A DNA stretch of 63,666 nucleotides, counting the filler, from Stramenopiles sp. TOSAG23-2 (Eukaryota): NCBI GenBank assembly GCA_900128395.1. It is 7 parts of 7 records of this genome, joined end to end, with 100 filler letters (N's around TTAATTAATTAA, not from the genome) between each part and the next. Parts side by side here need not be neighbours in the genome. Positions count along the whole stretch, not along the records: positions 27,674 to 55,239 come from LT649414.1; 6 more parts are not named here. One strand, written 5' to 3'. The translations under genes and the position numbers were made by a program. Position 1 is the stretch's first letter, and each line of letters begins with the position of its first letter. Positions 1 through 63,666 of the stretch are shown one piece after another. The notes under the pieces were generated by a model. It was not told the DNA's origin, did no database searches, and saw nothing but the letters and a program-made list of their open reading frames with translations.

Positions 1-55
1 AAGATGGATTATTTCAATTATATTTGTAGTGCATAAAAATGATTTTAAATCCAAA

Positions 56-3000
56 CAGAAAGCACTCTCATTTAAAAAGCCAGTTATTGATATGGACGAA
101 CCTGAACAAGGTATATTTATTGAGGGGAAAGGGAAAATTGGAAAAGATAAACCGATAGAAGGCTCTACTGATGGAAAAAATCCAACGACAGGTAAAAAAA
201 TGAAATTGACCATTTCCGGAAGTAATTTCGGCCTTCCGAACAGCTCCGCTGTAAGCATTGAATTTGAATGCGGAGATACCTCACAATATTGTGTAAAAGG
301 TAAAAAAATTATACTTAATAACAACAACCCTTTCTGGAAAAACAATCATTCTACTATTGAAACGGTTATGCCAGAAGGTGTGGGAAAAGATTTAGTAATA
401 AAGATATGCGCTGCTGGTCAGTGTTATTCCTTACCGCAGACATTTTCCTTCGCAGATCCTAAAATCACGTCGTTAACGCCAAATGCTGGACTAACGGATG
501 GGTGCAAAGATGGTGCGTGGGAACCATTATCGGTTTGGCATAGTCGTGTTGATGGGGCCTCTCCAGCACAAATCAAGCGCAACCCGCAGCTACAACGACG
601 TTGCAATCAGTGGACACAAGTTAAAATTATTGGTGAAAATTTTGGTCCATTTCCTGAAGCAATTAAAGTAACTGTTGGAACATGTACGGATTACAAAACC
701 GAAAAAGTCTGCACTAGTCTCGTTGGGAAGGGCAAATGCCAGTGGACTAATGATAAATGCAAAACGAATACCGATGTTGAAGATGATAGTGCTTTCACGT
801 TGTTTGATGGTGCGATGTACCCACTCGGTGGTACTGGGCCTGTGCCGTCCAGAAGATTAACGAGTGGTGTAGATGATAACATTGATGCAGAGAACAACAT
901 TATCGATCGAAAGCGACTGACGCAAGCTTTAATTAACTTACATCAGTATGTAAGTAGACAAAACGGAAGGCGGCTAGCTCAAGTTAGTTGTGTAAACCCT
1001 CAAACACGAGATGAGAAATGCATCTGTGGTTCAAAATTGACACATACAGAGCTGGATATTTGTGCACCAGTCGGTTTTGGTGTGAATTTAACATTGCGGG
1101 TTTCTGTCTCTGGACGAGGAAGCGTTGGTGATGTGAAATGGTCTTTTGGTAAACCAAAAGTTACAAGTGCGTTGCCACGCCCGTACGATGCGATGGGTGG
1201 CGAGAAAATCATTTTGCGTGGTATCAATTTTGGTCCTGTGGAAACGGAGACTGATATACAATTAGGTTCCCTGCCATGTGCTGAAGCAAAGTGGATGGAC
1301 AACCATGAGAGTGATGGAAGACCATACGTTGAATGCATGCCTGTAGAAGATGTTGTTGGATCGAAGAATGTATCATTATCAGTAGCGTTACAAGATGCGG
1401 ATAAAATTGTTGGTCTTGAAAATACTGAAAATTCTATTGTATCTAGTCGCTGCAAGCCTGGTGAACCGGATGAAAAAACGGGGAAAAGTCCTAACTATTA
1501 CGCAGCCCCGGATGAACTTTGTTCGCCATGTCCTCAAGGTGCTATTTGTAAAGGTGGAAGTTACGAAGATCCAATATCACAAACATTTTTCTGGAGAGAC
1601 CCATTAGACATCACGGAGCAATATGGAAAAGAAATTGCCGATATCATGGGAGAGAAAGCAGCTGCTGATTATGAAAAAGCAGCTGGCTTGCGTACCATTG
1701 TGGGTGATGAAGGTACTCGCACAGTGCCACGGCGATGTGCAGAAAAGCGTTTATTTACTGATAAAATACAACTCGATTTTCCCCACGCATTCCAACGGGA
1801 TAAATGCTACGATTTTGTCCCATGTTCACCACAAGAGAGTTGTTTAGGAGGAAACAAATGCGAAGTTGGATATGAACATCAAGCATTGTTTTGCCAACAG
1901 AAAGTTGATAAAGGTGAGATCCCAGCTGAGCAAATGACATGTTCAGTAAGCTTGCAGTGTCGATCTAGGTCCGGCGGTGTAAAATGTACACGCGCGATTG
2001 CGGAAGTGTGCCAATGTCCACCAGAATGGGAATGGAGACAACGATCATTTAGCTGTTTAAAAAGATGCTTACGAGATCCGGTGAGGATGGACAAATTAGA
2101 ATCTGCATGTGCAGGCATGTATGGGCGCAAAGATACGGCAATTGAGAATTTATATCAAGTCATAGCACGTGGAGAATGCATGTCGCGAAATCCGGAAGAT
2201 TGTTCGGAATGCGTCGAAGTTAAAAATATTACCGGTGGTCCTAGCACTGGCATGTGCCAATGTTTACCTGGAAAACGTTGTGCGTTTTGCACAGCTACTA
2301 CACATTATAAGATCGACGGTAAGTGCGAAGAATGCCCAGCAAATCCGGAATTGGTTATCATCGGCTTTATTTTTGGAATTATTTGCGTGTGCGTCTTTAT
2401 GCGATGGCTTGATAAGCGTCGTTTTAATTTGGCATTTATTAATATTGGTTGGGACTACTTTCAAGTCTTGGCCATGTTTACAGATTGCGATGTGGATTGG
2501 CCACCAGCATTAAAATCACTTTATCGAGCATTGTCGTTCTTTTCATTTGATATTGATATTGTCGCGCCGGAATGCTTAGTACCAGACTTTCCTTATGAAA
2601 CTAAATTTTGGATGGTGATTTTATCCCCAATCATTTTAGGTGCATTTTTAATTTTATGCTGGGCATGTTACATGGTATTCAACGCTTTTTACATGAAGCG
2701 TGCCAGGGACAAAATAGCGCATTATAAGTTTACCGCTGTACTGTTGCTATCGTTTTATTATTTGTACATTTCCGTCACCAGGCGTGCATTGGAAATTTTC
2801 AACTGCAACCCATTGACACCAGATGACGGCCTATTGTACACGGGTTTTACGTCATATGAATGTGACAGTGGCCCATGCGAATGTGGAAACCCACGACATG
2901 TACAAGTACGACTTGTTTTACCAGCCATTATTGCACTTGTGTACATGACGTTTGGGTTCCCGATCATTATATTGTATTTACTACGCCACAATAAAACATT

Positions 3001-4123
3001 GATTAAAGAGGATCAACTTTTAAGAGCACATGATACTGGCGAGAGTATCTTTACGAACCCACGGTCGTTTTACCTACGCACATGGTTGCATAAAATGTAT
3101 TTCTATTTTAAGCCTGGAAAAACATATTGGATTATTATTATTATTTTAAGGAAATGTGGTATTTGCTTTGCAGCATTGATGTTCCGTGCCAATCCAGGAT
3201 TTCAGTTAGCATTTGTTCTATTGATATTATTCATATGCTATGTCGTGCAAGTGAAACACCAGCCATACATGAGTACCGTGCAACGGAATGAAGCGCTAGC
3301 AGAACATCATCGGAAAGCATATGATGAAAGAGATCCAGAACATATGCGAATAGAGGAATCTATTAAAGCAGCATTTGCGTATGTTCAAAGGAAAAAATCG
3401 ATAAGTGATCGGAGGCACAAGCGCAACGATGTTGAATTTAGTGACAGTGGTAATTTAATCCATCGTATTGGAATGGGTGACCATAAACAAAAATATTTCT
3501 GGGATTACAATACAGTGGAACAAATATTATTAGCTTGCGCCATTCTTGTCTGCTTATCTGGTATTATGTTTGAAAGTGATCGATTTAAAAATGATAAATT
3601 TGGTAAATTTACTTGGCAACGGGAGATGATCACGTGGATGGTTCTTTTAGTCGTCGTATTTTCTATCGTATATTATTCGATTGTTTTGATATCTGAAATT
3701 TATGGAAAAGTGCCTAGTGTGATTGAAAAATTGTTTGCAAAAAAGAAAGGAGTGAACCAAGCAAAATCATTTCAACATATAAATAGTATGGACGAGGTAG
3801 AATTCAGTACAAATCCGGTATTTTTAAATGATGGAAAAGATTTGGAAAAATTAAAACAAGAGCAAGCGAAACAAATTGAAAACTCTGAGATGACTGCAGA
3901 AGCGTTGATGGAACGAAATGCTATATTGCAACAACGATTGCGTGCGGCTCAACAAAAAGATGCTAGAAAAAGTTTAAGCAATGTTGGTGGTGAAGTAGAA
4001 ATGGCACCTAGACGAAGAAAAAATAAGAAAAAAGGTTTTGATTTCTCAAATGCTGGTGGTGAAGTTGCAATTGTTGATGGTGAAGTTGTGACAGGTGAAG
4101 TAGCACAAGAGGAAGTCGTTTAA
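56..4123 (+). CDS. Large cell-surface receptor-like protein: IPT/TIG repeats, Cys-rich region, multi-pass C-terminal TM domain and coiled-coil tail; 5'-truncated
   Basis: 1364-aa ORF. IPT/TIG-like motifs (LTISGSNFG, PKITSLTP, IIGENFG, ILRGINFG), CSPCPQGAIC-type Cys repeats, about 7-8 hydrophobic helices after ~aa 780. Bases 1-55 are an inverted copy of 4531-4585, so the GTG start at 29 is not genuine. Confidence 0.75.
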   Translation, partial: QKALSFKKPVIDMDEPEQGIFIEGKGKIGKDKPIEGSTDGKNPTTGKKMKLTISGSNFGLPNSSAVSIEFECGDTSQYCVKGKKIILNNNNPFWKNNHSTIETVMPEGVGKDLVIKICAAGQCYSLPQTFSFADPKITSLTPNAGLTDGCKDGAWEPLSVWHSRVDGASPAQIKRNPQLQRRCNQWTQVKIIGENFGPFPEAIKVTVGTCTDYKTEKVCTSLVGKGKCQWTNDKCKTNTDVEDDSAFTLFDGAMYPLGGTGPVPSRRLTSGVDDNIDAENNIIDRKRLTQALINLHQYVSRQNGRRLAQVSCVNPQTRDEKCICGSKLTHTELDICAPVGFGVNLTLRVSVSGRGSVGDVKWSFGKPKVTSALPRPYDAMGGEKIILRGINFGPVETETDIQLGSLPCAEAKWMDNHESDGRPYVECMPVEDVVGSKNVSLSVALQDADKIVGLENTENSIVSSRCKPGEPDEKTGKSPNYYAAPDELCSPCPQGAICKGGSYEDPISQTFFWRDPLDITEQYGKEIADIMGEKAAADYEKAAGLRTIVGDEGTRTVPRRCAEKRLFTDKIQLDFPHAFQRDKCYDFVPCSPQESCLGGNKCEVGYEHQALFCQQKVDKGEIPAEQMTCSVSLQCRSRSGGVKCTRAIAEVCQCPPEWEWRQRSFSCLKRCLRDPVRMDKLESACAGMYGRKDTAIENLYQVIARGECMSRNPEDCSECVEVKNITGGPSTGMCQCLPGKRCAFCTATTHYKIDGKCEECPANPELVIIGFIFGIICVCVFMRWLDKRRFNLAFINIGWDYFQVLAMFTDCDVDWPPALKSLYRALSFFSFDIDIVAPECLVPDFPYETKFWMVILSPIILGAFLILCWACYMVFNAFYMKRARDKIAHYKFTAVLLLSFYYLYISVTRRALEIFNCNPLTPDDGLLYTGFTSYECDSGPCECGNPRHVQVRLVLPAIIALVYMTFGFPIIILYLLRHNKTLIKEDQLLRAHDTGESIFTNPRSFYLRTWLHKMYFYFKPGKTYWIIIIILRKCGICFAALMFRANPGFQLAFVLLILFICYVVQVKHQPYMSTVQRNEALAEHHRKAYDERDPEHMRIEESIKAAFAYVQRKKSISDRRHKRNDVEFSDSGNLIHRIGMGDHKQKYFWDYNTVEQILLACAILVCLSGIMFESDRFKNDKFGKFTWQREMITWMVLLVVVFSIVYYSIVLISEIYGKVPSVIEKLFAKKKGVNQAKSFQHINSMDEVEFSTNPVFLNDGKDLEKLKQEQAKQIENSEMTAEALMERNAILQQRLRAAQQKDARKSLSNVGGEVEMAPRRRKNKKKGFDFSNAGGEVAIVDGEVVTGEVAQEEVV

Positions 4124-4530
4124 AAAGAAGAAAAAAGTGAGAGAGATCAAGAGAAATTTTGTGTGTGTGATGAGATGTGTTGTTTAACAGAGAGAGTAAA
4201 AACTATTGATACAAGTGTTTGTTAACGTCGTGTAGTACTCGTATTTTGTGAATATTTAATCATTCAATTCTTTATTTTTATATTTAAATATTATATTTAA
4301 ATAAAAAACAAAACATTGTGGTTAAAAAAAATTCGTTAAAATTAAAATATATTGTTTTCCTCTTGACGACAACCACCGGGTATTACGACTCGTAATATTT
4401 ATGTTATAATATTTTTCAAGGAAGAAGAATGAAATTGATTTTCTGCGATCTTCTTTTCTAAAAAAATATCAGCAAAAACCAACATTTTCAATAAGACATC
4501 CACTAATATTAGTATGGACATAGCATTGTA

Positions 4531-4794
4531 TTTGGATTTAAAATCATTTTTATGCACTACAAATATAATTGAAATAATCCATCTTAACAGGCACACACCA
4601 TTGCTGGATTGCACGAAAGAGCCATTCTTGTTGAAACACAAAACAACACATAACACATAGAATTTGGATTTAAAATCATTTTTATGCACTACAAATATAA
4701 TTGAAATAATCCATCTTAACAGGCACACACCATTGCTGGATTGCACGAAAGAGCCATTCTTGTTGAAACACAAAACAACACATAACACATAGAA
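4531..4794. repeat. Exact 132-bp tandem duplication; its first 55 bp also occur inverted at 1-55
   Basis: 4531-4662 = 4663-4794; 1-55 = reverse complement of 4531-4585. Confidence 0.95.
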
Positions 4795-5649
4795 CAGGAA
4801 AAAAATATATATCCTTACAGTCTATCTATATATACGGAGAAACAAAAAAGAAAAGAAATGTAAGACACGAGTGGTGTCAACTCACGGTGCAAGGACTGTA
4901 TGTAAATATGTATTTGTATAAATAATTGAAAGAACGAAAAAGAATTACAATACATATATATATATTTATATATACAAAGTCTGGAGTGCACATGAGTTAT
5001 ATTCGCAAAAGTGGAAAAGCTGGGTTGATTTACAACTATTTTCGAGGAAAATGATGCATATATGATTATAGAAAATAGGTTACTGCTATTCTGAGGTTTA
5101 AGGGTCATGTGGTCAGGGATGTTCCCGGTTCCGCCTTTTTCCAACACGCATTGTTTGTAACTGGTAACAATTCACGAGTTATATATAACATTCTTAGTAA
5201 ACTTTTGCGTCTGAAAGTATTCTGTTCAATTTGTTCATCGAGTTTCGTAAAATGTCCTTCTGTATCCGCTGTATATAGTTTATCGGTGTGGGCCCGGTGT
5301 TATTAAAACACAAACCCTACTACTGCGGTATGGATAGATGGTGCTGAATTAATGTGCTCAGCATTACATGTGGGATCGTGATATCTGAAATATATATCCC
5401 CCTGGTTCATCGACACGGACGTCTCATGATCATTTTATGATAGTCTTTCGCTGGTCAGCTTGTTTGTTTACTCCAGTATCTGTGCATGTTACCTATTATT
5501 TAATAGTGTTTCCAACATCATGGTATATCGGAAGTAACATACTTGCAGCAAACGATTAACTATGACCAAGCCAAAATTGTTTCATTAATTCAGGCATTAC
5601 TACGAATATCACAAAAACAACAACAAAAACTGTGGCGTCGGCAACAAAA

Positions 5650-6921
5650 ATGGGTGATTCCATTGTTAATACAAAAATAACAATGAAAGAGGAATCGAAA
5701 AAGGAAATTGAGTTGAAGATGGGGGAAAAAGAGGCCAAAGTTGAAGAAAAAAAGAAGAAATATGAAGTAGATGTATATAAATCTTTCGATGACATGGGCC
5801 TAAAAGAAAATTTATTGAGAGGATTATATTCTATGGGTTACGAGAATCCGTCTGTCATTCAGCAGAGAGCAATTGTTCCAGTATATCGAGGTAAAGATGT
5901 AATTGCCCAGTCCCAGTCCGGGACTGGGAAAACATGTAGTTTTTGTACCGGGATATTACAATCTATGGATAGTTCATTGCAACACGTCCAAGCTATAATT
6001 TTAGCACCAACGCGGGAATTAGCACAGCAAAATAGAAATGTGATGGGAGACATAGCTTTACATATGAAAGAAATTAACATTCATTTACTAATTGGTGGGC
6101 AAGGCCAACCATCAAATCGAGAACATTGTAATATTTTAATGCAAGGAAATGTTCACGTAATTGTTGGAACGCCTGGAAGGGTATTTCATTTGATTGAACA
6201 AGGCGCATTACGCATTGACCAGTTAAAAATGTTTGTATTGGATGAAGCAGATGAAATGTTAGATATGGGATTTAAAGATCAAATTTATGATATTGTTAAA
6301 TATTGCCCGGAAGATACACAAATATGTTTATTTTCAGCTACTATGCCACAAGAAGCGTTGGATATTACAGCCAAATTTATGCGTGATCCGATTCGTATTT
6401 TAGTGAAAAAAGAAGCTGTAACATTAGAAGGTATCAAGCAATTTTTCATAAATGTTGAGCAAGAAAATTGGAAACTTGATACCTTGTGCGATTTGTATGA
6501 AAGCGAATTGACGATTACCCAAGCAATCATATTTGTAAATACAATCAGGAAAGCCGACTGGTTGATGGAAAAAATGGAAGAACGAGATTTTACTGTAAGC
6601 TGTCTCCATGGTCGAATGGAGCAATCGGAACGTGAATTAAGAATTAAAGAATTCCGTAGTGGCAGTAGTCGGGTGCTTATTACAACAGATGTTCTTTCCA
6701 GAGGTTTTGATTGTCAGCAAGTTAATTTGGTTATCAACTATGATTTACCAAGGAAACGTGAATCGTACATTCATCGAATAGGTAGATCTGGCAGAATGGG
6801 CAGAAAAGGTGTTGCTATAAATTTCGTTTGTAGTTACGATGTACGTCAAATGCGAGATATTGAGGAATATTATCAAACTAAATGGGATATATTACCAGGT
6901 AATTTAAAAGCAGTTCAATAA
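5650..6921 (+). CDS. eIF4A: eIF4A-family DEAD-box RNA helicase (divergent paralogue)
   Basis: Q motif ([23 protein letters not shown]), [42 protein letters not shown] and [10 protein letters not shown]. First ATG at 5650. Confidence 0.92.
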
Positions 6922-7185
6922 ATAATTTGAAGAGAGAGAAAAAAAAAGTTAACTTTTGATAGCGTGTGTAATACGAATAATATTTTTTATATTTTTTTTA
7001 CGACTCTCGTTATAAACACATCAATTTATATTTCTCGTATTATTTTATAATTATTTTTTAAACACCTCTACACACATGCAAACACCCACTCTCTGCAGTA
7101 TCAAAACCTTTATATTTAAATATTGTGTGCGGTGTGGGTATTTTATTTTACTCCACACTCCAGAAATGCCATCTCTCTCTCTCTC

Positions 7186-9498
7186 TTAAACACATGGCAA
7201 ACATTTACTTCCTAATGATGGATAATTATTGTTTGCTTTGAAACATTTTTCGTTTGTATCATACATAAGCCCGCACCCATTCAAACCACTAGTCCCATCA
7301 TAAAAAGGTTGAATCGCGTGAAAGGATTTCTGATTAGCAAGACACGCTATTCCATTTGCTAAATTTTCGACCCCTGTTGCGTTAACATCAGATGCTCCTA
7401 AATCCAATGACAATAATTCAAGTTGTCCATGTTGTGCAAACATTTTAAACATTTTCCCAACATGGTCAAACATATTATTATTTAAGGAAGTGTTAGTTTG
7501 TGCAGCTGATGCATCTTCAAAATTTAATCGTAATTCTTTCAATTTACTATTTTGCGCACCAATCGATAACTCATCCACAAAGGCAATAATTCCACCAGCA
7601 AGAACATCGACGCACTCATTAAAGCTGATATATAAAGCTTCTAAGTCCGATAACGTTGCCAGCGCACTACCAATTGCACGCGTGCCTATTTCAGTCAAAT
7701 TTCCATTATCGTCAAGATCTTCCAAGCGCATAAATAATGTTAAGTTTTTTAAATTCTTTCCAAATTTTTGTAAATACGAACTCAGTTTAATTGCATCATC
7801 ATCGTGCATGCCATCCACTCCTATATTGATTGAAAGGTTTCTTAAATTAGTATTGTATTCCAATATATCTTTTAAAGCGTTTGCTAGGCTAATGTTTTTA
7901 TTAAACATTGCATCAACTGTCAATGATGTCAACTGGTTTAAACTACCTAGACCGTTTCTACTCGAAAAAAAATCATCCCATGATGAATCCAAATTATCAT
8001 CCGAGGAACATGAATATGTTAGATTTTTTAACATTTTGTTCTCTTTTAACACCTTGAATGATTCTTGCAAACTATTTGTAACATTTGAATTTCTACAAGG
8101 CCAATCTGATCCTTTACCGCATTGTACAGATATATTGTTCACGTGAAAGCATCCGAATGGAATATTTGGAAGTTTGGAACAAGTGCCGTTTATATTGTTA
8201 CAATATGGTTTCTTCTTGTCGCCGCAATCCTTATCTACCATACATTCATATTGACATTGATTACCACCGCGATGACCAACAGTGCATTTATCACATACAC
8301 ATTTACCTTTTACTAATGTTGCCTTTCCATTGTTATTACAAAACGCTTCGTCATTGCATTTAACATTGTTCATTGTAACTGCAGTTGATTGTAATAATAG
8401 ACCACATTCACCTCCAGATTTATCGTTTATACCTTTTCCCAATTGGAAATAACCATTTTCACCCCACGATGCGCCCCAACTATTTTTGACCTTCCAATAT
8501 GAATTACCGTTGTTAGTATTGGTGTAACCAACTACTAATACTCCATGATCAATAGCGTTACCGCATGGAGCATTAATAATTCCAGATTTATAATGTTGAA
8601 AAATTGTAGCATTAGCATCTATGGCAATGGCAACAGGGCCGTTGTTTGCTACTTCGTATTCAATATCATTTTCTGTTTTCAAAGCATGCCATCCAGAAAT
8701 TACATTTTCAGGCAATACATTCATTGGATCCTTTTCAATAAATGAAAACAATCTACATGGAGCACCATTCGCAGCATATAAATCATTATCATAGGTCATA
8801 ATATATTCATATACATTTTCACTTAGTAACACATGCTTCGTTGTATTATTTGATAAATAATTTAACGAGTTGCGAATATTACCACCACCACAAGCCATAT
8901 TCCCATACGGTTTAGAACAATCTAATAATTGTTGCTCCGAAAGTTGCAAAAGAGTTTCTTTTCCAGTTGTATTTGTAACAATAGCATATCTAGATTCTAA
9001 CATACCAGTCGTCGCAAATGCCCAGCAAGAGCCACATGCTAATTGGTTTTTGACAGGTGTTACTTTTCCAAGGGCATCCCAATCAATAGATGGTGGATTA
9101 CCATATTGTGTTGCCGATGATCGTCTAACTATGTCACTTGGAGATACGTCTTCACGTTTCATTAAATATTTATTTGTAAATTCTTTATGTGTCATGTCTG
9201 TAAATGGACCATACCCTAGAATAACTTCATTATCGCCAATCGTTGTTTGTGAATTGTACTGGTTGATATATTCAACATTTGATTTGAATATTTTGAATCG
9301 CTCTATCACCTCAACTTCATCCTCATATTTTTTTGAATATGAATTCAAATATGTTTGAAAAGCATTTTCTGTTGCAGATAATGTGTGTACTTTTTGTTTC
9401 GCACTTACAAAATGAACAAATGTTGTTAATGATGACAATAATATTAGGAACACTAATACAAAAGTAACATCAAATAATGGAATGAAAAAAATTGCCAT
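7186..9498 (-). CDS. Papain-family (C1A) cathepsin L-like protease with signal/anchor, I29 prodomain, EGF-like repeats and C-terminal LRR-like region
   Basis: ERFNIN-like prodomain (ERFKIFKSNVEYIN), QLACGSCWAF (catalytic Cys), DHGVLVVGY (His), YWKVKNSWG (Asn), then C-x4-CNNNG-CVC EGF-like units and LxxLxL repeats. Confidence 0.9.
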   Translation of the reverse strand: MAIFFIPLFDVTFVLVFLILLSSLTTFVHFVSAKQKVHTLSATENAFQTYLNSYSKKYEDEVEVIERFKIFKSNVEYINQYNSQTTIGDNEVILGYGPFTDMTHKEFTNKYLMKREDVSPSDIVRRSSATQYGNPPSIDWDALGKVTPVKNQLACGSCWAFATTGMLESRYAIVTNTTGKETLLQLSEQQLLDCSKPYGNMACGGGNIRNSLNYLSNNTTKHVLLSENVYEYIMTYDNDLYAANGAPCRLFSFIEKDPMNVLPENVISGWHALKTENDIEYEVANNGPVAIAIDANATIFQHYKSGIINAPCGNAIDHGVLVVGYTNTNNGNSYWKVKNSWGASWGENGYFQLGKGINDKSGGECGLLLQSTAVTMNNVKCNDEAFCNNNGKATLVKGKCVCDKCTVGHRGGNQCQYECMVDKDCGDKKKPYCNNINGTCSKLPNIPFGCFHVNNISVQCGKGSDWPCRNSNVTNSLQESFKVLKENKMLKNLTYSCSSDDNLDSSWDDFFSSRNGLGSLNQLTSLTVDAMFNKNISLANALKDILEYNTNLRNLSINIGVDGMHDDDAIKLSSYLQKFGKNLKNLTLFMRLEDLDDNGNLTEIGTRAIGSALATLSDLEALYISFNECVDVLAGGIIAFVDELSIGAQNSKLKELRLNFEDASAAQTNTSLNNNMFDHVGKMFKMFAQHGQLELLSLDLGASDVNATGVENLANGIACLANQKSFHAIQPFYDGTSGLNGCGLMYDTNEKCFKANNNYPSLGSKCLPCV

Positions 9499-9836
9499 TT
9501 CATAAATATATCGGAAGGAAAGAAGGTAGGGTGTCCCGGTATGATTAGATGATAAGCTAAACGAAACTGTTATTTTCCATCTCTATTTGACAACTTCCAT
9601 TTCACTTTTCCTTTTTCTATTATTTGCATCATCACAGGTTGTTTTTTTGCCTCTGCTGAAATTAAAAATTATTTTTTTTTATAAAAAAACACAACATTTA
9701 AGTGAATTAAGGTATTATAGCTCTACTACGTACTACTACAGTACAGCACAGCAGCACAGCCCAAACTAAAACGAAAACACGAAAACACGAAAACTATGGC
9801 ATACCAGGCATATAATACAGTCTTTTTTTTGAGGGG

Positions 9837-9890
9837 GGCTGTCCAGCTGTCTGATGGCTGTCGTCTGGCTGTCCGGCTGTCCAGGCTCCA
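9837..9890. repeat. GC-rich micro-array of GCTGTC x5 in a divergent intergenic region
   Basis: GCTGTC at 9838, 9846, 9857, 9868 and 9876 with variable 2-5 nt spacers. Confidence 0.85.
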
Positions 9891-10345
9891 GTGTTATAAC
9901 TTTGTACTTTGTATAATATAATATAATAGTATAAGTATTTGTTGAAACGATGGGGGTAAAGAAATAAAATACAAATAGTTTTACCAACACTATGATATGC
10001 AATATAATAGATGTGATGGAAATGGCAGGATGTGATGACACACTCTGGCACTCTATAAATAGTGAAGCGGAAGATGTTCTTTCCAGCTTTATAAAATAAT
10101 AAAGGATGATGATCGATTAAAATTAAACGTTATTAATAATTACAGTATTTTTTTTTTATTATGTAAAATACTAAAACATCTATAGTCTATAATCTATCGT
10201 AGACAACCCCCTCCCCATCCCACAATTGACGGTGTGTTTGTGTGTGTTGTTATTAAACCTACACGTAGATAAGCGAAGAAATTGTATATCTAACTATACC
10301 GTTTTGGCGACAGTATATGTTACAACAAATTATACAATAACACCC

Positions 10346-13306
10346 ATGGAAACGCCATCATCCATAGGTAGTAGTACCAATAATTTATTATCGTTATCCG
10401 CATCATTACCACAAATAAATACTTCTACCATTTCACCTGTACATAAGAAAGTGACGTATAATAACATTTCAAATTACAACACTCGCGGTATAATTTCTTC
10501 TCCGATCATTTTACGAGATCACAAAAAGTTATCAATTCATGGATACAAATCACCACGGTCACACATATATTCTATTTCACCAACGCCAGCACCAAATGTT
10601 AAATATACAAAATATAAATCACCAACGCACTACGATATGCCTCCCCCAATAAATCGAACTATTGCACATGATAAGACGGCGGGGGCACCATCCAAACGAT
10701 TGCTAAAATGGAATCAAAGCAACGCGCAAGATATGTGGGATCGTAAAGAAGCTACATATCATCAAAAATATAAATACATAACTGCTGGAGTAGACAAAAT
10801 AAAAATGAAAGAACAGTTAGCACGTGGGTTTAAACTCGATAAAGCCTTACCACTATCGACGCATAATGGTAACCGTGTAGAGTCTATGTTTGTAGTTGAA
10901 CCGAGGTTAACACCTGTCTGGTGTACAGAAGTTGATTACAAAAGGCGTCAATTACAATTTGAGATAGAATTTAAACGAGTTCGTAAATCATATAAACAAG
11001 CAGATTTAAAGAGTATCATGGTTATACGTGCACAGCAAGCGGAAGATCAAACCTTTGAAAAATCATGGAAAAAATGGACTAGTGCCCATGAATTACATGA
11101 TCGTATTTTAGAATTGCCACCACCAAATAATAAAATAAGGCCTGATTTATTGTCTGAAATATTTTACAACACTGCTCCACAACCGAAATTAGCACGACCA
11201 CGGTTCATGATGGCCATGAGGCAAATGTATAAGTTTGAAATTGCAAATATAGATTCTATATCAGAGCCAAAAGATTTAAAAATTTTAGACAATGTTTTAA
11301 CATCATTTAGTGCACTTGGAGCAGATGAAATTGATACTCGTGAATTATTATCTGCATTTAAATTTTACACCGATCCAACTTTACCAACAAAAGAATTATT
11401 AAAATGGTGTTTTATTGTATTTGGTAGTGAAGGTACCATACAATGGACACCGAAATTAGGTGCATTTAATTTGAAAAAAATAAATTTGCCAACAATTACG
11501 CAATTACTTCATAACATGGCAGGTGATATGTCAACAAAACGACAGATAAAATTGTTAATTAATGACGCTTTTACAAAATTACCAGATAAATACCATGGTG
11601 AATATATAACTTTTGAAGCCTTTAAATACATGTTGGATAATGAGCCATTTCATTCAAAATTAAGCGATTTTAATATACCACATGATTTTTTATGTACATT
11701 TGAAAAAAATTATAGCGTCGTGTTGCAAGAATGGTTACAAACCAATCGATTTAATGCATATCGTAATAAGCAATTGCGAAAATTTTTAAATAAATGGAGA
11801 AATTTACGACGGGTAAAATCGATGGAACAGTGGATTGATTTTACTCAAAAACGAATTTGGGTTCGTAATTTAGTACAAGATGCCATTGTAAACTGGAGAC
11901 ATAACCAAATGTACAGTGGCTTTGTACAATTTCGGAGAAAAGCTATATGGATACATGCAGCGGAAACGATACAACGTGTATATCGGGGCCATGTTGCTAG
12001 AGTCTACGTGGAAAATATGGAAGAATGGGAAGCTGCTGCATTAACGATACAACGAATTTATCGTGGACGAAAAGCGTTTTTTGGGTTTTTACGCAAAATG
12101 AAGCGTAGGGATCAAGCGGCGCGAACGTTGCAAAGGGTATATAGAGGACATTTAGGTCGTAGGCGTACACATAAAATGCTATTAGAATTTTATCGTATTA
12201 AACGTGCACAAATATTAAAAGAGAAAAAAGAATGGAGAGCAGAAATTCGACGTAGAGCTGCGACACGTATAGAAGGTGTTGCACGTGGCTATTTCGCAAG
12301 GCAATTGGCTAAACGATTAAGGCAGCAAAAGAAAGACAAAGAAGCGGGAGAGGATGCAATGCAAGAATGGAAACGAGAGCAACGAAGGTTGCATCTTTTG
12401 TATTGCCAAAAAATGGAAAGATTGTGGCGTGAAAATAAGGAGGAACGCGAGCGTATTGAAAACGAAGATGAAATTGCAAAAGCTACTAAGCGTCTTATTT
12501 TTATGAATCAACAAAAACGATGGATGAAAGAACGTAATGTACAGCGTAAACTAGAACAAGCGGCAAGGGAAGAACGTGAACGTAGTGTTTGGGAAGAATT
12601 TGATCAAAGATGGATGATCAAGCAAGATGATTTAGAAGAAAGAACGCGTAAATTGTGCATCAAAGAATTAGAAGAGCGTAATGCATTACTAACCGATGAG
12701 GAAAAACTGAATAAAAAGCTTGGCAAAAAGCGTATACGTGAATTGGTTAATGTTGTGCGAAAAGAAAGGAGAGAAATGGGAATACGTGCAGGGCAATCAG
12801 AATTAAAAGCTATTGCAGAGAAGCGATACATTCGAGAACGGCAAGACAAAGCAGTCGGTATACAAAATATTGATAAAGAGAAGGAAAGGAAAGAAAAACA
12901 AAAAGAATTGATGGAAGAATGGGATTCAAAACATGTTGAACGTTTTAAGATGGAAGAAGCAACAAAATTGTGGCTCATAAGAACGCTACAACGATTATGG
13001 AAATGCAAAGTAGCATGGCGACCAATGCGTAAAGAGGTAGATGCTTTGTATCAAGTTGAGTTTGATAATGATAGTCAAAATATATACTATATTAACAAAA
13101 AGTTAGGTACAGTAAGCTGGAAAACACCAGCACTGTTGTATGGTCGTAAATTACCAAAACCAGACAAATGGTATGTCTGTTATGATGAAAGCAATATACC
13201 ATTTTATCTAAATCCATTTAAAGATGACATTAAATACGATGCCCCATATGATTATGATGGCCCAGAGGTAAAGTATATTTATCCCGGAAATGATCCATCG
13301 ATTTAA
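10346..13306 (+). CDS. IQ-motif, coiled-coil and WW-domain protein with a possible degenerate EF-hand region
   Basis: IQ motifs AAETIQRVYRGH, AALTIQRIYRGR, AARTLQRVYRGH; long charged coiled coil; WW-like YYINKKLGTVSWKTP and WYVCYDESNIPFYLNP. First ATG at 10346. Confidence 0.8.
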   Translation: METPSSIGSSTNNLLSLSASLPQINTSTISPVHKKVTYNNISNYNTRGIISSPIILRDHKKLSIHGYKSPRSHIYSISPTPAPNVKYTKYKSPTHYDMPPPINRTIAHDKTAGAPSKRLLKWNQSNAQDMWDRKEATYHQKYKYITAGVDKIKMKEQLARGFKLDKALPLSTHNGNRVESMFVVEPRLTPVWCTEVDYKRRQLQFEIEFKRVRKSYKQADLKSIMVIRAQQAEDQTFEKSWKKWTSAHELHDRILELPPPNNKIRPDLLSEIFYNTAPQPKLARPRFMMAMRQMYKFEIANIDSISEPKDLKILDNVLTSFSALGADEIDTRELLSAFKFYTDPTLPTKELLKWCFIVFGSEGTIQWTPKLGAFNLKKINLPTITQLLHNMAGDMSTKRQIKLLINDAFTKLPDKYHGEYITFEAFKYMLDNEPFHSKLSDFNIPHDFLCTFEKNYSVVLQEWLQTNRFNAYRNKQLRKFLNKWRNLRRVKSMEQWIDFTQKRIWVRNLVQDAIVNWRHNQMYSGFVQFRRKAIWIHAAETIQRVYRGHVARVYVENMEEWEAAALTIQRIYRGRKAFFGFLRKMKRRDQAARTLQRVYRGHLGRRRTHKMLLEFYRIKRAQILKEKKEWRAEIRRRAATRIEGVARGYFARQLAKRLRQQKKDKEAGEDAMQEWKREQRRLHLLYCQKMERLWRENKEERERIENEDEIAKATKRLIFMNQQKRWMKERNVQRKLEQAAREERERSVWEEFDQRWMIKQDDLEERTRKLCIKELEERNALLTDEEKLNKKLGKKRIRELVNVVRKERREMGIRAGQSELKAIAEKRYIRERQDKAVGIQNIDKEKERKEKQKELMEEWDSKHVERFKMEEATKLWLIRTLQRLWKCKVAWRPMRKEVDALYQVEFDNDSQNIYYINKKLGTVSWKTPALLYGRKLPKPDKWYVCYDESNIPFYLNPFKDDIKYDAPYDYDGPEVKYIYPGNDPSI

Positions 13307-13902
13307 AAAAAAAAAAGATGTTCGTATTAAAAATAATAAAAAATTAAAAATATTTTTTATAAATATAAAAAAATTTATAATGGTTAAAATGATGGTTAAA
13401 ATCTAAAAGTTATAATAGTTTTACACTTCTCGTGTTTAGTAAATATGCTCAATACTCAATCGCAAGAATGATATTCTATCCTACTATTAGTAAAGCTCTA
13501 ATAATGTACGAGTACCTCTGCAAACTAAATTACGCTACAAGCATGAGTAGGTTTCTATCCTTCCATGCGCACTCGTTGAACGCGTCCCATTAAAAATATA
13601 AATTTTTTACGAAGCTACTCATATCATACGTAATTAGTTTTGTGCGTGTGTGTTTTTGTACACATATAAAGTAGTACTTCGTATTTTTTTTATATTTTTA
13701 ACACGCCATTTTATTAATCATATTTTAAATTATTTATTTTTATACGTCGTACGCTCGTACGACGTACATATCTAGAAGAGAGATACGATTTAGTACTCGT
13801 ACTCGAATACGGAAGTATGCACTCATCACACTCATATATTTATCATATATATATATATGATATACTCATTTTTACACTTTTTTACGTTTCGTACTTTTTT
13901 TT

Positions 13903-16146
13903 TTACAGCAGTAAATTATCTAACTCTTTTGAAACAGGGTTTTCAGATTGTATCGATAAACTAGCTGCTTTCATACCAAATGCTACACTATTGCAATAAT
14001 CTTGTTTTGATAATAAGGTATCAATTGATGTATCAAGATTATTAAGATCTTGATAATCATTTTGAGAGGCTAAAATCATCATGGAACTTATAGTTCCTCC
14101 TACCAACGTATCACCAGCTCCAGTAGCATTTACCATCTCCATGTCGATTACATCTGGTTTTAAATAATTTAATACGACCTCTGTATTCTTTTCCTTGTCG
14201 ACATTTAGACATGCCAAGCAAACTCCTTTTTCTCCTAATGTAATAACTAAATAAGCATTCTTACTCATCGCATTTAAAACATGCAATGCCATATCTTCAA
14301 TAGTTGCAGCAGTGGTCTTCCGATCCTCATTCCTGTCGTTACTATATTGAACAATTAATTCATCATAAATCATTTTCAATTCACTTAAATTAGGCGATAT
14401 AAAATTGATATACTTTAAATTTTCTACTGAGGCAAGTTTTGCTTTTTCAATGGATGTTGGTTCAAACCATATTGGTACAGACTTTTTTGCACAACTTTTA
14501 CATACATAATGAAATATATTTTTTGACAAATTTCCATCTAACACTACTAACCATGGTTTATGGTTTGATTTCATTAATTGATCATCAAATATATGTTCAA
14601 TTTTTTGCCTATCCATCCTATTCATAATGTCCATATCTGCAATAGCGCAATATAAATCCCCATTACTATCTAAAACAGCTTGGTAAATAGCAGTGGAACA
14701 TTCATTACTCTTATAAACATCGGTGACATCGATGCCAAGCATAGTTAAATGATCAAGAATCGCTTTACCATATGTATCATTGCCAACAAAGGAAATAAAT
14801 TTGATATTTTTTTGATTTTGATTTTTACTATCATTATTCACATTGATATTGTTTCTTAAAGATCTCCCCAGTGCCTCGGCAATATTTCTTCCGACTCCGC
14901 CATATGATGTTTGGACAACTCCTGGCGTCGATGTATTTGCCAGTGTTGCATTTGGGATAGTCGGTCTGCCTACTAAATCTACGGTTGATCCGCCGAATAT
15001 ATAAACACATTTACTATGTTTCATATCTGGTCTAGGAGATGATGTGCTATAACATCTTCTACTATTTGCTGTAAATCCTATGATCTTCTTTTCATTTGTT
15101 GCTGTTGCGGTTGCAGCAGCTATTTTTGCTCCGATTTGAGCATTATTTTTTACCAATGCTATATTAGATTTAAGGCTGTTTCCACCTGTAAGCTCATTTA
15201 CTCGTTTCAATAAAAATGGCGTTGCTTCTTTTCCACTAAAAGTGGGATTGTCCGATTTCATTTTTTCCAGTTCATCTAATGCTTGATTGACCGATTTATC
15301 TATGAATGTTTCATCTGCGAATGGTTCAGAATTAGGCACAGCTAATATGGATCCACTATTTAAATTCAATACTTTATTTGTTTCAATCCACTTAGCACAA
15401 TCTTCAATTGTATTTAAGCGCATAGGAACATTTAAACCAGACCTTCGTGTGAAAAATGATGGAAATTCATCGGTATCGTATCCAATTACTGCAACTCCTT
15501 GTGTTTCTAAAAATTCTAATGTTCTTGGAATATCTAAGATTGATTTCACCCCTGCACATACGACCATAATATTATTATTACGACCTAACTCAATTAAATC
15601 AGCTGATATATCTAAATCTTCCCCACGATGTACACCACCAATGCCACCGGTAACAAAAATGTCAATGTAGCCAAATAGATTAGCTATTGCCAATGTTCCT
15701 GCCACTGTAGTGGCTCCGTGTTCTTTTTTTGACACTACATAACTTATATCACGCCTTGAACATTTTTTAACTGTACCTTTAGTGCCTTCTGTAGCTAATA
15801 ATTTCAGTTGCTCATTATTTAAACCTATGTGTATCTTGCCATCTAATACAGCGATTGTGGCTGGACAGGCGTTGTTTTCTCTTACAATATTTTCGACCTC
15901 AATCGCCGTCTCATAATTTTTTGGATACGGCATCCCATGACTTATTATCGTAGATTCCAACGCAACGATTGGTATATTATTTTTTAATGCCTCAATCACT
16001 TCGTTGGATTTAATAAATTTTGAGTTATTATTATTATTATTACCAATATTAGAAACCACAACGGAATATCGCTTACCAATATTTCTGCTAATAATGGAGG
16101 CAGAAACGCGAAGCATGGATGGGTTGAGGTATTGTCGTATCATCAT
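13903..16146 (-). CDS. Bifunctional pseudouridine-5'-phosphate glycosidase (PsuG/IndA) / pseudouridine kinase (PfkB), probable mitochondrial presequence
   Basis: VALESTIISHGMPYP, GATTVA, FVTGGIGGVHRG and DISADL (PsuG); GGVGRNIAEAL, PNLSEL and VNATGAGDT (PfkB). Arg/Ser-rich, acid-free N-terminus. First ATG at 16146. Confidence 0.93.
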   Translation of the reverse strand: MMIRQYLNPSMLRVSASIISRNIGKRYSVVVSNIGNNNNNNSKFIKSNEVIEALKNNIPIVALESTIISHGMPYPKNYETAIEVENIVRENNACPATIAVLDGKIHIGLNNEQLKLLATEGTKGTVKKCSRRDISYVVSKKEHGATTVAGTLAIANLFGYIDIFVTGGIGGVHRGEDLDISADLIELGRNNNIMVVCAGVKSILDIPRTLEFLETQGVAVIGYDTDEFPSFFTRRSGLNVPMRLNTIEDCAKWIETNKVLNLNSGSILAVPNSEPFADETFIDKSVNQALDELEKMKSDNPTFSGKEATPFLLKRVNELTGGNSLKSNIALVKNNAQIGAKIAAATATATNEKKIIGFTANSRRCYSTSSPRPDMKHSKCVYIFGGSTVDLVGRPTIPNATLANTSTPGVVQTSYGGVGRNIAEALGRSLRNNINVNNDSKNQNQKNIKFISFVGNDTYGKAILDHLTMLGIDVTDVYKSNECSTAIYQAVLDSNGDLYCAIADMDIMNRMDRQKIEHIFDDQLMKSNHKPWLVVLDGNLSKNIFHYVCKSCAKKSVPIWFEPTSIEKAKLASVENLKYINFISPNLSELKMIYDELIVQYSNDRNEDRKTTAATIEDMALHVLNAMSKNAYLVITLGEKGVCLACLNVDKEKNTEVVLNYLKPDVIDMEMVNATGAGDTLVGGTISSMMILASQNDYQDLNNLDTSIDTLLSKQDYCNSVAFGMKAASLSIQSENPVSKELDNLLL

Positions 16147-16855
16147 GTGCAAGCCAATTATTATTTGTTGATGGTTTTTGTTGTTGTTGTTTTTACATTT
16201 TGCAATTATCTAATTTTATTTGCATTTCAAATATTAATGAAATTAATAATCATCATATAAATGAAATAAATAATAATAAATAGAATAAATGAAAAAATAA
16301 AAGCGCTTCCCAGCTTCCCAGCTCCTTTGTTGGCCATCCAGGGAGAAGTTATATATAGCTTATAAGTGTAATATAAGGTGATAGTGCTATTGAATGTATT
16401 TATCTAAATTTAGTAAATAATTTTTATTGTTTTTTGTGTTTTAGCCACTGCTGTGTGGCTCCAAATGGCTAGCATACAAATAGGCTTAGTACAAAAATGG
16501 AAAGCATTTAAACCCGACATTTTTCCATCTTAGTAATGCTATTACGGCCTACGGTTTAAAATATTTATCGCTTATAGCTACATGTTCCATATTAATATCT
16601 TTAGGCAAAACCCTTAAAAAAGAACTTCGGCGCCAGTCTATCGATGTACTCTAACAAGTATTGACGATAAAGTCAGTTTGAAGTTTGACCATTATTGATG
16701 ACTTTTTATAAAAAAATATATAAAAGGAGGAAAAAGAAAAAAGATCATCCTATACTACTAATAACTAATAATACAACAAAGAAGACTGTGCCGAATAGAT
16801 TATTGAAGATATATGGAACAACATATGCTTTTAATAATAGTAGATATTATATTGA

Positions 16856-19245
16856 ATGCAAATGAAGAACAGACGAATGTCAGACAAAAAAGTGATTACC
16901 GCAATAGAGATTGGGGTTGTTGAAAAAATAGAGGAAACGATTGAGAAAAATACTATGGTTGATGTACAAGAAGAAAAGCACATTGTAACAACTACCAATG
17001 TTGTCATATCAATTGAAAATGAGGATATTACAATGGACAAAGACAAGAAGGCACCTGTACTTAAAAAAGAGAAGAAGAAAAAGAAGAAACTAACACGAAC
17101 CCGTTTAAATACAAGTTTAAATACAATTTTAAATTCAATAGAACAAGATATATCGTATAGAAAAAATATTGGATGCAAAGGTACTTTTATATTATGTTTA
17201 AATTTATTTATGATAGGATTGTACGTCTATGGTTTTCAGATATATGGTGGCTTTACTTGCAGGGTGAACCATTGCCCTGCCACCATATTTTTCTTTATTT
17301 TCGGTCTCTTAAATACATTGTCATTCTTGTATTTGATTCTTCGATGGAAAGTAAAAATTAAAAACAGGATAAAACGAATGTCAAAATCAAACTATAAATC
17401 AAAACATCCATTTAAAAATTTATTAAATATGTACTATAGTAGATTTGGTTTACATGGAAAGTATTATTTATATAAATTATATGGATCGGAAATGTTAGAA
17501 AAAATATCACAAACATATAGTTTTATATGTATATATACATGTATTTTACCATATCAATATACAATGTCATTTTGCGTATTGTACATAATCGATTCAGGTA
17601 TATTAGTGAAAACAATATATAAAAGTTTATTTGGTACAAGTAAGATTATATCAGCAGCTGAACGTGATTTACAGTTAGCAAGAGATGTAATATTTGATTT
17701 GATTTGTGCTTTAACGCCATTTCTTCTAGGTCAAAGACTTCCAGTAAATATTAATGAAATAATGTTTATCCTATTTGTACCATCCATGTCATTATTTGGT
17801 AAAATACGCAGTCTTTTTAAAGAAGCATTGTTTCATAATGTAGATATGTTAATCATAAAACTGGAAACGAAAGCATCAGCTTCTATCAAACGACATCGCA
17901 GATCAATATATCGACAAGCTATATCTGAAAAAGAACAAATAATACAAAGTAAATATTTTATCAAACCAGTACGACAGATATTATTGTTTATTGGTGTTGT
18001 ACATGTGTTATGTTTTACCTGTATATTTTTTGTACAATTATCACATGGTATTAATTTGGAAAAACATGATAAGATGTGTCATGAATTGTATCACAATGAT
18101 ACAAATCCAAAATCTTATCATAATATATGGAGTAATAATAATAATGCCGACTGGTTTGGTTGTAAAATAAAAACACCATTTTGTAAAAGTGTATTTGTAC
18201 CAACATGTAATTGTGCACATTTATCTTTAGAAAGTATAAATGTACCAACTTTACCAGATAATATTATATATGAAATGAATTCGTTAAAAAAACTTGAAGT
18301 TGTTAATTGTAATTTAACAACACTGCCAAAGAATATGGAAAATTTAAAATTTATGGCTAGTATTGATTTATCGTATAATAAATTGACGGAATTTAATGTT
18401 GATGTGAAGGAATGGGTATATTTGAATCTATTAAATTTCCAATTTAACAATATTAGTAAATATTTGATTTATCGTATAATAAATTGACGGAATTTAATGT
18501 TGATGTGAAGGAATGGGTATATTTGAATCTATTAAATTTCCAATTTAACAATATTAGTAAATATAATATGGATTCTTTATGGCAACAATCCACTTTGAAG
18601 TATTTGTATGCAAAGAATAATCCAAATTTTGAAATTCCAAATGAAGTTAATATTCATATGCCAATGTTAACATTTCTTGATCTTCGGAATAACAGTATAC
18701 AATTGCCAAATAAATTTGGAAAGGATCAATTTCCAGCACTTAAGTGGCTTTATTTATCTGGAAATAATTTAAATATATTTCCTGATAATATTGATACTTT
18801 GAATGAGAATCTTTTGTATATGTACATTGCTCGATGTCATATAAATACATTGCCATCGTATTTATCAAAATTCATACGTTTGAAAGGTTTTGATGCACGT
18901 AATAATAATATAAGTGTTGTTGATCCGACATTTCAATCAATATTTTACGATGAAAAGGATAGCTCCAAGCGTAACAAGCGTCGTGCACTATTTTCTGGAA
19001 ATCCAGTATGTCGTACAGATACAAATTTGAAAAAAAGTGGTAGTTGCAAAGAAATGTGTTCAAGCTATTGTCAGTATAAAGAAAAAGAAAAAGATGAAAG
19101 TGGTAATGGTTATTGTGATGCTGAATGTAACTCTGAAAAATGTAATTATGATAAAGGGGATTGTAAAGGGAATTTACAATGTAATTATGATAAAGGGGAA
19201 TTTACAATTAAGTATGATAAAGGGGTTTGTAAGCCTGAAAAATAA
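16856..19245 (+). CDS. Multi-pass membrane protein with LRRs and a C-terminal LNR (Lin12/Notch)-like module; split into two ORFs by a 101-bp duplication
   Basis: Several TM helices, Cys-rich cap (CKIKTPFC, CNCA), LRRs (LKKLEVVNCNLTTLP, LDLRNNSIQLP, LYLSGNNLNIFP), GNPVC cap, GNGYCDAECNSEKCNYDKGDC. Removing 18464-18564 joins ORFs 16856..18487 and 18484..19245. Confidence 0.82.
18363..18564. repeat. Exact 101-bp tandem duplication causing a frameshift (likely assembly artefact)
   Basis: 18363-18463 = 18464-18564. Confidence 0.95.
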
Positions 19246-19865
19246 TATCCAATATAATTGATTCATTAAGTGTTGAAATCCCAACCATAAATTAGCATGG
19301 TCGTACCATTGGTCATGAATATAGCAGGGAATGGAGAATCCATACTAAAATAATCAGTCACAGTCTATATTCTGCTGTGTGCCTGAACGTATATATAGCA
19401 GGTGAATACTGTGGGCCACCTTTTTGAACCATTTTTTGCAACAATTTATTATTGGCCATTATTGCCTTTTTCATACATAATACAGTGTTATAACTCTCAA
19501 TATCAAAACTTTGGATCTTCAACAACTATTATTTTTTTGGCTATTTATATTCGCTAATGATATGTACCTGCTTTCAGCTTTCTTCTCTATTAATATTATA
19601 TCCGCCTCTCATCACAAAAAAAAAAAGTATTATTATTATAAAATGTAGTACTATTGGATTTTTTTTCCTCCAATTGATAATGTACACATAAAAAATATAT
19701 ATCTTCCTACTAGAATTGTTTCACAGCTGCTTTCACAAAATAAAAAGAATTCTATGTCTATACATTATACAATCTAGTAACGAAAGATATATCGAAATAC
19801 ATTTGCTAATTTACAAATATAATTACTAAAAAAAAAGAATATCTCAAAACAATCACAAAAAAACA

Positions 19866-20399
19866 ATGAAATCGTGCTTGTCTATCTCAACAATTATTGC
19901 GCTGTTAGCATTCGGAACCATCGCTAGCTCTTCACCACTGGGTGACATTACAGGTGCTCCTCCAACAGGTCTTTTTTGTGGAAAAAAACTTGGGATTATA
20001 TCTGAAAATATGACCATATATGGAAACAATACCTTTGAATATCATAATTTGGTAACTCCACCATTTGTGAAGAAAATACACATTGATTGCTATGCTGAAA
20101 AATTTGTATGGGATAGCCAAAACAACGAGTTGAAGTGAGTAATTTACCTTCCTAACCCCCCTCCCCCTCCTACGGCCTCGAAAATCTCTCTCTCTCTCTC
20201 TAACATTAGCATTCTTCCTTCATATGATACGCTCCACAGCTTGACAGCTGCAGCTGCGGATCCAAACAATTGTTTAACAAAAGCAGCAAAACAATCAAAA
20301 TCTGGCTTTCCAACATTTACATTTGATGGTACAAACATCAACTCTAAAAACAAATATGGTTCATTAACAATGAAACCATCTTCAAGCGGTAGCTGTTAA
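19866..20399 (+). CDS. Small secreted 142-aa Cys-containing protein, two exons (intron 20135-20239)
   Basis: Signal peptide MKSCLSISTIIALLAFG. GTGAGT donor at 20135, CTAAC branch point near 20199, CAG acceptor ending at 20239. Splicing gives an open frame ending LTMKPSSSGSC-TAA. Confidence 0.8.
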
Positions 20400-21021
20400 A
20401 TATATACGTGTATATATGATACCACGTATCATAATCAATATCAACAGATATTGCTGGAGCTTATTTGTCTGCTACTGATTTATAATAAAATACGTACGGG
20501 ATATACCATTTAGATTATGGAGAGGCGAGAGATCTACAGATCCAAATACCCATAAAATCTATTTTAATGTCTGACACATTTTAATATATATATATATAAT
20601 AACAATGAAGAAGAAAGAAAAGGATAACGTGAAGCTTGTTAATACTCGTATCGTATAATCTCATATCATTGGCATGCCACTGTATTAAAACGACTTAAAA
20701 ACACGGGGTGTGGTCGTACATTATTTGCTAAAACGAACCTCGTAATAAATTCGTATTAAATACGCGCGTTCTTGTAATCAAAGAAAAAAGAAACCATTCC
20801 TCTTTTGGGAAGAGCAGGAAGAGTAAAAAATGCATTTACTAAAACCATTTATCATACGAAATTCGTACAAAGAGAGAGTGTGTAAAAAAAGAGAAAATAT
20901 ATATAAAAAAGAAATTTGTACCACACGCGGGTATGCTTCGTATCATATCATATATATCATTTGCCATTTTACTAAATTATATAATTAATTCTCTCTCTAA
21001 AATTTCATTTCTTTTATTAAT

Positions 21022-24000
21022 TTAACGTCCCACACGTCTTCTTCGACGATTACTAGACGACCGGCCGCCACTTCCAGAAAAGGAAATAGTACTATTAAAT
21101 CGCTTTTGTTTCTTATTTTCTGATTTTCTACCAGCTAAACCAGATCGTCGTAATTTAACAGCATTGTCATATAATTTCGTTCCAGGTGCAATACGTTCAT
21201 ATTTGCCTAAATGTTTTGGCATTTCCCCATATACACGAGGAACTTCTCCTTTTAAGATTTGTGACAATTTACTATCTAATTCAGATTGTTTCGCATTTAA
21301 GGCTTCTTGATGATTTTTAAACATTGCAGTTGGATTTGCATATGGGCGTTTCTTTTGTGTATCTAAATATTCTCTACGTTGCATTAATTCCGAGCGTAAA
21401 ATATCTCGATCAAATGGCAATGGATTCACTAATCGTACTGTATCTTCAATCAATTGATTTTTGACATTTTTGTCCAATGCATTATCGCAAGCCATAGCTG
21501 GCGAAGCATTCACTTCAATTAACCATGGTTTATAGTTATCATCGATTAAAATGTCATAACCAAATAATTCAAATGAATTTACTTGTGGTGGTATTGCATC
21601 CTCTGCTGCGACTAAACTTTTTAAGATAACATCATGGATACGTTCCTTCAACGAATCGACATCAACATTTTGTTCCTTCAAACGTCGCCACAAGTATGTT
21701 AGCTTTAATTTTGAACCACCAACTTCATCTGCTCGCGCACTATCCATTGGATGTGGGTCATTCCAGTTAGAATCACTGGGTCCCATGCCAGTCATTTGTA
21801 TACGTGCTTTGTTTGAATGTTTTCTAGGGCCACCTTTAAACTTTGGTATTGCCTCTAGATTATCTTTTTGTATTGAACTATTAGTTAAATGAATGAATAA
21901 ATTGTGCAAATCTGCAGGATCTTTACTATATGGAACAGTTGCAATCCGTACAAAACCATCCTCATAATAAAATGCTTCTAACGGATTGAAAGATGTCACT
22001 AGCACGTATAGTCGTAAATCGAATTTATAGCCATCTAATAACAATGGGTTGTGGCAATAACGTTGAATAACCGCAGTTGTACCATATGTAACCTGGCCAA
22101 TATCATTAAGCAAGGAGATACCTCTTCCACGAGAAAGCCCCGCTGGTTTCAATATCCACCAGTTGATGCTTCCAGGTGGCTTCAATGGAAAACGCTCTTC
22201 CTCCTCCTCTGCTAAACGACTAAAGGCTTCGACAAATGATAAGTATTCCCTAGGCAAGCAAAATGTACGTGGCATAATATCAAATTGTTTCGCCAATTTC
22301 CCACCAAAACCAGTAAAACGATGTAGATTTTTTTTCAATGTATCTTTTCGCGTTAATTCTCTACTGCCTGGAAAATGATTCACGCGTTGAAAATGAAACA
22401 ATGATTCATATTTGATACGTGGTCGGGACCATGTCCACAACAAGTTCCACGTACGTGTGTTTAAACCAATATTGGATGGATGAGGATTCCAATTGCCAAT
22501 ACGTTCAGCGCATGCACGTGTAACAATGTCAACAACTTCATGTCGACCTTTACATTGATGGACTTCAAAATACAAACCATCGATGTATGTTGTATCTTCA
22601 TTCTCCGCATCGTTGCTACTGAATGAATTCAAATATGTTTGCATTGTATCACGCCATATATCTAATTGTTTAATATGGTGGTCAATACAAGCAATTTCAT
22701 CCACTGCAACGTTTGTTGCTTTTGCTGCTTCATGCACCGCAGAAAATATATCACAGAATTCTTTATACGTACTTTGATATCGATTGATTGAAAGCGTTTT
22801 GTTTTCATATTTAATAATATTTTTTGATTTAGAAGCTTTGCTCTGCTTATTATTATTTGTATTGTTGCTGTTCTTGTTGTTACTGGGAACCTTTGCTTTA
22901 TTTTTTTGCTTAGACTTTTTCCCGGAAGGTCCAGTTAAATTGTCTTTGTTACTTGAATTTTGATTTATCTTTTGTTTCTTGTTAGTAGCAGCTCTATTAT
23001 TATTAGAGCTTATCGTTGTCGTTCCTATGAATGGTTCATCGTCTTCATCATCGTCTAAATTAATCGGTCCATCCTCTTCGTACATCCCATATGTATCGTT
23101 AGCAACATTATTATAATTGTTTATCTTAATGTTTACGTTGTTGATATTTCGCTTCTCCTCTTGCTTCTTGTTTGCTAGTCTTGTTGCTGTGGTTGTAATA
23201 GGCGAAGATGCAGGGCGTATTTTTTTTTGTAGTTCCGTATCGTTTATTTTGTTGACACGAGTTGAAACGGCGTTAAATGTTGTTGCAACTAACTCTTCAT
23301 CATCATCTGAATCATTATCTTCATCATCAGAATCAAACATGGCAAGCAAAGCATTACCCGTCGGTAATTTTCCATCTTCTGGTATTGGATCTACTACAAT
23401 AGGTTTTGGTGGGGATTTTTGTTTTGCCGATAAAAAACTGTTTTGCTTCAGATTGTCATTTGTGTCTAATAAATTATCTATTAAGTCATTATTATCATCG
23501 TCTTTGCCATCATCTTTCTCCTCATCTTGCATATTCTTTTCATTAGGAGTGAGATTTTTATGTGACATCTCATTTGCTTCTGAATTTGCAATTTTTCGAT
23601 TTTGTCTTGCAGGGTGCTTCTTGATTTCGTTTGAATCATTATCTTTTGGTATGCGTGATTTTATGTGGTTTCGAACATCGTCAATGTTTGCATTAGAAGT
23701 CGTATTCCCAACAACTTGATGATTCATAGAAGAATCATCATGTTGATTACCTTTAATAAAAGATGTTGAAGGTTGTCGTAATTTCGATTTCCTTAATGCA
23801 TTCTTTACATCATTTTTCTCCCTTTCTGCTACAATAGATGCGGAAGTTGCAATATTGTCATTGTTGCTTGCATTATTATCATTATTATTATTATTATTTC
23901 TAAATATATTCTTTGTCGATGGTGGTGATTGCAACCATACAGGTTTCGTAGTAGATCTATTATTATTGGTTTCTACAACATTGTATATTACGTCGTTGTT

Positions 24001-25269
24001 CGTATTGTTAGTGTGTTGGTTACCATTTTGATTGACATTTTGCTGTTCTTCCCATGCTTTTAATTTAACTTGTTTTGAAGCATGTATTACGTTGTTTTCA
24101 CCATTTACTATGTTCTTCGGTTCTATGCTGTTATTTTGGATCTCATTCATTATAATGCCTGCTTCTTCTTCTTCTTCTCCTACATCATTCTCTTCTTGCT
24201 GTTCTTGTTGCTGTCCTTGTTCATTGTCCAAGTTTTCACTATTAATATCATTATTATTAAATTGATCCCGCCATCCACGTGGTGTCGATCTTGGTTTTGG
24301 TAATTCTATTTCATTCTTATCAAACAGTTGATCAATTAAATCATTAGTATCTTCAACATCATCATCTTCTTCTTTCTCGTCTATTAAATCTCGTTCTTCC
24401 AAGCGTTTAAGTTCATTATTAATTCTATCAATTCGTTGGCTCTCTGTCTCGTCAACTGCATCATCAACAACATCAAATTCATCATTACTACTGTCACCAC
24501 TATCATTTGCAACATCGCCATCATCTGTAAAATCATTTACTATATTTATGTTATTATTATTTTCCTTCGTATTATTTATATTGTTTTTACGGTGATTTGT
24601 ATTATTATTATTATTATTATTATTACTAGTATCCCTATTTCGTCTAGTTGCTTTTTTTGTTGGTGATGATGGAGACGATAAATTTATATTTGCAAAGTTA
24701 CTTAATGAATCGTTGCGTTTTATACCACCGTCAGCATTGTTGATTGTTGTTGGGTTATTTCCAGCCATCACTTTTGGTGTTGTTCCTAGTATCGCTAAAT
24801 TGTCACTACTATTATTGCTTTTGTTCCTAGATCGTTTTTTCCTTCGTTTTTTAACACCCATTTTTGCTTTCCATTCATCTGAATGACAGATACTACATAA
24901 TTTTTCAACACACATGACTTTGTGGCGCAAGAGTTCTTTTCCCTCATTACAATTTTTAAATGTTGTACAACCTGGACAATTCTTGATATGGATTAACAGT
25001 TCTTTCGTTGAGGTGCAATCTTCATACATTACAATACCTTTTGAATACGGTTCATCGATTGGATGATGACAGCAAATACAAGCATGTGTGATATATTTCA
25101 TCAATCGTTGCTTCTTTAATAAATCTAATGCAAGTAATCGGTATTCCTCATATGATTGCATTTGATCTTTTGTCTCATCTACTTCAAGATTATTATTATC
25201 GATACCCCGTTTCAGTGCTAACGTAGGCAAATCTTCGTATGATTTTTTTTGCCGTTTAAATTTCGTCAT
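21022..25269 (-). CDS. Tubulin-tyrosine-ligase-like (TTLL) polyglutamylase with N-terminal TAZ-like zinc finger and long low-complexity linker
   Basis: QRVNHFPGSRELTRKD, WILKPAGLSRGRGI, QRY..NPLLLDGYKFDLRLYVLVTSF, HLTN, FELFGYDILID..KPWLIEVNASP. First ATG at 25269. Confidence 0.9.
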   Translation of the reverse strand: MTKFKRQKKSYEDLPTLALKRGIDNNNLEVDETKDQMQSYEEYRLLALDLLKKQRLMKYITHACICCHHPIDEPYSKGIVMYEDCTSTKELLIHIKNCPGCTTFKNCNEGKELLRHKVMCVEKLCSICHSDEWKAKMGVKKRRKKRSRNKSNNSSDNLAILGTTPKVMAGNNPTTINNADGGIKRNDSLSNFANINLSSPSSPTKKATRRNRDTSNNNNNNNNTNHRKNNINNTKENNNNINIVNDFTDDGDVANDSGDSSNDEFDVVDDAVDETESQRIDRINNELKRLEERDLIDEKEEDDDVEDTNDLIDQLFDKNEIELPKPRSTPRGWRDQFNNNDINSENLDNEQGQQQEQQEENDVGEEEEEAGIIMNEIQNNSIEPKNIVNGENNVIHASKQVKLKAWEEQQNVNQNGNQHTNNTNNDVIYNVVETNNNRSTTKPVWLQSPPSTKNIFRNNNNNNDNNASNNDNIATSASIVAEREKNDVKNALRKSKLRQPSTSFIKGNQHDDSSMNHQVVGNTTSNANIDDVRNHIKSRIPKDNDSNEIKKHPARQNRKIANSEANEMSHKNLTPNEKNMQDEEKDDGKDDDNNDLIDNLLDTNDNLKQNSFLSAKQKSPPKPIVVDPIPEDGKLPTGNALLAMFDSDDEDNDSDDDEELVATTFNAVSTRVNKINDTELQKKIRPASSPITTTATRLANKKQEEKRNINNVNIKINNYNNVANDTYGMYEEDGPINLDDDEDDEPFIGTTTISSNNNRAATNKKQKINQNSSNKDNLTGPSGKKSKQKNKAKVPSNNKNSNNTNNNKQSKASKSKNIIKYENKTLSINRYQSTYKEFCDIFSAVHEAAKATNVAVDEIACIDHHIKQLDIWRDTMQTYLNSFSSNDAENEDTTYIDGLYFEVHQCKGRHEVVDIVTRACAERIGNWNPHPSNIGLNTRTWNLLWTWSRPRIKYESLFHFQRVNHFPGSRELTRKDTLKKNLHRFTGFGGKLAKQFDIMPRTFCLPREYLSFVEAFSRLAEEEEERFPLKPPGSINWWILKPAGLSRGRGISLLNDIGQVTYGTTAVIQRYCHNPLLLDGYKFDLRLYVLVTSFNPLEAFYYEDGFVRIATVPYSKDPADLHNLFIHLTNSSIQKDNLEAIPKFKGGPRKHSNKARIQMTGMGPSDSNWNDPHPMDSARADEVGGSKLKLTYLWRRLKEQNVDVDSLKERIHDVILKSLVAAEDAIPPQVNSFELFGYDILIDDNYKPWLIEVNASPAMACDNALDKNVKNQLIEDTVRLVNPLPFDRDILRSELMQRREYLDTQKKRPYANPTAMFKNHQEALNAKQSELDSKLSQILKGEVPRVYGEMPKHLGKYERIAPGTKLYDNAVKLRRSGLAGRKSENKKQKRFNSTISFSGSGGRSSSNRRRRRVGR

Positions 25270-25321
25270 GATCTTAACAGTACGACCAGAGAGGTTGGTG
25301 GATTCGAAGACGTACGCAACA

Positions 25322-25365
25322 ATACAATTTATTATCACAATCGATACAATTTATTATCACAATCG
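25322..25365. repeat. 22-bp tandem duplication upstream of the TTLL gene
   Basis: ATACAATTTATTATCACAATCG x2. Confidence 0.9.
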
Positions 25366-26218
25366 ATACGATCTTCGTTCTTCGTATAAGTGATTTATTT
25401 AGGAAAACGAACGATTTTTAGCAATTTTTTTTCAAGGAGTTTTTGATAGTCATACAAATTAGTATACTAATGTAAATACTATTAAAATGAATCGAGTAAT
25501 AGCTTCTTTTGAAGTTATTTAGTATATTAGAATGGAAAACATAGTCCATAACTCGATACAATATAAATAAAATAATCAAAAAGAAAACGTACTAAAGGAA
25601 CCTTTTAACCCCGTTTTCCTTCGCGATTTTCTGATCCAGAAATTTATGTTGAATTATAGTGACGATTCGATCACGGTAGGACAGAAATCAGCATGCTATT
25701 ACCATGTTAAATATATATAAGTGATCTTGGCAATGCGGTTTTTGAGATGAGAGATTAAGATGCGCAGTTTAAGTTGCATGCGTCATATTTTTTTAAAATA
25801 AAAAAAAAAACAGAATTTTTCGAAGATTCCAAATTTGGACACACTACAAATATTAGACTATAGTACGGATCACCTATATATTTTCACATGATAAACCTTA
25901 ATGTGGGGATGGGGATTGGTTTTCATTTTTTCATAGGAAAATTATACGTACTTATTTCTTTTAAAACACTACTCAAATTGTCAAATGTCTGCCACTTTCT
26001 CAGCTTTTCATTTTGTCTGAAAATACCAAAAAAAAAAAAACGATTATTTTATAAAATAGCATGCACGTATTACTATGCACCTATATATAATATATATATA
26101 TTTTTGAAAATAATAATATATAGAAATGCTGTGAGGAAGAAAAAACCTCTAATACTGTATGTTATATATAGTTATACAGGTAATAAACAACGAAACAACC
26201 AAATCAACGCAAACTACC

Positions 26219-26773
26219 ATGGCGTCCTCACCCAATTCAAAGATGGTGCAAAATGCAAAACGCTTCATGAGTAACAATAGTAATATTGATATGGATGCAT
26301 ATCCAATATTACGAATTGATGAGCTTACTAATGCAACGGATGATATTTTAAAACAATCTTTAAACGATATACCGGAATTAATTAATAAATTAAAATATGA
26401 AGATAGGAAAAATTTGGTACAAAAAGAAAATCCATTATTAAAATATGCACACAAACAAATAGAAGCAATGGAAGAGGAAATTACCAAACGCAATGCATTG
26501 AAACGTGTGGAAAGAATGTTACAAGGAAAAGAAGAGGTCAAGCCAAAATCATATGATAATTTAAACTTATCTAAAATTAGAAAACCAACAAGACCACGTT
26601 CATCCTCTTCCATTATCACCAATAATAATAATAATAGTAGTAATATTACCAACAACAGCAGTGCTACGAAACCACCAACATCTCCAATTTTATCATCTCG
26701 AAAAAAAATGGTAAGAAGCAATTTTGATAATAACAACAGCCAAGAAAATACCAATTATAGTAACAACAACAAC

Positions 26774-26807
<34 letters not shown>

Positions 26808-27573
26808 TAATGCTTAATACAAGTGCAACACGTACAATATCAAGTGCAAATAGTAATAATAATAATAACTCCATATCATCATCACGGCGTATACATGGGG
26901 ATAATTATAACACTATACAACCATCTTCAGCAAGATCTGCTATATCGAGGAGAATGAACGATCCAAATAATGATAATAATAGTAGTATGACTATTAATAC
27001 TACCGCCAGCAATGATTATATTAATAATGATAATGACGACGATGATGAAGATGATGATACTTCCAATCTTAAACAGCGTAAACAATCAAAATACCAATCA
27101 CGATATAGTCAATCTGCATTAGAAGCAGAGCGTAAAAAAAAGAAATTAGAATATTCATCATTTGTTGTATCAACTGGTTCTAAAAAGAAAAAAAGAACAA
27201 ATGTTTTTGCTAGACGCCAAAGAGCGGAAAAATTAAAAGCAAAAAAAGATCGTGAAGCATTACAAAATCGACGTAAAGCACAACGTACATCTAAAAATTT
27301 GGAAGCGGCAAGGGAAATGCTTCGTTTAAAAGCTTTAAGAAGAGAAGAAAGAGCAAAACGTAGAAAAATATTAAAGGATATGATGGAAATGCAAACGATG
27401 TCAAAGGAAACTCAAGCAAGGCAGAATGACAATTTAAATGAAATGAGAGGTATGTCAGACAATAATAATGATGATGATAATAGTAATAATAATAATAAAA
27501 ACAATAATTACATTGCCTCAACAAAAAAAGCAACTAGACGAAATAGGGATACTAGTAATAATAATAATAATAA
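26219..27573 (+). CDS. Asn-rich coiled-coil protein of unknown function, 3'-truncated and chimeric at the contig end
   Basis: ORF open to the gap, with poly-Asn tracts and a Lys/Arg/Glu coiled coil. The last ~55 bp are an inverted copy of ~24608-24662. Confidence 0.65.
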
Positions 27574-27673
27574 NNNNNNNNNNNNNNNNNNNNNNNNNNN
27601 NNNNNNNNNNNNNNNNNTTAATTAATTAANNNNNNNNNNNNNNNNNNNNNNNNNNNNNNNNNNNNNNNNNNNN
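27574..27673. other. Artificial contig spacer
   Basis: N44-TTAATTAATTAA-N44, which gives stops in all six frames. Confidence 0.98.
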
Positions 27674-28187
27674 TAAGCATAACGGGATTTTTTAAATACG
27701 GAAATCAATATAAGGAATTGCATGAGGATACGGTTATATCTTTTCCATTTTATGAAATTACTTTTGACATATTATTATAAGTATTCATCGTTTTTAGTGT
27801 TTACATATTATATATATTTATGAGTAAATAAAATCTTTTTAAATTTTAAGTAAGAGAATTTTTTATATATACCATTCAGGAATTAGAAAGAAGAGCGAAA
27901 GAAATGTTTACAAAGTTTCCGTATCCTTTTACCATGTATGTACAAAGATTTATTAAATATAGCAATAGCATTAACAGAGCAATGTTGATAGGATATATGT
28001 TTGTGTATTCTAATAATAGTACTTACAAATAGCCACAAAAACTCATGTATAGTGCTATAAAAACAACTACATGTAATATATATACAAATGATACAGTAAA
28101 AAGTCCAAAGAAGAAATATAGTAGATATATACATACATATATATATATATATTTCGCGTTAATAAGACAACGAGAAAAAAAAAAACT

Positions 28188-28514
28188 ATGACGGATGTAC
28201 CAAGAAAAGTAACAACAACAGCTATACATTCGAAGAAATCGAAAACATTTGTATTATATGATGAAGACCATACGTTAGGAAATGCATTGCGTCATGTAGT
28301 TATGAGAGATGCAAATACAGATTTTTGTGGTTATACAGTGCCACATCCATCCGAAAAATATTTACATTTAAGAGTACAAACTAGAAAAAAAACAGCAGAG
28401 GAAGCATTGGTAGATGGTGCAGAAACATTGAAAAAAATATGTAATACAGTTGTTACACAATTTGAAGAAGAATTTATAAAAGCACAAAAAAAGAATAAAA
28501 AGCGTAATAAATGA
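28188..28514 (+). CDS. POLR1D: RNA polymerase I/III shared subunit AC19 (RPAC2/RPC19)
   Basis: EDHTLGNALR..FCGYTVPHPSE..HLRVQT signature. Confidence 0.92.
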   Translation: MTDVPRKVTTTAIHSKKSKTFVLYDEDHTLGNALRHVVMRDANTDFCGYTVPHPSEKYLHLRVQTRKKTAEEALVDGAETLKKICNTVVTQFEEEFIKAQKKNKKRNK

Positions 28515-28762
28515 TGTAGTATAAATTAAATAATATTAGCATGGAAATACTATTAAGAATATACTATAATACAAATACAAAATATATTTTAATATTAAAA
28601 AAATAATATTTATTTTATATAAAAAAAATTCTCTCTTATTTATAATTATTCAAAATAATGGTTAAAAATCTAATTCAAAATATATATAAATATATATATA
28701 TATGTGTATATAAATTATCACATACGTATATATATATTAAACATCTCTCTCTTCTTCTTGTC

Positions 28763-31393
28763 TCAAATATTTTCAGCAGAATTAACTCTACGTGCCTTGA
28801 TACGATGATGTGGTACCTCCATTGAATGTGACTCACCTACACTATCATCACCAAAAATACTAGCACTTTCTAACAATATATGATGCATTGATGCCGTAGT
28901 GTTTCCTTTTAATCCACCACCACCAACAACAACTTTCAACGTTGCATTTTTTCCATTGGAACTACCTGTTGAATCCCCTCTTTTCGTCCTTTCATCTCCT
29001 GAAATTTCACGATGATCTTTTGATCTAATTCGATTCCGTACGATTGTATCTTTACCTATATCTAATAGATCTTTTTTTGTAGAATTTTCATCATGTGATA
29101 AGCTCAATGATAATTGTTGCCGTCCATCCTTCTCCTTACTATTTTTACGACGATGCTCCGATGCTACAATTGCACGTTTAGATTCATTCCAATGGGAAAT
29201 GTTTAATTTAATATTACGTTTAAATTCATCACCAACTTCCCCAACGTATGTACAAAAATCGGCATAACATTTTAAAACGACAAAACGTATAAATCCAGCT
29301 TGACTTTTTGCATATTTAACCGGATCTTCCGATACGATAAATGCATGTGGTAGCCTTAAATCATTTTCTTTTTCAAATTGACTTAAAAATTCTTCTGTAA
29401 CTAATTTAGACCATCGTTTATGCAATTCTAATGGCTTTGCACCATGTGCTATATCACTGCATTTAATTGTCATTTTTAAACATAATAAACGATCTTTACG
29501 ATCATGAAAATTTAACGATGGTTTATCATTTGTTCCAGCTATTACTTTTGTTTTTTGACGGAATAAATTAAGAATTGGATCAGCTACTTCTTTTGCTAAA
29601 TCCGTTGCTAAGACCAATTCGATAATATATTTTCGAAATGTACCTAAAAAATTTGCTTTTGCAATTTCTTTCTCTTTTTTATCATTAAAAATTTCTATAT
29701 CAACTGCTTTTGGAAACATATCTTTAAATTTTTCATTTGATAAAATTTCAAATGTTGTTGCTGCATGGAAATTTTCCAACACACTATGATCATTATACCT
29801 AATAGCTATTGCAGATTGTGCATTTACTTGAAAGGAATTACTTGTTCCTGGATGTGCAATATCATGTGTTAAACCGGCTATTAACAAACTAAATAATTCT
29901 AAATCATTCATTTGATCTAAAAACCCAGTTTGCTTTGCAATGTAATGTGAACTTGTCATAACATCTCCACCATGTAAATTACTATGATATGGATTTGGCA
30001 AATATGCATCATCAACTTCGATTAAGAATTTTAAAAACATTTCTTCATTGATATTTAATTTCTTACATAAACCATAATGTGAGTTGATCAAATGCCAACC
30101 CATATGGACCAACGGCCATTGACACGTCATTTCTGCGATTTTAAATACGTCGCATCCCCAATGGAACATTTCTTCATTTAAAACTTTTATCAATTTGTCA
30201 TCGTACATAGTTAAACTTTCCAATGATTCGATTGGTACACTTTCATGTAAAACACCCCATTCTGGATATTTCAATCCACTACCAAATGATTTAATACGAG
30301 ATGGACCAACGGTGGAAGTTAATCGAGATGCATAATAAGATCGAGCTAATATGTAATTTCGATCAAATTTATTAGCACGTACAATATATTGCCTAGTTCC
30401 CGATTGTACAATGTAATCTCCAACATTACCAACTTGAATTTGATCTTCCACTGCACGTTTTAAAATAAACGGCTCATTCACACGACATGCTCTTACTGCT
30501 TTTTTTTTTATGTATTGATTTGGTCTACCAACGGCTGGTACATAATTTGTTTCAAATTCTTCCGCTGAAATAACATAGATATCATATCGACGGTCGTTTT
30601 TGTTTTGTGTTGTTGCTTCTGTTGTTATTGTCGTATTTCCTTGATTACTATCATCATTATCTGAAGAGGAGGAAGAAGAAGAAGAAGAAGAATGTTGATT
30701 CCCAACAACAATATAATCTCCAGGTTTTGCTTCATTTTGTCCCCAATCTTTTGTAAAAATGCATGGATCATCAGTACGAAAGGCATAAATTTCAGTAGCT
30801 TTACGAAATAAACGTGAATTTTCCTTTGTTAAATCTTCATCAAATTCTAAATATAAATTTGAACTATCTGCCATTGACGTTTTAGGCGACATAAATTCAT
30901 CCGTACTTAGGCCACTCATACTACCATTTATCGAATCTACATCTGTAGTAAATTGATGCCGTGCTGCAATCGGTGTAAGACCTGTATTTAAATATAGATC
31001 TTTATCTGTGGAAAATAAATCATCCAAATCATCCACTTCAATTTTACGTATACCTCTTACAAATATTCTTGTATTATCTAAATCAGTAGCAAATGGATTG
31101 TTGTTATTCATCCATTCATCTCGATCTTTTAAATATTTTGGATCAGATATTGACTCAACTTTACTTAGCCTGGGTAGTTGTTCTTTATCTTCTTTATTAT
31201 TTGTTATATGTAATGGTTTAGAAGAAGAAGAAGTTGTTTTATTATTATTAATTTTTTTTCCATTACTACCTGTTGGGGAATTATTTGATCTTGCACCCCA
31301 TGAATTTTCGTTTTTTTTCCTGTCATTGTCTATTTTCCCTGTTTTAATATGACTATTTTTTGTCAAATTCCGATTTGTTTGTTTATTTCCCAT
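28763..31393 (-). CDS. Class I 3',5'-cyclic nucleotide phosphodiesterase with a tandem GDYIV module and possible N-myristoylation
   Basis: NPYHSNLHGGDV, HDIAHPGTSN (PDEase I signature), YNDHSVLENFH, LATDL, KCSDIAH, EEF..Q and SQAGFI. Starts MGNKQT. Confidence 0.92.
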   Translation of the reverse strand: MGNKQTNRNLTKNSHIKTGKIDNDRKKNENSWGARSNNSPTGSNGKKINNNKTTSSSSKPLHITNNKEDKEQLPRLSKVESISDPKYLKDRDEWMNNNNPFATDLDNTRIFVRGIRKIEVDDLDDLFSTDKDLYLNTGLTPIAARHQFTTDVDSINGSMSGLSTDEFMSPKTSMADSSNLYLEFDEDLTKENSRLFRKATEIYAFRTDDPCIFTKDWGQNEAKPGDYIVVGNQHSSSSSSSSSSDNDDSNQGNTTITTEATTQNKNDRRYDIYVISAEEFETNYVPAVGRPNQYIKKKAVRACRVNEPFILKRAVEDQIQVGNVGDYIVQSGTRQYIVRANKFDRNYILARSYYASRLTSTVGPSRIKSFGSGLKYPEWGVLHESVPIESLESLTMYDDKLIKVLNEEMFHWGCDVFKIAEMTCQWPLVHMGWHLINSHYGLCKKLNINEEMFLKFLIEVDDAYLPNPYHSNLHGGDVMTSSHYIAKQTGFLDQMNDLELFSLLIAGLTHDIAHPGTSNSFQVNAQSAIAIRYNDHSVLENFHAATTFEILSNEKFKDMFPKAVDIEIFNDKKEKEIAKANFLGTFRKYIIELVLATDLAKEVADPILNLFRQKTKVIAGTNDKPSLNFHDRKDRLLCLKMTIKCSDIAHGAKPLELHKRWSKLVTEEFLSQFEKENDLRLPHAFIVSEDPVKYAKSQAGFIRFVVLKCYADFCTYVGEVGDEFKRNIKLNISHWNESKRAIVASEHRRKNSKEKDGRQQLSLSLSHDENSTKKDLLDIGKDTIVRNRIRSKDHREISGDERTKRGDSTGSSNGKNATLKVVVGGGGLKGNTTASMHHILLESASIFGDDSVGESHSMEVPHHRIKARRVNSAENI

Positions 31394-32177
31394 AATGTTG
31401 TTATATATATATATATTATATATATATATATTTTATTATTTATAGCCCAACTTTCTGAAAATCTATATAATTAAATAATATTTTTTATTATTTATTATAT
31501 ATATATCAACGTGATTGGAAGGTGGTACTGTTGCTGTTTTTCAAAACAAAATATAATAATGAATGATGCTAATACACAATACACACACGCGCGCGCGCAC
31601 ACACAAGGTTGTTATTGTTTCTTTTATCAAAAACTATATCCTTACACATGTGATCGTACTGATGCGAAGTCGACGACAATCTAATTCTTATTATATATTA
31701 TTATTGACTTTAACTTTAAGATAATAATAAAGATTATATTATTACGCACGTATTTTTTTACCAACAAAACACAAAATATATTACTATATATTTCATGGTA
31801 CTAGGTATTATACTGTAGTTTAAGGAAAAAAATCAAGGATCGATCCTTGTCGTCAATCAAAAAAAAGGGTCTTTTTCGTATTATTACTACTTTTCGAGAT
31901 TCACCTCAAGTCTATATTTATAGACTATTATGTTGTTATTAATCCCTCCTCCTATTTTTTGTTATTTTTTAATTTGATATAATTTCAATAATAGTCGCTA
32001 GAAATTATAGTTTTTGACACAGCAGGCTTAATTATTTTTAATGTACACATTTTATTAAATATTATTTTTTTATTATTTACAGAACCATTTTTTGAAAATG
32101 TCCCTCCCTCATGCACAGGTGTATGAAAACATCATACATCATTAGCGGTGGGATTCGAATTCCACCCCGCTTATACG

Positions 32178-33172
32178 CTACAATTTAGAATCGCTACACG
32201 TAACTTCGCAATCTTTCGTATTCGGGCCGGAACAAGGCTTACCACCAGTGCTTACAAGAGAACAATTGTATGCACATATTCCAGAAGGATATGGTTTTAC
32301 AAATGTTTCGCCACCGCTATAACATTTCATTGCATTATGGCCAGACAGTGCTTACAAGAGAACAATTGTATGCACATATTCCAGAAGGATATGGTTTTAC
32401 AAATGTTTCGCCACCGCTATAACATTTCATTGCATTATGGCCAGAGCTGGGGCTGTAAAAGTTGCCGACAGCGCACGGATCTATCCCAGTTACACTCACT
32501 TCTGTCAGATTACACTCGATAAAACACCCATGATAAGATGGGCCAATTGCTTCGCTCATTCGGGCTATATGCAATTTTGAAGGGTCAAATTTTGATGGTA
32601 ACGGTGGGCAACCACCTGGAGAATTTTCACTTGGGAAATTTGCTTCCCATCCATAATCTCCACCTACTTGACCTTGCTTCCAGCACTTTGGGCCGTTTTC
32701 ATACTGAACGCACCCTTCAAAAATAAGACCAGGCTTATGGTCTACTGGGCCATAGGGAAAATCATGCACTGAGTTTGGTTTAGGATCAATACAATTACCA
32801 TTTTTCACAGAGCCACAACATTGCCCAGTTGCTGCGTGCAACATAGCATCAGCGTAATGAAGTGCGCAAAAATAGTACTCCCCAAGTGCCGTATCTGAAG
32901 CACAGTTAATACCATTTTTTGAACAGTTGTACCCAGCATTCTCATAACCGCTACACCATGTAAAAGAAGATGTATTTGCTGCGTAACATGATGCTTCTAC
33001 CTTGATGTGTGTTAATACCATTTTTTGAACAGTTGTACCCAGCATTCTCATAACCGCTACACCATGTAAAAGAAGATGTATTTGCTGCGTAACATGATGC
33101 TTCTACCTTGATGTGTGTAAGATAAGCGGTTGTCAGGATGGCGATTCCCAGCGCTGCGTAAGTATTGGGCAT
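32178..33172 (-). CDS. Secreted Cys-rich protein (~260 aa), broken by two exact tandem duplications
   Basis: Removing one copy each of 32905-33010/33011-33116 (106 bp) and 32246-32345/32346-32445 (100 bp) gives one frame from MPNTYAALGIAILTT to KDCEVTCSDSKL-TAG, with a signal peptide and many Cys. Confidence 0.78.
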
Positions 33173-33325
33173 TCTGTTTGTTTGAATATATTACAGCCTG
33201 CTCTTCTTGTTGAAAGGGAGAACTGGTGTTGCGTTCGTGTGTCACGTGTACTATGTTTTATGCTTTGCTAAGTACTATGTAGCTATTTATACATGTAATT
33301 AGAATAATAATAATATTATTGAATT

Positions 33326-33405
33326 GGCAATCCTCCAGCAATCAAGGCAATCCAGGCCTTGGGCAGGCCCAGGCAATCTGGCAATCGGGCAATCCAGGAT
33401 CCAGG
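33326..33405. repeat. Micro-array of (G)GCAATC x6
   Basis: GCAATC at 33327, 33338, 33347, 33373, 33381 and 33389, interleaved with CCAGG. Confidence 0.85.
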
Positions 33406-33522
33406 TTCCGAAAAAATCTTCTCTCTATAAGATCTATACCTGATTTACCAATAAACTACGTACACGTATTATATTATGATCTGTATATGTTGGTTGTTGT
33501 TGTTGTGCAACATTTTTTTGGC

Positions 33523-33595
33523 AAGCCTATAAGCCTACAGTATAAGCCTGGTCTGGTAAGCCTGGTAAGCCAGTAAGCCTCCAAAACAAGCCTCC
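33523..33595. repeat. Micro-array of AAGCC(T) x7
   Basis: Copies at 33523, 33531, 33544, 33558, 33567, 33575 and 33588. Confidence 0.85.
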
Positions 33596-34027
33596 ATTGG
33601 GCCATTATAATATTGGAAACAACAAATAAGACAATTATGAATGATGAAAAAAGATATGTTGTGAGGATAATAATGAAATTTGTACATACTGTAGTGAGAA
33701 ATACAACGCAAATTATTCAAGCAACAACATATTAGAAGAAGAGATAGATTATATATATATTGTAGTAAGATATATAAACACGGATTAACAGGATATAGAT
33801 AGATAGATATACTGTAAACTTAACCTTGATATATATATATACAGATATATAGATAGATATAGTTTGACATAATACAAGATCAAATAGAATTGTATACAGG
33901 ATATATATATATATATATATATAGTATATTATATTGTATTAGAAAGATATAGGTTTATTATTATTACAATTAATAGTAATTATAACATATATATTACTAT
34001 ATATTAGTCAATCAACAAAACAACAAC

Positions 34028-36340
34028 ATGACATCTTTACAATTGTTAACTACTGGTTTTACTTCTGACAAATTAAAATCCAAATTATCTGGTAAACTTG
34101 CACTTACGAATCAAATATTTCTATCGCCTGGAAACTTTGAAAAGTTTAAAAAAGATGCTATTGAGAAAGGAACCATACCAAGTGAAGCAAATTATGCTAA
34201 TACATATGGTGTACCTTTAGATTTATACGATAGAGAGAAATTTAGTACATACACGTTCAATGCAACATCGCATCCAGCGGTGCCAGATGATCGAATTGTA
34301 TTAAATAAATTTGCAATGCCATTTTGCCAATATCGATTGGATAAATCTATTGAAGTAAAATTATTTGAACAGCAAGAAAATGGTTCCTTTCTAAGTGAAG
34401 TTACCATTGAAGTAACTCCTTTCCGTGCAACTGAAAAAGGTAAGACAACAGATGATATACAAAAAACACATGATGTTTTATTGCAATCTTTTGACAAGCA
34501 TGTCTTGCATAACGGCCATGTATTGATTGTAAGTGGCCCTGATTCTAAACAGCCATTACATTGTACCGTAAAGTCCTTACGAATTGCATCGTTAGATGGT
34601 AGTGATGATAGCGGCAGTGGTGATAATTTTGATTTTGGATCAAATGTACGTGGAGTATTAAACAAAAAAACGGTTATTACATTAGTTGCAAAAAAAGGAG
34701 AAATGACATTATCTGGTGCATCAGAAGCAAAACAAACAGAGGCATTAAATATTGATTTTTTAGAAATGGGCATTGGTGGTTTAGGCAAAGAATTTAAAGA
34801 AATTTTTCGTCGTGCATTTGCTTCACGTGTATATCCTAAAGATGTGATAGAAAAGTTGGGAATTCGACATGTGAAAGGTATTTTATTATACGGTCCACCT
34901 GGTTGTGGGAAAACATTAATTGCACGTAAAATTGGTGAAGCATTGAAAGCAAGGCCGCCAAAAATTATCAATGGGCCTGAAATTTTAAATAAATACGTCG
35001 GTGGTTCAGAGGAGAAAATTCGTGAACAATTTGCAGATGCAGAAGAGGAATATAGGAAATTAGGGGAAGATTCTGAATTACATATCATTATTTTTGATGA
35101 AATCGATGCAATATGTAAACAACGTGGATCATCCAGAGATAGCACTGGTGTTGGTGACAATGTTGTCAATCAATTGCTTGCAAAACTAGATGGTGTGGAG
35201 CAAGTAAATAATATTTTAGTAATTGGTATGACAAATAGGAAAGATATGATCGATGATGCGTTGATGCGTCCAGGTAGGTTGGAAGTAAAAGTTGAAATTG
35301 GATTGCCAGATGAATTTGGCAGGACACAAATTTTACAAATTCATACATCAAAAATGAGAAACAGTGGATTTCTTGGCAGTGACGTTAGCATACCAAATTT
35401 AGCAACAATGACGAAAAATTACACTGGTGCAGAAATTGAAGGTTTATGCAAAGCCGCATCTTCTTTTGCTTTAAATAGGCAAATTGATGATATCAAAGCA
35501 AAAGGTGATATGAAATTTGATGTAGACAAAATTTCGGTAGATATGCAAGATTTTACAAAAGGTATGGCAGATGTACCAGCAAATTTTGGTGTGAAAGAAG
35601 AAAATTTACAAAAATACTTTTATAATGGTATATGTAATTTTGGACCAATTTTCAACAACGTGAAAGGTAGCTTAGAGGCTATGGTAGATCAAGTGCGTGG
35701 ATCTGACCGTACACCTTTGCTATCAGTCTTGTTACATGGTAAACCAAGTTCTGGAAAAAGTGCATTGGCTGCATATATTGCAGTGAATTCTAAATTTCCA
35801 TATGTTAAAATGCTTAGTGCAGATCAATTAATTGGTTATGCAGAGGCACAAAAAGTTGAAAAGATTCGTAAAATTTTTGACGATGCATCAAAGACGCCAT
35901 TATCTTTGATCGTTTTAGATGATATTGAAAATTTATTATCATACGTACGTTTAGGCGGGCGTTTTTCCAATGATGTCTTGCAAGCATTGTTAGTTTTATG
36001 CAAAAAAGTACCAGAAGAAAAAGGACGAAAAGTTATTGTGATTGGTATTACATCACAATTACGTGATATGGATTCATTAGGTTTAAAAGATATATTTAAT
36101 GTTACATTAGAAATGCCAAATGTTCAACCATCAGAAATACCAACTGTAATGAAACATTGGACGCCAGATGTACAGCAAACAAATGTTAATCAAATAGCAA
36201 AAAGTATGGGAGAATCTGATATACCAATTAAAAAATTATTAATGGTTCTAGAAATGGCATTACAAAGTGATGGTGGTGTAAATGAAGATTCATTTCAAAG
36301 TGCATTGATCAGGATGGGATATACTAGCATGGGATTTTAA
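34028..36340 (+). CDS. NSF: Vesicle-fusing AAA ATPase NSF/Sec18
   Basis: MGIGGL..EF..IFRRAFASR, GPPGCGKTLIAR, NGPEILNKYVG, IIFDEIDAICKQRG, second AAA module GKPSSGKS / DDIE. Confidence 0.96.
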   Translation: MTSLQLLTTGFTSDKLKSKLSGKLALTNQIFLSPGNFEKFKKDAIEKGTIPSEANYANTYGVPLDLYDREKFSTYTFNATSHPAVPDDRIVLNKFAMPFCQYRLDKSIEVKLFEQQENGSFLSEVTIEVTPFRATEKGKTTDDIQKTHDVLLQSFDKHVLHNGHVLIVSGPDSKQPLHCTVKSLRIASLDGSDDSGSGDNFDFGSNVRGVLNKKTVITLVAKKGEMTLSGASEAKQTEALNIDFLEMGIGGLGKEFKEIFRRAFASRVYPKDVIEKLGIRHVKGILLYGPPGCGKTLIARKIGEALKARPPKIINGPEILNKYVGGSEEKIREQFADAEEEYRKLGEDSELHIIIFDEIDAICKQRGSSRDSTGVGDNVVNQLLAKLDGVEQVNNILVIGMTNRKDMIDDALMRPGRLEVKVEIGLPDEFGRTQILQIHTSKMRNSGFLGSDVSIPNLATMTKNYTGAEIEGLCKAASSFALNRQIDDIKAKGDMKFDVDKISVDMQDFTKGMADVPANFGVKEENLQKYFYNGICNFGPIFNNVKGSLEAMVDQVRGSDRTPLLSVLLHGKPSSGKSALAAYIAVNSKFPYVKMLSADQLIGYAEAQKVEKIRKIFDDASKTPLSLIVLDDIENLLSYVRLGGRFSNDVLQALLVLCKKVPEEKGRKVIVIGITSQLRDMDSLGLKDIFNVTLEMPNVQPSEIPTVMKHWTPDVQQTNVNQIAKSMGESDIPIKKLLMVLEMALQSDGGVNEDSFQSALIRMGYTSMGF

Positions 36341-36567
36341 ATTAAGGATGAGTTTTCGATAGTGCCATATATGTACATGTGGGTAATCATTTTTATTTAA
36401 TATTTTTTAAAACTATGATACACACACCGTATTTTTAAAAAAAAATTAATTTTTTAATACGTATACCAGGTATACACGTATATCATATAATTGATATTTT
36501 TATAAAAAATCAAAAAAAAAAAACTTTTTCTTCTCTTTTCCTAAAAATTCTCTTTGTGTTCTTAATG

Positions 36568-37739
36568 TTATTTTACCTTTGATAAACCTTTTGGACCACG
36601 ATCTGTTGTCGAATCAATGGTACCTGGACGCACCCAATGTTTTGGCTGCCCTTCCATCTCGGCACGTACACTAGCCATTACACGATCTTTTGGTATATGA
36701 CCATCTAAGTCAACAAAATTAAATTGTTCGCCGCATTCATTGGCAAAGACTGTGCGGCCACTCCATCCTAAATTCATAATATCATCATGTGTATCTAGAT
36801 GTTCATGCTATGTTGTATATTTGAAACAAAAAAAGATAAATATTGAGGTTAGAGAAATATACATGTGTTTGTGTATGTATGATGTATGACAGATATATTT
36901 AAATATATATATACATATATTATACTGTACATACATTTTTTACTTACTGCTAAATACAATGCAACAATTGCACGGCCTGTATATTCTGGTGTTTCTGAAG
37001 CTTTGCTTTTTAAAATTCTTGGTCCTGCTTTTGTTGCTAACATTTTTTCTGTCCTAACTAAGCCTGGATACATTGAAACAATTGCAACACCATACTCTGC
37101 TAAATCATCTGCCATATCACTACTCATGCGATCAGTTGCAGTTTTAACGACTCCATGTGGTATACCAATATATTTTCTTACTCCGCCAAAACTTGAAATA
37201 TTGACAATTAATCCTCGGCGTTGTTGTATCATTGCTTTTGCTGCAGTGGATGAACTTGCAAAGTAACTTCGAAGCCCAACACGATTTGTTACATCCCATT
37301 CTTCCAATGTATCCCTATTCCACCATAGATTCATATTTATATCATTTGCATCATCTGCCGCACCATGCGAATTTCTTTTTCCAGTATGAGATAAATTCAT
37401 CGTAACATTATTGACTAAAATATCTAAGTGGTTATTATTATCTTGAAAAATCTTTTGAAATAAATTCTTCGTAGCTTCATCAACCGCAGCATCACATTCC
37501 ATCGGAATTACTTCTCCTTTGCTCCTACTACTAGTACTCATGATATCCTTCGCACTTTTTTCTAATGTGACAATATTTCTCCCTGTTATATATACACGAC
37601 ATCCAGCTTTAAATAATGCAGTTGCGATTCCTTTTCCAACTCCTTGACTTGCACCAGTAACTAATCCAACTTGTTGAAATAATGGCTGGTCTTTTTCCCA
37701 TGGGGCATTAATAGTTACTTGATAATGTACTTTTGACAT
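36568..37739 (-). CDS. DHRS1-like short-chain dehydrogenase/reductase, two exons (intron 36808-36947)
   Basis: TGASQGVGKG, LDILVNN, VNISS, PGLVRTE, SETPEYTGRA. GTAAGT donor and TAG acceptor join in phase 0 to HEHLDTH..SGRTV..F.FVDLDG. Confidence 0.85.
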
Positions 37740-38131
37740 AATGATTTTTTTTTACTTATTTATTAACTGTATGTGCTATTTTTCGTTCGCGTGTGCAACT
37801 ATAGTTTATATATAATATCTATTAACTGATACTTATCGTATATCGATCGTGTACAAACAATGTGGGTGACAAAGATTCTGAATGGTTTATCTATACAATA
37901 TAAATATGAGCCTATATGTATTATTGTATAAAACATTAACCCATTTTATTAGTCCAACCATCAATACCACCACAACATCATAATATATAATATATAAGAG
38001 TATAATATATATAGAGTCTTATAAGGTATGAAAAAGGTAGAAATGGAGATATAAAATATACAAAAAAGCAAGAAAACAAACAAAAAATATTACCATAACA
38101 ACAAGAATAATAACGGAAAATAAGAATAATA

Positions 38132-39091
38132 ATGCCATATGGACGCATTGAAGGTAGTTCCAATACAAAGGCCGTAGTGACTGGTGGTGGCAACGGTATG
38201 GGTCAAAACATTTGTATTAATTTAGCTAAGCGTGGTTGTGATGTTGCTTTTTGTGATGTGAATGAAACACATATTAAAGATACGCTGGAAATCTTACGTG
38301 GTATAAATAGCTCAGGTACGTTTTATGGTGCAATATGTGACGTACGCGATGGTGAAAAATGTTATAGTTTTGCGAAAGACGTGCTTGCTGCATTTAAAAC
38401 AGATTATGTGAATATGCTTTTTAATAATGCTGGTGTAGGTGGTGCTTTTAGTATTTTTAAAAAGGAAGATCATAATGCTTTTGATTTTATTCTTGATGTT
38501 AATTTTAAAGGTGTTGTTAATATGACAAGAGCTTTTGCAGAACCATTGCGTGCAAGTCCAAAAGGAGCATTGATAAATACAAGCAGTATTAGTGGGCTAC
38601 AAGTTAATGCTGGCACGGCATATAGTGCATCAAAATTTGCAGTCAGAGGTTTCACTGAAGGGTTGATCTCTGAATTTGCTGAAAATGCACCAAACGTATC
38701 TGTTTATTTAGTCATGCCTGGATATGTAGCAACTAACATGGGGGTAAATTCATCTACTTCCCATTACAGAAGATATCGTGGAAAGGAACCAAGTGAAAAG
38801 TTATTAAAAAAATGGACAAATAACTTGGCAGATTTTACAGAAAGCAATGTAGGATTGTCACCTGAAGATGCTGCTACAATAATTTTGAATGGCGTTGAAG
38901 AAGGCAGATTTGATATTTTCGTTGGTGATGATGCAGTAGCTACAGATATTGCTGTTAGAGCTAGTAGGATTGGAGCAATCTATCCATTAACAAACATGAA
39001 TATTGGTAAAGTATCTGTTGATTTAGCTAAAAAAGGTGATCCAACATATTATAATGGACGTCAATCACAATTAAAAAAATCGAAATTATAA
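38132..39091 (+). CDS. Classical SDR oxidoreductase with peroxisomal PTS1
   Basis: TGGGNGMG, NNAG, INTSS, YSASK; ends in SKL. Confidence 0.9.
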   Translation: MPYGRIEGSSNTKAVVTGGGNGMGQNICINLAKRGCDVAFCDVNETHIKDTLEILRGINSSGTFYGAICDVRDGEKCYSFAKDVLAAFKTDYVNMLFNNAGVGGAFSIFKKEDHNAFDFILDVNFKGVVNMTRAFAEPLRASPKGALINTSSISGLQVNAGTAYSASKFAVRGFTEGLISEFAENAPNVSVYLVMPGYVATNMGVNSSTSHYRRYRGKEPSEKLLKKWTNNLADFTESNVGLSPEDAATIILNGVEEGRFDIFVGDDAVATDIAVRASRIGAIYPLTNMNIGKVSVDLAKKGDPTYYNGRQSQLKKSKL

Positions 39092-39615
39092 AATAAAAAA
39101 GTCTGAATGAAGGGCGTTAAACTAAATTAACTAAAAAACACATATTTTTTCCCCCACATGTTTTTGTTGATTTTCATTTTACCTGCGTCTCAAATATATT
39201 ATATATAATATAAATTCATTGTCCATCTTTCAGTTTAGTGAGATAGATATTATTGTCTCAGTTATTGTATTCTTTCTGGGAGAGTAGGGAATTAAATCAT
39301 GAGTAAATTAAAAAATATAAGTTAATGCATTAGTTATATACTATATATTTTACGAGAAGTATTATACATGGTGAGTAAGAGAAAATTATACACTCGTATA
39401 CGAACTTCGTATTACATATATTACTGGTGGTGTCATAAAATGCATGTACGGTATTAAACATCAATACTATTATTAAAATTTACACGCACACAATTTATTT
39501 TTATATGATATACTATCATACGAAAAGTATATTAATATGAAGCCGTAAAATCATATTATATTTGTACGAAGTACAAACATATTTCGTAAAAAAAATTATA
39601 AAACAAAACACACAC

Positions 39616-41073
39616 TCATTTACTGTTGTTCAAGATACGATGAGCTTCCGCTAAATTGTCTTTTACCGTTCCATGTGTTTTCACTGCATCAATTACAAGA
39701 TCACATAATGCATTGTAAATGTATGCATTTGTACCTTGTGGTGTCTCGTAAATTTTCTTTAAAGAACTTGAAAGTCCAATAATAGCACACCAGCCAACGA
39801 CACACCAGAATTTATATCTAGACCATGCTAATTCAAATGGATATGATTTTTCATCAACACCTTCTTTAATTAGTTCATCATACCATACACGCACGATATC
39901 TTTTTCATATTTTCGTCTATAATATGGTGGGCAAGTTTGTGCAATCATATAGGCAACATCTCTTATACCTTCACCAACTTGAATAATTTGCCAATCTAAA
40001 TATACCAACGATTCATCACTACCATCTTCTTCTGATACACGTAATATGTTTTGACCATGAAAATCTCCATGACATAATGTATAACCAAATGGCCGATTTG
40101 ATACCATATTAGCTGGATCGCAAATATAATTCAGGCTAAATTGTACAGTCTCCAACATTAATTTTTCTTCTCCACGCCATTTAAAATGCCCATAATGCTC
40201 TTCTACTAATTGCTTTGTTTTTGGCCAGGCACCAGCATAGATTCCAGCAAAAAGATTTGCATGTGTTGGTTTTGTTAAATTTAAAGAAGTATCATTTAAT
40301 AAAGATGAATCTCCCCAAAATTTAGCATGCATTTTAGCAATTGCTTTCGCTGCTTGTGCTACATTTTTCTTTGGAACAGTAATTGATGCAATAATTTCCG
40401 GTGGTGGCACAGTTGGATCAGGTCTTTCATTGACATATTCAGTCACGCCATAATATGTACTTGGTGGTGTCAAAATATCAGCTTTCATGTTTTTTCCATT
40501 TCTTGTTGTAGCATCTGATAAAAGTAATATAAAGTCATTATTAATTGAATTGACATATGTATAATATGATTTTGGAATAGCCATCTCCTTTGGAATCATA
40601 TTGGAACGCGTGCCATAAAAATTGCATTCCCTCCACAAACCAAGCATCATATTTAAAACCCTACCTTCCGTATCTTCTCTTGACATTTTTATAACAATGG
40701 AAGATGGTTGTTCAATTGTGTTAGATTGTTCATCTTTATCATATGTTAACGTCACTTTAGCACTATCTGAAGTTTGCCCAGCAGCGAACGGTGTCACTAC
40801 TGCTTCGGTAACTTTTGAATTTTTAATAGCACCACATTTTCTTAATTTATCTGTAAAAAAATCTGGTTCCAATGCTTTTAAATTCTTTGGCAAGCTTGCA
40901 CCACTTGTTAATGGCCGGATAATTGGAGAAACAATTGCAGTCATGATAGAGGTAATTGTGAAATATGTACCGTCAAATTTATTTGACACTTTTCGTCCAA
41001 TTTGCGCAAGTCCATATAATATAATCAATGTTGTTGCAGAATATCCAGCAACGCGTGATGTAGTTTGTCCCAT
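39616..41073 (-). CDS. Ecdysteroid-kinase/APH/choline-kinase-like phosphotransferase
   Basis: VIK, RE..FY, HAKFW, TLCHGDFHGQNIL, YLDWQ and D(V)AY motifs. N-terminal MGQTTS plus a hydrophobic segment. Confidence 0.85.
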   Translation of the reverse strand: MGQTTSRVAGYSATTLIILYGLAQIGRKVSNKFDGTYFTITSIMTAIVSPIIRPLTSGASLPKNLKALEPDFFTDKLRKCGAIKNSKVTEAVVTPFAAGQTSDSAKVTLTYDKDEQSNTIEQPSSIVIKMSREDTEGRVLNMMLGLWRECNFYGTRSNMIPKEMAIPKSYYTYVNSINNDFILLLSDATTRNGKNMKADILTPPSTYYGVTEYVNERPDPTVPPPEIIASITVPKKNVAQAAKAIAKMHAKFWGDSSLLNDTSLNLTKPTHANLFAGIYAGAWPKTKQLVEEHYGHFKWRGEEKLMLETVQFSLNYICDPANMVSNRPFGYTLCHGDFHGQNILRVSEEDGSDESLVYLDWQIIQVGEGIRDVAYMIAQTCPPYYRRKYEKDIVRVWYDELIKEGVDEKSYPFELAWSRYKFWCVVGWCAIIGLSSSLKKIYETPQGTNAYIYNALCDLVIDAVKTHGTVKDNLAEAHRILNNSK

Positions 41074-41768
41074 GGTGATTATCTCTCCGTGTGTGTCTCT
41101 TGAATCGTAATTTTGTTTATTGTTTTGAAATACTGTTTGGTTATGTGTCGTGGGAAAGACATAGATGCCTTATACAACTTCAGTCTTACACTTTTTATTA
41201 TTATTATTATATATAAAGAAAAAATGTTTTTTTTTTGGATGTGGCGGATTTTATAAATAATTATTCTCATAAAATTTAAGGTATGGGGGCTGATTTCTAG
41301 CTAAAGCTTGAGCTGATGGACAAAGGTAAAAAATTTGCTACAGTATGCTATATAGGCAGAAATGTGCAAATCGATGATGAGTATACATTTCACTATACTA
41401 AAAACTACACCTAACAAAAAAGGTGTGATCCATAGGATCCACAGGTGTAAATCCGGTAAGAAGTAAAATTTCCAGCTGCATAGCCAACCACAGGAAATGT
41501 GATATGCGAATCCTATAAAATTGTGTGAAGGATCTTATTAATAAAATATTTGAATGCTGTGTACCTGTTATTATTTTTTTTGGTGGAGGATGGACACTGC
41601 TGTAAAAATGAAAAATGAATAAAGAATATATATAGATTTTTATAATTAATAATAATTGTATTATATGATAAAATACAATAGATGAGCAAAATACCAATCA
41701 AATATATTATACAGATATAAAGAAATACGAACGAACGAACGAAGATTAATCAATTGACATATCGAAAC

Positions 41769-42722
41769 ATGTTTGCTAAATCAATTGCAAATAAAATTAT
41801 AAAAAAAGGTGTACGTTTTTCATCAAGTGCAAATGTTTGGGTTAATAAAGATACCAAAGTCATTGTACAAGGTTTTACAGGAAAACAAGGTACGTTTCAC
41901 ACAGAACAAGCGATTGCATATGGTACACAAATCGTAGGAGGTACTACGCCAGGTAAAGGTGGCCAAACACATTTGGACTTGCCAGTATATAACACGGTGG
42001 AGGAAGCAAAAGCAGGCACGAACTGTGATGCATCCGTTATTTATGTACCACCACCATTTGCTGCAGCTGCAATTTTGGAAGCAATTGAAGCAGAAATTCC
42101 TTTAGTTGTTGCAATTACTGAAGGTATTCCACAAAAGGATATGGTTGAAGTAAAACATGCATTGGCAAGACAAAGCGCAACACGCGTCATTGGACCAAAT
42201 TGCCCAGGTATCATCAAGCCAGGTGAATGTAAAATTGGTATCATGCCTGGATATATCCATCAACCAGGTCGTATTGGTATTGTATCACGTTCCGGTACAT
42301 TAACATACGAAGCGGTTCATCAAACCACAACAACTGGTTTAGGCCAAAGTACTTGCGTTGGTATTGGAGGTGATCCATTCAACGGGACAAATTTCATTGA
42401 CTGCTTAGAACGTTTTACAAATGATCCAGAAACTGAAGGTATTATTATGATTGGTGAAATTGGTGGTGAAGCAGAAGAACAAGCAGCTGATTGGTTAAAA
42501 GAACATGGTGATCCAAATAAACCAGTAGTTGGTTTTATTGCTGGATTAACCGCACCACCAGGAAGACGTATGGGTCATGCAGGTGCAATTATTAGCGGTG
42601 GTAAAGGTGGTGCAGATACTAAAATCCAAGCATTAAAAGATGCTGGTGTACATGTAACTGAATCTCCAGCTGGATTAGGTAAAACCATGTTGGCTGCTAT
42701 GAAAGAATATGGAAAACTTTAA
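41769..42722 (+). CDS. SUCLG1: Mitochondrial succinyl-CoA ligase alpha subunit
   Basis: [33 protein letters not shown] (phospho-His), basic presequence. First ATG at 41769. Confidence 0.97.
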
Positions 42723-43188
42723 AAACGAAAGAAAAAGGTGTGGTGTGTGTATTTATAAAAATATATTGAGATCGATATATGATTTTTATATATGAAGGAT
42801 ATCATATGCATATTTTAAATTTTAATTTTTTAAAAATATTTAATCATTAAAATAATGCACACATATAAATATTATATAATCCATTTTTAATTTTCTTTTT
42901 TTTACACACACACACTAAAAACTAATATTTTTCACATTTACCATATCGAGACACCACACGCACACTAAATTTTCGTGTGTGTTAAAGCATTTTCTGGCAG
43001 TGTACATTTTTTCCTTTTAACCACGCACACATTGGAAACATGATACGTTTGTTAACATTTTTTACGACATAAAATTAATGACTATTGAAATCTTTCCGCC
43101 TCGTATTTTTAATTTACGAAGAGGGAGAATTTCAGAATTTCACCGCACCAAACACATTTTTCTTAATAATTTACAAACACCGTTTCTT

Positions 43189-44478
43189 TTAACCATACAC
43201 ACTACCAAATTTTGTTCTTGATGACATTGAAATGATTGGTGGATTTTTATATGGTCCAGCATATCTTGTAAATCCAAGTTTATATTGCCCAGGACCTGGT
43301 ACAAATGAATTACCACCTACACCATAATCAGGTCGTTGTTTATCTTTACTAAATTGAATTACAGGTTGACTACGTACAGTTGATAAACTTTGACGGCCAA
43401 TAGTTGCTGGTAAAACATAATCACCAGGTCCAACGCCATCTTTCTCTAACTTATTTGCTGGTCTAACACTTTTAGCAAATGCAACACCTGTTTCACTACG
43501 TTTATGTGACTCTATTTGTTTACCAGCTGCTTGTGGTAATTTATATGCACCAGGGCCAGGGCCACTATTGATTGCTGAATCTCTCCAATATCGTTCCCCC
43601 ATAGTTACTGCAGGTGCATTTTTTTGTTTATTAATGCGATATTTAGCAGAATGTACTTTATAATGACCAGGCCCAGGTTCAAATTTCGCACCTTTTGGAT
43701 CTGCTATCATGGATCCAAATAATTCTCTCCCAGCAATTGTTGATGCAGGTTGCGTTCTTAATGTTGAACTAACTTGTGGCCCAATAGCACTTGGTGTTTT
43801 ATATGCTCCAGGTCCTGGTGCATCTTTTTCATCTCTACTTAATTCACCCCGTGGAGCAGTTCCAAAGGATATATGTTCAATACCACGTTTTGTTGATTCA
43901 ACTTGTGGTCCAACCGAACCATGCATGACATAACATGGACCTGGCCCATCACGCCCTGGTTCTGCACGATCACCAACTAATTTAACACGTGATGCTAATA
44001 ATACACGCGGTGCAGATCGTGATTTTGATAATACTTGTTTACCTACAGCTGGTGGTAATTTAGCAAAACTGACATTTTTTGTTATTGATGAAAATCCATA
44101 ATCAGGGCGTGCCATTTCAGTGCCAAATTTAATAGTTGGTGCACGATGAAATGTAGATATTTTTAATGCAATTGCACGATCCATTTTACCTTGATCATAT
44201 TGGGAAGGGCCAACATCATTATTTGTTGCTTTTGGATCAGGACGTTTACCTTTTTGAAAGACAGCAGCAATAACTTGTGGATTTGTTGATAATACTTGTC
44301 GACCCAATGAAGATCTCATCTTATACGATCCAGGGCCAACTCTACCCTCTTTAATATTATCATTTGCACGTGCTGCACCTTGTGGAAACCCAATCGATGG
44401 CATTGATTTTTTCGTCGACATTTGTTGTTTCCCAATGGAACTATAAAATTTCACTTTTTGTACTGGTGGTGCAGACAT
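43189..44478 (-). CDS. SHIPPO-repeat (ODF3-like) flagellar microtubule-associated protein
   Basis: About 7 (P)GPGxY repeats, each followed by ..G.Q..S..R...P...F units. Confidence 0.85.
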   Translation of the reverse strand: MSAPPVQKVKFYSSIGKQQMSTKKSMPSIGFPQGAARANDNIKEGRVGPGSYKMRSSLGRQVLSTNPQVIAAVFQKGKRPDPKATNNDVGPSQYDQGKMDRAIALKISTFHRAPTIKFGTEMARPDYGFSSITKNVSFAKLPPAVGKQVLSKSRSAPRVLLASRVKLVGDRAEPGRDGPGPCYVMHGSVGPQVESTKRGIEHISFGTAPRGELSRDEKDAPGPGAYKTPSAIGPQVSSTLRTQPASTIAGRELFGSMIADPKGAKFEPGPGHYKVHSAKYRINKQKNAPAVTMGERYWRDSAINSGPGPGAYKLPQAAGKQIESHKRSETGVAFAKSVRPANKLEKDGVGPGDYVLPATIGRQSLSTVRSQPVIQFSKDKQRPDYGVGGNSFVPGPGQYKLGFTRYAGPYKNPPIISMSSRTKFGSVYG

Positions 44479-45307
44479 GTTGATTTGATTGAAACTTTCG
44501 ATATCAACGTAAATGTAATATATGACAAATGAATCTATTCGATAACAGAGAATAATCTATCTGCAATTTCACCCAGCGATTTCCCCCAATCAATGTACGT
44601 CCGATTTGTTCTTCCTCTCAAATGTGTTCCTATCTACATTTTTACATGTATTATTTGCAACGTATTTGTTGGTTGAATAGTTTTTGTGCCAGCAAATTAA
44701 GGAATTAAGGAAAAAGAAGAAGAGATTGTTAATGGTATATACATACTAATTGAATGGAGATTTGTCAACTGGATTGTGCTAATTTACAATATTCCTTTAA
44801 TTTTTAAGTATGTTTTTCTGCTTGCCTTGCTTGCTGCTATTCCATTATAAATTTATCACTCTTATCATATCGAACACTTTTACATTAGTTGTACTTGTTA
44901 GTATATGATCACTTTCCTACACATCACAGTTATACTTGAAAGGAATTAGAATATAAGAAAATCGAAAAAATTCTTTCTATCAAATGACGCATAATTTATA
45001 CTTGAAAGGGAAATTAGAATACCTCCTAGCGTCTCAAAAGCGTTTTGTGCGGCGGCAATTGGTTTGAGGGAGGCCATTCACCGCCCACACAGAGAGAGGC
45101 TGAAAAATGGACGTTGTTGTTTGTAATAAAAATGAAGAGGGAAAATATATATTTGAAATATATATATGGTGTAACTGCCGAATATATATGTACTAGATAT
45201 ATACATATATTATATATTTCAAGAACATATATATATATATATATCATAAATAAATAAACAAAGAAATTGAAACAAAATAATTAAACGAAAAAAAGGAAAA
45301 AGCAACA

Positions 45308-47827
45308 ATGGCATCGACTAATCCATTTATATATCATGATCAGAACATACGACGTTCAGCATCATCATCTACGAATACCTCAAATTCTTCCTCCTCTACT
45401 TCTTCAGAGTTTAAAATACCAAAGAAAACACCCTTTCATAATATGAAAGCAAAATCTAAAATTATTGGAAAGACACCTATTAGTAATAATAGTAGTAGTA
45501 GGAGCAACAACAGCAATAATAATAATAATAATAATAATAATGGTGACATTGAAAATAGTGAAAACTTCATGGATGTCGATACGCCATTTCAAACAAAAGC
45601 AAAGTCAGCTATTAATCGTATATCAACACGTTTAAAAGAAAAATTGAAACGTGAAAAATCAAAAAATAGTAGTATACCAAGGCCAAAACGTGCCCCACCA
45701 CCAACACCAGTGGATAGTGAAGTAAAACCAAAAGATAGGAAAAGAAGAAGAAAATATGTACCAAACAGTGACGACGACGAGGAGGAAGAGGAAGACGATG
45801 TTATCGATTTGACAGGTGAAGAAGATGAGGAGGAGCAGGAGGACATTCGTGTTAGTTTCAGAAATACACAAAACGCAGTTAATAATTCAAGGGATATTGA
45901 TTCTGATACAGATGACGATGAAGAAGAATTTGAATCCCCAATGCCGCCTCCGCCAAGACTGACGAAAGAACAAATTGTTCATTTAAGAGCAGAAGAATAC
46001 AAAGCTGAAGGAAATGCATTATATGGTAAAAAAGATTATTTATTAGCAGCGAAGAAATATGATTTAGCTATTGCACTTGAACCAAATAATGCTATTTATG
46101 TATGTAACCGTGCTGCATGTTGGCTCATGGTTAATAATTATGAAAAGGCTGTGAATGATTCTAATTTTGCTATTGCATTAGATCCATTATATCAACGAGC
46201 ATACGAAAGAGCTGGTAAAGCATATTTAGCATTAGGAAATACATCAAAAGCACGTACGCATTTAAGAAGATTTTGTGAACTTGCATCATCCATGGAAGAT
46301 ACACCAAAAATGAGAGCAAAAGTACAAGAAATGAAAAATGAAATACGTAAAGCAGATGAATTTGATCAATTATTACAAAAAAGTTTGAAAAGAATTCAAC
46401 AACATAAATTTGTCGACGTTTCCTCGATAACAAAACGTATGAAACAAATTGCTATATCTAGTGGAGTCCCATTCCTTGTAGATGCATGTTTGGTTATTGC
46501 AAAAGCATATTGGAGTGGTATCGATGATATGTATAAAGGTTCCCCTACTGACAAAGCATGGGATCTAGTACGACAACATGTGAAAGCATTTAATATACAT
46601 TATAACCAAGCTGTCGATTGTTTGAAATGTTTAACTTCATGTGGATTCTTTGAAGGTGCTATTAAATTATTTACTATTTTCGATCGTTATGATAAATTAG
46701 AAAGCGAAGAAATGGAACGTTCTACTAGAAATAGTAGTAGTAGTAGTCGCAGAGCATCAAACTATGAATGGAGAAAAGAGAAAGAACGTTTAACTCATTT
46801 TGAAAATTTACGTAAAGCTGGTATACGTTTATATCGAAGTGCTGAATATGGCTCTTCCTTTAAAACATATAGCACCATTATCAACTCAAAAGGGTTGCAA
46901 AATACAAATTACCATGCATATATTTTAGGATTACGTGCTGCATCTTTAGTTGGATTAAGAAGACCGGAAGATGCATTGAAAGATTGCGATCAAGCATTAA
47001 GTATGCGTTCTTCAATGGAAAAAGCCCGTGTGGTTCGAGCAAGAGCTTATTTGACATTAGGAATGCATTCACAAGCTGTTAATGATTTATTAAATGCAAC
47101 GAAAACAGCTGCATCGGATACAGTCAAACGTGAGTTAACACGAGCAAGAAAATCATGGGAAAATGCAGTTAAAGAAGAGAAAAAGAAGAAGCAGCAATAC
47201 CAAGAAAAATATAATAACCAACGTGCCAATGATAGAAAACGCGCACGTACTAGTAGTAATAATAGTCGAAGCAGTAGTAGTAGGTCCTCTAATCATAGAA
47301 GTACATCATCATCTACATCGTCCAACTACAATCCTAATAATGGTAGAAATGAAGATCATGCAAGTAGAAAACGAAGACGTACCGTGCCTGCAGAGACATC
47401 ATCTTCGCGTAATAATAATAATAACAATGCCAGGAAAAGTAGTAGAGAAGATAGAAAACGTCGAAAAAGTCGACGTAAAAGTGGTGGTGTACCACCTCCA
47501 CGTTATAGCGAAGGTGGATGGGCAAATGAGAATCAAAGAAAAGCAAAAGCAGCAGAGAATAAATCCCATTATGAAGTTCTTGGTGTATCAAAACGAGCAA
47601 GTGCAAAATCAATTAAAAAGGCATATCGTAAATTAGCATTGAAATATCATCCAGACAAAAACAAAGAAGAAAGTGCAGCGGAAGTATTCAAACGTATTAA
47701 TGAAGCACATACCGTTTTATCAAGCCCATCTCAAAAATCAAAATATGATAGTAAAATGTCATCAAGAAGTGGCAGTAGTAGCAGTCGACATGGTAGTAAT
47801 TATACATCGTACAGGAGATATAGGTAA
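45308..47827 (+). CDS. TPR-repeat J-domain co-chaperone (DNAJC7/TPR2-like)
   Basis: TPR clamp [19 protein letters not shown], a second TPR block, and a C-terminal J domain [24 protein letters not shown]. Confidence 0.88.
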
Positions 47828-48485
47828 AAAGAAATGTGTTATACCCCTGTATAAATTTTTTCTGAACGAAGTATGTGTGATTGTTTCACTGTATTGGAGT
47901 GTATGAACAATGAGATATGGTTAAATTATATATATTTTTATTCTTTATGATTCAAAAAGTTGTTTGTTTACGATTCCTCTCTTTTTTCTCTTTTAGAAAA
48001 TTTCCGCGTACACATATTGTCGTCTGTAAAAGCATACAAAATATGAACACGTTGATATAGATGAGTTGCTTGTCTATCTAATGTGCTAATAGGTGCTTTC
48101 CTGGCTTTTGCAAAATTATGTGCCATTTTTTACATCTTTAATAGCATATTATACATAGTGTAATAAGTACAAATATGTCAGCTCGCCCTACACCTCCGAT
48201 CATTTTCTCGTAATAAACTGATGCATCATATCAGGAATTACCTCTGTAGTACTATGGAAATACAATAGAAGTAGCGTGTTGTTGTTATAAAATATATATA
48301 TATATCTTAATAAATGAATGAGAATACAATAACCTTTTATATATATATTGAGATAAAGTATAGCATAGAAGGGGAAAAGCTATATATAAATAAATATAAT
48401 ATTTATATACTGTGTGGAGAGAGTAATACATATAGATAGTCTGGTAGGAATAAGATATAGATAATATACAATATATATATATAAT

Positions 48486-49421
48486 ATGAAACAACATTCA
48501 TATGGAACTGGGACTTTTCAACAACCACATAGAAAATTAGCAAATAATAATAATTCTAGGAAAGTTAGTAATAATAATGGTGCATCTTTAGCTGCACAGT
48601 CATTAATGCATCAAACGGATGCAAGTGGCAGACAACAACGTGCAATACCAATGCAACGCAACTCTGTACAAAATACACAGAAGAGAAAGCGTAGCAATAG
48701 TATTTTTTCCGCTATTTGTTGTTGTTTTAGCGCGTCAAATGTAAATGATATTAATCGAGGACAAGGTAGTCCATATCAAGGTTCAGGTGGTGCATATAAT
48801 TTACTTGGTGAAATATCACCAGCAAATTCTGGCAAGCAATGTATCGTGCTTGATCTTGATGAGACTCTTGTTCATAGTTCTTTTAAACCAGTTCCAAACC
48901 CGGATTGTATCATACCAGTTGAAATAGAAAGTATTGTCCATCATGTATATGTTAGGAAACGACCTGGGGTGGACCAGTTTTTAAAGCGATGTGGCGAACT
49001 CTTTGAAATAGTCGTATATACTGCTAGTTTAAGTAAATATGCAGATCCATTGTTGGATAAATTAGATATACATAAAGTTATTGATCATCGACTTTTTCGG
49101 CAACATTGCGTTTTTCATAATGGGCATTATGTGAAAGATTTGTCCATACTAGGTAGGGAGTTAGAACGAACATTTATATTAGATAATTCACCAATGTCAT
49201 ATTTATTTCAACCAGATAATGCAGTTGCTGTAACCAGTTTTATAGATTCCATGGAAGATCGAGAGCTTCCAAATATGTTACCATTTCTTGAAAAATTAGT
49301 TAATGTACGTGATGTTACAAAATATTGCCCGGAATACGATCCAACCGATTGTAACGAATGGGCTAGGCGTGGTATATTCAACGGTGAAGAAAGAAAATCA
49401 AGCCCTGCTTTTAAATTGTAA
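48486..49421 (+). CDS. CTD small phosphatase (SCP/Psr1-like, FCP1/NIF HAD domain)
   Basis: [43 protein letters not shown] motif suggests palmitoylation. Confidence 0.94.
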
Positions 49422-49993
49422 ACAGAAAAGAACACAAGAGAGAATGAAAAAAAGTACAAGAGAAAGAGAAAGAAGAAAAAAGCAGAGTAAAAAGTTTATG
49501 CTCTTATATATATATATATATCTATCAGATATCTTAAATATTTTGGTTATCATAATACCTTATCTTCAGTTCTTAATTTTTATAATCGATTTTTTTTTTA
49601 CCTATCAAATTGTAAATAATTTATATATTATACTTTATACTTGAATATATAAATACGGTAAATTAGAATACCAAAAATTATACCGCTCACTCGATCCTAA
49701 ATCATCATCAATTATTTTTTTACCTTATTATATTATTAATTTTTTTTATTTTGAAAAAATGAAAAAATGTGTATTTATTTCGAATTTATTGATAATTTAT
49801 TAAAAAAACTATTTATAGCAAATAGAAATCTGAAGAAGAAGTAGATTCAACGCATTTAATTTATAATCAAAATATATCTTGACACACAGACATACAGACC
49901 TTTGTATATATATTTTCAATAAATCTAATATAATTGCAAATATAAAGAACTTTAATAATTCAAATATATATATATATAATATAATAATTCATT

Positions 49994-51310
49994 ATGGAAT
50001 TTTCAAAAGATAATAATGATAATGAAGCAAGGTCAACTACCTCGGAATATGATAATAGTAATAGTACAAAAGTACAAAAAGTGAAAAAAAGAAGTTTGTA
50101 TAATTTTTCAAAAGTATCATCTCGTGATAATATTGTATATGCAGCATGTCGACCAGGTCATACACATCCACGAGAAGGATTGCTTGTAACACCACGTGGT
50201 CAACCGACTACTACAGAAGCAGTGAAGGAATGGGTGGAACATATGAAATCACATCAAATTAAACGTGTATTATGTTTATTGACACGTTCAGAATTGACAT
50301 TTTATTCAAAATCATTATTATCATCTTATCGAAAATTATTTAATAATGATAATTGTGTAGAAACAGTTGCAGATATTTATTCGAAAGATGCCAGAAAACG
50401 TATATTAGATGCATTGCTTGAAGCAGAAAAAGCTGGTGAACGTATTGTTATACATTGTAGTGCTGGACAAAGTCGAACAGGTGCCTGTTGTGCTTTATGG
50501 CTTCATCATCGCTATAAATTAGCAGTCGATGTTGCTATCAATGAAATCAATTCATATGCATCTGAATCCAATGTATTTCGACAAGCCTCGGAAGATTCAT
50601 TATTAAAAATGTTAGTATTAGAAACTCCAAGAGTTAGTAGTGCTGGAAGCAAAAGTGGTAATAATAATAATAGTAATAAAAATGATAATTCAACAAGTAA
50701 TATTCGTAAAGGTTTGGGTGAACCGAAATCAGCAATCGCACCGCATACACCACGTTATAATATTGATACACCACGTTCCTCGAGACCATTGCCAAAAACT
50801 ATTATTGCATTTGTACAAATGGGTGGTACGATTGATAAAGATTATCCAAAAAGTACTAATGGATATGCATTTGAAATTGGTGAAAGTGCATCAAAACAAT
50901 TATTACAAACGATTGCACATGTACCATTAAATATTAAAAGTGAATTTTATGAATGTTGTAAAAAAGACTCTACAGAAATTACGAAAGATGATTTATCATT
51001 ATTATCAAAATTATTGGGAAAGATTAATTCAAGAAAAATCATTATAACACATGGATCCGATACAATTATTAGTACGGCATCGTATTTAGGTAAAATATCA
51101 TCATTAGCAAAGGAAAAAGTGATTGTATTGACATGTTCAATGCGTCCATATAAATTTACTAATTCAGATGCTGGATTTAATATTGGTACAGCAGTTGGTG
51201 CAGTGAATTGTTTAACTCCAGGTGTATATATAGCAATGGGTGGATGTATTTTTTCACATGATCGTTGTGTTCGAGATGTGCGTAGTGGTGCATTTTATGC
51301 GGTGCCGTGA
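49994..51310 (+). CDS. Fusion: Cx5R (PTP/dual-specificity) phosphatase + short-type L-asparaginase-like domain
   Basis: IHCSAGQSRTG active-site loop; C-terminal GGTIDKDY, KDS, THGSDT, SDAGFNIG and PGVYIAM. Confidence 0.85.
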   Translation: MEFSKDNNDNEARSTTSEYDNSNSTKVQKVKKRSLYNFSKVSSRDNIVYAACRPGHTHPREGLLVTPRGQPTTTEAVKEWVEHMKSHQIKRVLCLLTRSELTFYSKSLLSSYRKLFNNDNCVETVADIYSKDARKRILDALLEAEKAGERIVIHCSAGQSRTGACCALWLHHRYKLAVDVAINEINSYASESNVFRQASEDSLLKMLVLETPRVSSAGSKSGNNNNSNKNDNSTSNIRKGLGEPKSAIAPHTPRYNIDTPRSSRPLPKTIIAFVQMGGTIDKDYPKSTNGYAFEIGESASKQLLQTIAHVPLNIKSEFYECCKKDSTEITKDDLSLLSKLLGKINSRKIIITHGSDTIISTASYLGKISSLAKEKVIVLTCSMRPYKFTNSDAGFNIGTAVGAVNCLTPGVYIAMGGCIFSHDRCVRDVRSGAFYAVP

Positions 51311-51410
51311 TGTGGAATCTGCAGGATATATATGTTTTCCTCCTGCACTTCATTCTTTTCAGTTTGTTTACATATTTAAAGTTTAATTTAATTATAATTA
51401 ATCTAAATTA

Positions 51411-51441
51411 GTCAGACTCTTTCTTCCGGAAAGAGTCTGAC
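51411..51441. other. Perfect 13-bp-stem hairpin about 100 bp downstream of a stop codon
   Basis: GTCAGACTCTTTC-ttccg-GAAAGAGTCTGAC. Confidence 0.85.
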
Positions 51442-51772
51442 GACGCAGACTAATATAAATCTAAATTTTAAATTTAAACCAAAAAAAAAAAATTAAGGTG
51501 GTTTTTCTACTTTTCTCCTATCAAATTACCATATAATATCAGGTACCTGGTAATATTAGATAATTTCATATTTATTACATGCAAACCAGCAAACAAATAT
51601 ACAATATAAAGATATGTCCAAGAGTAATAAATTGCCTAAGTCCTCGTAGTGGAGAGAGTAAAAGTAAATCATATACTAAATAAAGAAATTATAATAATTT
51701 ATTTATATAGAGAGAACACAGATATAATATATATTATTCCAATAATTCTGTTTCAAAAAGATAACTAGAAAG

Positions 51773-52390
51773 ATGAGTGATAGTGAAAATGATGATGAGG
51801 AAACAGATTTTTATGCAAATATGATTACATGCGAAGATTGTGAAGGAAATGAATTTATACCAGATGATGATGAATTAGCAGATGATGAAACAGAGTTAAC
51901 AAATGAAGAGAAAAAAATACGTGCATATAAAACAACATGTTCTGCAACATGCATTAGTTGTGGTGAAAGTGTTGAATATGATAATTTACCATGGGTAAAA
52001 ATGTATGCAAATTATTGTGTATGCTTAGTAATAGCAACAGAAACTGTGAAAGGAAAAAATAAGTTAAAACAATGTAAAGTTGATATTGGTTCAAACGACG
52101 ACGAGGAAGAACCAATAACAGTTATTACTAATGATAAAAATGTTCGTGAAGGTGATCGACTTGTAGTTGCTATGATTGGTGCTGTTGTACCAGCAGGTGG
52201 TGCAGAAGAAGAAGGTGAAAATGAAATGACAATACAAAAAACAAATGTTGGTGGTGTTACATCACATGGTATGTTTTGTGATGAATCCATGTTACGTTGG
52301 GGTAATACTAAAAATAAAGCAATACGAATGCCAGAAAATATTGAATTAGGTAGTAGGCCAACTAGATTGCCACCAAATACAATAAAGTAA
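51773..52390 (+). CDS. tRNA-binding OB-fold protein (PheRS-beta B2/EMAPII-like) with N-terminal CxxC..CxxC zinc ribbon
   Basis: KLKQCKVDIG, ITVITNDKNV..G..VVA..GA, GGVTSHGMFC; CEDC and CISC in an acidic N-terminus. Confidence 0.8.
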   Translation: MSDSENDDEETDFYANMITCEDCEGNEFIPDDDELADDETELTNEEKKIRAYKTTCSATCISCGESVEYDNLPWVKMYANYCVCLVIATETVKGKNKLKQCKVDIGSNDDEEEPITVITNDKNVREGDRLVVAMIGAVVPAGGAEEEGENEMTIQKTNVGGVTSHGMFCDESMLRWGNTKNKAIRMPENIELGSRPTRLPPNTIK

Positions 52391-53131
52391 AAAAAGCAGG
52401 GGAGAAGAGAGAGAGGAGATTTAATTTTTACAAAAAGTATAAAAAAGAAAGAAGGCGGTATGTGTGTGTGTGTACCTAGGATATATATATATATATAATA
52501 TGTAAAGTGTATATTTATACGAATCGTATTTAAAAAACAATCCAGTGCTTCTTCGTCTTATAAAAATATACTGTATAATATATACGTATCAGAGTCTTCT
52601 CCAGAAGATAAATATACACTTTTGTAGCTATTAAAAAAAAAAGTAAAAATTAAAATAATAGTAGCAACCGGTTGCAACCCGAAAAGAAATAATTATCATG
52701 AAAATTATACCAGGTATTTATAATAGTATTTTTGAAGAACGACAAATTAAAATTCACATTAAACATGAAATACAACAAAATACAATAAAGGTGCAAAGCA
52801 CAAAAATAATCACATAGAATATAAATATCCATTTTTTTATGATTTATAAAACATACCATTTTTGTCTTTTCGCGCAACAAGATGATTCAGATTTATGAAA
52901 ATCTTATTACAATCACAAAACTTATAAAAATTTATAATGTATAATATTTGGTGCTATTTATATCCTACTGATATACCATGGATAAAATGGCTTGCGTTTC
53001 GCACACGATATCTTTACAGTAGTGTGAAAAGATACGCAAACAAAATACAGAACAGATACATAAGAAAGAGAGAGAGAAAGAAAATATCTACATTTGCATA
53101 CATTTATGTATATGTATATACATTAGAAACC

Positions 53132-54958
53132 ATGATTACATCAACGATACATCCATTCATATTACTAATAATTATAACACTTATCAAGATTAATAATACA
53201 CCATGTTATGCACTTGAAAATGGATATGGACTTTTACCTGGCATGGGGTGGAATTCAGATTATTGTACAAACTGCACTGGAACACCGTCGTCTTCAGGTA
53301 ATGGATTTGGTGGTGAACGTTTTGTACATCATATCGCAACGTTTCTTAATACATCTGGTTTTCAACGTTTAGGATATAAATTTGTAAATATGGATGCATC
53401 GTGGGATTTAGCATATCGAGATCATAAAACTGGAAATCTTTTACCAGATCCACAATTATGGCCAAGTGGTATTGAAAAGACTATAAACTTTGTACATTCC
53501 TTAAATTTAGGGTTTGGTCTTTATGGTGATAAAGGTACGTTGGATTGTGCAAAACATCCTGGTTCATATGGGCATGAAGTTCAAGATGCAAATTATCTTG
53601 CAAGTATTGGAGTAGATTGGTGGAAAGAAGATTCATGTTATTCAAAAGGAACAACGCATCAAGAAGAAATTAATAATTACGCAAAAATGCGTGATGCACT
53701 TAATGCTACGAAACGTAAGATTTGGTTTGCACTATGTGGATGGCAAACATTTTATGCAACCGATCCAAGTGCAGGCCAGTCATTGGGTAATAGTTGGCGT
53801 ATTGGGCCGGATACTGGAACAGGTTGGTCTGCCGTTATGATCAATACAGAAAGTGGATTGCAAGTAGCAAAATCAAATGTTCCTGGGCCAAGTTTAAATG
53901 GTGGTGCATGGTCAGATGGGAGTTTATTATTGAATCCGGGAATGGGGAAAAGTGAAGCAGATATGATTTCTAATGCACGACATCGTAGTATGTTTTCTTT
54001 ATGGTGTATATTAGGCTTTAATCTTTTAATGACAGGTAATTTATCTGCACTTGATCCATATGTTATTGAAACATGGAGTAATCCTGACATGATTGCAATT
54101 AATCAAGATATTAAAGGATATCAACCATTTCGTGCTGATAATGATAGTAAGTGTTTTCATTCATCAAATAAATATTGCAACCATGATGATATAGTAGTAT
54201 CGGAAGAAAATAATAATAACAATAATTATGTTCAGGCAAGATTGGAAGAATGTGGAGGAGAACCTGAGCTTCAAATGTGGGAACAAAATGTACCATCAAA
54301 TGGGTTTTGGAAAAATTTAAAATCAAATGTATGTTTAAATGTACAAGATTGTAAATCTGAGATAATTTACGATGCATGTAGAACAACTGATCCATCTTCT
54401 TCGTGTTCCGGAGAAAAGACACCATTTTTAAATGAAGAATTTGATTTAATAGTAGTGAATAATAACAATAATAAGAGGTTAATGTTGCAATCGCGATTGA
54501 CAAATATTGGATATAAGAGCAACAACGATAGTACGCATGGATGTATTGCATCACAAGGTGCATCAGGATTATTAAATTTAGTTACATGCAGTAATACATC
54601 TGCAGCTCAAATGTTTCGTTATGATGCAATTACAAAGCAATTAACAAGCTATGTTGATGGTAGATGTTTAACCGGGCCAACTGCAAATCCTCCATCTTCA
54701 AACAATATTTTAATTATTGGTAGACATTTATACGATGGCAAAACTGCCCTTCTTATGTTAAATAATAATAATAAAACTGGTACAATAACTTGTGATAAAA
54801 AGTGCTTTACAAAACTTGGTATTATGCCATCAAAATCGAATCCATTATATGTTCGTGATCTTTGGCTTCATGTAGATTTAAAACCAATTACAGAACCATT
54901 CTTAAGTCAACTTGTGGAAGGTAATGGTGGAAGTGTCGTATTGAGATTGACTTTTTGA
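53132..54958 (+). CDS. Secreted GH27 alpha-galactosidase-like glycosidase with ricin-B-type lectin insert
   Basis: LENG...PGMGWNS, FGLY, GVDWWKEDSC (nucleophile Asp), SWRIGPD (acid/base Asp), IAINQD; QxW/QxF repeats with C-L motifs; VRDLW C-terminal sandwich. Signal peptide from ATG 53132. Confidence 0.9.
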   Translation: MITSTIHPFILLIIITLIKINNTPCYALENGYGLLPGMGWNSDYCTNCTGTPSSSGNGFGGERFVHHIATFLNTSGFQRLGYKFVNMDASWDLAYRDHKTGNLLPDPQLWPSGIEKTINFVHSLNLGFGLYGDKGTLDCAKHPGSYGHEVQDANYLASIGVDWWKEDSCYSKGTTHQEEINNYAKMRDALNATKRKIWFALCGWQTFYATDPSAGQSLGNSWRIGPDTGTGWSAVMINTESGLQVAKSNVPGPSLNGGAWSDGSLLLNPGMGKSEADMISNARHRSMFSLWCILGFNLLMTGNLSALDPYVIETWSNPDMIAINQDIKGYQPFRADNDSKCFHSSNKYCNHDDIVVSEENNNNNNYVQARLEECGGEPELQMWEQNVPSNGFWKNLKSNVCLNVQDCKSEIIYDACRTTDPSSSCSGEKTPFLNEEFDLIVVNNNNNKRLMLQSRLTNIGYKSNNDSTHGCIASQGASGLLNLVTCSNTSAAQMFRYDAITKQLTSYVDGRCLTGPTANPPSSNNILIIGRHLYDGKTALLMLNNNNKTGTITCDKKCFTKLGIMPSKSNPLYVRDLWLHVDLKPITEPFLSQLVEGNGGSVVLRLTF

Positions 54959-55239
54959 TAATTATTTTATATTTCTAAAAAAAATCTCTTTGCTTAAGTA
55001 CAAAAAATACCTAATCTGGCCTATCAAATATTTCAAAGACTACAAATCTACTGAGTATATGAAAAGTACGATATTAAGTATAAATTTGATAGGAAATGAA
55101 AAACAGAAAACACGGCAAAAAAACACACTTTTCAAGAGTAAAATGTTGAAAGGCGTCTGTCCATGCTAATTTCTACATGCTATGTCCATATATTAAAAAA
55201 ACTTCATAGGGACAATTATCATTACTATAGAAAATAACA

Positions 55240-55339
55240 NNNNNNNNNNNNNNNNNNNNNNNNNNNNNNNNNNNNNNNNNNNNTTAATTAATTAANNNNN
55301 NNNNNNNNNNNNNNNNNNNNNNNNNNNNNNNNNNNNNNN
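55240..55339. other. Artificial contig spacer
   Basis: N44-TTAATTAATTAA-N44. Confidence 0.98.
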
Positions 55340-56279
55340 ATAAACGATTATATGACGATTTCCGGCATAAAATTATAGATAGTGAATCGATCTAGTTTCG
55401 GAGATTATAATATTGAAAATTTTTTGCTCCTCAGAGACATGATCATACGGAAAGAGCTTAAAAATATGTAGAAATAGCATATAAATACCATTAAAAATTA
55501 TGTAAAACTAGGTACTATGTAATATTATGGTCTTTTTTATATTCCTCCTGATCTTATCGATCGTGGGTCATATATCATAAAAGTTTTTTTACAGGGTCAC
55601 TATCATAGTAATATGATATGTATTTTACAGTTGTATATATATGATACTTATTATTAATATTCTATCATATATAGATAAATCCTCGTCCGAATTTGATGAA
55701 TTAAGATTGACAATTCTTCTCGTTTAGACAAACCACTTCTTTTTCATTCTTAAATGTATAAAGTTGTAGATCTGTTTCCTTTATCAGCGGCAGAAAAAGC
55801 TCGTTTGAACAATAATCCAATACTTGAATTAAAGTTTAGAAACAATAAGATAAAAGTATATAGGAAAGTGCAACAAAATCAAGCCAAACGGTTGAAACAG
55901 TTGAAGACACAAGTTTCAGAGTTACGTACAGAAATAAAGGAAGGTATACAATACTATTTCAATCCAGTCAATTTTGTAGTAGTGACTACCAAATTAAATA
56001 TTCATGTACTGAATCAAATTGATGGACTAGGTACTGAATAGGGTATTAATAATTAATAATACTAGTGCTATTTCTATGTTAGCACCAGCACAATATAATA
56101 ATTATATATGTTGTTGTAAAGCAACAATGCTAAAAATAAAAGTGATGCTATAATAATAAAGAAGAAGTGCTAAATGTTATAATTAATAATAATAATTGCA
56201 CGCAATTGTTAATAATAATAAAAACAAATGTAAATTAAACAAAATCGCATTTTTCATAGAGAAATAAGAACAAGAAGAT

Positions 56280-56926
56280 ATGAAAGAAATGAACATAACG
56301 ATGAACAATAATCAAACAGATCTAAATGGGCCGTTGGCAAAACCAGCAACTGATAAATCCAAGAAAAAAAAAGTTTCCAAAGCATTAAAAACTAAATTAT
56401 TAACTATATTATGTAGGGAATTAAATGAGGAACTAGGTATTATAAAAAAAAATAAAGCTACACAAATTAAAAATCAGAAGGCTGTAAGGGTGCGGTCAAT
56501 TAAAAGTAAACGAAAGGGAACAACTGAAATGTTGCCATCCAAGAGATTTAAAATGTTACAGACAGCTAAAAAGTCGAATGCTACGTCTGAAACGGAACGT
56601 GTTAATCCATTTGCTCGACGTAAAGCTAGATCAAATCCTGCAAATATATTTCAAATAAATAATGATAATAATAAAAATGATGCTAGTAATAGTAGAAGTA
56701 CTAGTAGTAATCATACAAATAGTAACAATAACAAAAAGAAAGATAGAAAGAAGAAAAATGAAATTAGTGGTAAAAAAATTTTGTCTACTAATAATAATAG
56801 GAAAGAATCGAAGACGATTTTTAATAACAAACCAATAACTAACGATATGACAGAAGAAAATATACATAAACTAGTTGTAGTAAAATTAACTCAAGCATTT
56901 CGTATAAATATAAAAAAAGGATTTGA
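56280..56926 (+). CDS. Basic low-complexity protein, 3'-truncated by the gap
   Basis: ATG-initiated Lys/Asn-rich frame open to the spacer; no recognisable domain. Confidence 0.4.
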
Positions 56927-57026
56927 NNNNNNNNNNNNNNNNNNNNNNNNNNNNNNNNNNNNNNNNNNNNTTAATTAATTAANNNNNNNNNNNNNNNNNN
57001 NNNNNNNNNNNNNNNNNNNNNNNNNN
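56927..57026. other. Artificial contig spacer
   Basis: N44-TTAATTAATTAA-N44. Confidence 0.98.
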
Positions 57027-57068
57027 CATAAACACTATAACATGTTGTTTCTGAATTCGCGAAAAAAT

Positions 57069-57341
57069 TCAATGTTGTTTCAATTTTGCATTTGTTTTAA
57101 AACGCTTTTGACAATTATCAATATCACAATATCGCCATACAATCCCGATGTTGTGTATAAACATTTTATGCCTATTTAATTTCGTATTAGTTTTGAACTT
57201 CTTCTTGCAATTACCCACATCACAAGGGCACCAAATTACATTAATGTTATGGGTATGCATTTTGTGTATGTTCAAATTATTTCGTATTGTTGTTTTGTAT
57301 GATGAGCATAAATCACAATGGTAATAAACTTGCTTTGGCAT
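57069..57341 (-). CDS. C2H2 zinc-finger array fragment (third finger stops after its first His)
   Basis: C-x2/4-C-x12/13-H-x4-H fingers with HNIxxxWxxC linkers; TGA after LKQH near the contig end. Confidence 0.7.
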   Translation of the reverse strand: MPKQVYYHCDLCSSYKTTIRNNLNIHKMHTHNINVIWCPCDVGNCKKKFKTNTKLNRHKMFIHNIGIVWRYCDIDNCQKRFKTNAKLKQH

Positions 57342-58155
57342 AATCAATAATATATATATAGATAGATAGATAGATTCTATATTGAATTATAAATGGCGAA
57401 AAATGTACAATTGTAGATATAGTAGTACTTTCTTTTGTTTTGTTTTTTTGGTTTGTTTTTTATTATTTGAACTTCATCAAAAGTAATGAAAAAATTATTA
57501 ATACAGTGTAGTAATAAGTATAATAAATGTAGTATAATAATATGTATATAGGTATTATGAAATTCAAAAAAAAAAAAAAAACATTCTATCAATAAATTCC
57601 AGAATGGAATATCAAAAAGTTGTATTATGAATGATACCAGCTATACACACCTGTTAGCTAATCATCCACATTATTTATCCTTGTAATTTTTGATAGAATA
57701 AGGTGAATTTATGGAAAATAGGGATAACTATTTATAATACAAATATTAAAAAAAATGGAAATTGTTATTATTAATATTATCATTTTGGATACCTGTTTTT
57801 ACGTCTTACCAACACAAACCTCCTGGCAAATACTAATTATAAAGATACGATTTTAGATTACTTTGTGAAAAAAAACCTATCAAACGATCTATTTCAGGGG
57901 ATTACTTTGTGAAATGAAAATTTGATAGTGCTGTATGGTGGTAGATGGTAATCCTATGCTATTTGATGACAAGGGAGTAAAATCCTTAAATAGATGAATC
58001 CTATTATTAAAAGTTGGTAGTGTAAATTTAAATATACTAATTCTTATAACACTGTCATCCAAAAACTTAGTCTATTTGCTCTCAATAGCCATCATGTCAT
58101 ACAATGATACGAAGTACATATAGAAAAATATGATTTTGTTAAAAGAGAGCCAAGT

Positions 58156-58613
58156 TTATCCCTTTTTTAAAACAGCTTCCAATATTTTTTCCATATTCGC
58201 TTTCATCTCAGCTTTCATCTCGCTCATCTCAGCTTTCATCTCAGCTTTCATCTCGCTCATCTCAGCTTTCATCTCATTCATCTTAGCATCCATCATCGCA
58301 TTACTCTCTTTAATCTCCCTTTTCACCGCTTTTAACCTCCCTTCCCATTGAGATTGATTGCTCATCAAGGCACTTTCACCTGCTTCATCTTTTATCGTGC
58401 AAATATGCAAATATTCTTGTTTAAACAATTTATGTCTTTCACTAAAATCAATTAATAAATCCGCGCAAACTCTTGCTTTATATAGTTGTTTTATTTGCAC
58501 CATCGCCAGTTGCCAATAATCTACCATCATTTGAAAATGATACACTACGTACACTACCATCGTGTATAAATTCATGTATTTTTGTCTTTGATTTTACATC
58601 ATATATAGATTTA
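58156..58613 (-). CDS. Junction of a WD40 repeat fragment and a coiled-coil C-terminus like those of protist TRP-type channels
   Basis: 58613-58480 reads IYDVKSKTKIHEFIHDGSVRSVSFSNDGRLLATGDGANKTTI (WD40). Another frame continues KARVCADLL..YLH..QWEGRLKAVKREI..(EMKAEMS)n to TAA. Confidence 0.5.
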
Positions 58614-58713
58614 NNNNNNNNNNNNNNNNNNNNNNNNNNNNNNNNNNNNNNNNNNNNTTAATTAATTAANNNNNNNNNNNNNNNNNNNNNNNNNNNNNNN
58701 NNNNNNNNNNNNN
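58614..58713. other. Artificial contig spacer
   Basis: N44-TTAATTAATTAA-N44. Confidence 0.98.
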
Positions 58714-58870
58714 ATATATGACCTTGACTTTACATGTTGTCATATTCACAAATTAAGAAAAAAGAAACGAACAACATTGTTATTATTATTATTATCATTT
58801 TATTTTTTTTTAATTATAAATACGTGTGATTTAATTAATTAATTCGTACATCATTATATATATATATACA

Positions 58871-59998
58871 ATGGCATCCATTACTGAAGGTGCGAAAGCA
58901 CGTCAAGAAGCAATGGCTATGGAATTGAAATTTCATCAAGATAAGTTAAAACAATTAACTGGTTTAAGTACAAGTAATAATAGTAGTCGTATAAATAAAA
59001 AAGATAATGCTGAAAGTACTAGCATACATAATAAAGGTAAAGATAATAGTAACAGGAACAACAACAACAATATAACGTTAATTTTTGGCTATGCATCTGT
59101 TATATGGAAGCCTGGGTTTCCATTCGTCAATAAGTGGTGGGGATATATTAAAAATTATAATCGTAGGTTTTGGCAGGGATCACCTGACCATCGTGGCACA
59201 CCACGTCATCCGGGGCGTGTAGCAACCCTTTTACCAACAACAGTTGTAAATGGTTTAGAACAAAAAGAGGTAATGACAGCAACAGAATCAAAAACATGGG
59301 GTGTGGTTTTTGAAATAGATCCAAGCAACGCGGAAAATATTTTAGCACAGCTTGATCATCGTGAAAAAGCTGGTTTTGTTCGTGTAGTATTACCTATATA
59401 TTGTGAAGATGGTGTGACTAGAAATGCATTAGTATATTCAGCAACAGAATCAAATGAAAGTTTCTTAGGACCATCACACATTGATACTATGGGGTGGCAT
59501 ATATACAATTCAATGGGTCCAAGTGGTCCAAATAAAGAGTACTTATATAATTTATATGATGCATTAATAGTAGAAAAAAAATTAACTGATTTACATATTG
59601 AAAGTTTATATAAAGTATGTAAAAGCTTTGAAAATTTAATAGTTTGTGCTACATTAAGTGATTTTGAACAAAATCAAGATTTTTGTGCAAAATACTATGG
59701 ATTTGGTCGTCCAATTAAAGTTATAAATGTCGAATGGCCACATGTATTTTATCATTATATGAATGACGAAGATGATGCCAATGTTAACAATGAAGATAAA
59801 AATATAGTGCTCCATGCAAATGCATTATTTCATATAAGGCAAAAAACAAATGCATTTGTATTTAAAAATTTAGAAGATGAAGATGATGATGATAATAAGA
59901 ATAAGGATGAAGGAAATGGAAATACGAATATTGTTGATGATGATAAGAATGATGATGGTAGTGAGAGTAGTAGTAGTAGTAGTAGTGATAGTGATTAA
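58871..59998 (+). CDS. CHAC: Glutathione-specific gamma-glutamylcyclotransferase (ChaC family) with C-terminal extension
   Basis: FGYASVIWKPGF, RRFWQGSPDHRGTP..PGRVATL, LDHREK (catalytic Glu), GPSGPNKEYL. Confidence 0.9.
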   Translation: MASITEGAKARQEAMAMELKFHQDKLKQLTGLSTSNNSSRINKKDNAESTSIHNKGKDNSNRNNNNNITLIFGYASVIWKPGFPFVNKWWGYIKNYNRRFWQGSPDHRGTPRHPGRVATLLPTTVVNGLEQKEVMTATESKTWGVVFEIDPSNAENILAQLDHREKAGFVRVVLPIYCEDGVTRNALVYSATESNESFLGPSHIDTMGWHIYNSMGPSGPNKEYLYNLYDALIVEKKLTDLHIESLYKVCKSFENLIVCATLSDFEQNQDFCAKYYGFGRPIKVINVEWPHVFYHYMNDEDDANVNNEDKNIVLHANALFHIRQKTNAFVFKNLEDEDDDDNKNKDEGNGNTNIVDDDKNDDGSESSSSSSSDSD

Positions 59999-60127
59999 AT
60001 ATTTTTTTTAAAATAGACAATATACCTCGCGAGATATAACACAAGAGATGACTTTTTTAAAATTTTTACGAAGCATCAATGTAGTTTTCAAAAAATACTC
60101 TGTACCGAATTTATAGAACTGTTGCTT

Positions 60128-60298
60128 TTATTTTTTTTTTATTGAAACAAATGTTGCCATTTTATCCTTTACAAGTTCCTTTAATTCTTCTCTCATTTCA
60201 TATTTAGTTGATATATTCAGACCTGCTTCTTCAATTAAAACACCTTCATTAATTAAATTTAATAAATCTTCCGTAGTTACTTGTGCAAGTGGTGCATT
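60128..60298 (-). CDS. 3' end of an unidentified gene entering from the gap
   Basis: Open frame NAPLAQVTTEDLLNLINEGVLIEEAG..KMATFVSIKKK-TAA, convergent with CHAC. Confidence 0.5.
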   Translation of the reverse strand, partial: NAPLAQVTTEDLLNLINEGVLIEEAGLNISTKYEMREELKELVKDKMATFVSIKKK

Positions 60299-60299
60299 T

Positions 60300-60399
60300 N
60301 NNNNNNNNNNNNNNNNNNNNNNNNNNNNNNNNNNNNNNNNNNNTTAATTAATTAANNNNNNNNNNNNNNNNNNNNNNNNNNNNNNNNNNNNNNNNNNNN
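60300..60399. other. Artificial contig spacer
   Basis: N44-TTAATTAATTAA-N44. Confidence 0.98.
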
Positions 60400-60401
60400 C
60401 A

Positions 60402-61256
60402 ACATATGTTTTTATATATGTCCTAGGCTGGAGTGCAATTTTTTGGACATGGGGGTTTGGCTATTTATCTGTAAATGAAAATGTAATTAATAACGATCAG
60501 AACAAACAGAAAATTGATAACAGTTGGAAATTTATAATAACAAAAGGTTTTTTAAATCCACCTATGATAGCGAATTATGTGGCGTTTATCATTGGATTGA
60601 TATTACCATTAAAAAATTTGTTTCATGGGGATGCTGCTCCTTTAGCTTTTATTACAAATACAGTTGATATATTGGGTCAACCAGCAGTTGGTATTGTCAC
60701 TCTGATCATTAGTGGTACCCTTGGAAAAGTAATTATCCAATACATAGAAAGAAGAAACAACCACAAGAAGAAGACAAATGGTGAGAATGAAAATGAAAAT
60801 ATCAAATTGAAAGTGGAAAAGGAAGAGGAAAAGCCACCAAGTATTGGACGGGATGGTCAAGTAAATAAAAATCCATTGTTAAACATTGAGAAAGAAGGAA
60901 AAAAGGATTCATCAATCAAGCAGGAAATTGAAGAACCAAGCTATTCAACTGCTTGGTTAATAGCAAAACTATGCTTTCTAAGAGTTATTATAATTGGATC
61001 ATTACAATTTACATTTGTAGCTTTATTGATCCCTGTTGTTCTTCCACAAAATATTGATCCATTGATAAAGCTGATTTTATTAATTGAATGTATTCCTCCT
61101 TCAGCGAATTTAAATCTCGTTGTCAGTCAAATGGCTGGAAACATAAAAGCAGCCGAATTTTTGGCATTAGCATATGTATTTATGTATTTATTGATGTTAA
61201 TTACGATGATGTTTTATCTTTCCATTGCCATTTTTTTAGTGTATGGTAGTGGTTGA
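60402..61256 (+). CDS. AEC/PILS-like (Mem_trans) membrane transporter, C-terminal half, 5'-truncated
   Basis: Frame open from the contig edge: FWTWG, FLNPPMIA, PLK.LF, LGQPAV..L.G..L, LR.II, PPSA.NL and a final TM helix. Confidence 0.8.
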   Translation, partial: TYVFIYVLGWSAIFWTWGFGYLSVNENVINNDQNKQKIDNSWKFIITKGFLNPPMIANYVAFIIGLILPLKNLFHGDAAPLAFITNTVDILGQPAVGIVTLIISGTLGKVIIQYIERRNNHKKKTNGENENENIKLKVEKEEEKPPSIGRDGQVNKNPLLNIEKEGKKDSSIKQEIEEPSYSTAWLIAKLCFLRVIIIGSLQFTFVALLIPVVLPQNIDPLIKLILLIECIPPSANLNLVVSQMAGNIKAAEFLALAYVFMYLLMLITMMFYLSIAIFLVYGSG

Positions 61257-61983
61257 AAAAAGAAAGGCCTAGAGTGTGTGGAGTGCTAAAAAAAAATATT
61301 TTTTTTCATTGTGCCATATGCATATTATTTTTACTATTTTTACACGGTATAAAAAAATATTTTTTATATGTGTGTGTGATATTTTTATATAAATACAAGT
61401 ATATATATGATATACGTGTACTCGTATATATATCATATATGAGATATTATATAATTATACGAATACGTCTCCATATTTTATTTATGATTTGATGTACGAA
61501 TTCGTACGAGAAAACATTTTTAAAAGGAGCTCTTACGAGTTTTCTTCATCCGCATCATTATAAATTGCAAATGGAATTGCTCTAACAACAGCATCATCAT
61601 TATTATTATATGGTAGTGGTTGAAAAAAGAAAGGCCTAGAGTGTGTGGAGTGCTAAAAAAAAAAATGTTTTTTCATTTGTGCCATTATTTTACTAAAAAA
61701 AAATATAATATTATACGCGTATAAAAAAATATTTATGTGTGTGTGATATTTTATACAAGAGGATATATTATATATATATGATATACTTCGTACGTGTACT
61801 CGTATATATATATATATATAATATATATATTCGTATGATATTATATACGAATACGTCCATATTTTATTTATGATTTGATGTACGAGAAAACATTTTTAAA
61901 AGGAGCTCTTACGAGTTTTCTTCATCCTCATCATTATAAATTGCAAATGGAATTGCTCTAACAACAGCATCATCATTATTATT
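61242..61983. repeat. Diverged ~370-bp tandem pair (probably two alleles) covering the transporter stop, the intergenic region and the 3' end of a convergent gene
   Basis: 61242-61608 vs 61609-61983 share conserved ends with indels in the middle. The minus-strand tail reads DDAVVRAIPFAIYND(A/E)DEENS-TAA. Confidence 0.85.
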
Positions 61984-62083
61984 NNNNNNNNNNNNNNNNN
62001 NNNNNNNNNNNNNNNNNNNNNNNNNNNTTAATTAATTAANNNNNNNNNNNNNNNNNNNNNNNNNNNNNNNNNNNNNNNNNNNN
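61984..62083. other. Artificial contig spacer
   Basis: N44-TTAATTAATTAA-N44. Confidence 0.98.
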
Positions 62084-62677
62084 CGATATTACTTTTCCTA
62101 TTTTTTTAAAGCTATTAAAAACGGTACTCATTTTTAGATTGAATTTATTTACAAATATGGGATGATGTGACGATTGTGTACAGACGTATTTATATATATA
62201 TGTATGTCACACACACACACACACACAGAAAGAAAAAGATTCTCTCTGATATATAATTGAAATAGTAATATTAGATTATTTATTTTAGATTAGTTGCATT
62301 ACTCCTCCTCGAGTAAAATTCTGTACCTGGTAGTATATAAAAAGCATCACTAGTCGAGCTTGCCCAGCTTGCTCGACGCTTCTTCGCGAAGAGCGTCGTA
62401 TAAAGCATCACTAAATAGAATTTAATTTGCACCCCAATTTTTTACCAGGTATTAGTATAGTAATAAAGTAATAAATAATTTTATAATGTGACATGCGCAT
62501 ATCTAGGATTCAAATGACTTAACAAACATAGTGTAATTAGTATAATAATATTATAAAGTATTAAACCTTAAGTTTTGCTTTCTTATACATCAGAAAGAAC
62601 TCTCTTTGATTTACATTTACAGTACTAGTACTATTAGTACTGTACCTAATAAGTATCACAGTAGCTCCTGTGCTTCT

Positions 62678-62768
62678 CGCCGTGGAATAATCGCCACTTG
62701 CTGTGGTGTCATCGCCCATCGCCGTGGAATAATCGCTATTCGCTGTGGTGTCTTTGCCCATCGCCGTG
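62678..62768 (-). pseudogene. Fragment with two 14-aa YadA-head/Hep-Hag-like repeats
   Basis: TAMGKDTTANSDYS-TAMGDDTTASGDYS-TA; 42-bp period; GC-rich relative to flanks. Confidence 0.6.
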
Positions 62769-62808
62769 TCGTGGAAGCCCGGCCTCTTGCATATGACGTA
62801 AGTATAGT

Positions 62809-63413
62809 TTAAACAGCTGGTTTTTCTTGTACTACATAAGCTTGTTGTGCTACTGGCTGTTGTTGACCTTGTACCACATAATTTTGTTGCCCAACCATTT
62901 GAACTTGGACAACTGGTTGCTGAGCACCTCCATTTGCAGTCGAATGTGGCTCTTTAGAAGCCATAAATGCAAAAAAGGCAGCTAATCCTCTTGTTATGAT
63001 CAATAATGCAGCAAACATCATTATGATAAGTAAAAAGGTTTCAATTGCGCGCATAAGACATTCCATGTTTTGTCTTTAATATCAGTTTCCCATTGCATTT
63101 TAGTGGCATCATTTGAACCACTCATCATACAAACGCCTTTGCATTTTTTGCCCGATCCACAGCTTAAATCAGTTGTACAAACTTGTCTAGGTGAAACAGG
63201 TTTGTAAATTTTGTATTTGATTCCACTGCTATCGTTGTTGCTTGGTGGATTTTGTGCAATATGACAAAATAATATTGTAAGTAAAGCAGCAACTACACTG
63301 ATATAAAACAACAGTGCGCAAAATATAATTTCATTGGCCATTGTGCATCCACTCATACATCTCGCTCTTTTATATTTTGGATCATTATCATGTTGGTTTC
63401 CACAGCAACACAT
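62809..63413 (-). CDS. Probable small membrane protein (TM, Cys-rich loop, TM, Gln/Val-rich tail) with a frameshift near 63066-63075
   Basis: ORFs 63021..63413 and 62809..63066 overlap and supply complementary hydrophobic helices. Confidence 0.45.
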
Positions 63414-63666
63414 GTTTGTCTGTTTGTAATTTTCGTATTATTGTTTGTTTTGATTGTTGCATTGCAGAGCGAAAACGTGAGGAGAAACGAATAGCAAATC
63501 AACGACGGGCAGAAATTGAGCGACGAATAAATCCAAAAGATTTAGCATTATTTAGGGAACCGCACATATTTAATAAAATTTAGTTTTTACGCATCATATA
63601 TCGCATAACGCATATATATATATATGTGTTTTTCTCTTACTCATATGTTATATAAAATTCTTTTAC

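Follow-up and report, generated by a model that had tools for sequence, protein, structure and literature searches.

The window analysed here, a stretch of 63,666 nucleotides joined from seven records of the genome of Stramenopiles sp. TOSAG23-2 (assembly GCA_900128395.1), carries in the part taken from LT649414.1 a gene whose predicted product joins a class I cyclic-nucleotide phosphodiesterase (PDE) domain to an internally duplicated N-terminal module (Table 1). The relatives P0094 and P0095 match the full length of the coding sequence (28763-31393) with 45-48% identity. The gene was found in 20 sequencing runs from marine metagenomes and metatranscriptomes, six of which are RNA libraries. 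RNA-library contigs from four runs span the coding sequence without any joint and break only at a repeat (30659-30701); one of them has a poly-T loose end at position 28713, which fits a polyadenylated transcript of the minus strand. Neither tRNA genes nor Rfam families were matched in the window.

Table 1. Features of the PDE gene and its product (positions are those of the window)
Feature	Position	Strand	Basis
Whole coding sequence, 876 aa plus stop, single exon	28763..31393	(-)	ORF listing and translation
N-terminal MGNKQTN, putative N-myristoylation signal (G2, T6)	31373..31393	(-)	Translation
Conserved pre-module region, aa 74-127: R-L-S site, then W(L/M)...(F/Y/G) around W94	31013..31174	(-)	N-termini compared by eye
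Unit 1, aa 196-284, insert included (F196 at 30808 to Y284 at 30542)	30542..30808	(-)	Sequence, hhalign, conservation
Private Ser/Asn/Thr-rich 36-aa insert in unit 1, aa 233-268, holding a (TCT)n repeat	30590..30697	(-)	Relatives and DNA
Unit 2, aa 294-347 (Y294 at 30514 to Y347 at 30353)	30353..30514	(-)	PGDYG profile positions 51-101, hhalign
Class I PDE catalytic domain, aa 411-717	29243..30163	(-)	Alignment to solved PDE4-type structures
Pfam PDEase_I core, aa 469-720	29234-29989	(-)	Pfam E 2.4e-57
C-terminal tail, aa 741-876, basic, Ser-rich	28766..29173	(-)	Translation

The catalytic domain passes the Pfam cut-off for PDEase_I (PF00233) with 194.8 bits against 24.8 bits (E 2.4e-57). A sequence search of the PDB with this domain returned 6fg5_A (1.1e-45) and human PDE4D (2.4e-41). 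In the alignment to 6fg5_A all of the metal-site motifs are conserved, i.e. Y-H-x-x-x-H-x-x-D-V, H-D-x-x-H-P-G, A-T-D and a later D, and the motif at residues 510-521 presumably represents the class I PDE signature. The enzyme is thus predicted to be a PDE4-like class I cyclic-nucleotide phosphodiesterase that is catalytically intact.

The N-terminal regulatory domains are the main basis on which class I PDEs are classified and targeted by drugs. The original prediction held that the regulator position of this enzyme is taken by a module resembling none of the known regulators, and our searches agree with it. As Pfam matched only PDEase_I, PGDYG and HD in the whole protein at E up to 10, no GAF, PAS, UCR, REC or cNMP-binding domain was detected, and none of these profiles matched the N-terminal 468 residues; the HMMER filters discard most matches above E ~0.1, which makes this search blind to very weak similarity.

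The N-terminal MGNKQTN is a putative N-myristoylation signal, in line with the myristoylated PDE of the original prediction, and such a putative acylation signal does recur: nine of 15 N-termini of related PDEs begin with MG. The motif around W94 is kept in 14 of these 15 proteins, and the fifteenth begins downstream of it. A Pfam search of the C-terminal tail gave no domain matches.

The module comprises residues 196-347, with its two GDYIV motifs at residues 224-229 and 324-329. Two homologous units had been claimed to precede the catalytic domain, and the strings quoted in support are present in the protein. BLASTP aligned unit 1 with unit 2 at E values of 0.001 and 0.023, and hhalign, with profiles of the units made from 32 relatives, did so over 57 columns with 98.5% probability and an E value of 2.9e-15. 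By this comparison the units are homologous and make up one internally duplicated module. The description of the module as "tandem" is correct in so far as there are two homologous units, but these are not two PGDYG domains; the Pfam model, which has 102 positions, covers the latter half of unit 1 together with unit 2. The span originally given (30346-30812) likewise holds the right residues within one minus-strand ORF, but its coordinates are one base out of frame.

Unit 1 is split by the insert, whose flanks abut in most relatives, while a few (e.g. P0018) align across a shorter gap. An intron was considered at this place, since the DNA contains a pyrimidine run ending in CAG. It was rejected, as the RNA-library contigs of all four runs (4/4) continue from the downstream coding sequence to position 30658 with no joint, the 43 bases of the repeat at 30659-30701 being the segment that they do not bridge.

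The proposed link to the PGDYG family (PF14083) stands at the level of the superfamily. The whole protein scores 18.4 bits with the PF14083 model and residues 190-352 score 24.7 bits (E 3e-5), which is below the gathering cut-off of 27 bits. The sub-threshold score is explained by the 36-residue insert, because of which the first 17 positions of the profile drop out of the match. Orthologous PDEs exceed the cut-off (P0024 with 33.5 bits, P0021 with 31.5 bits), and so does a stand-alone relative, P0042 (35.6 bits); in all, 40 of 78 relatives match PF14083 at E<=1e-3. As its own score falls short, we place the module in a divergent two-unit subfamily of homologues instead of counting it as a member by the Pfam rule.

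These relatives were recovered only by an exhaustive search, which was needed because a word-index search with the module region returned nothing but a near-identical cluster (one match). In the exhaustive search the module finds relatives with E values down to 1e-19. Matches to phage protein families are frequent among relatives (PHROG 419 in 17/28, 36774 in 16/28 and 1810 in 15/28). A tblastn search with P0042 against 50,697 phage records gave no match, and scores from the ESM Atlas (<=0.89) were treated as leads only. Taken through these intermediates, the module is homologous to the members of PF14083.

The motif P-G-D-Y-G, from which PF14083 takes its name and which is presumably conserved in the family, reads P-G-D-Y-I in unit 1 and V-G-D-Y-I in unit 2, so that G-D-Y is kept without the final G. 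At the same place our family consensus has G-D-W-v/l. Of 29 positions conserved at >=65% in an alignment of 98 module instances from 83 proteins, the window protein retains 24, including K198, A204, K215, W217, G218, F280, Y284, K296, A302, F343 and Y347. The PF14083 model found nothing in the four genomes with patatin homologues (0/4) and nothing in the control genomes, and P0041 had no Pfam match; the model is too narrow for the two-unit subfamily. In a full-text literature search we found no paper on the PGDYG family or PF14083, and the papers containing "PGDYG" appear by their titles to concern plant light-harvesting or plant proteomics.

A search of the library for the same fusion and for other partner domains returned both. 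The module lies N-terminal to a PDE domain in P0019, P0021, P0024, P0036, P0043, P0094-P0099 and P0103, and this architecture recurs in at least 12 sequence clusters. Among 78 scanned proteins the partners were PK_Tyr_Ser-Thr (20), PDEase_I (6, query included), EF-hand (5) and Zeta_toxin/AAA_33 (4), with Patatin, Annexin, Ion_trans, Response_reg and Mlo found once each. In the kinase fusions the module is C-terminal to the kinase motif in all nine proteins with a recognisable motif (9/9). Other relatives consist of the module as a stand-alone protein of 130-170 residues, one giant protein holds 19 tandem copies, and the bacterial P0089 combines a signal-peptide-like N-terminal sequence with the module. 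The module has thus moved among kinases, PDEs, EF-hand proteins, membrane proteins and, in bacteria, a patatin-like phospholipase. The domain types suggest a eukaryotic origin of most fusion proteins; the originally proposed derivation of the module from a prokaryote or phage is conjectural. The diversity of contexts, i.e. the 19-copy array, P0089 and the stand-alone proteins, argues against a single conserved ligand or mode of action.

In bacteria the partner is more uniform: 14 of 16 long matches are module-patatin fusions. Loci of Pseudomonadota were examined with 1.5 kb of flanking sequence. Where the full two-unit form occurs, the same patatin is present at three of four loci, fused to the module in L014 and encoded directly upstream of it in L007 and L008; at loci with the shorter module form it was found in none of 11. 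Gene fusion and fission have thus both involved the module in bacteria. The partner patatins match PADLOC phospholipase "Effector" models (E ~1e-46), which we take to represent cyclic-nucleotide-activated CBASS effectors of the CapV type. PADLOC gave no match to the module itself, and no cyclase gene lies beside the patatin-module pairs in the loci examined. A conserved operon around the fusions was looked for and rejected, as the genes beside the fusions are not the same in L001 and L004, nor around L012 and L013. A weak HD-CE match (E 1e-3), a TPR-S protein and a NACHT NTPase were each seen once near fusions.

AlphaFold2 models the module of the window protein as two small beta-barrels (pLDDT 83.9, pTM 0.68), with the strands of unit 1 at module residues 5-42 and 83-97 and those of unit 2 at residues 104-160; the insert has a pLDDT below 50. 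P0042, which is 138 residues long, was modelled with higher scores (pLDDT 94.1, pTM 0.81). Each unit is predicted to consist of five strands, a short helix and a further strand. A double barrel, in which two barrels of ~55 residues pack into one module of ~125 residues, is therefore confidently predicted.

A profile search of PDB sequences found no solved relative of the module (best E 0.37), and Foldseek gave no match to the PDB at E<=1e-3 with either model. With VIA-align, run against 48,161 chains, neither model reached Z >=5. The window model aligned to an SH3 domain (3ehq_A; Z 4.4, rmsd 2.1 A, 47 residues) and to a tandem Tudor domain (8ye8_B; Z 4.2, rmsd 2.2 A, 46 residues), and the P0042 model aligned to 8ye8_B (Z 3.9, rmsd 3.0 A, 48 residues). 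With Z at or below 4.4, "SH3/Tudor-like" describes a general arrangement only. Complex prediction of the module with the catalytic domain gave scores of 0.00, 0.62 and 0.01 from a predictor that did not use the alignments, which speaks neither for a contact nor against one.

Based on these observations we suggest, with moderate confidence, that the gene encodes a PDE4-like PDE, probably anchored by acylation, in which a duplicated module of the PGDYG superfamily serves as a binding or input domain. N-terminal acylation would probably anchor the enzyme to membranes, and the module occupies the slot that is held by UCR1/UCR2 in PDE4 or by tandem GAF domains in PDE2/5. As it is found on many other signalling enzymes, its role is probably a general one in binding or control, and it may tie the activity or the location of the attached enzyme to a ligand or partner. 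In the window PDE it would thereby control the site or the timing of cAMP or cGMP degradation; the ligand could be a small molecule, a lipid or a protein.

It is possible, though on our estimate rather doubtful, that the module senses no soluble ligand at all and is an SH3/Tudor-like adaptor for a protein motif or membrane lipid, which localises or scaffolds PDEs, kinases, channels and the phospholipase. The best, if weak, fold neighbours are indeed peptide-binding SH3, Tudor and chromo barrels, but the Z scores are insufficient to establish a relationship to SH3 or Tudor domains. Many of the contexts are linked to membranes: the MG acylation start of related PDEs, the annexin- and Mlo-type fusions, the phospholipase as bacterial partner, and the presence of at least one hydrophobic 19-mer in 18 of 77 relatives, several of them multi-pass proteins that carry the module within a loop, although this hydrophobicity count comes from a crude scan. 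Arrays such as that of 19 tandem copies are also usual for adaptor or avidity modules, but not for allosteric sensors.

The original prediction had the module act as an allosteric ligand sensor, possibly for a nucleotide messenger. In its specific form, with a cNMP or a cyclic di- or oligonucleotide as the second messenger and the PDE controlled through feedback or cross-talk in the manner of the GAF domains of PDE2 and PDE5, this seems unlikely to us. The position of the module is that of known PDE regulators, its bacterial partners resemble phospholipase effectors that are presumably of the CBASS type, and the near-invariant K215, K296 and W217 could make an anion site. The partners (kinase, PDE, ion-transport protein, patatin) overlap those of cyclic-nucleotide-binding domains; however, whatever the signalling domain, its most frequent partners are kinases, PDEs and channels, which makes the overlap weak evidence. 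Moreover, profile and structure searches revealed no recognisable nucleotide-binding motif or fold, and a cyclase gene is missing beside the bacterial pairs examined. A wider proposal would make the module a receptor domain of a new type, for a second messenger derived from a nucleotide. It would be common to bacterial and phage conflict systems (patatin-like phospholipase effectors, phage PGDYG proteins) and to protist signalling, where it would gate PDEs, kinases, channels and EF-hand proteins; we regard this as a decidedly long shot. If true, this messenger-gated PDE would give the first access to a signalling molecule of marine eukaryotes that has so far gone unrecognised.

The N-terminal regions generally hold class I PDEs together as dimers, and internally duplicated barrels often self-associate, so the module might mainly serve dimerisation, as the N-terminal regions of mammalian PDEs do. 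We consider this very improbable, because dimerisation alone leaves the stand-alone forms, the 19-copy array and the fusions to unrelated enzymes unexplained. The notion of a chance or compositional similarity without a real domain, which might be prompted by the score below the Pfam cut-off and the low-complexity sequence in the region, is already refuted by 77 library proteins matching at E<=1e-3 (six at E<=1e-10), by matches that flank the insert and do not lie inside it, by the hhalign result, by the confident predicted fold and by a six-frame scan of the window with a single match (E 1.4e-39; next E 1.3).

The regulatory slot of this PDE4-like enzyme holds a family without known function or solved structure. 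The recurring fusions provide concrete pairs for tests of PGDYG function, i.e. the PDE and the patatin, each with its module or stripped of it. Should the module prove to be a ligand sensor, cyclic-nucleotide signalling would gain a regulatory principle, and a large family of phages and bacteria would receive an annotation. As an adaptor only, the module would add modestly to the catalogues of domains.

Among known systems, SH3, Tudor and chromo barrels (3ehq, 8ye8, the UvrD/PcrA Tudor domain) share the general five-stranded small-barrel arrangement with the module and are its best, though weak, structural neighbours. However, Z scores at this level are reached by common arrangements, the sequences show no relation, and the residues of only one unit align. 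The bacterial patatin-like phospholipase effectors offer another parallel, that of a small accessory domain on an effector enzyme, since the module's nearest relatives in bacteria are either fused to them or encoded next to them. They differ in the enzyme, in their bacterial hosts and in having no cyclase nearby in the loci examined.

The likeness to PF14083 itself is one of sequence homology, the GDY/GDW hairpin and the F...Y C-terminal element being common to both. The window module adds an N-terminal element, Y-R-K..V.AF..DP...K.WG, that lies outside the Pfam model. Whereas PF14083 is an uncharacterised family of bacteria and phages, the module is found here in its complete two-unit form, split by the insert, within a eukaryotic multidomain signalling enzyme.

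The GAF-PDEs (PDE2, 5, 6, 10 and 11) resemble the window enzyme in having two homologous small domains, GAF-A and GAF-B, just upstream of the catalytic domain. Cyclic nucleotide is the ligand of such tandem GAF domains, through which the enzyme is regulated or dimerises. The units described here have neither a sequence nor a fold relation to GAF and are much smaller (~55 versus ~150 residues). With PDE4 the likeness lies in the catalytic domain, which is nearest to PDE4-type structures and aligns with them in the metal-site motifs and the conserved Q...F element. PDE4, a cAMP-specific class I PDE, has UCR1 and UCR2, in contrast to the window PDE, which has no UCR match, carries the PGDYG-type module in the regulatory slot and adds a putative N-terminal acylation signal and a long C-terminal tail. 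The window enzyme is PDE4-like in its catalytic domain only.

The window protein is a phosphodiesterase (PDE) in which two homologous units stand ahead of a class I catalytic domain (see the table). This arrangement had been claimed in the original prediction, made from the sequence alone; both quoted GDYIV-unit strings were found in the window protein, and the predicted interval bracketed the module residues, although its frame was off by one base. BLASTP aligned unit 1 with unit 2 at E 0.001 and 0.023, and the profiles of the two units, taken from A2 (an alignment of 32 relatives), aligned with 98.5% probability (E 2.9e-15, 57 columns, 28% identity), so that the internal repeat is upheld and the duplication well supported. 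No second module copy was found in a six-frame scan of the window.

Features of the module-PDE gene and of bacterial loci carrying the same module
Feature	Position	Strand	Evidence
PDE gene	28763-31393	-	uninterrupted ORF, 876 codons
Unit 1	F196 to Y284	-	predicted strings found in translation
Unit 2	Y294 to Y347	-	predicted strings found in translation
G-D-Y-I-V motifs	aa 224-229 and aa 324-329	-	protein sequence
Insert, Ser repeat (TCT)n	30590-30697 (aa 233-268, 36 aa)	-	sequence; alignment of relatives
PDEase_I	aa 469-720	-	Pfam, E 2.4e-57
Patatin + two-unit module, L007	105-1875		local HMM, Pfam
Patatin + two-unit module, L008	315-1875		local HMM, Pfam
Patatin + two-unit module, L014	1501-3105		local HMM, Pfam

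Query residues 2-43 and 81-160 align to adjoining stretches in most of the 77 relatives, which indicates that the Ser-repeat segment in unit 1 is an insert of low complexity and, for the most part, private. Proteins that cluster with the window protein at 98% identity are 870-876 aa long, which suggests that the repeat varies in length within the population. Contigs from RNA libraries and from DNA alike break at 30659-30701.

The PDE gene lies in a window of about 25-42% G+C, packed densely with long single-exon eukaryotic genes (an NSF homologue, a cathepsin, a DEAD-box helicase, a tubulin-tyrosine-ligase-like protein and others). It is recurrent in marine metagenomes, at least half of its words being present in 20 runs, six of them RNA libraries. 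Contigs from four RNA libraries cover the coding sequence without joints, and on the side of the downstream coding sequence they enter the insert and extend to 30658; contigs in an RNA library are not strict proof of transcription. One such contig ends loosely in poly-T immediately ahead of 28713, which is likely to mark the poly(A) site of a minus-strand mRNA, about 50 nt 3' of the PDE stop codon. Three sizeable ORFs of the window have no Pfam match at E≤1e-5 (32335-33102 (-), 16856-18487 (+) and 26159-27625 (+)); the first, of 255 aa and cysteine-rich by eye, adjoins the PDE gene. A 747-aa protein (13903-16146 (-)) joins an Indigoidine_A-like domain, of the pseudouridine-5'-phosphate glycosidase type, to a PfkB kinase domain, and we take it to be the ordinary eukaryotic pseudouridine-catabolism fusion.

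For the catalytic region (aa 401-740), the nearest structures are of the PDE4 type (6fg5_A, 1.1e-45; human PDE4D, 2.4e-41); PDE8A, PDE1B and PDE9A come next. Its metal-site motifs align with the PDE4-type structures, as does a conserved S-Q-x-x-F element, and from its sequence the enzyme looks catalytically competent. The N-terminus, M-G-N-K-Q-T, presumably agrees with the N-myristoylation pattern; an MG start is present in 9 of 15 related PDE N-termini. Between this end and the module, aa 74-127 (31013-31174 (-)) carry an R-L-S/R-R-x-S-like site and then a W(L/M)xxxxx(P/L)(F/Y/G) motif (W94), common to related PDEs (W motif in 14 of 15 N-termini, by eye). This stretch could hold a phosphorylation site for a basophilic kinase and, next to it, another conserved part of the regulatory region. 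With matches accepted up to E 10, Pfam gave only PGDYG and HD besides PDEase_I, with no GAF, PAS, UCR, REC or cNMP-binding domain in the window protein.

PGDYG (PF14083) is a catalogued, uncharacterised family, to which the original prediction had linked the module. The homology is correct and established, since orthologues and other relatives match the family, but the window protein itself stays below the Pfam cut-off of 27 bits (18.4 bits for the whole protein; 24.7 bits, E 3e-5, for aa 190-352 alone). Orthologous PDEs scored 33.5 (P0024), 31.5 (P0021), 26.7 (P0019) and 23.9 bits (P0036). When aa 190-352 were searched exhaustively with HMMER against 1.84 billion representatives, 77 proteins matched at E≤1e-3, of which 6 reached E≤1e-10 and 2 reached E≤1e-30, and PF14083 was matched (E≤1e-3; best 5.2e-94) by 40 of the 78 proteins scanned, i.e. 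these relatives and the query. The aa 190-352 match spans positions 18-101 of the 102-position profile, and unit 2 alone corresponds to positions 51-101. As the model thus covers the second half of unit 1 together with unit 2, the predicted "tandem" is a real duplication, but within one module and not of two PGDYG domains. Relatives also matched the uncharacterised phage families PHROG 419 (17/28), PHROG 36774 (16/28) and PHROG 1810 (15/28). In a consensus of 98 near-full instances from 83 proteins, the near-invariant positions are K, A, K-x-W-G and F...Y for unit 1 and K, A, F and F...Y for unit 2. Of the 29 positions with at least 65% conservation, 24 are retained in the window protein, and two of its five differences are conservative.

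The module-then-PDE architecture recurs in P0019, P0021, P0024, P0036, P0043, P0094-P0099 and P0103, all from metagenome or assembly sources, and two further N-terminal fragments carry the module (P0018, P0020). Named PDE matches (ciliates, Chloropicon, Rozella and others) align over the catalytic part only, and precomputed annotation places PF14083 beside PF00233 in one of 120 proteins listed. That the module is mobile is evident from its partners among the 78 proteins: PK_Tyr_Ser-Thr (20), Pkinase (17), PDEase_I (6, query included), EF-hand families (5), Zeta_toxin/AAA_33 (4) and, in single proteins, Patatin, Annexin, Ion_trans, Response_reg, DUF5818 and Mlo, the last a weak match. It lies C-terminal to the kinase motif in all nine proteins where such a motif is recognisable. 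At least one strongly hydrophobic 19-mer occurs in 18 of the 77 relatives; P0032, P0038, P0057, P0077 and P0090 are multi-pass membrane proteins with the module in a loop between hydrophobic segments. P0017 (3743 aa) contains 19 PGDYG stretches with a 129-residue period, together with an annexin repeat and, at its C-terminus, a P-loop kinase-like domain (Zeta_toxin/AAA_33), and P0027 (3138 aa) resembles it.

In bacteria the module is linked to a patatin. When longer proteins were sought with a profile, 14 of the 16 matches proved to be module-patatin fusions, one of which is named (patatin-like phospholipase, from a Candidatus Thiodiazotropha MAG). Of 300 Gammaproteobacteria, 5 carried the module, and of 401 Pseudomonadota, 10 did; these make up 15 distinct loci, four with the full two-unit form and 11 with a shorter form. 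Three of the four two-unit loci have the same patatin, fused in L014 and directly upstream in L007 and L008 (E 1e-156 to 1e-218 against the local HMM of fused patatins; Pfam-confirmed), and no patatin lies within the 1.5-kb flanks of the 11 shorter-form loci. A patatin either fused to, or just upstream of, a stand-alone module reads as a two-part system whose genes have fused or split, and of all the evidence this pattern speaks most strongly for a two-unit module that works physically with the attached enzyme.

The fold class comes from structure prediction. The AlphaFold2 model of the window module, built with A2, has a mean pLDDT of 83.9 (below 50 in the insert only) and a pTM of 0.68, each unit being predicted as five strands followed by a short helix and one further strand; P0042, a stand-alone 138-aa relative, shows the same pattern (pLDDT 94.1, pTM 0.81). 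With either model, Foldseek gave no PDB match at E≤1e-3, and VIA-align no Z of 5 or above among 48,161 chains. The best VIA-align matches were 3ehq_A, an SH3 domain (Z 4.4, rmsd 2.1 A, 47 residues), and the tandem Tudor 8ye8_B (Z 4.2) for the window model, and 8ye8_B (Z 3.9) for P0042; a profile search of PDB sequences reached E 0.37 at best. The module is therefore predicted to consist of two small beta-barrels, broadly of SH3/Tudor type, with no solved relative found in the PDB searches and no likeness in fold to GAF domains. A BFVD search gave five matches at E≤1e-3, every one an uncharacterised phage or giant-virus protein, and entries named 'PGDYG protein' at E 0.26-0.48.

The module probably serves, in general terms, for binding or input, and would couple the attached enzyme to a ligand or partner; in this putatively acylated PDE it would set the place or time of cyclic-nucleotide hydrolysis. 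Within that reading, a role as protein or lipid adaptor is possible but distinctly less favoured. It is rather unlikely that the module senses a soluble nucleotide messenger, as the original prediction suggested. The bacterial patatins match PADLOC phospholipase 'Effector' models (E about 1e-46), which we take to be of the CBASS CapV type. No cyclase gene or conserved third gene was found at the module-patatin loci examined. A mainly dimerising function is highly improbable.

Full-text searches found no papers naming PF14083 and none on the PGDYG family, the 'PGDYG' matches apparently concerning, by their titles, plant light-harvesting proteins or other plant proteomics. The anatomy of the module-PDE architecture is solid, and both a class I PDE with a PGDYG-type domain and the wider eukaryotic use of the complete two-unit form appear to be undescribed.

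Follow-up and report, generated by a model that had tools for sequence, protein, structure and literature searches.

In Stramenopiles sp. TOSAG23-2 (assembly GCA_900128395.1), an AT-rich marine protist, a genuine and expressed gene with a single exon encodes a two-enzyme protein in which a cysteine-based phosphatase and a short-chain asparaginase of the Rhodospirillum rubrum type (RrA) are joined by a disordered linker. From its sequence and predicted structures, we lean towards regarding this protein as a tetramer-forming, probably bifunctional enzyme. The gene lies within the part of the window (the whole stretch of 63,666 nucleotides that was analysed) that comes from LT649414.1. The domains follow each other as phosphatase (residues ~36-210), linker (~211-267) and asparaginase (268-438, 171 residues), and the single ORF described in the initial annotation, with its HCSAGQSRT loop, TPR-bearing linker and asparaginase domain of ~170 amino acids, is found in the sequence as claimed, together with all the motifs that had been listed for it (GGTIDKDY, KDS, HGSDT, SDAGFNIG, PGVYIAM and CVRD). 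The features of the gene are the following, with RrA numbering corrected for the 13-residue tag carried by the 185-residue chains, and with residue roles as given in the available text of PMC10949315:

49994..51310, plus strand: whole intronless ORF, 438 codons and a TGA stop (uninterrupted ORF listing)
49994..50098, plus strand: N-terminal tail, residues 1-35 (AF2 pLDDT <50 for residues 1-24)
50099..50623, plus strand: cysteine-based dual-specificity-type phosphatase domain, residues 36-210 (family HMM, Pfam, domain model)
50453..50479, plus strand: P-loop H154-C155-S-A-G-Q-S-R161-T162, HCx5R[S/T] (read from sequence, IHCSAGQSRT)
50624..50794, plus strand: disordered linker, residues 211-267 (pLDDT <50 for 211-256 and 258-262)
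50624-50632, 50747-50755 and 50768-50776, plus strand: TPR motifs of the linker, residues 211-213, 252-254 and 259-261 (read from sequence)
50795..51307, plus strand: short-chain asparaginase domain (RrA-type, class 1 'type s'), residues 268-438 (PF00710, RrA matches, model)
50828..50845, plus strand: T279-I-D-K282-D-Y284, counterparts of RrA Thr16 (nucleophile), Lys19 and Tyr21 (alignment to RrA)
51056..51061, plus strand: Ser355-Asp356, counterparts of RrA Thr87-Asp88, with the Ser355 codon TCC at 51056-51058 (alignment to RrA)
51272..51274, plus strand: Arg427 codon CGA, counterpart of RrA Lys158 (alignment to RrA)

The start codon is backed by an MEFS/MEF N-terminus conserved among relatives, and the tail that follows, predicted to be disordered over residues 1-24, is poorly conserved in their alignment. 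The genes near the ORF in the window (NIF, SHIPPO repeat, DnaJ-TPR and ChaC) form a eukaryote-type context. The ORF is a non-chimeric phosphatase-asparaginase fusion. A look for RNA across the linker had been proposed, and an RNA-library contig indeed runs unbroken from the P-loop to the stop codon: this metatranscriptome contig of 863 nt spans 50458-51320, from the Cys155 codon through the linker to beyond the stop. In the four runs compared, no joints or indels were found between the RNA-library contigs and the ORF, from which they differ at eight codons, seven of them synonymous and the other one E200S. The cover has holes (no contig over 50381-50451 in runs X1 and X4, and further parts of the gene bare in X9 and X10), which count as evidence neither way. 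The idea of an artefact, either a chimeric assembly or two neighbouring genes read as one, finds its only foothold in the nature of this RNA support, made of contigs and not of raw reads, which cannot prove a single transcript and may include carried-over DNA. Against it, the same ORF occurs on many independent contigs from several sources (32 members make up the protein's cluster, where a full-length form can occur on as many as 28 contigs), the linker is bridged by an RNA-library contig, and proteins with as little as 33% identity share the domain order, among them those of three named genomes and of MMETSP transcripts. We consider an artefact effectively refuted.

The N-terminal domain belongs with the atypical dual-specificity phosphatases (DSP) and is presumably active. 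Among Pfam families, Y_phosphatase3 scores above its cut-off (25.8 bits, cut-off 22.2) and DSPc just below (32.7 bits, cut-off 33.5), with Tc-R-P and PTP-SAK also below theirs. The model of the domain (pLDDT 94.1, pTM 0.89) has the DSP fold, with VIA-align Z values of 16.4-15.0 to PTPMT1, Tk-PTP, SsoPTP, DUSP23 and KAP, and with Foldseek matches at E about 1e-5 and a probability of 1.00. In the P-loop, C155, G158 and R161 are invariant in 31/31 aligned fused relatives, and an unusual Gln is near-invariant as well (CxxGQxRT, Q159 in 29/31 rows). Two candidates for the general acid, D127 and D132, sit in the right loop, but are kept in just 11/31 and 9/31 rows of an alignment that is uncertain there, and no Asp some 30 residues ahead of the Cys is conserved family-wide among the 31 aligned rows. 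Proteins, lipids, glucans and RNA are all substrates of one or another structural neighbour of the domain. A search for short stand-alone relatives of this half gave only three, probably contig-end fragments, and the feature match in the Protein Atlas, weak and a lead only (score 0.75), was to a 196-aa eukaryotic DSP cluster.

The linker holds a conserved stretch, TPRSSRPLPK, which appears as TPRS[SA]RPLPK in 11 of 31 relatives. The TPR tripeptide, with a fourth copy at residue 66, outside the linker, occurs 42 times in the 31 linkers versus 1.5 expected, a count reached by 0 of 2000 shuffles. The most plausible role of these Thr-Pro-Arg motifs is that of proline-directed phosphorylation sites, which would either regulate the protein or be handled by its own phosphatase. 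The full-length model has a pTM of 0.48 and a pLDDT below 50 in the linker, although both domains exceed 90, and it predicts no fixed contact between phosphatase and asparaginase, which is weak evidence on that point.

The assignment of the C-terminal half to the RrA short-chain type was borne out by profile, sequence and fold. Pfam PF00710 (Asparaginase N-terminal) covers residues 271-425 (E 1.4e-17, 64.3 bits, cut-off 22.5) of a protein that ends at 438. The closest matches among solved structures are RrA chains (8uoo and others), found at E 4e-23 with the single sequence and 2e-39 with the family profile. The model, with pLDDT above 90 over most of the domain, superposes on RrA (Foldseek; 8up3, 8uoo and related chains) with TM scores by target of 0.89-0.95, E about 1e-16 and an rmsd of 1.4-1.7 A over 167-171 columns at 33-35% identity. 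Bacterial short asparaginases are also the structural match in the Protein Atlas, which gave no taxonomy for the fusion. The nearest stand-alone relatives, at 46-50% identity, include 162-aa proteins of Ignavibacteriae, Patescibacteria and Roseivirga. According to the available text of PMC10949315, the class of short-chain asparaginases goes back to a 2024 survey of bacterial genomes, which presents its members as stand-alone proteins of 160-180 aa, and their structures come from one species only (PMC10949315; PMC12951835, as far as its available text goes).

The active site of this domain appears complete, with Thr279, Lys282, Tyr284, Asp325-Ser326, Ser355-Asp356 and Arg427 giving the catalytic string TKYDSSDR. 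The alignment to RrA upheld the two residue calls made from the sequence alone, HGSDT (Ser355 for Thr87) and Arg427 for Lys158. The conclusion that the initial annotation had drawn from them, an impaired domain that would only bind its ligand, found no support, since both are natural states in stand-alone relatives. Among the 114 nearest stand-alone short asparaginases of 150-200 aa, 103 have Arg and 11 have Lys in the Lys158 column, 13 have Ser in the Thr87 column (five with the Ser+Arg pair), and the GGTIDKDY loop keeps its Thr in 107 and its Lys and Tyr in all 114. The fused relatives have Arg in 28/32 and Ser in 12/32, and those with otherwise intact sites, among which Ser and Thr alternate, carry Ser+Arg in 12/32 and Thr+Arg in 10/32 cases. 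As all other catalytic residues are kept, the protein looks like an active enzyme and not like a crippled sensor. Lys158 is described as only moderately conserved in the family and the K158M variant of RrA as inactive (available text of PMC10949315), and no assayed Arg-bearing short asparaginase, nor any paper on 'T89S' in asparaginase, was found in the literature searched; the prevalence of Arg suggests that Arg427 is compatible with activity.

Both domains occur in the same order in 66/216 proteins of the relatives' set. Named stramenopile examples are those of Hondaea fermentalgiana (GBG32891.1), Thraustotheca clavata (OQS03250.1) and Aphanomyces stellatus (KAF0682750.1), and the same two-domain protein is encoded by MMETSP transcripts marked 'type:complete' (P0014 and P0056). 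The architecture had been regarded as undescribed, which agrees with the literature searched: no description of it was found there, and 'asparaginase' appears 0 times in the main text of the oomycete phosphatome paper (PMC10925823), but public databases already list such proteins, automatically named 'L-asparaginase'. All fused relatives examined have an intact Cx5R motif. In the asparaginase, the eight catalytic positions are kept by the clade of the ORF protein and the nearest clades, with TKYDS[ST]DR in P0001-P0020, P0073, P0078 and P0088, and with F for Y in the otherwise kept string of P0012. Of the 32 fused relatives whose asparaginase domain is near-complete, nine, both oomycetes among them, combine degenerate catalytic residues with an intact Cx5R, which points to some role of the C-terminal domain beyond catalysis in parts of the family; asparaginase catalysis, judged from these sites, would not hold the fusion together everywhere.

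The origin of the fusion was approached through the asparaginase domain. With FastTree, the 32 fused proteins among 158 domains split into several small pure clades of low support. A quick IQ-TREE tree was built from the 32 fused and 48 randomly picked non-fused domains, leaving aside P0218 and P0219, likely contig-end fragments of fused proteins. In the asparaginase-domain tree the fused proteins do not fall into a single clade, and their monophyly is not rejected by the AU test (p 0.226).

A homo-oligomer is strongly predicted for the asparaginase domain. Four copies of residues 263-438 reached an ipSAE of 0.90 versus 0.00 for the best control, with at least 94% of contacts common to the three runs and a partner pLDDT of at least 89. 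The ipSAE mark is reached by 20/30 proteins solved as one-chain pairs and 1/23 solved as single chains (in eukaryotes, by 17/29 pairs and 0/30 single chains), a calibration that is only roughly valid here, given the own alignment and the four copies, and with memory of the RrA tetramer possible. The second predicted interface holds residues 279, 282, 284, 286 and 290-293, that is, the active-site loop, and the counterparts of RrA Tyr21 and Asn26 are present as Y284 and N289. RrA itself is described as a homotetramer, a dimer of tight dimers in which Tyr21 and Asn26 act in trans (available text of PMC10949315).

Of the readings considered, the tetrameric and probably bifunctional enzyme is the one that we hold as somewhat favoured. 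The asparaginase domain, like RrA, would most likely form a dimer of tight dimers, where the Tyr284 loop of a protomer would extend into the active site of a neighbour, so that the asparaginase would work only as an oligomer. The C-terminal 171 residues would then act as a short-chain L-asparaginase with Thr279 as putative nucleophile, in a protein of presumably cytosolic location. Four phosphatase domains would be presented by the oligomer, each at the end of a flexible tether about 55 residues long, and the intact HCx5R(T) suggests that the N-terminal phosphatase is active beside the asparaginase.

An alternative that we find rather unlikely, although not negligible, is that the asparaginase-like domain mainly serves to dimerise or tetramerise the phosphatase, any asparaginase activity being incidental or on its way to being lost. 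The nine near-complete fused relatives with degenerate sites and an intact Cx5R, both oomycetes included, fit this idea, as does the strong oligomer prediction. In the same nine rows, identity to the consensus is highest at the predicted tight-dimer interface (0.49), versus 0.38 for the rest of the domain, 0.31 for the catalytic positions and 0.21 for the active-site-side interface. However, the interface motif SDAxFN is a general motif of the asparaginase family, so its conservation is not specific evidence for the interface. Moreover, the maintenance of all eight catalytic positions in the clade of the ORF protein and its nearest clades would be hard to account for without selection for ligand chemistry.

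Less probable still is the proposal of an amino-acid or nitrogen sensor, in which an asparaginase domain of poor turnover would bind Asn, Asp or Gln and exert allosteric control over the phosphatase. The millimolar affinity for L-Asn of short-chain asparaginases (available text of PMC10949315) lies in a range that may suit a sensor of cytosolic pools. Other proteins carry this domain type fused to regulatory or binding domains (Myb, RRM, zf-BED, filamin and p25-alpha), and Ser is more frequent at the Thr87 position of fused than of stand-alone proteins (12/32 vs 13/114). Nevertheless, both 'altered' residues are natural states of stand-alone members, the full catalytic set is retained in the protein, and the linker is predicted to be disordered, with no confident interdomain packing (pTM 0.48). 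The degenerate relatives, in addition, have lost the substrate-binding Asp/Ser pair and could therefore not sense Asn in this way. More speculative, and to our mind quite improbable, is a broader idea, in which the RrA-type domain would be a reusable, oligomerisation-driven regulatory module of protists that responds to Asn or Asp and couples nitrogen state to signalling; ligand-dependent assembly or loop closure would then alter how the four phosphatases meet their targets or the phosphorylated TPR sites of the linker.

With this gene, the RrA-type domain is seen to form part of conserved multidomain proteins of eukaryotes as well, where it stands in a permanent union with a cysteine phosphatase. 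The fusion is widespread in marine stramenopile-like protists and also present in oomycetes and thraustochytrids, and it makes a concrete link between the fold of an amino-acid-metabolising enzyme and phospho-signalling. The natural series from intact to degenerate sites is useful for asking about catalysis, assembly and sensing, and the finding that the 'catalytic lysine' position is usually occupied by Arg, not Lys, bears on the proposed mechanism. Proteins filed simply as 'L-asparaginase' are, in these cases, phosphatase fusions, and their names can be corrected.

Among known systems, atypical dual-specificity phosphatases (DUSP23/VHZ, Tk-PTP, SsoPTP, PTPMT1, KAP/CDKN3 and Cdc14) share with the N-terminal half the HCx5R(T) P-loop and the DSP fold, with an rmsd of 2.6-3.3 A over 139-162 aligned residues. 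Sequence matches to them are weak (E 0.007-0.02) and the solved families are tied within about 1 Z unit; with 15-23% identity and no solved family standing out, a substrate class for the phosphatase cannot be transferred. Unlike them, this phosphatase is fused to an asparaginase. RrA (PDB 8uoo and nine related entries; 'class 1 type s'; available text of PMC10949315 and PMC12951835) has in common with the C-terminal half its fold and length class, with no C-terminal domain, as well as the Thr, Lys and Tyr of the GGTIDKDY loop, the KDS motif, and the Asp after the second hydroxyl residue. The predicted tetramer here also uses the active-site loop in trans. The differences lie in Thr87 replaced by Ser and Lys158 by Arg, both states being seen in other family members, and in the setting: the RrA family, as described in the available text of PMC10949315, is stand-alone, bacterial and cytoplasmic, whereas here the domain is eukaryotic and stands behind a phosphatase and a linker. 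In sequence, this half is closer to the 162-aa proteins of Ignavibacteriae, Patescibacteria and Roseivirga than to RrA. The closest known counterparts in architecture are the 'L-asparaginase' database entries of Hondaea, Thraustotheca and Aphanomyces, which share the two-domain order and the Cx5R motif at 33-40% identity to the ORF protein, and for none of which a characterisation was found in the literature searched. The two oomycete entries, Thraustotheca and Aphanomyces, have the degenerate strings TRLEGLER and RA-DALE-, in contrast with TKYDSSDR here, whereas that of Hondaea, TKYDSTDR, keeps the catalytic residues.

The joining of a Cx5R phosphatase to a short asparaginase, which was the core observation of the initial annotation, is real, and it is upheld by the reading frame, by relatives and by RNA-library contigs. 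The gene is a single unbroken ORF of 438 codons, in which we found all the motifs quoted by the annotation at their places, including the Ser355 codon at 51056-51058. Contigs from four marine RNA libraries show zero joints or indels with respect to the window, and one of them (863 nt) starts at the Cys155 codon (50458) and ends beyond the stop (51320), bridging both domains across the linker without a chimeric joint; since such libraries may also contain DNA, the contigs show colinearity rather than prove a single transcript. These contigs differ from the window at eight codons, seven of them synonymous and the remaining one E200S, where two contigs (from runs X1 and X4) carry TC instead of GA at 50591-50592. 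Position 200 lies in the final helix of the phosphatase domain and is also serine in the cluster representative P0001; the difference resembles a population variant. The 90% cluster of the protein has 32 members from several collections, and 66 of the 216 proteins in the relative set match both domain profiles in the same order. Among these two-domain relatives are the representatives of about twenty 50%-identity clusters and also MMETSP transcripts marked as complete, and the three holders with organism names (the thraustochytrid Hondaea fermentalgiana, and the oomycetes Thraustotheca clavata and Aphanomyces stellatus) are all stramenopiles. The fusion architecture is conserved in stramenopiles.

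The stretch carrying the gene is AT-rich (GC 0.25-0.42 per 2 kb) and gene-dense, and looks eukaryotic.

The fusion gene and nearby features
48486-49421, plus strand: flanking NIF/CTD-like phosphatase gene (E 1.7e-55)
49994-51310, plus strand: fusion gene
51411-51441: inverted repeat, 13-bp arms without mismatch around a 5-nt loop, GTCAGACTCTTTC/GAAAGAGTCTGAC, ~100 bases past the stop codon
51773-52390, plus strand: flanking gene of a small tRNA-binding-domain protein

Other neighbours encode an alpha-galactosidase with a ricin domain, DnaJ-TPR and SHIPPO-repeat proteins, succinyl-CoA ligase alpha and ChaC, and no functional link between the two flanking genes and the fusion is implied. The inverted repeat, single-copy in the window, may be a shared 3′ hairpin or a dispersed element, since short RNA-library contigs match this spot alone and then run into unrelated sequence (loose ends at 51413-51452).

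In the N-terminal half, Pfam detects cysteine-phosphatase families centred on residues 123-190, with Y_phosphatase3 over its cut-off and DSPc 0.8 bit under its own. Modelled alone, the domain shows a dual-specificity fold (pLDDT 94.1), whose structural neighbours (PTPMT1, Tk-PTP, SsoPTP, DUSP23, KAP, LSF2 and Cdc14) are tied (Z 16.4-15.0; Foldseek E ~1e-5), so that the substrate class cannot be inferred from them. Five residues do not vary in the alignment of 31 fused proteins (Cys155, Gly158, Arg161, Arg196 and Trp169), and the P-loop Gln159 is kept in 29; Arg196, Trp169 and Gln159 may define the substrate pocket. A relative of the phosphatase half from outside the window, P0080 (585 aa), carries three tandem domain copies, each with a CWAGxGRT loop.

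Residues 271-425 of the C-terminal half match the Pfam asparaginase N-terminal domain (E 1.4e-17), and the best solved relatives of this half are ten entries of the Rhodospirillum rubrum enzyme RrA (E 4e-23 with the single sequence, 2e-39 with the family profile), on which its model superposes with a TM-score (by target) of 0.89-0.95 and an rmsd of 1.4-1.7 Å. According to passages of PMC10949315, Thr16, Tyr21, Thr87, Asp88 and Lys158 are critical for RrA catalysis, Lys19 is important too, the K158M mutant is inactive, and the short asparaginase family conserves Lys158 “only moderately”. The aligned residues in the window are Thr279, Tyr284, Ser355, Asp356, Arg427 and, for Lys19, Lys282. The initial annotation took Ser355 and Arg427 as possible signs of impaired catalysis, and proposed an amino-acid-sensing phosphatase. 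The two columns were tabulated in the nearest stand-alone short asparaginases, 114 proteins of 150-200 aa out of 120 relatives listed. Arg outnumbers Lys by 103 to 11 at the Lys158 column, Thr outnumbers Ser by 101 to 13 at the Thr87 column, and the Ser plus Arg pair occurs in five; at the Lys158 column of a more distant non-phosphatase set of 101, 60 proteins have Arg, 29 have Lys, and 12 have another residue or a gap. Arginine is the family norm at this position, RrA being of the minority type. Bacterial stand-alone examples read TKYDSTDR along the catalytic columns in Ignavibacteriae and Patescibacteria, and TKYDSSDK in two Roseivirga species. Since Ser and Arg are natural in stand-alone relatives, neither marks the protein as impaired, and the reading as a crippled sensor finds little support here, the altered residues being normal family states.

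AlphaFold2 with a 31-row alignment models both domains confidently (pLDDT mostly >90); pLDDT falls below 50 in the linker at 211-256 and 258-262, and the 24 N-terminal residues are predicted as disordered. The full-length pTM of 0.48 fits two beads on a string. Linker length ranges from 16 to 91 residues across fused relatives. Thr-Pro-Arg occurs 42 times in 31 linkers, a count inflated by relatedness, and at least once in 25 of the 31 proteins, whereas shuffled linkers average 1.5 and 0 of 2000 shuffles reach 42. The motif is also present in 14 of 18 low-identity representatives. We infer putative conserved proline-directed phosphosites. A tetramer of residues 263-438 is predicted with an ipSAE of 0.90, against 0.00 for the best control. 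In the calibration, which is only rough here, 20 of 30 proteins solved as one-chain pairs and 1 of 23 solved as single chains reached the passing mark. The three runs have at least 94% of their contacts in common, partner pLDDT is at least 89, and the pass may reflect memory of a solved relative.

Interfaces in the tetramer model
Residues 394-407, 414-419, 431-438: predicted tight-dimer interface
Residues 279-293, 383-390: predicted second interface, active-site loop

Within the fused family, the clade of the window's protein is one of several that keep the site TKYDS[ST]DR. Among the 32 relatives whose asparaginase domain is near-complete, nine have a degenerate site (P0074-77, P0079, P0082, P0083, P0087 and P0090), both oomycetes among them.

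Identity to consensus in the nine degenerate relatives
Predicted tight-dimer interface: 0.49
Rest of the asparaginase domain: 0.38
Catalytic residues: 0.31
Active-site-side interface: 0.21

The phosphatase is the constant half of the family. An invariant Cx5R together with nine degenerate asparaginase sites suggests that the C-terminal domain contributes something beyond catalysis, most simply self-association. The two oomycete proteins, P0079 (T. clavata) and P0083 (A. stellatus), have lost the catalytic asparaginase residues and retained Cx5R; public databases name them “L-asparaginase” or hypothetical protein.

Among the matches listed, the nearest stand-alone asparaginases are ~50% identical to the window's domain and include bacterial proteins, and two are eukaryotic (from Cymbomonas tetramitiformis and one MMETSP transcript). 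Resolution is low in trees of this domain (170 residues); they do not show the fused domains to be monophyletic, and the AU test does not reject monophyly (p 0.226). The RrA-type domain looks like a promiscuous module, and the hosts of its other fusions are mostly eukaryote-looking proteins. Outside the window, relatives (P0103, P0151, P0170, P0097, P0126, P0138, P0123, P0029, P0030, P0165, P0159 and P0119) carry it fused to filamin, RRM, Myb, zf-BED, p25-alpha, GOLD (weak), GHMP-kinase C (weak), glutamate dehydrogenase, PhzF or the alpha CTD of a bacterial RNA polymerase; two tandem asparaginase copies also occur in some of them.

Our literature search for the phosphatase and asparaginase domain pair found nothing relevant, in agreement with the annotation's view of the architecture as undescribed. 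In the text available from PMC10949315, the RrA survey covers bacterial genomes only and the words “phosphatase”, “eukaryot” and “fused” are absent; that from the 2026 IUCrJ analysis (PMC12951835) assigns all ten short-chain structures to R. rubrum, with “phosphatase” and “fused” likewise absent. Among the papers listed with the term “scASNase”, PMC10949315 alone applies it in the abstract to short-chain asparaginases; in the abstract of PMC5099943 it denotes the Saccharomyces enzyme. The protein is best read as a phosphatase-asparaginase that is predicted to form tetramers and is probably bifunctional, an undescribed architecture composed of two known families. RrA is described in PMC10949315 as a dimer of tight dimers in which Tyr21 and Asn26 act in trans to complete the active site, and the predicted contacts of the window's C-terminal domain match this layout.
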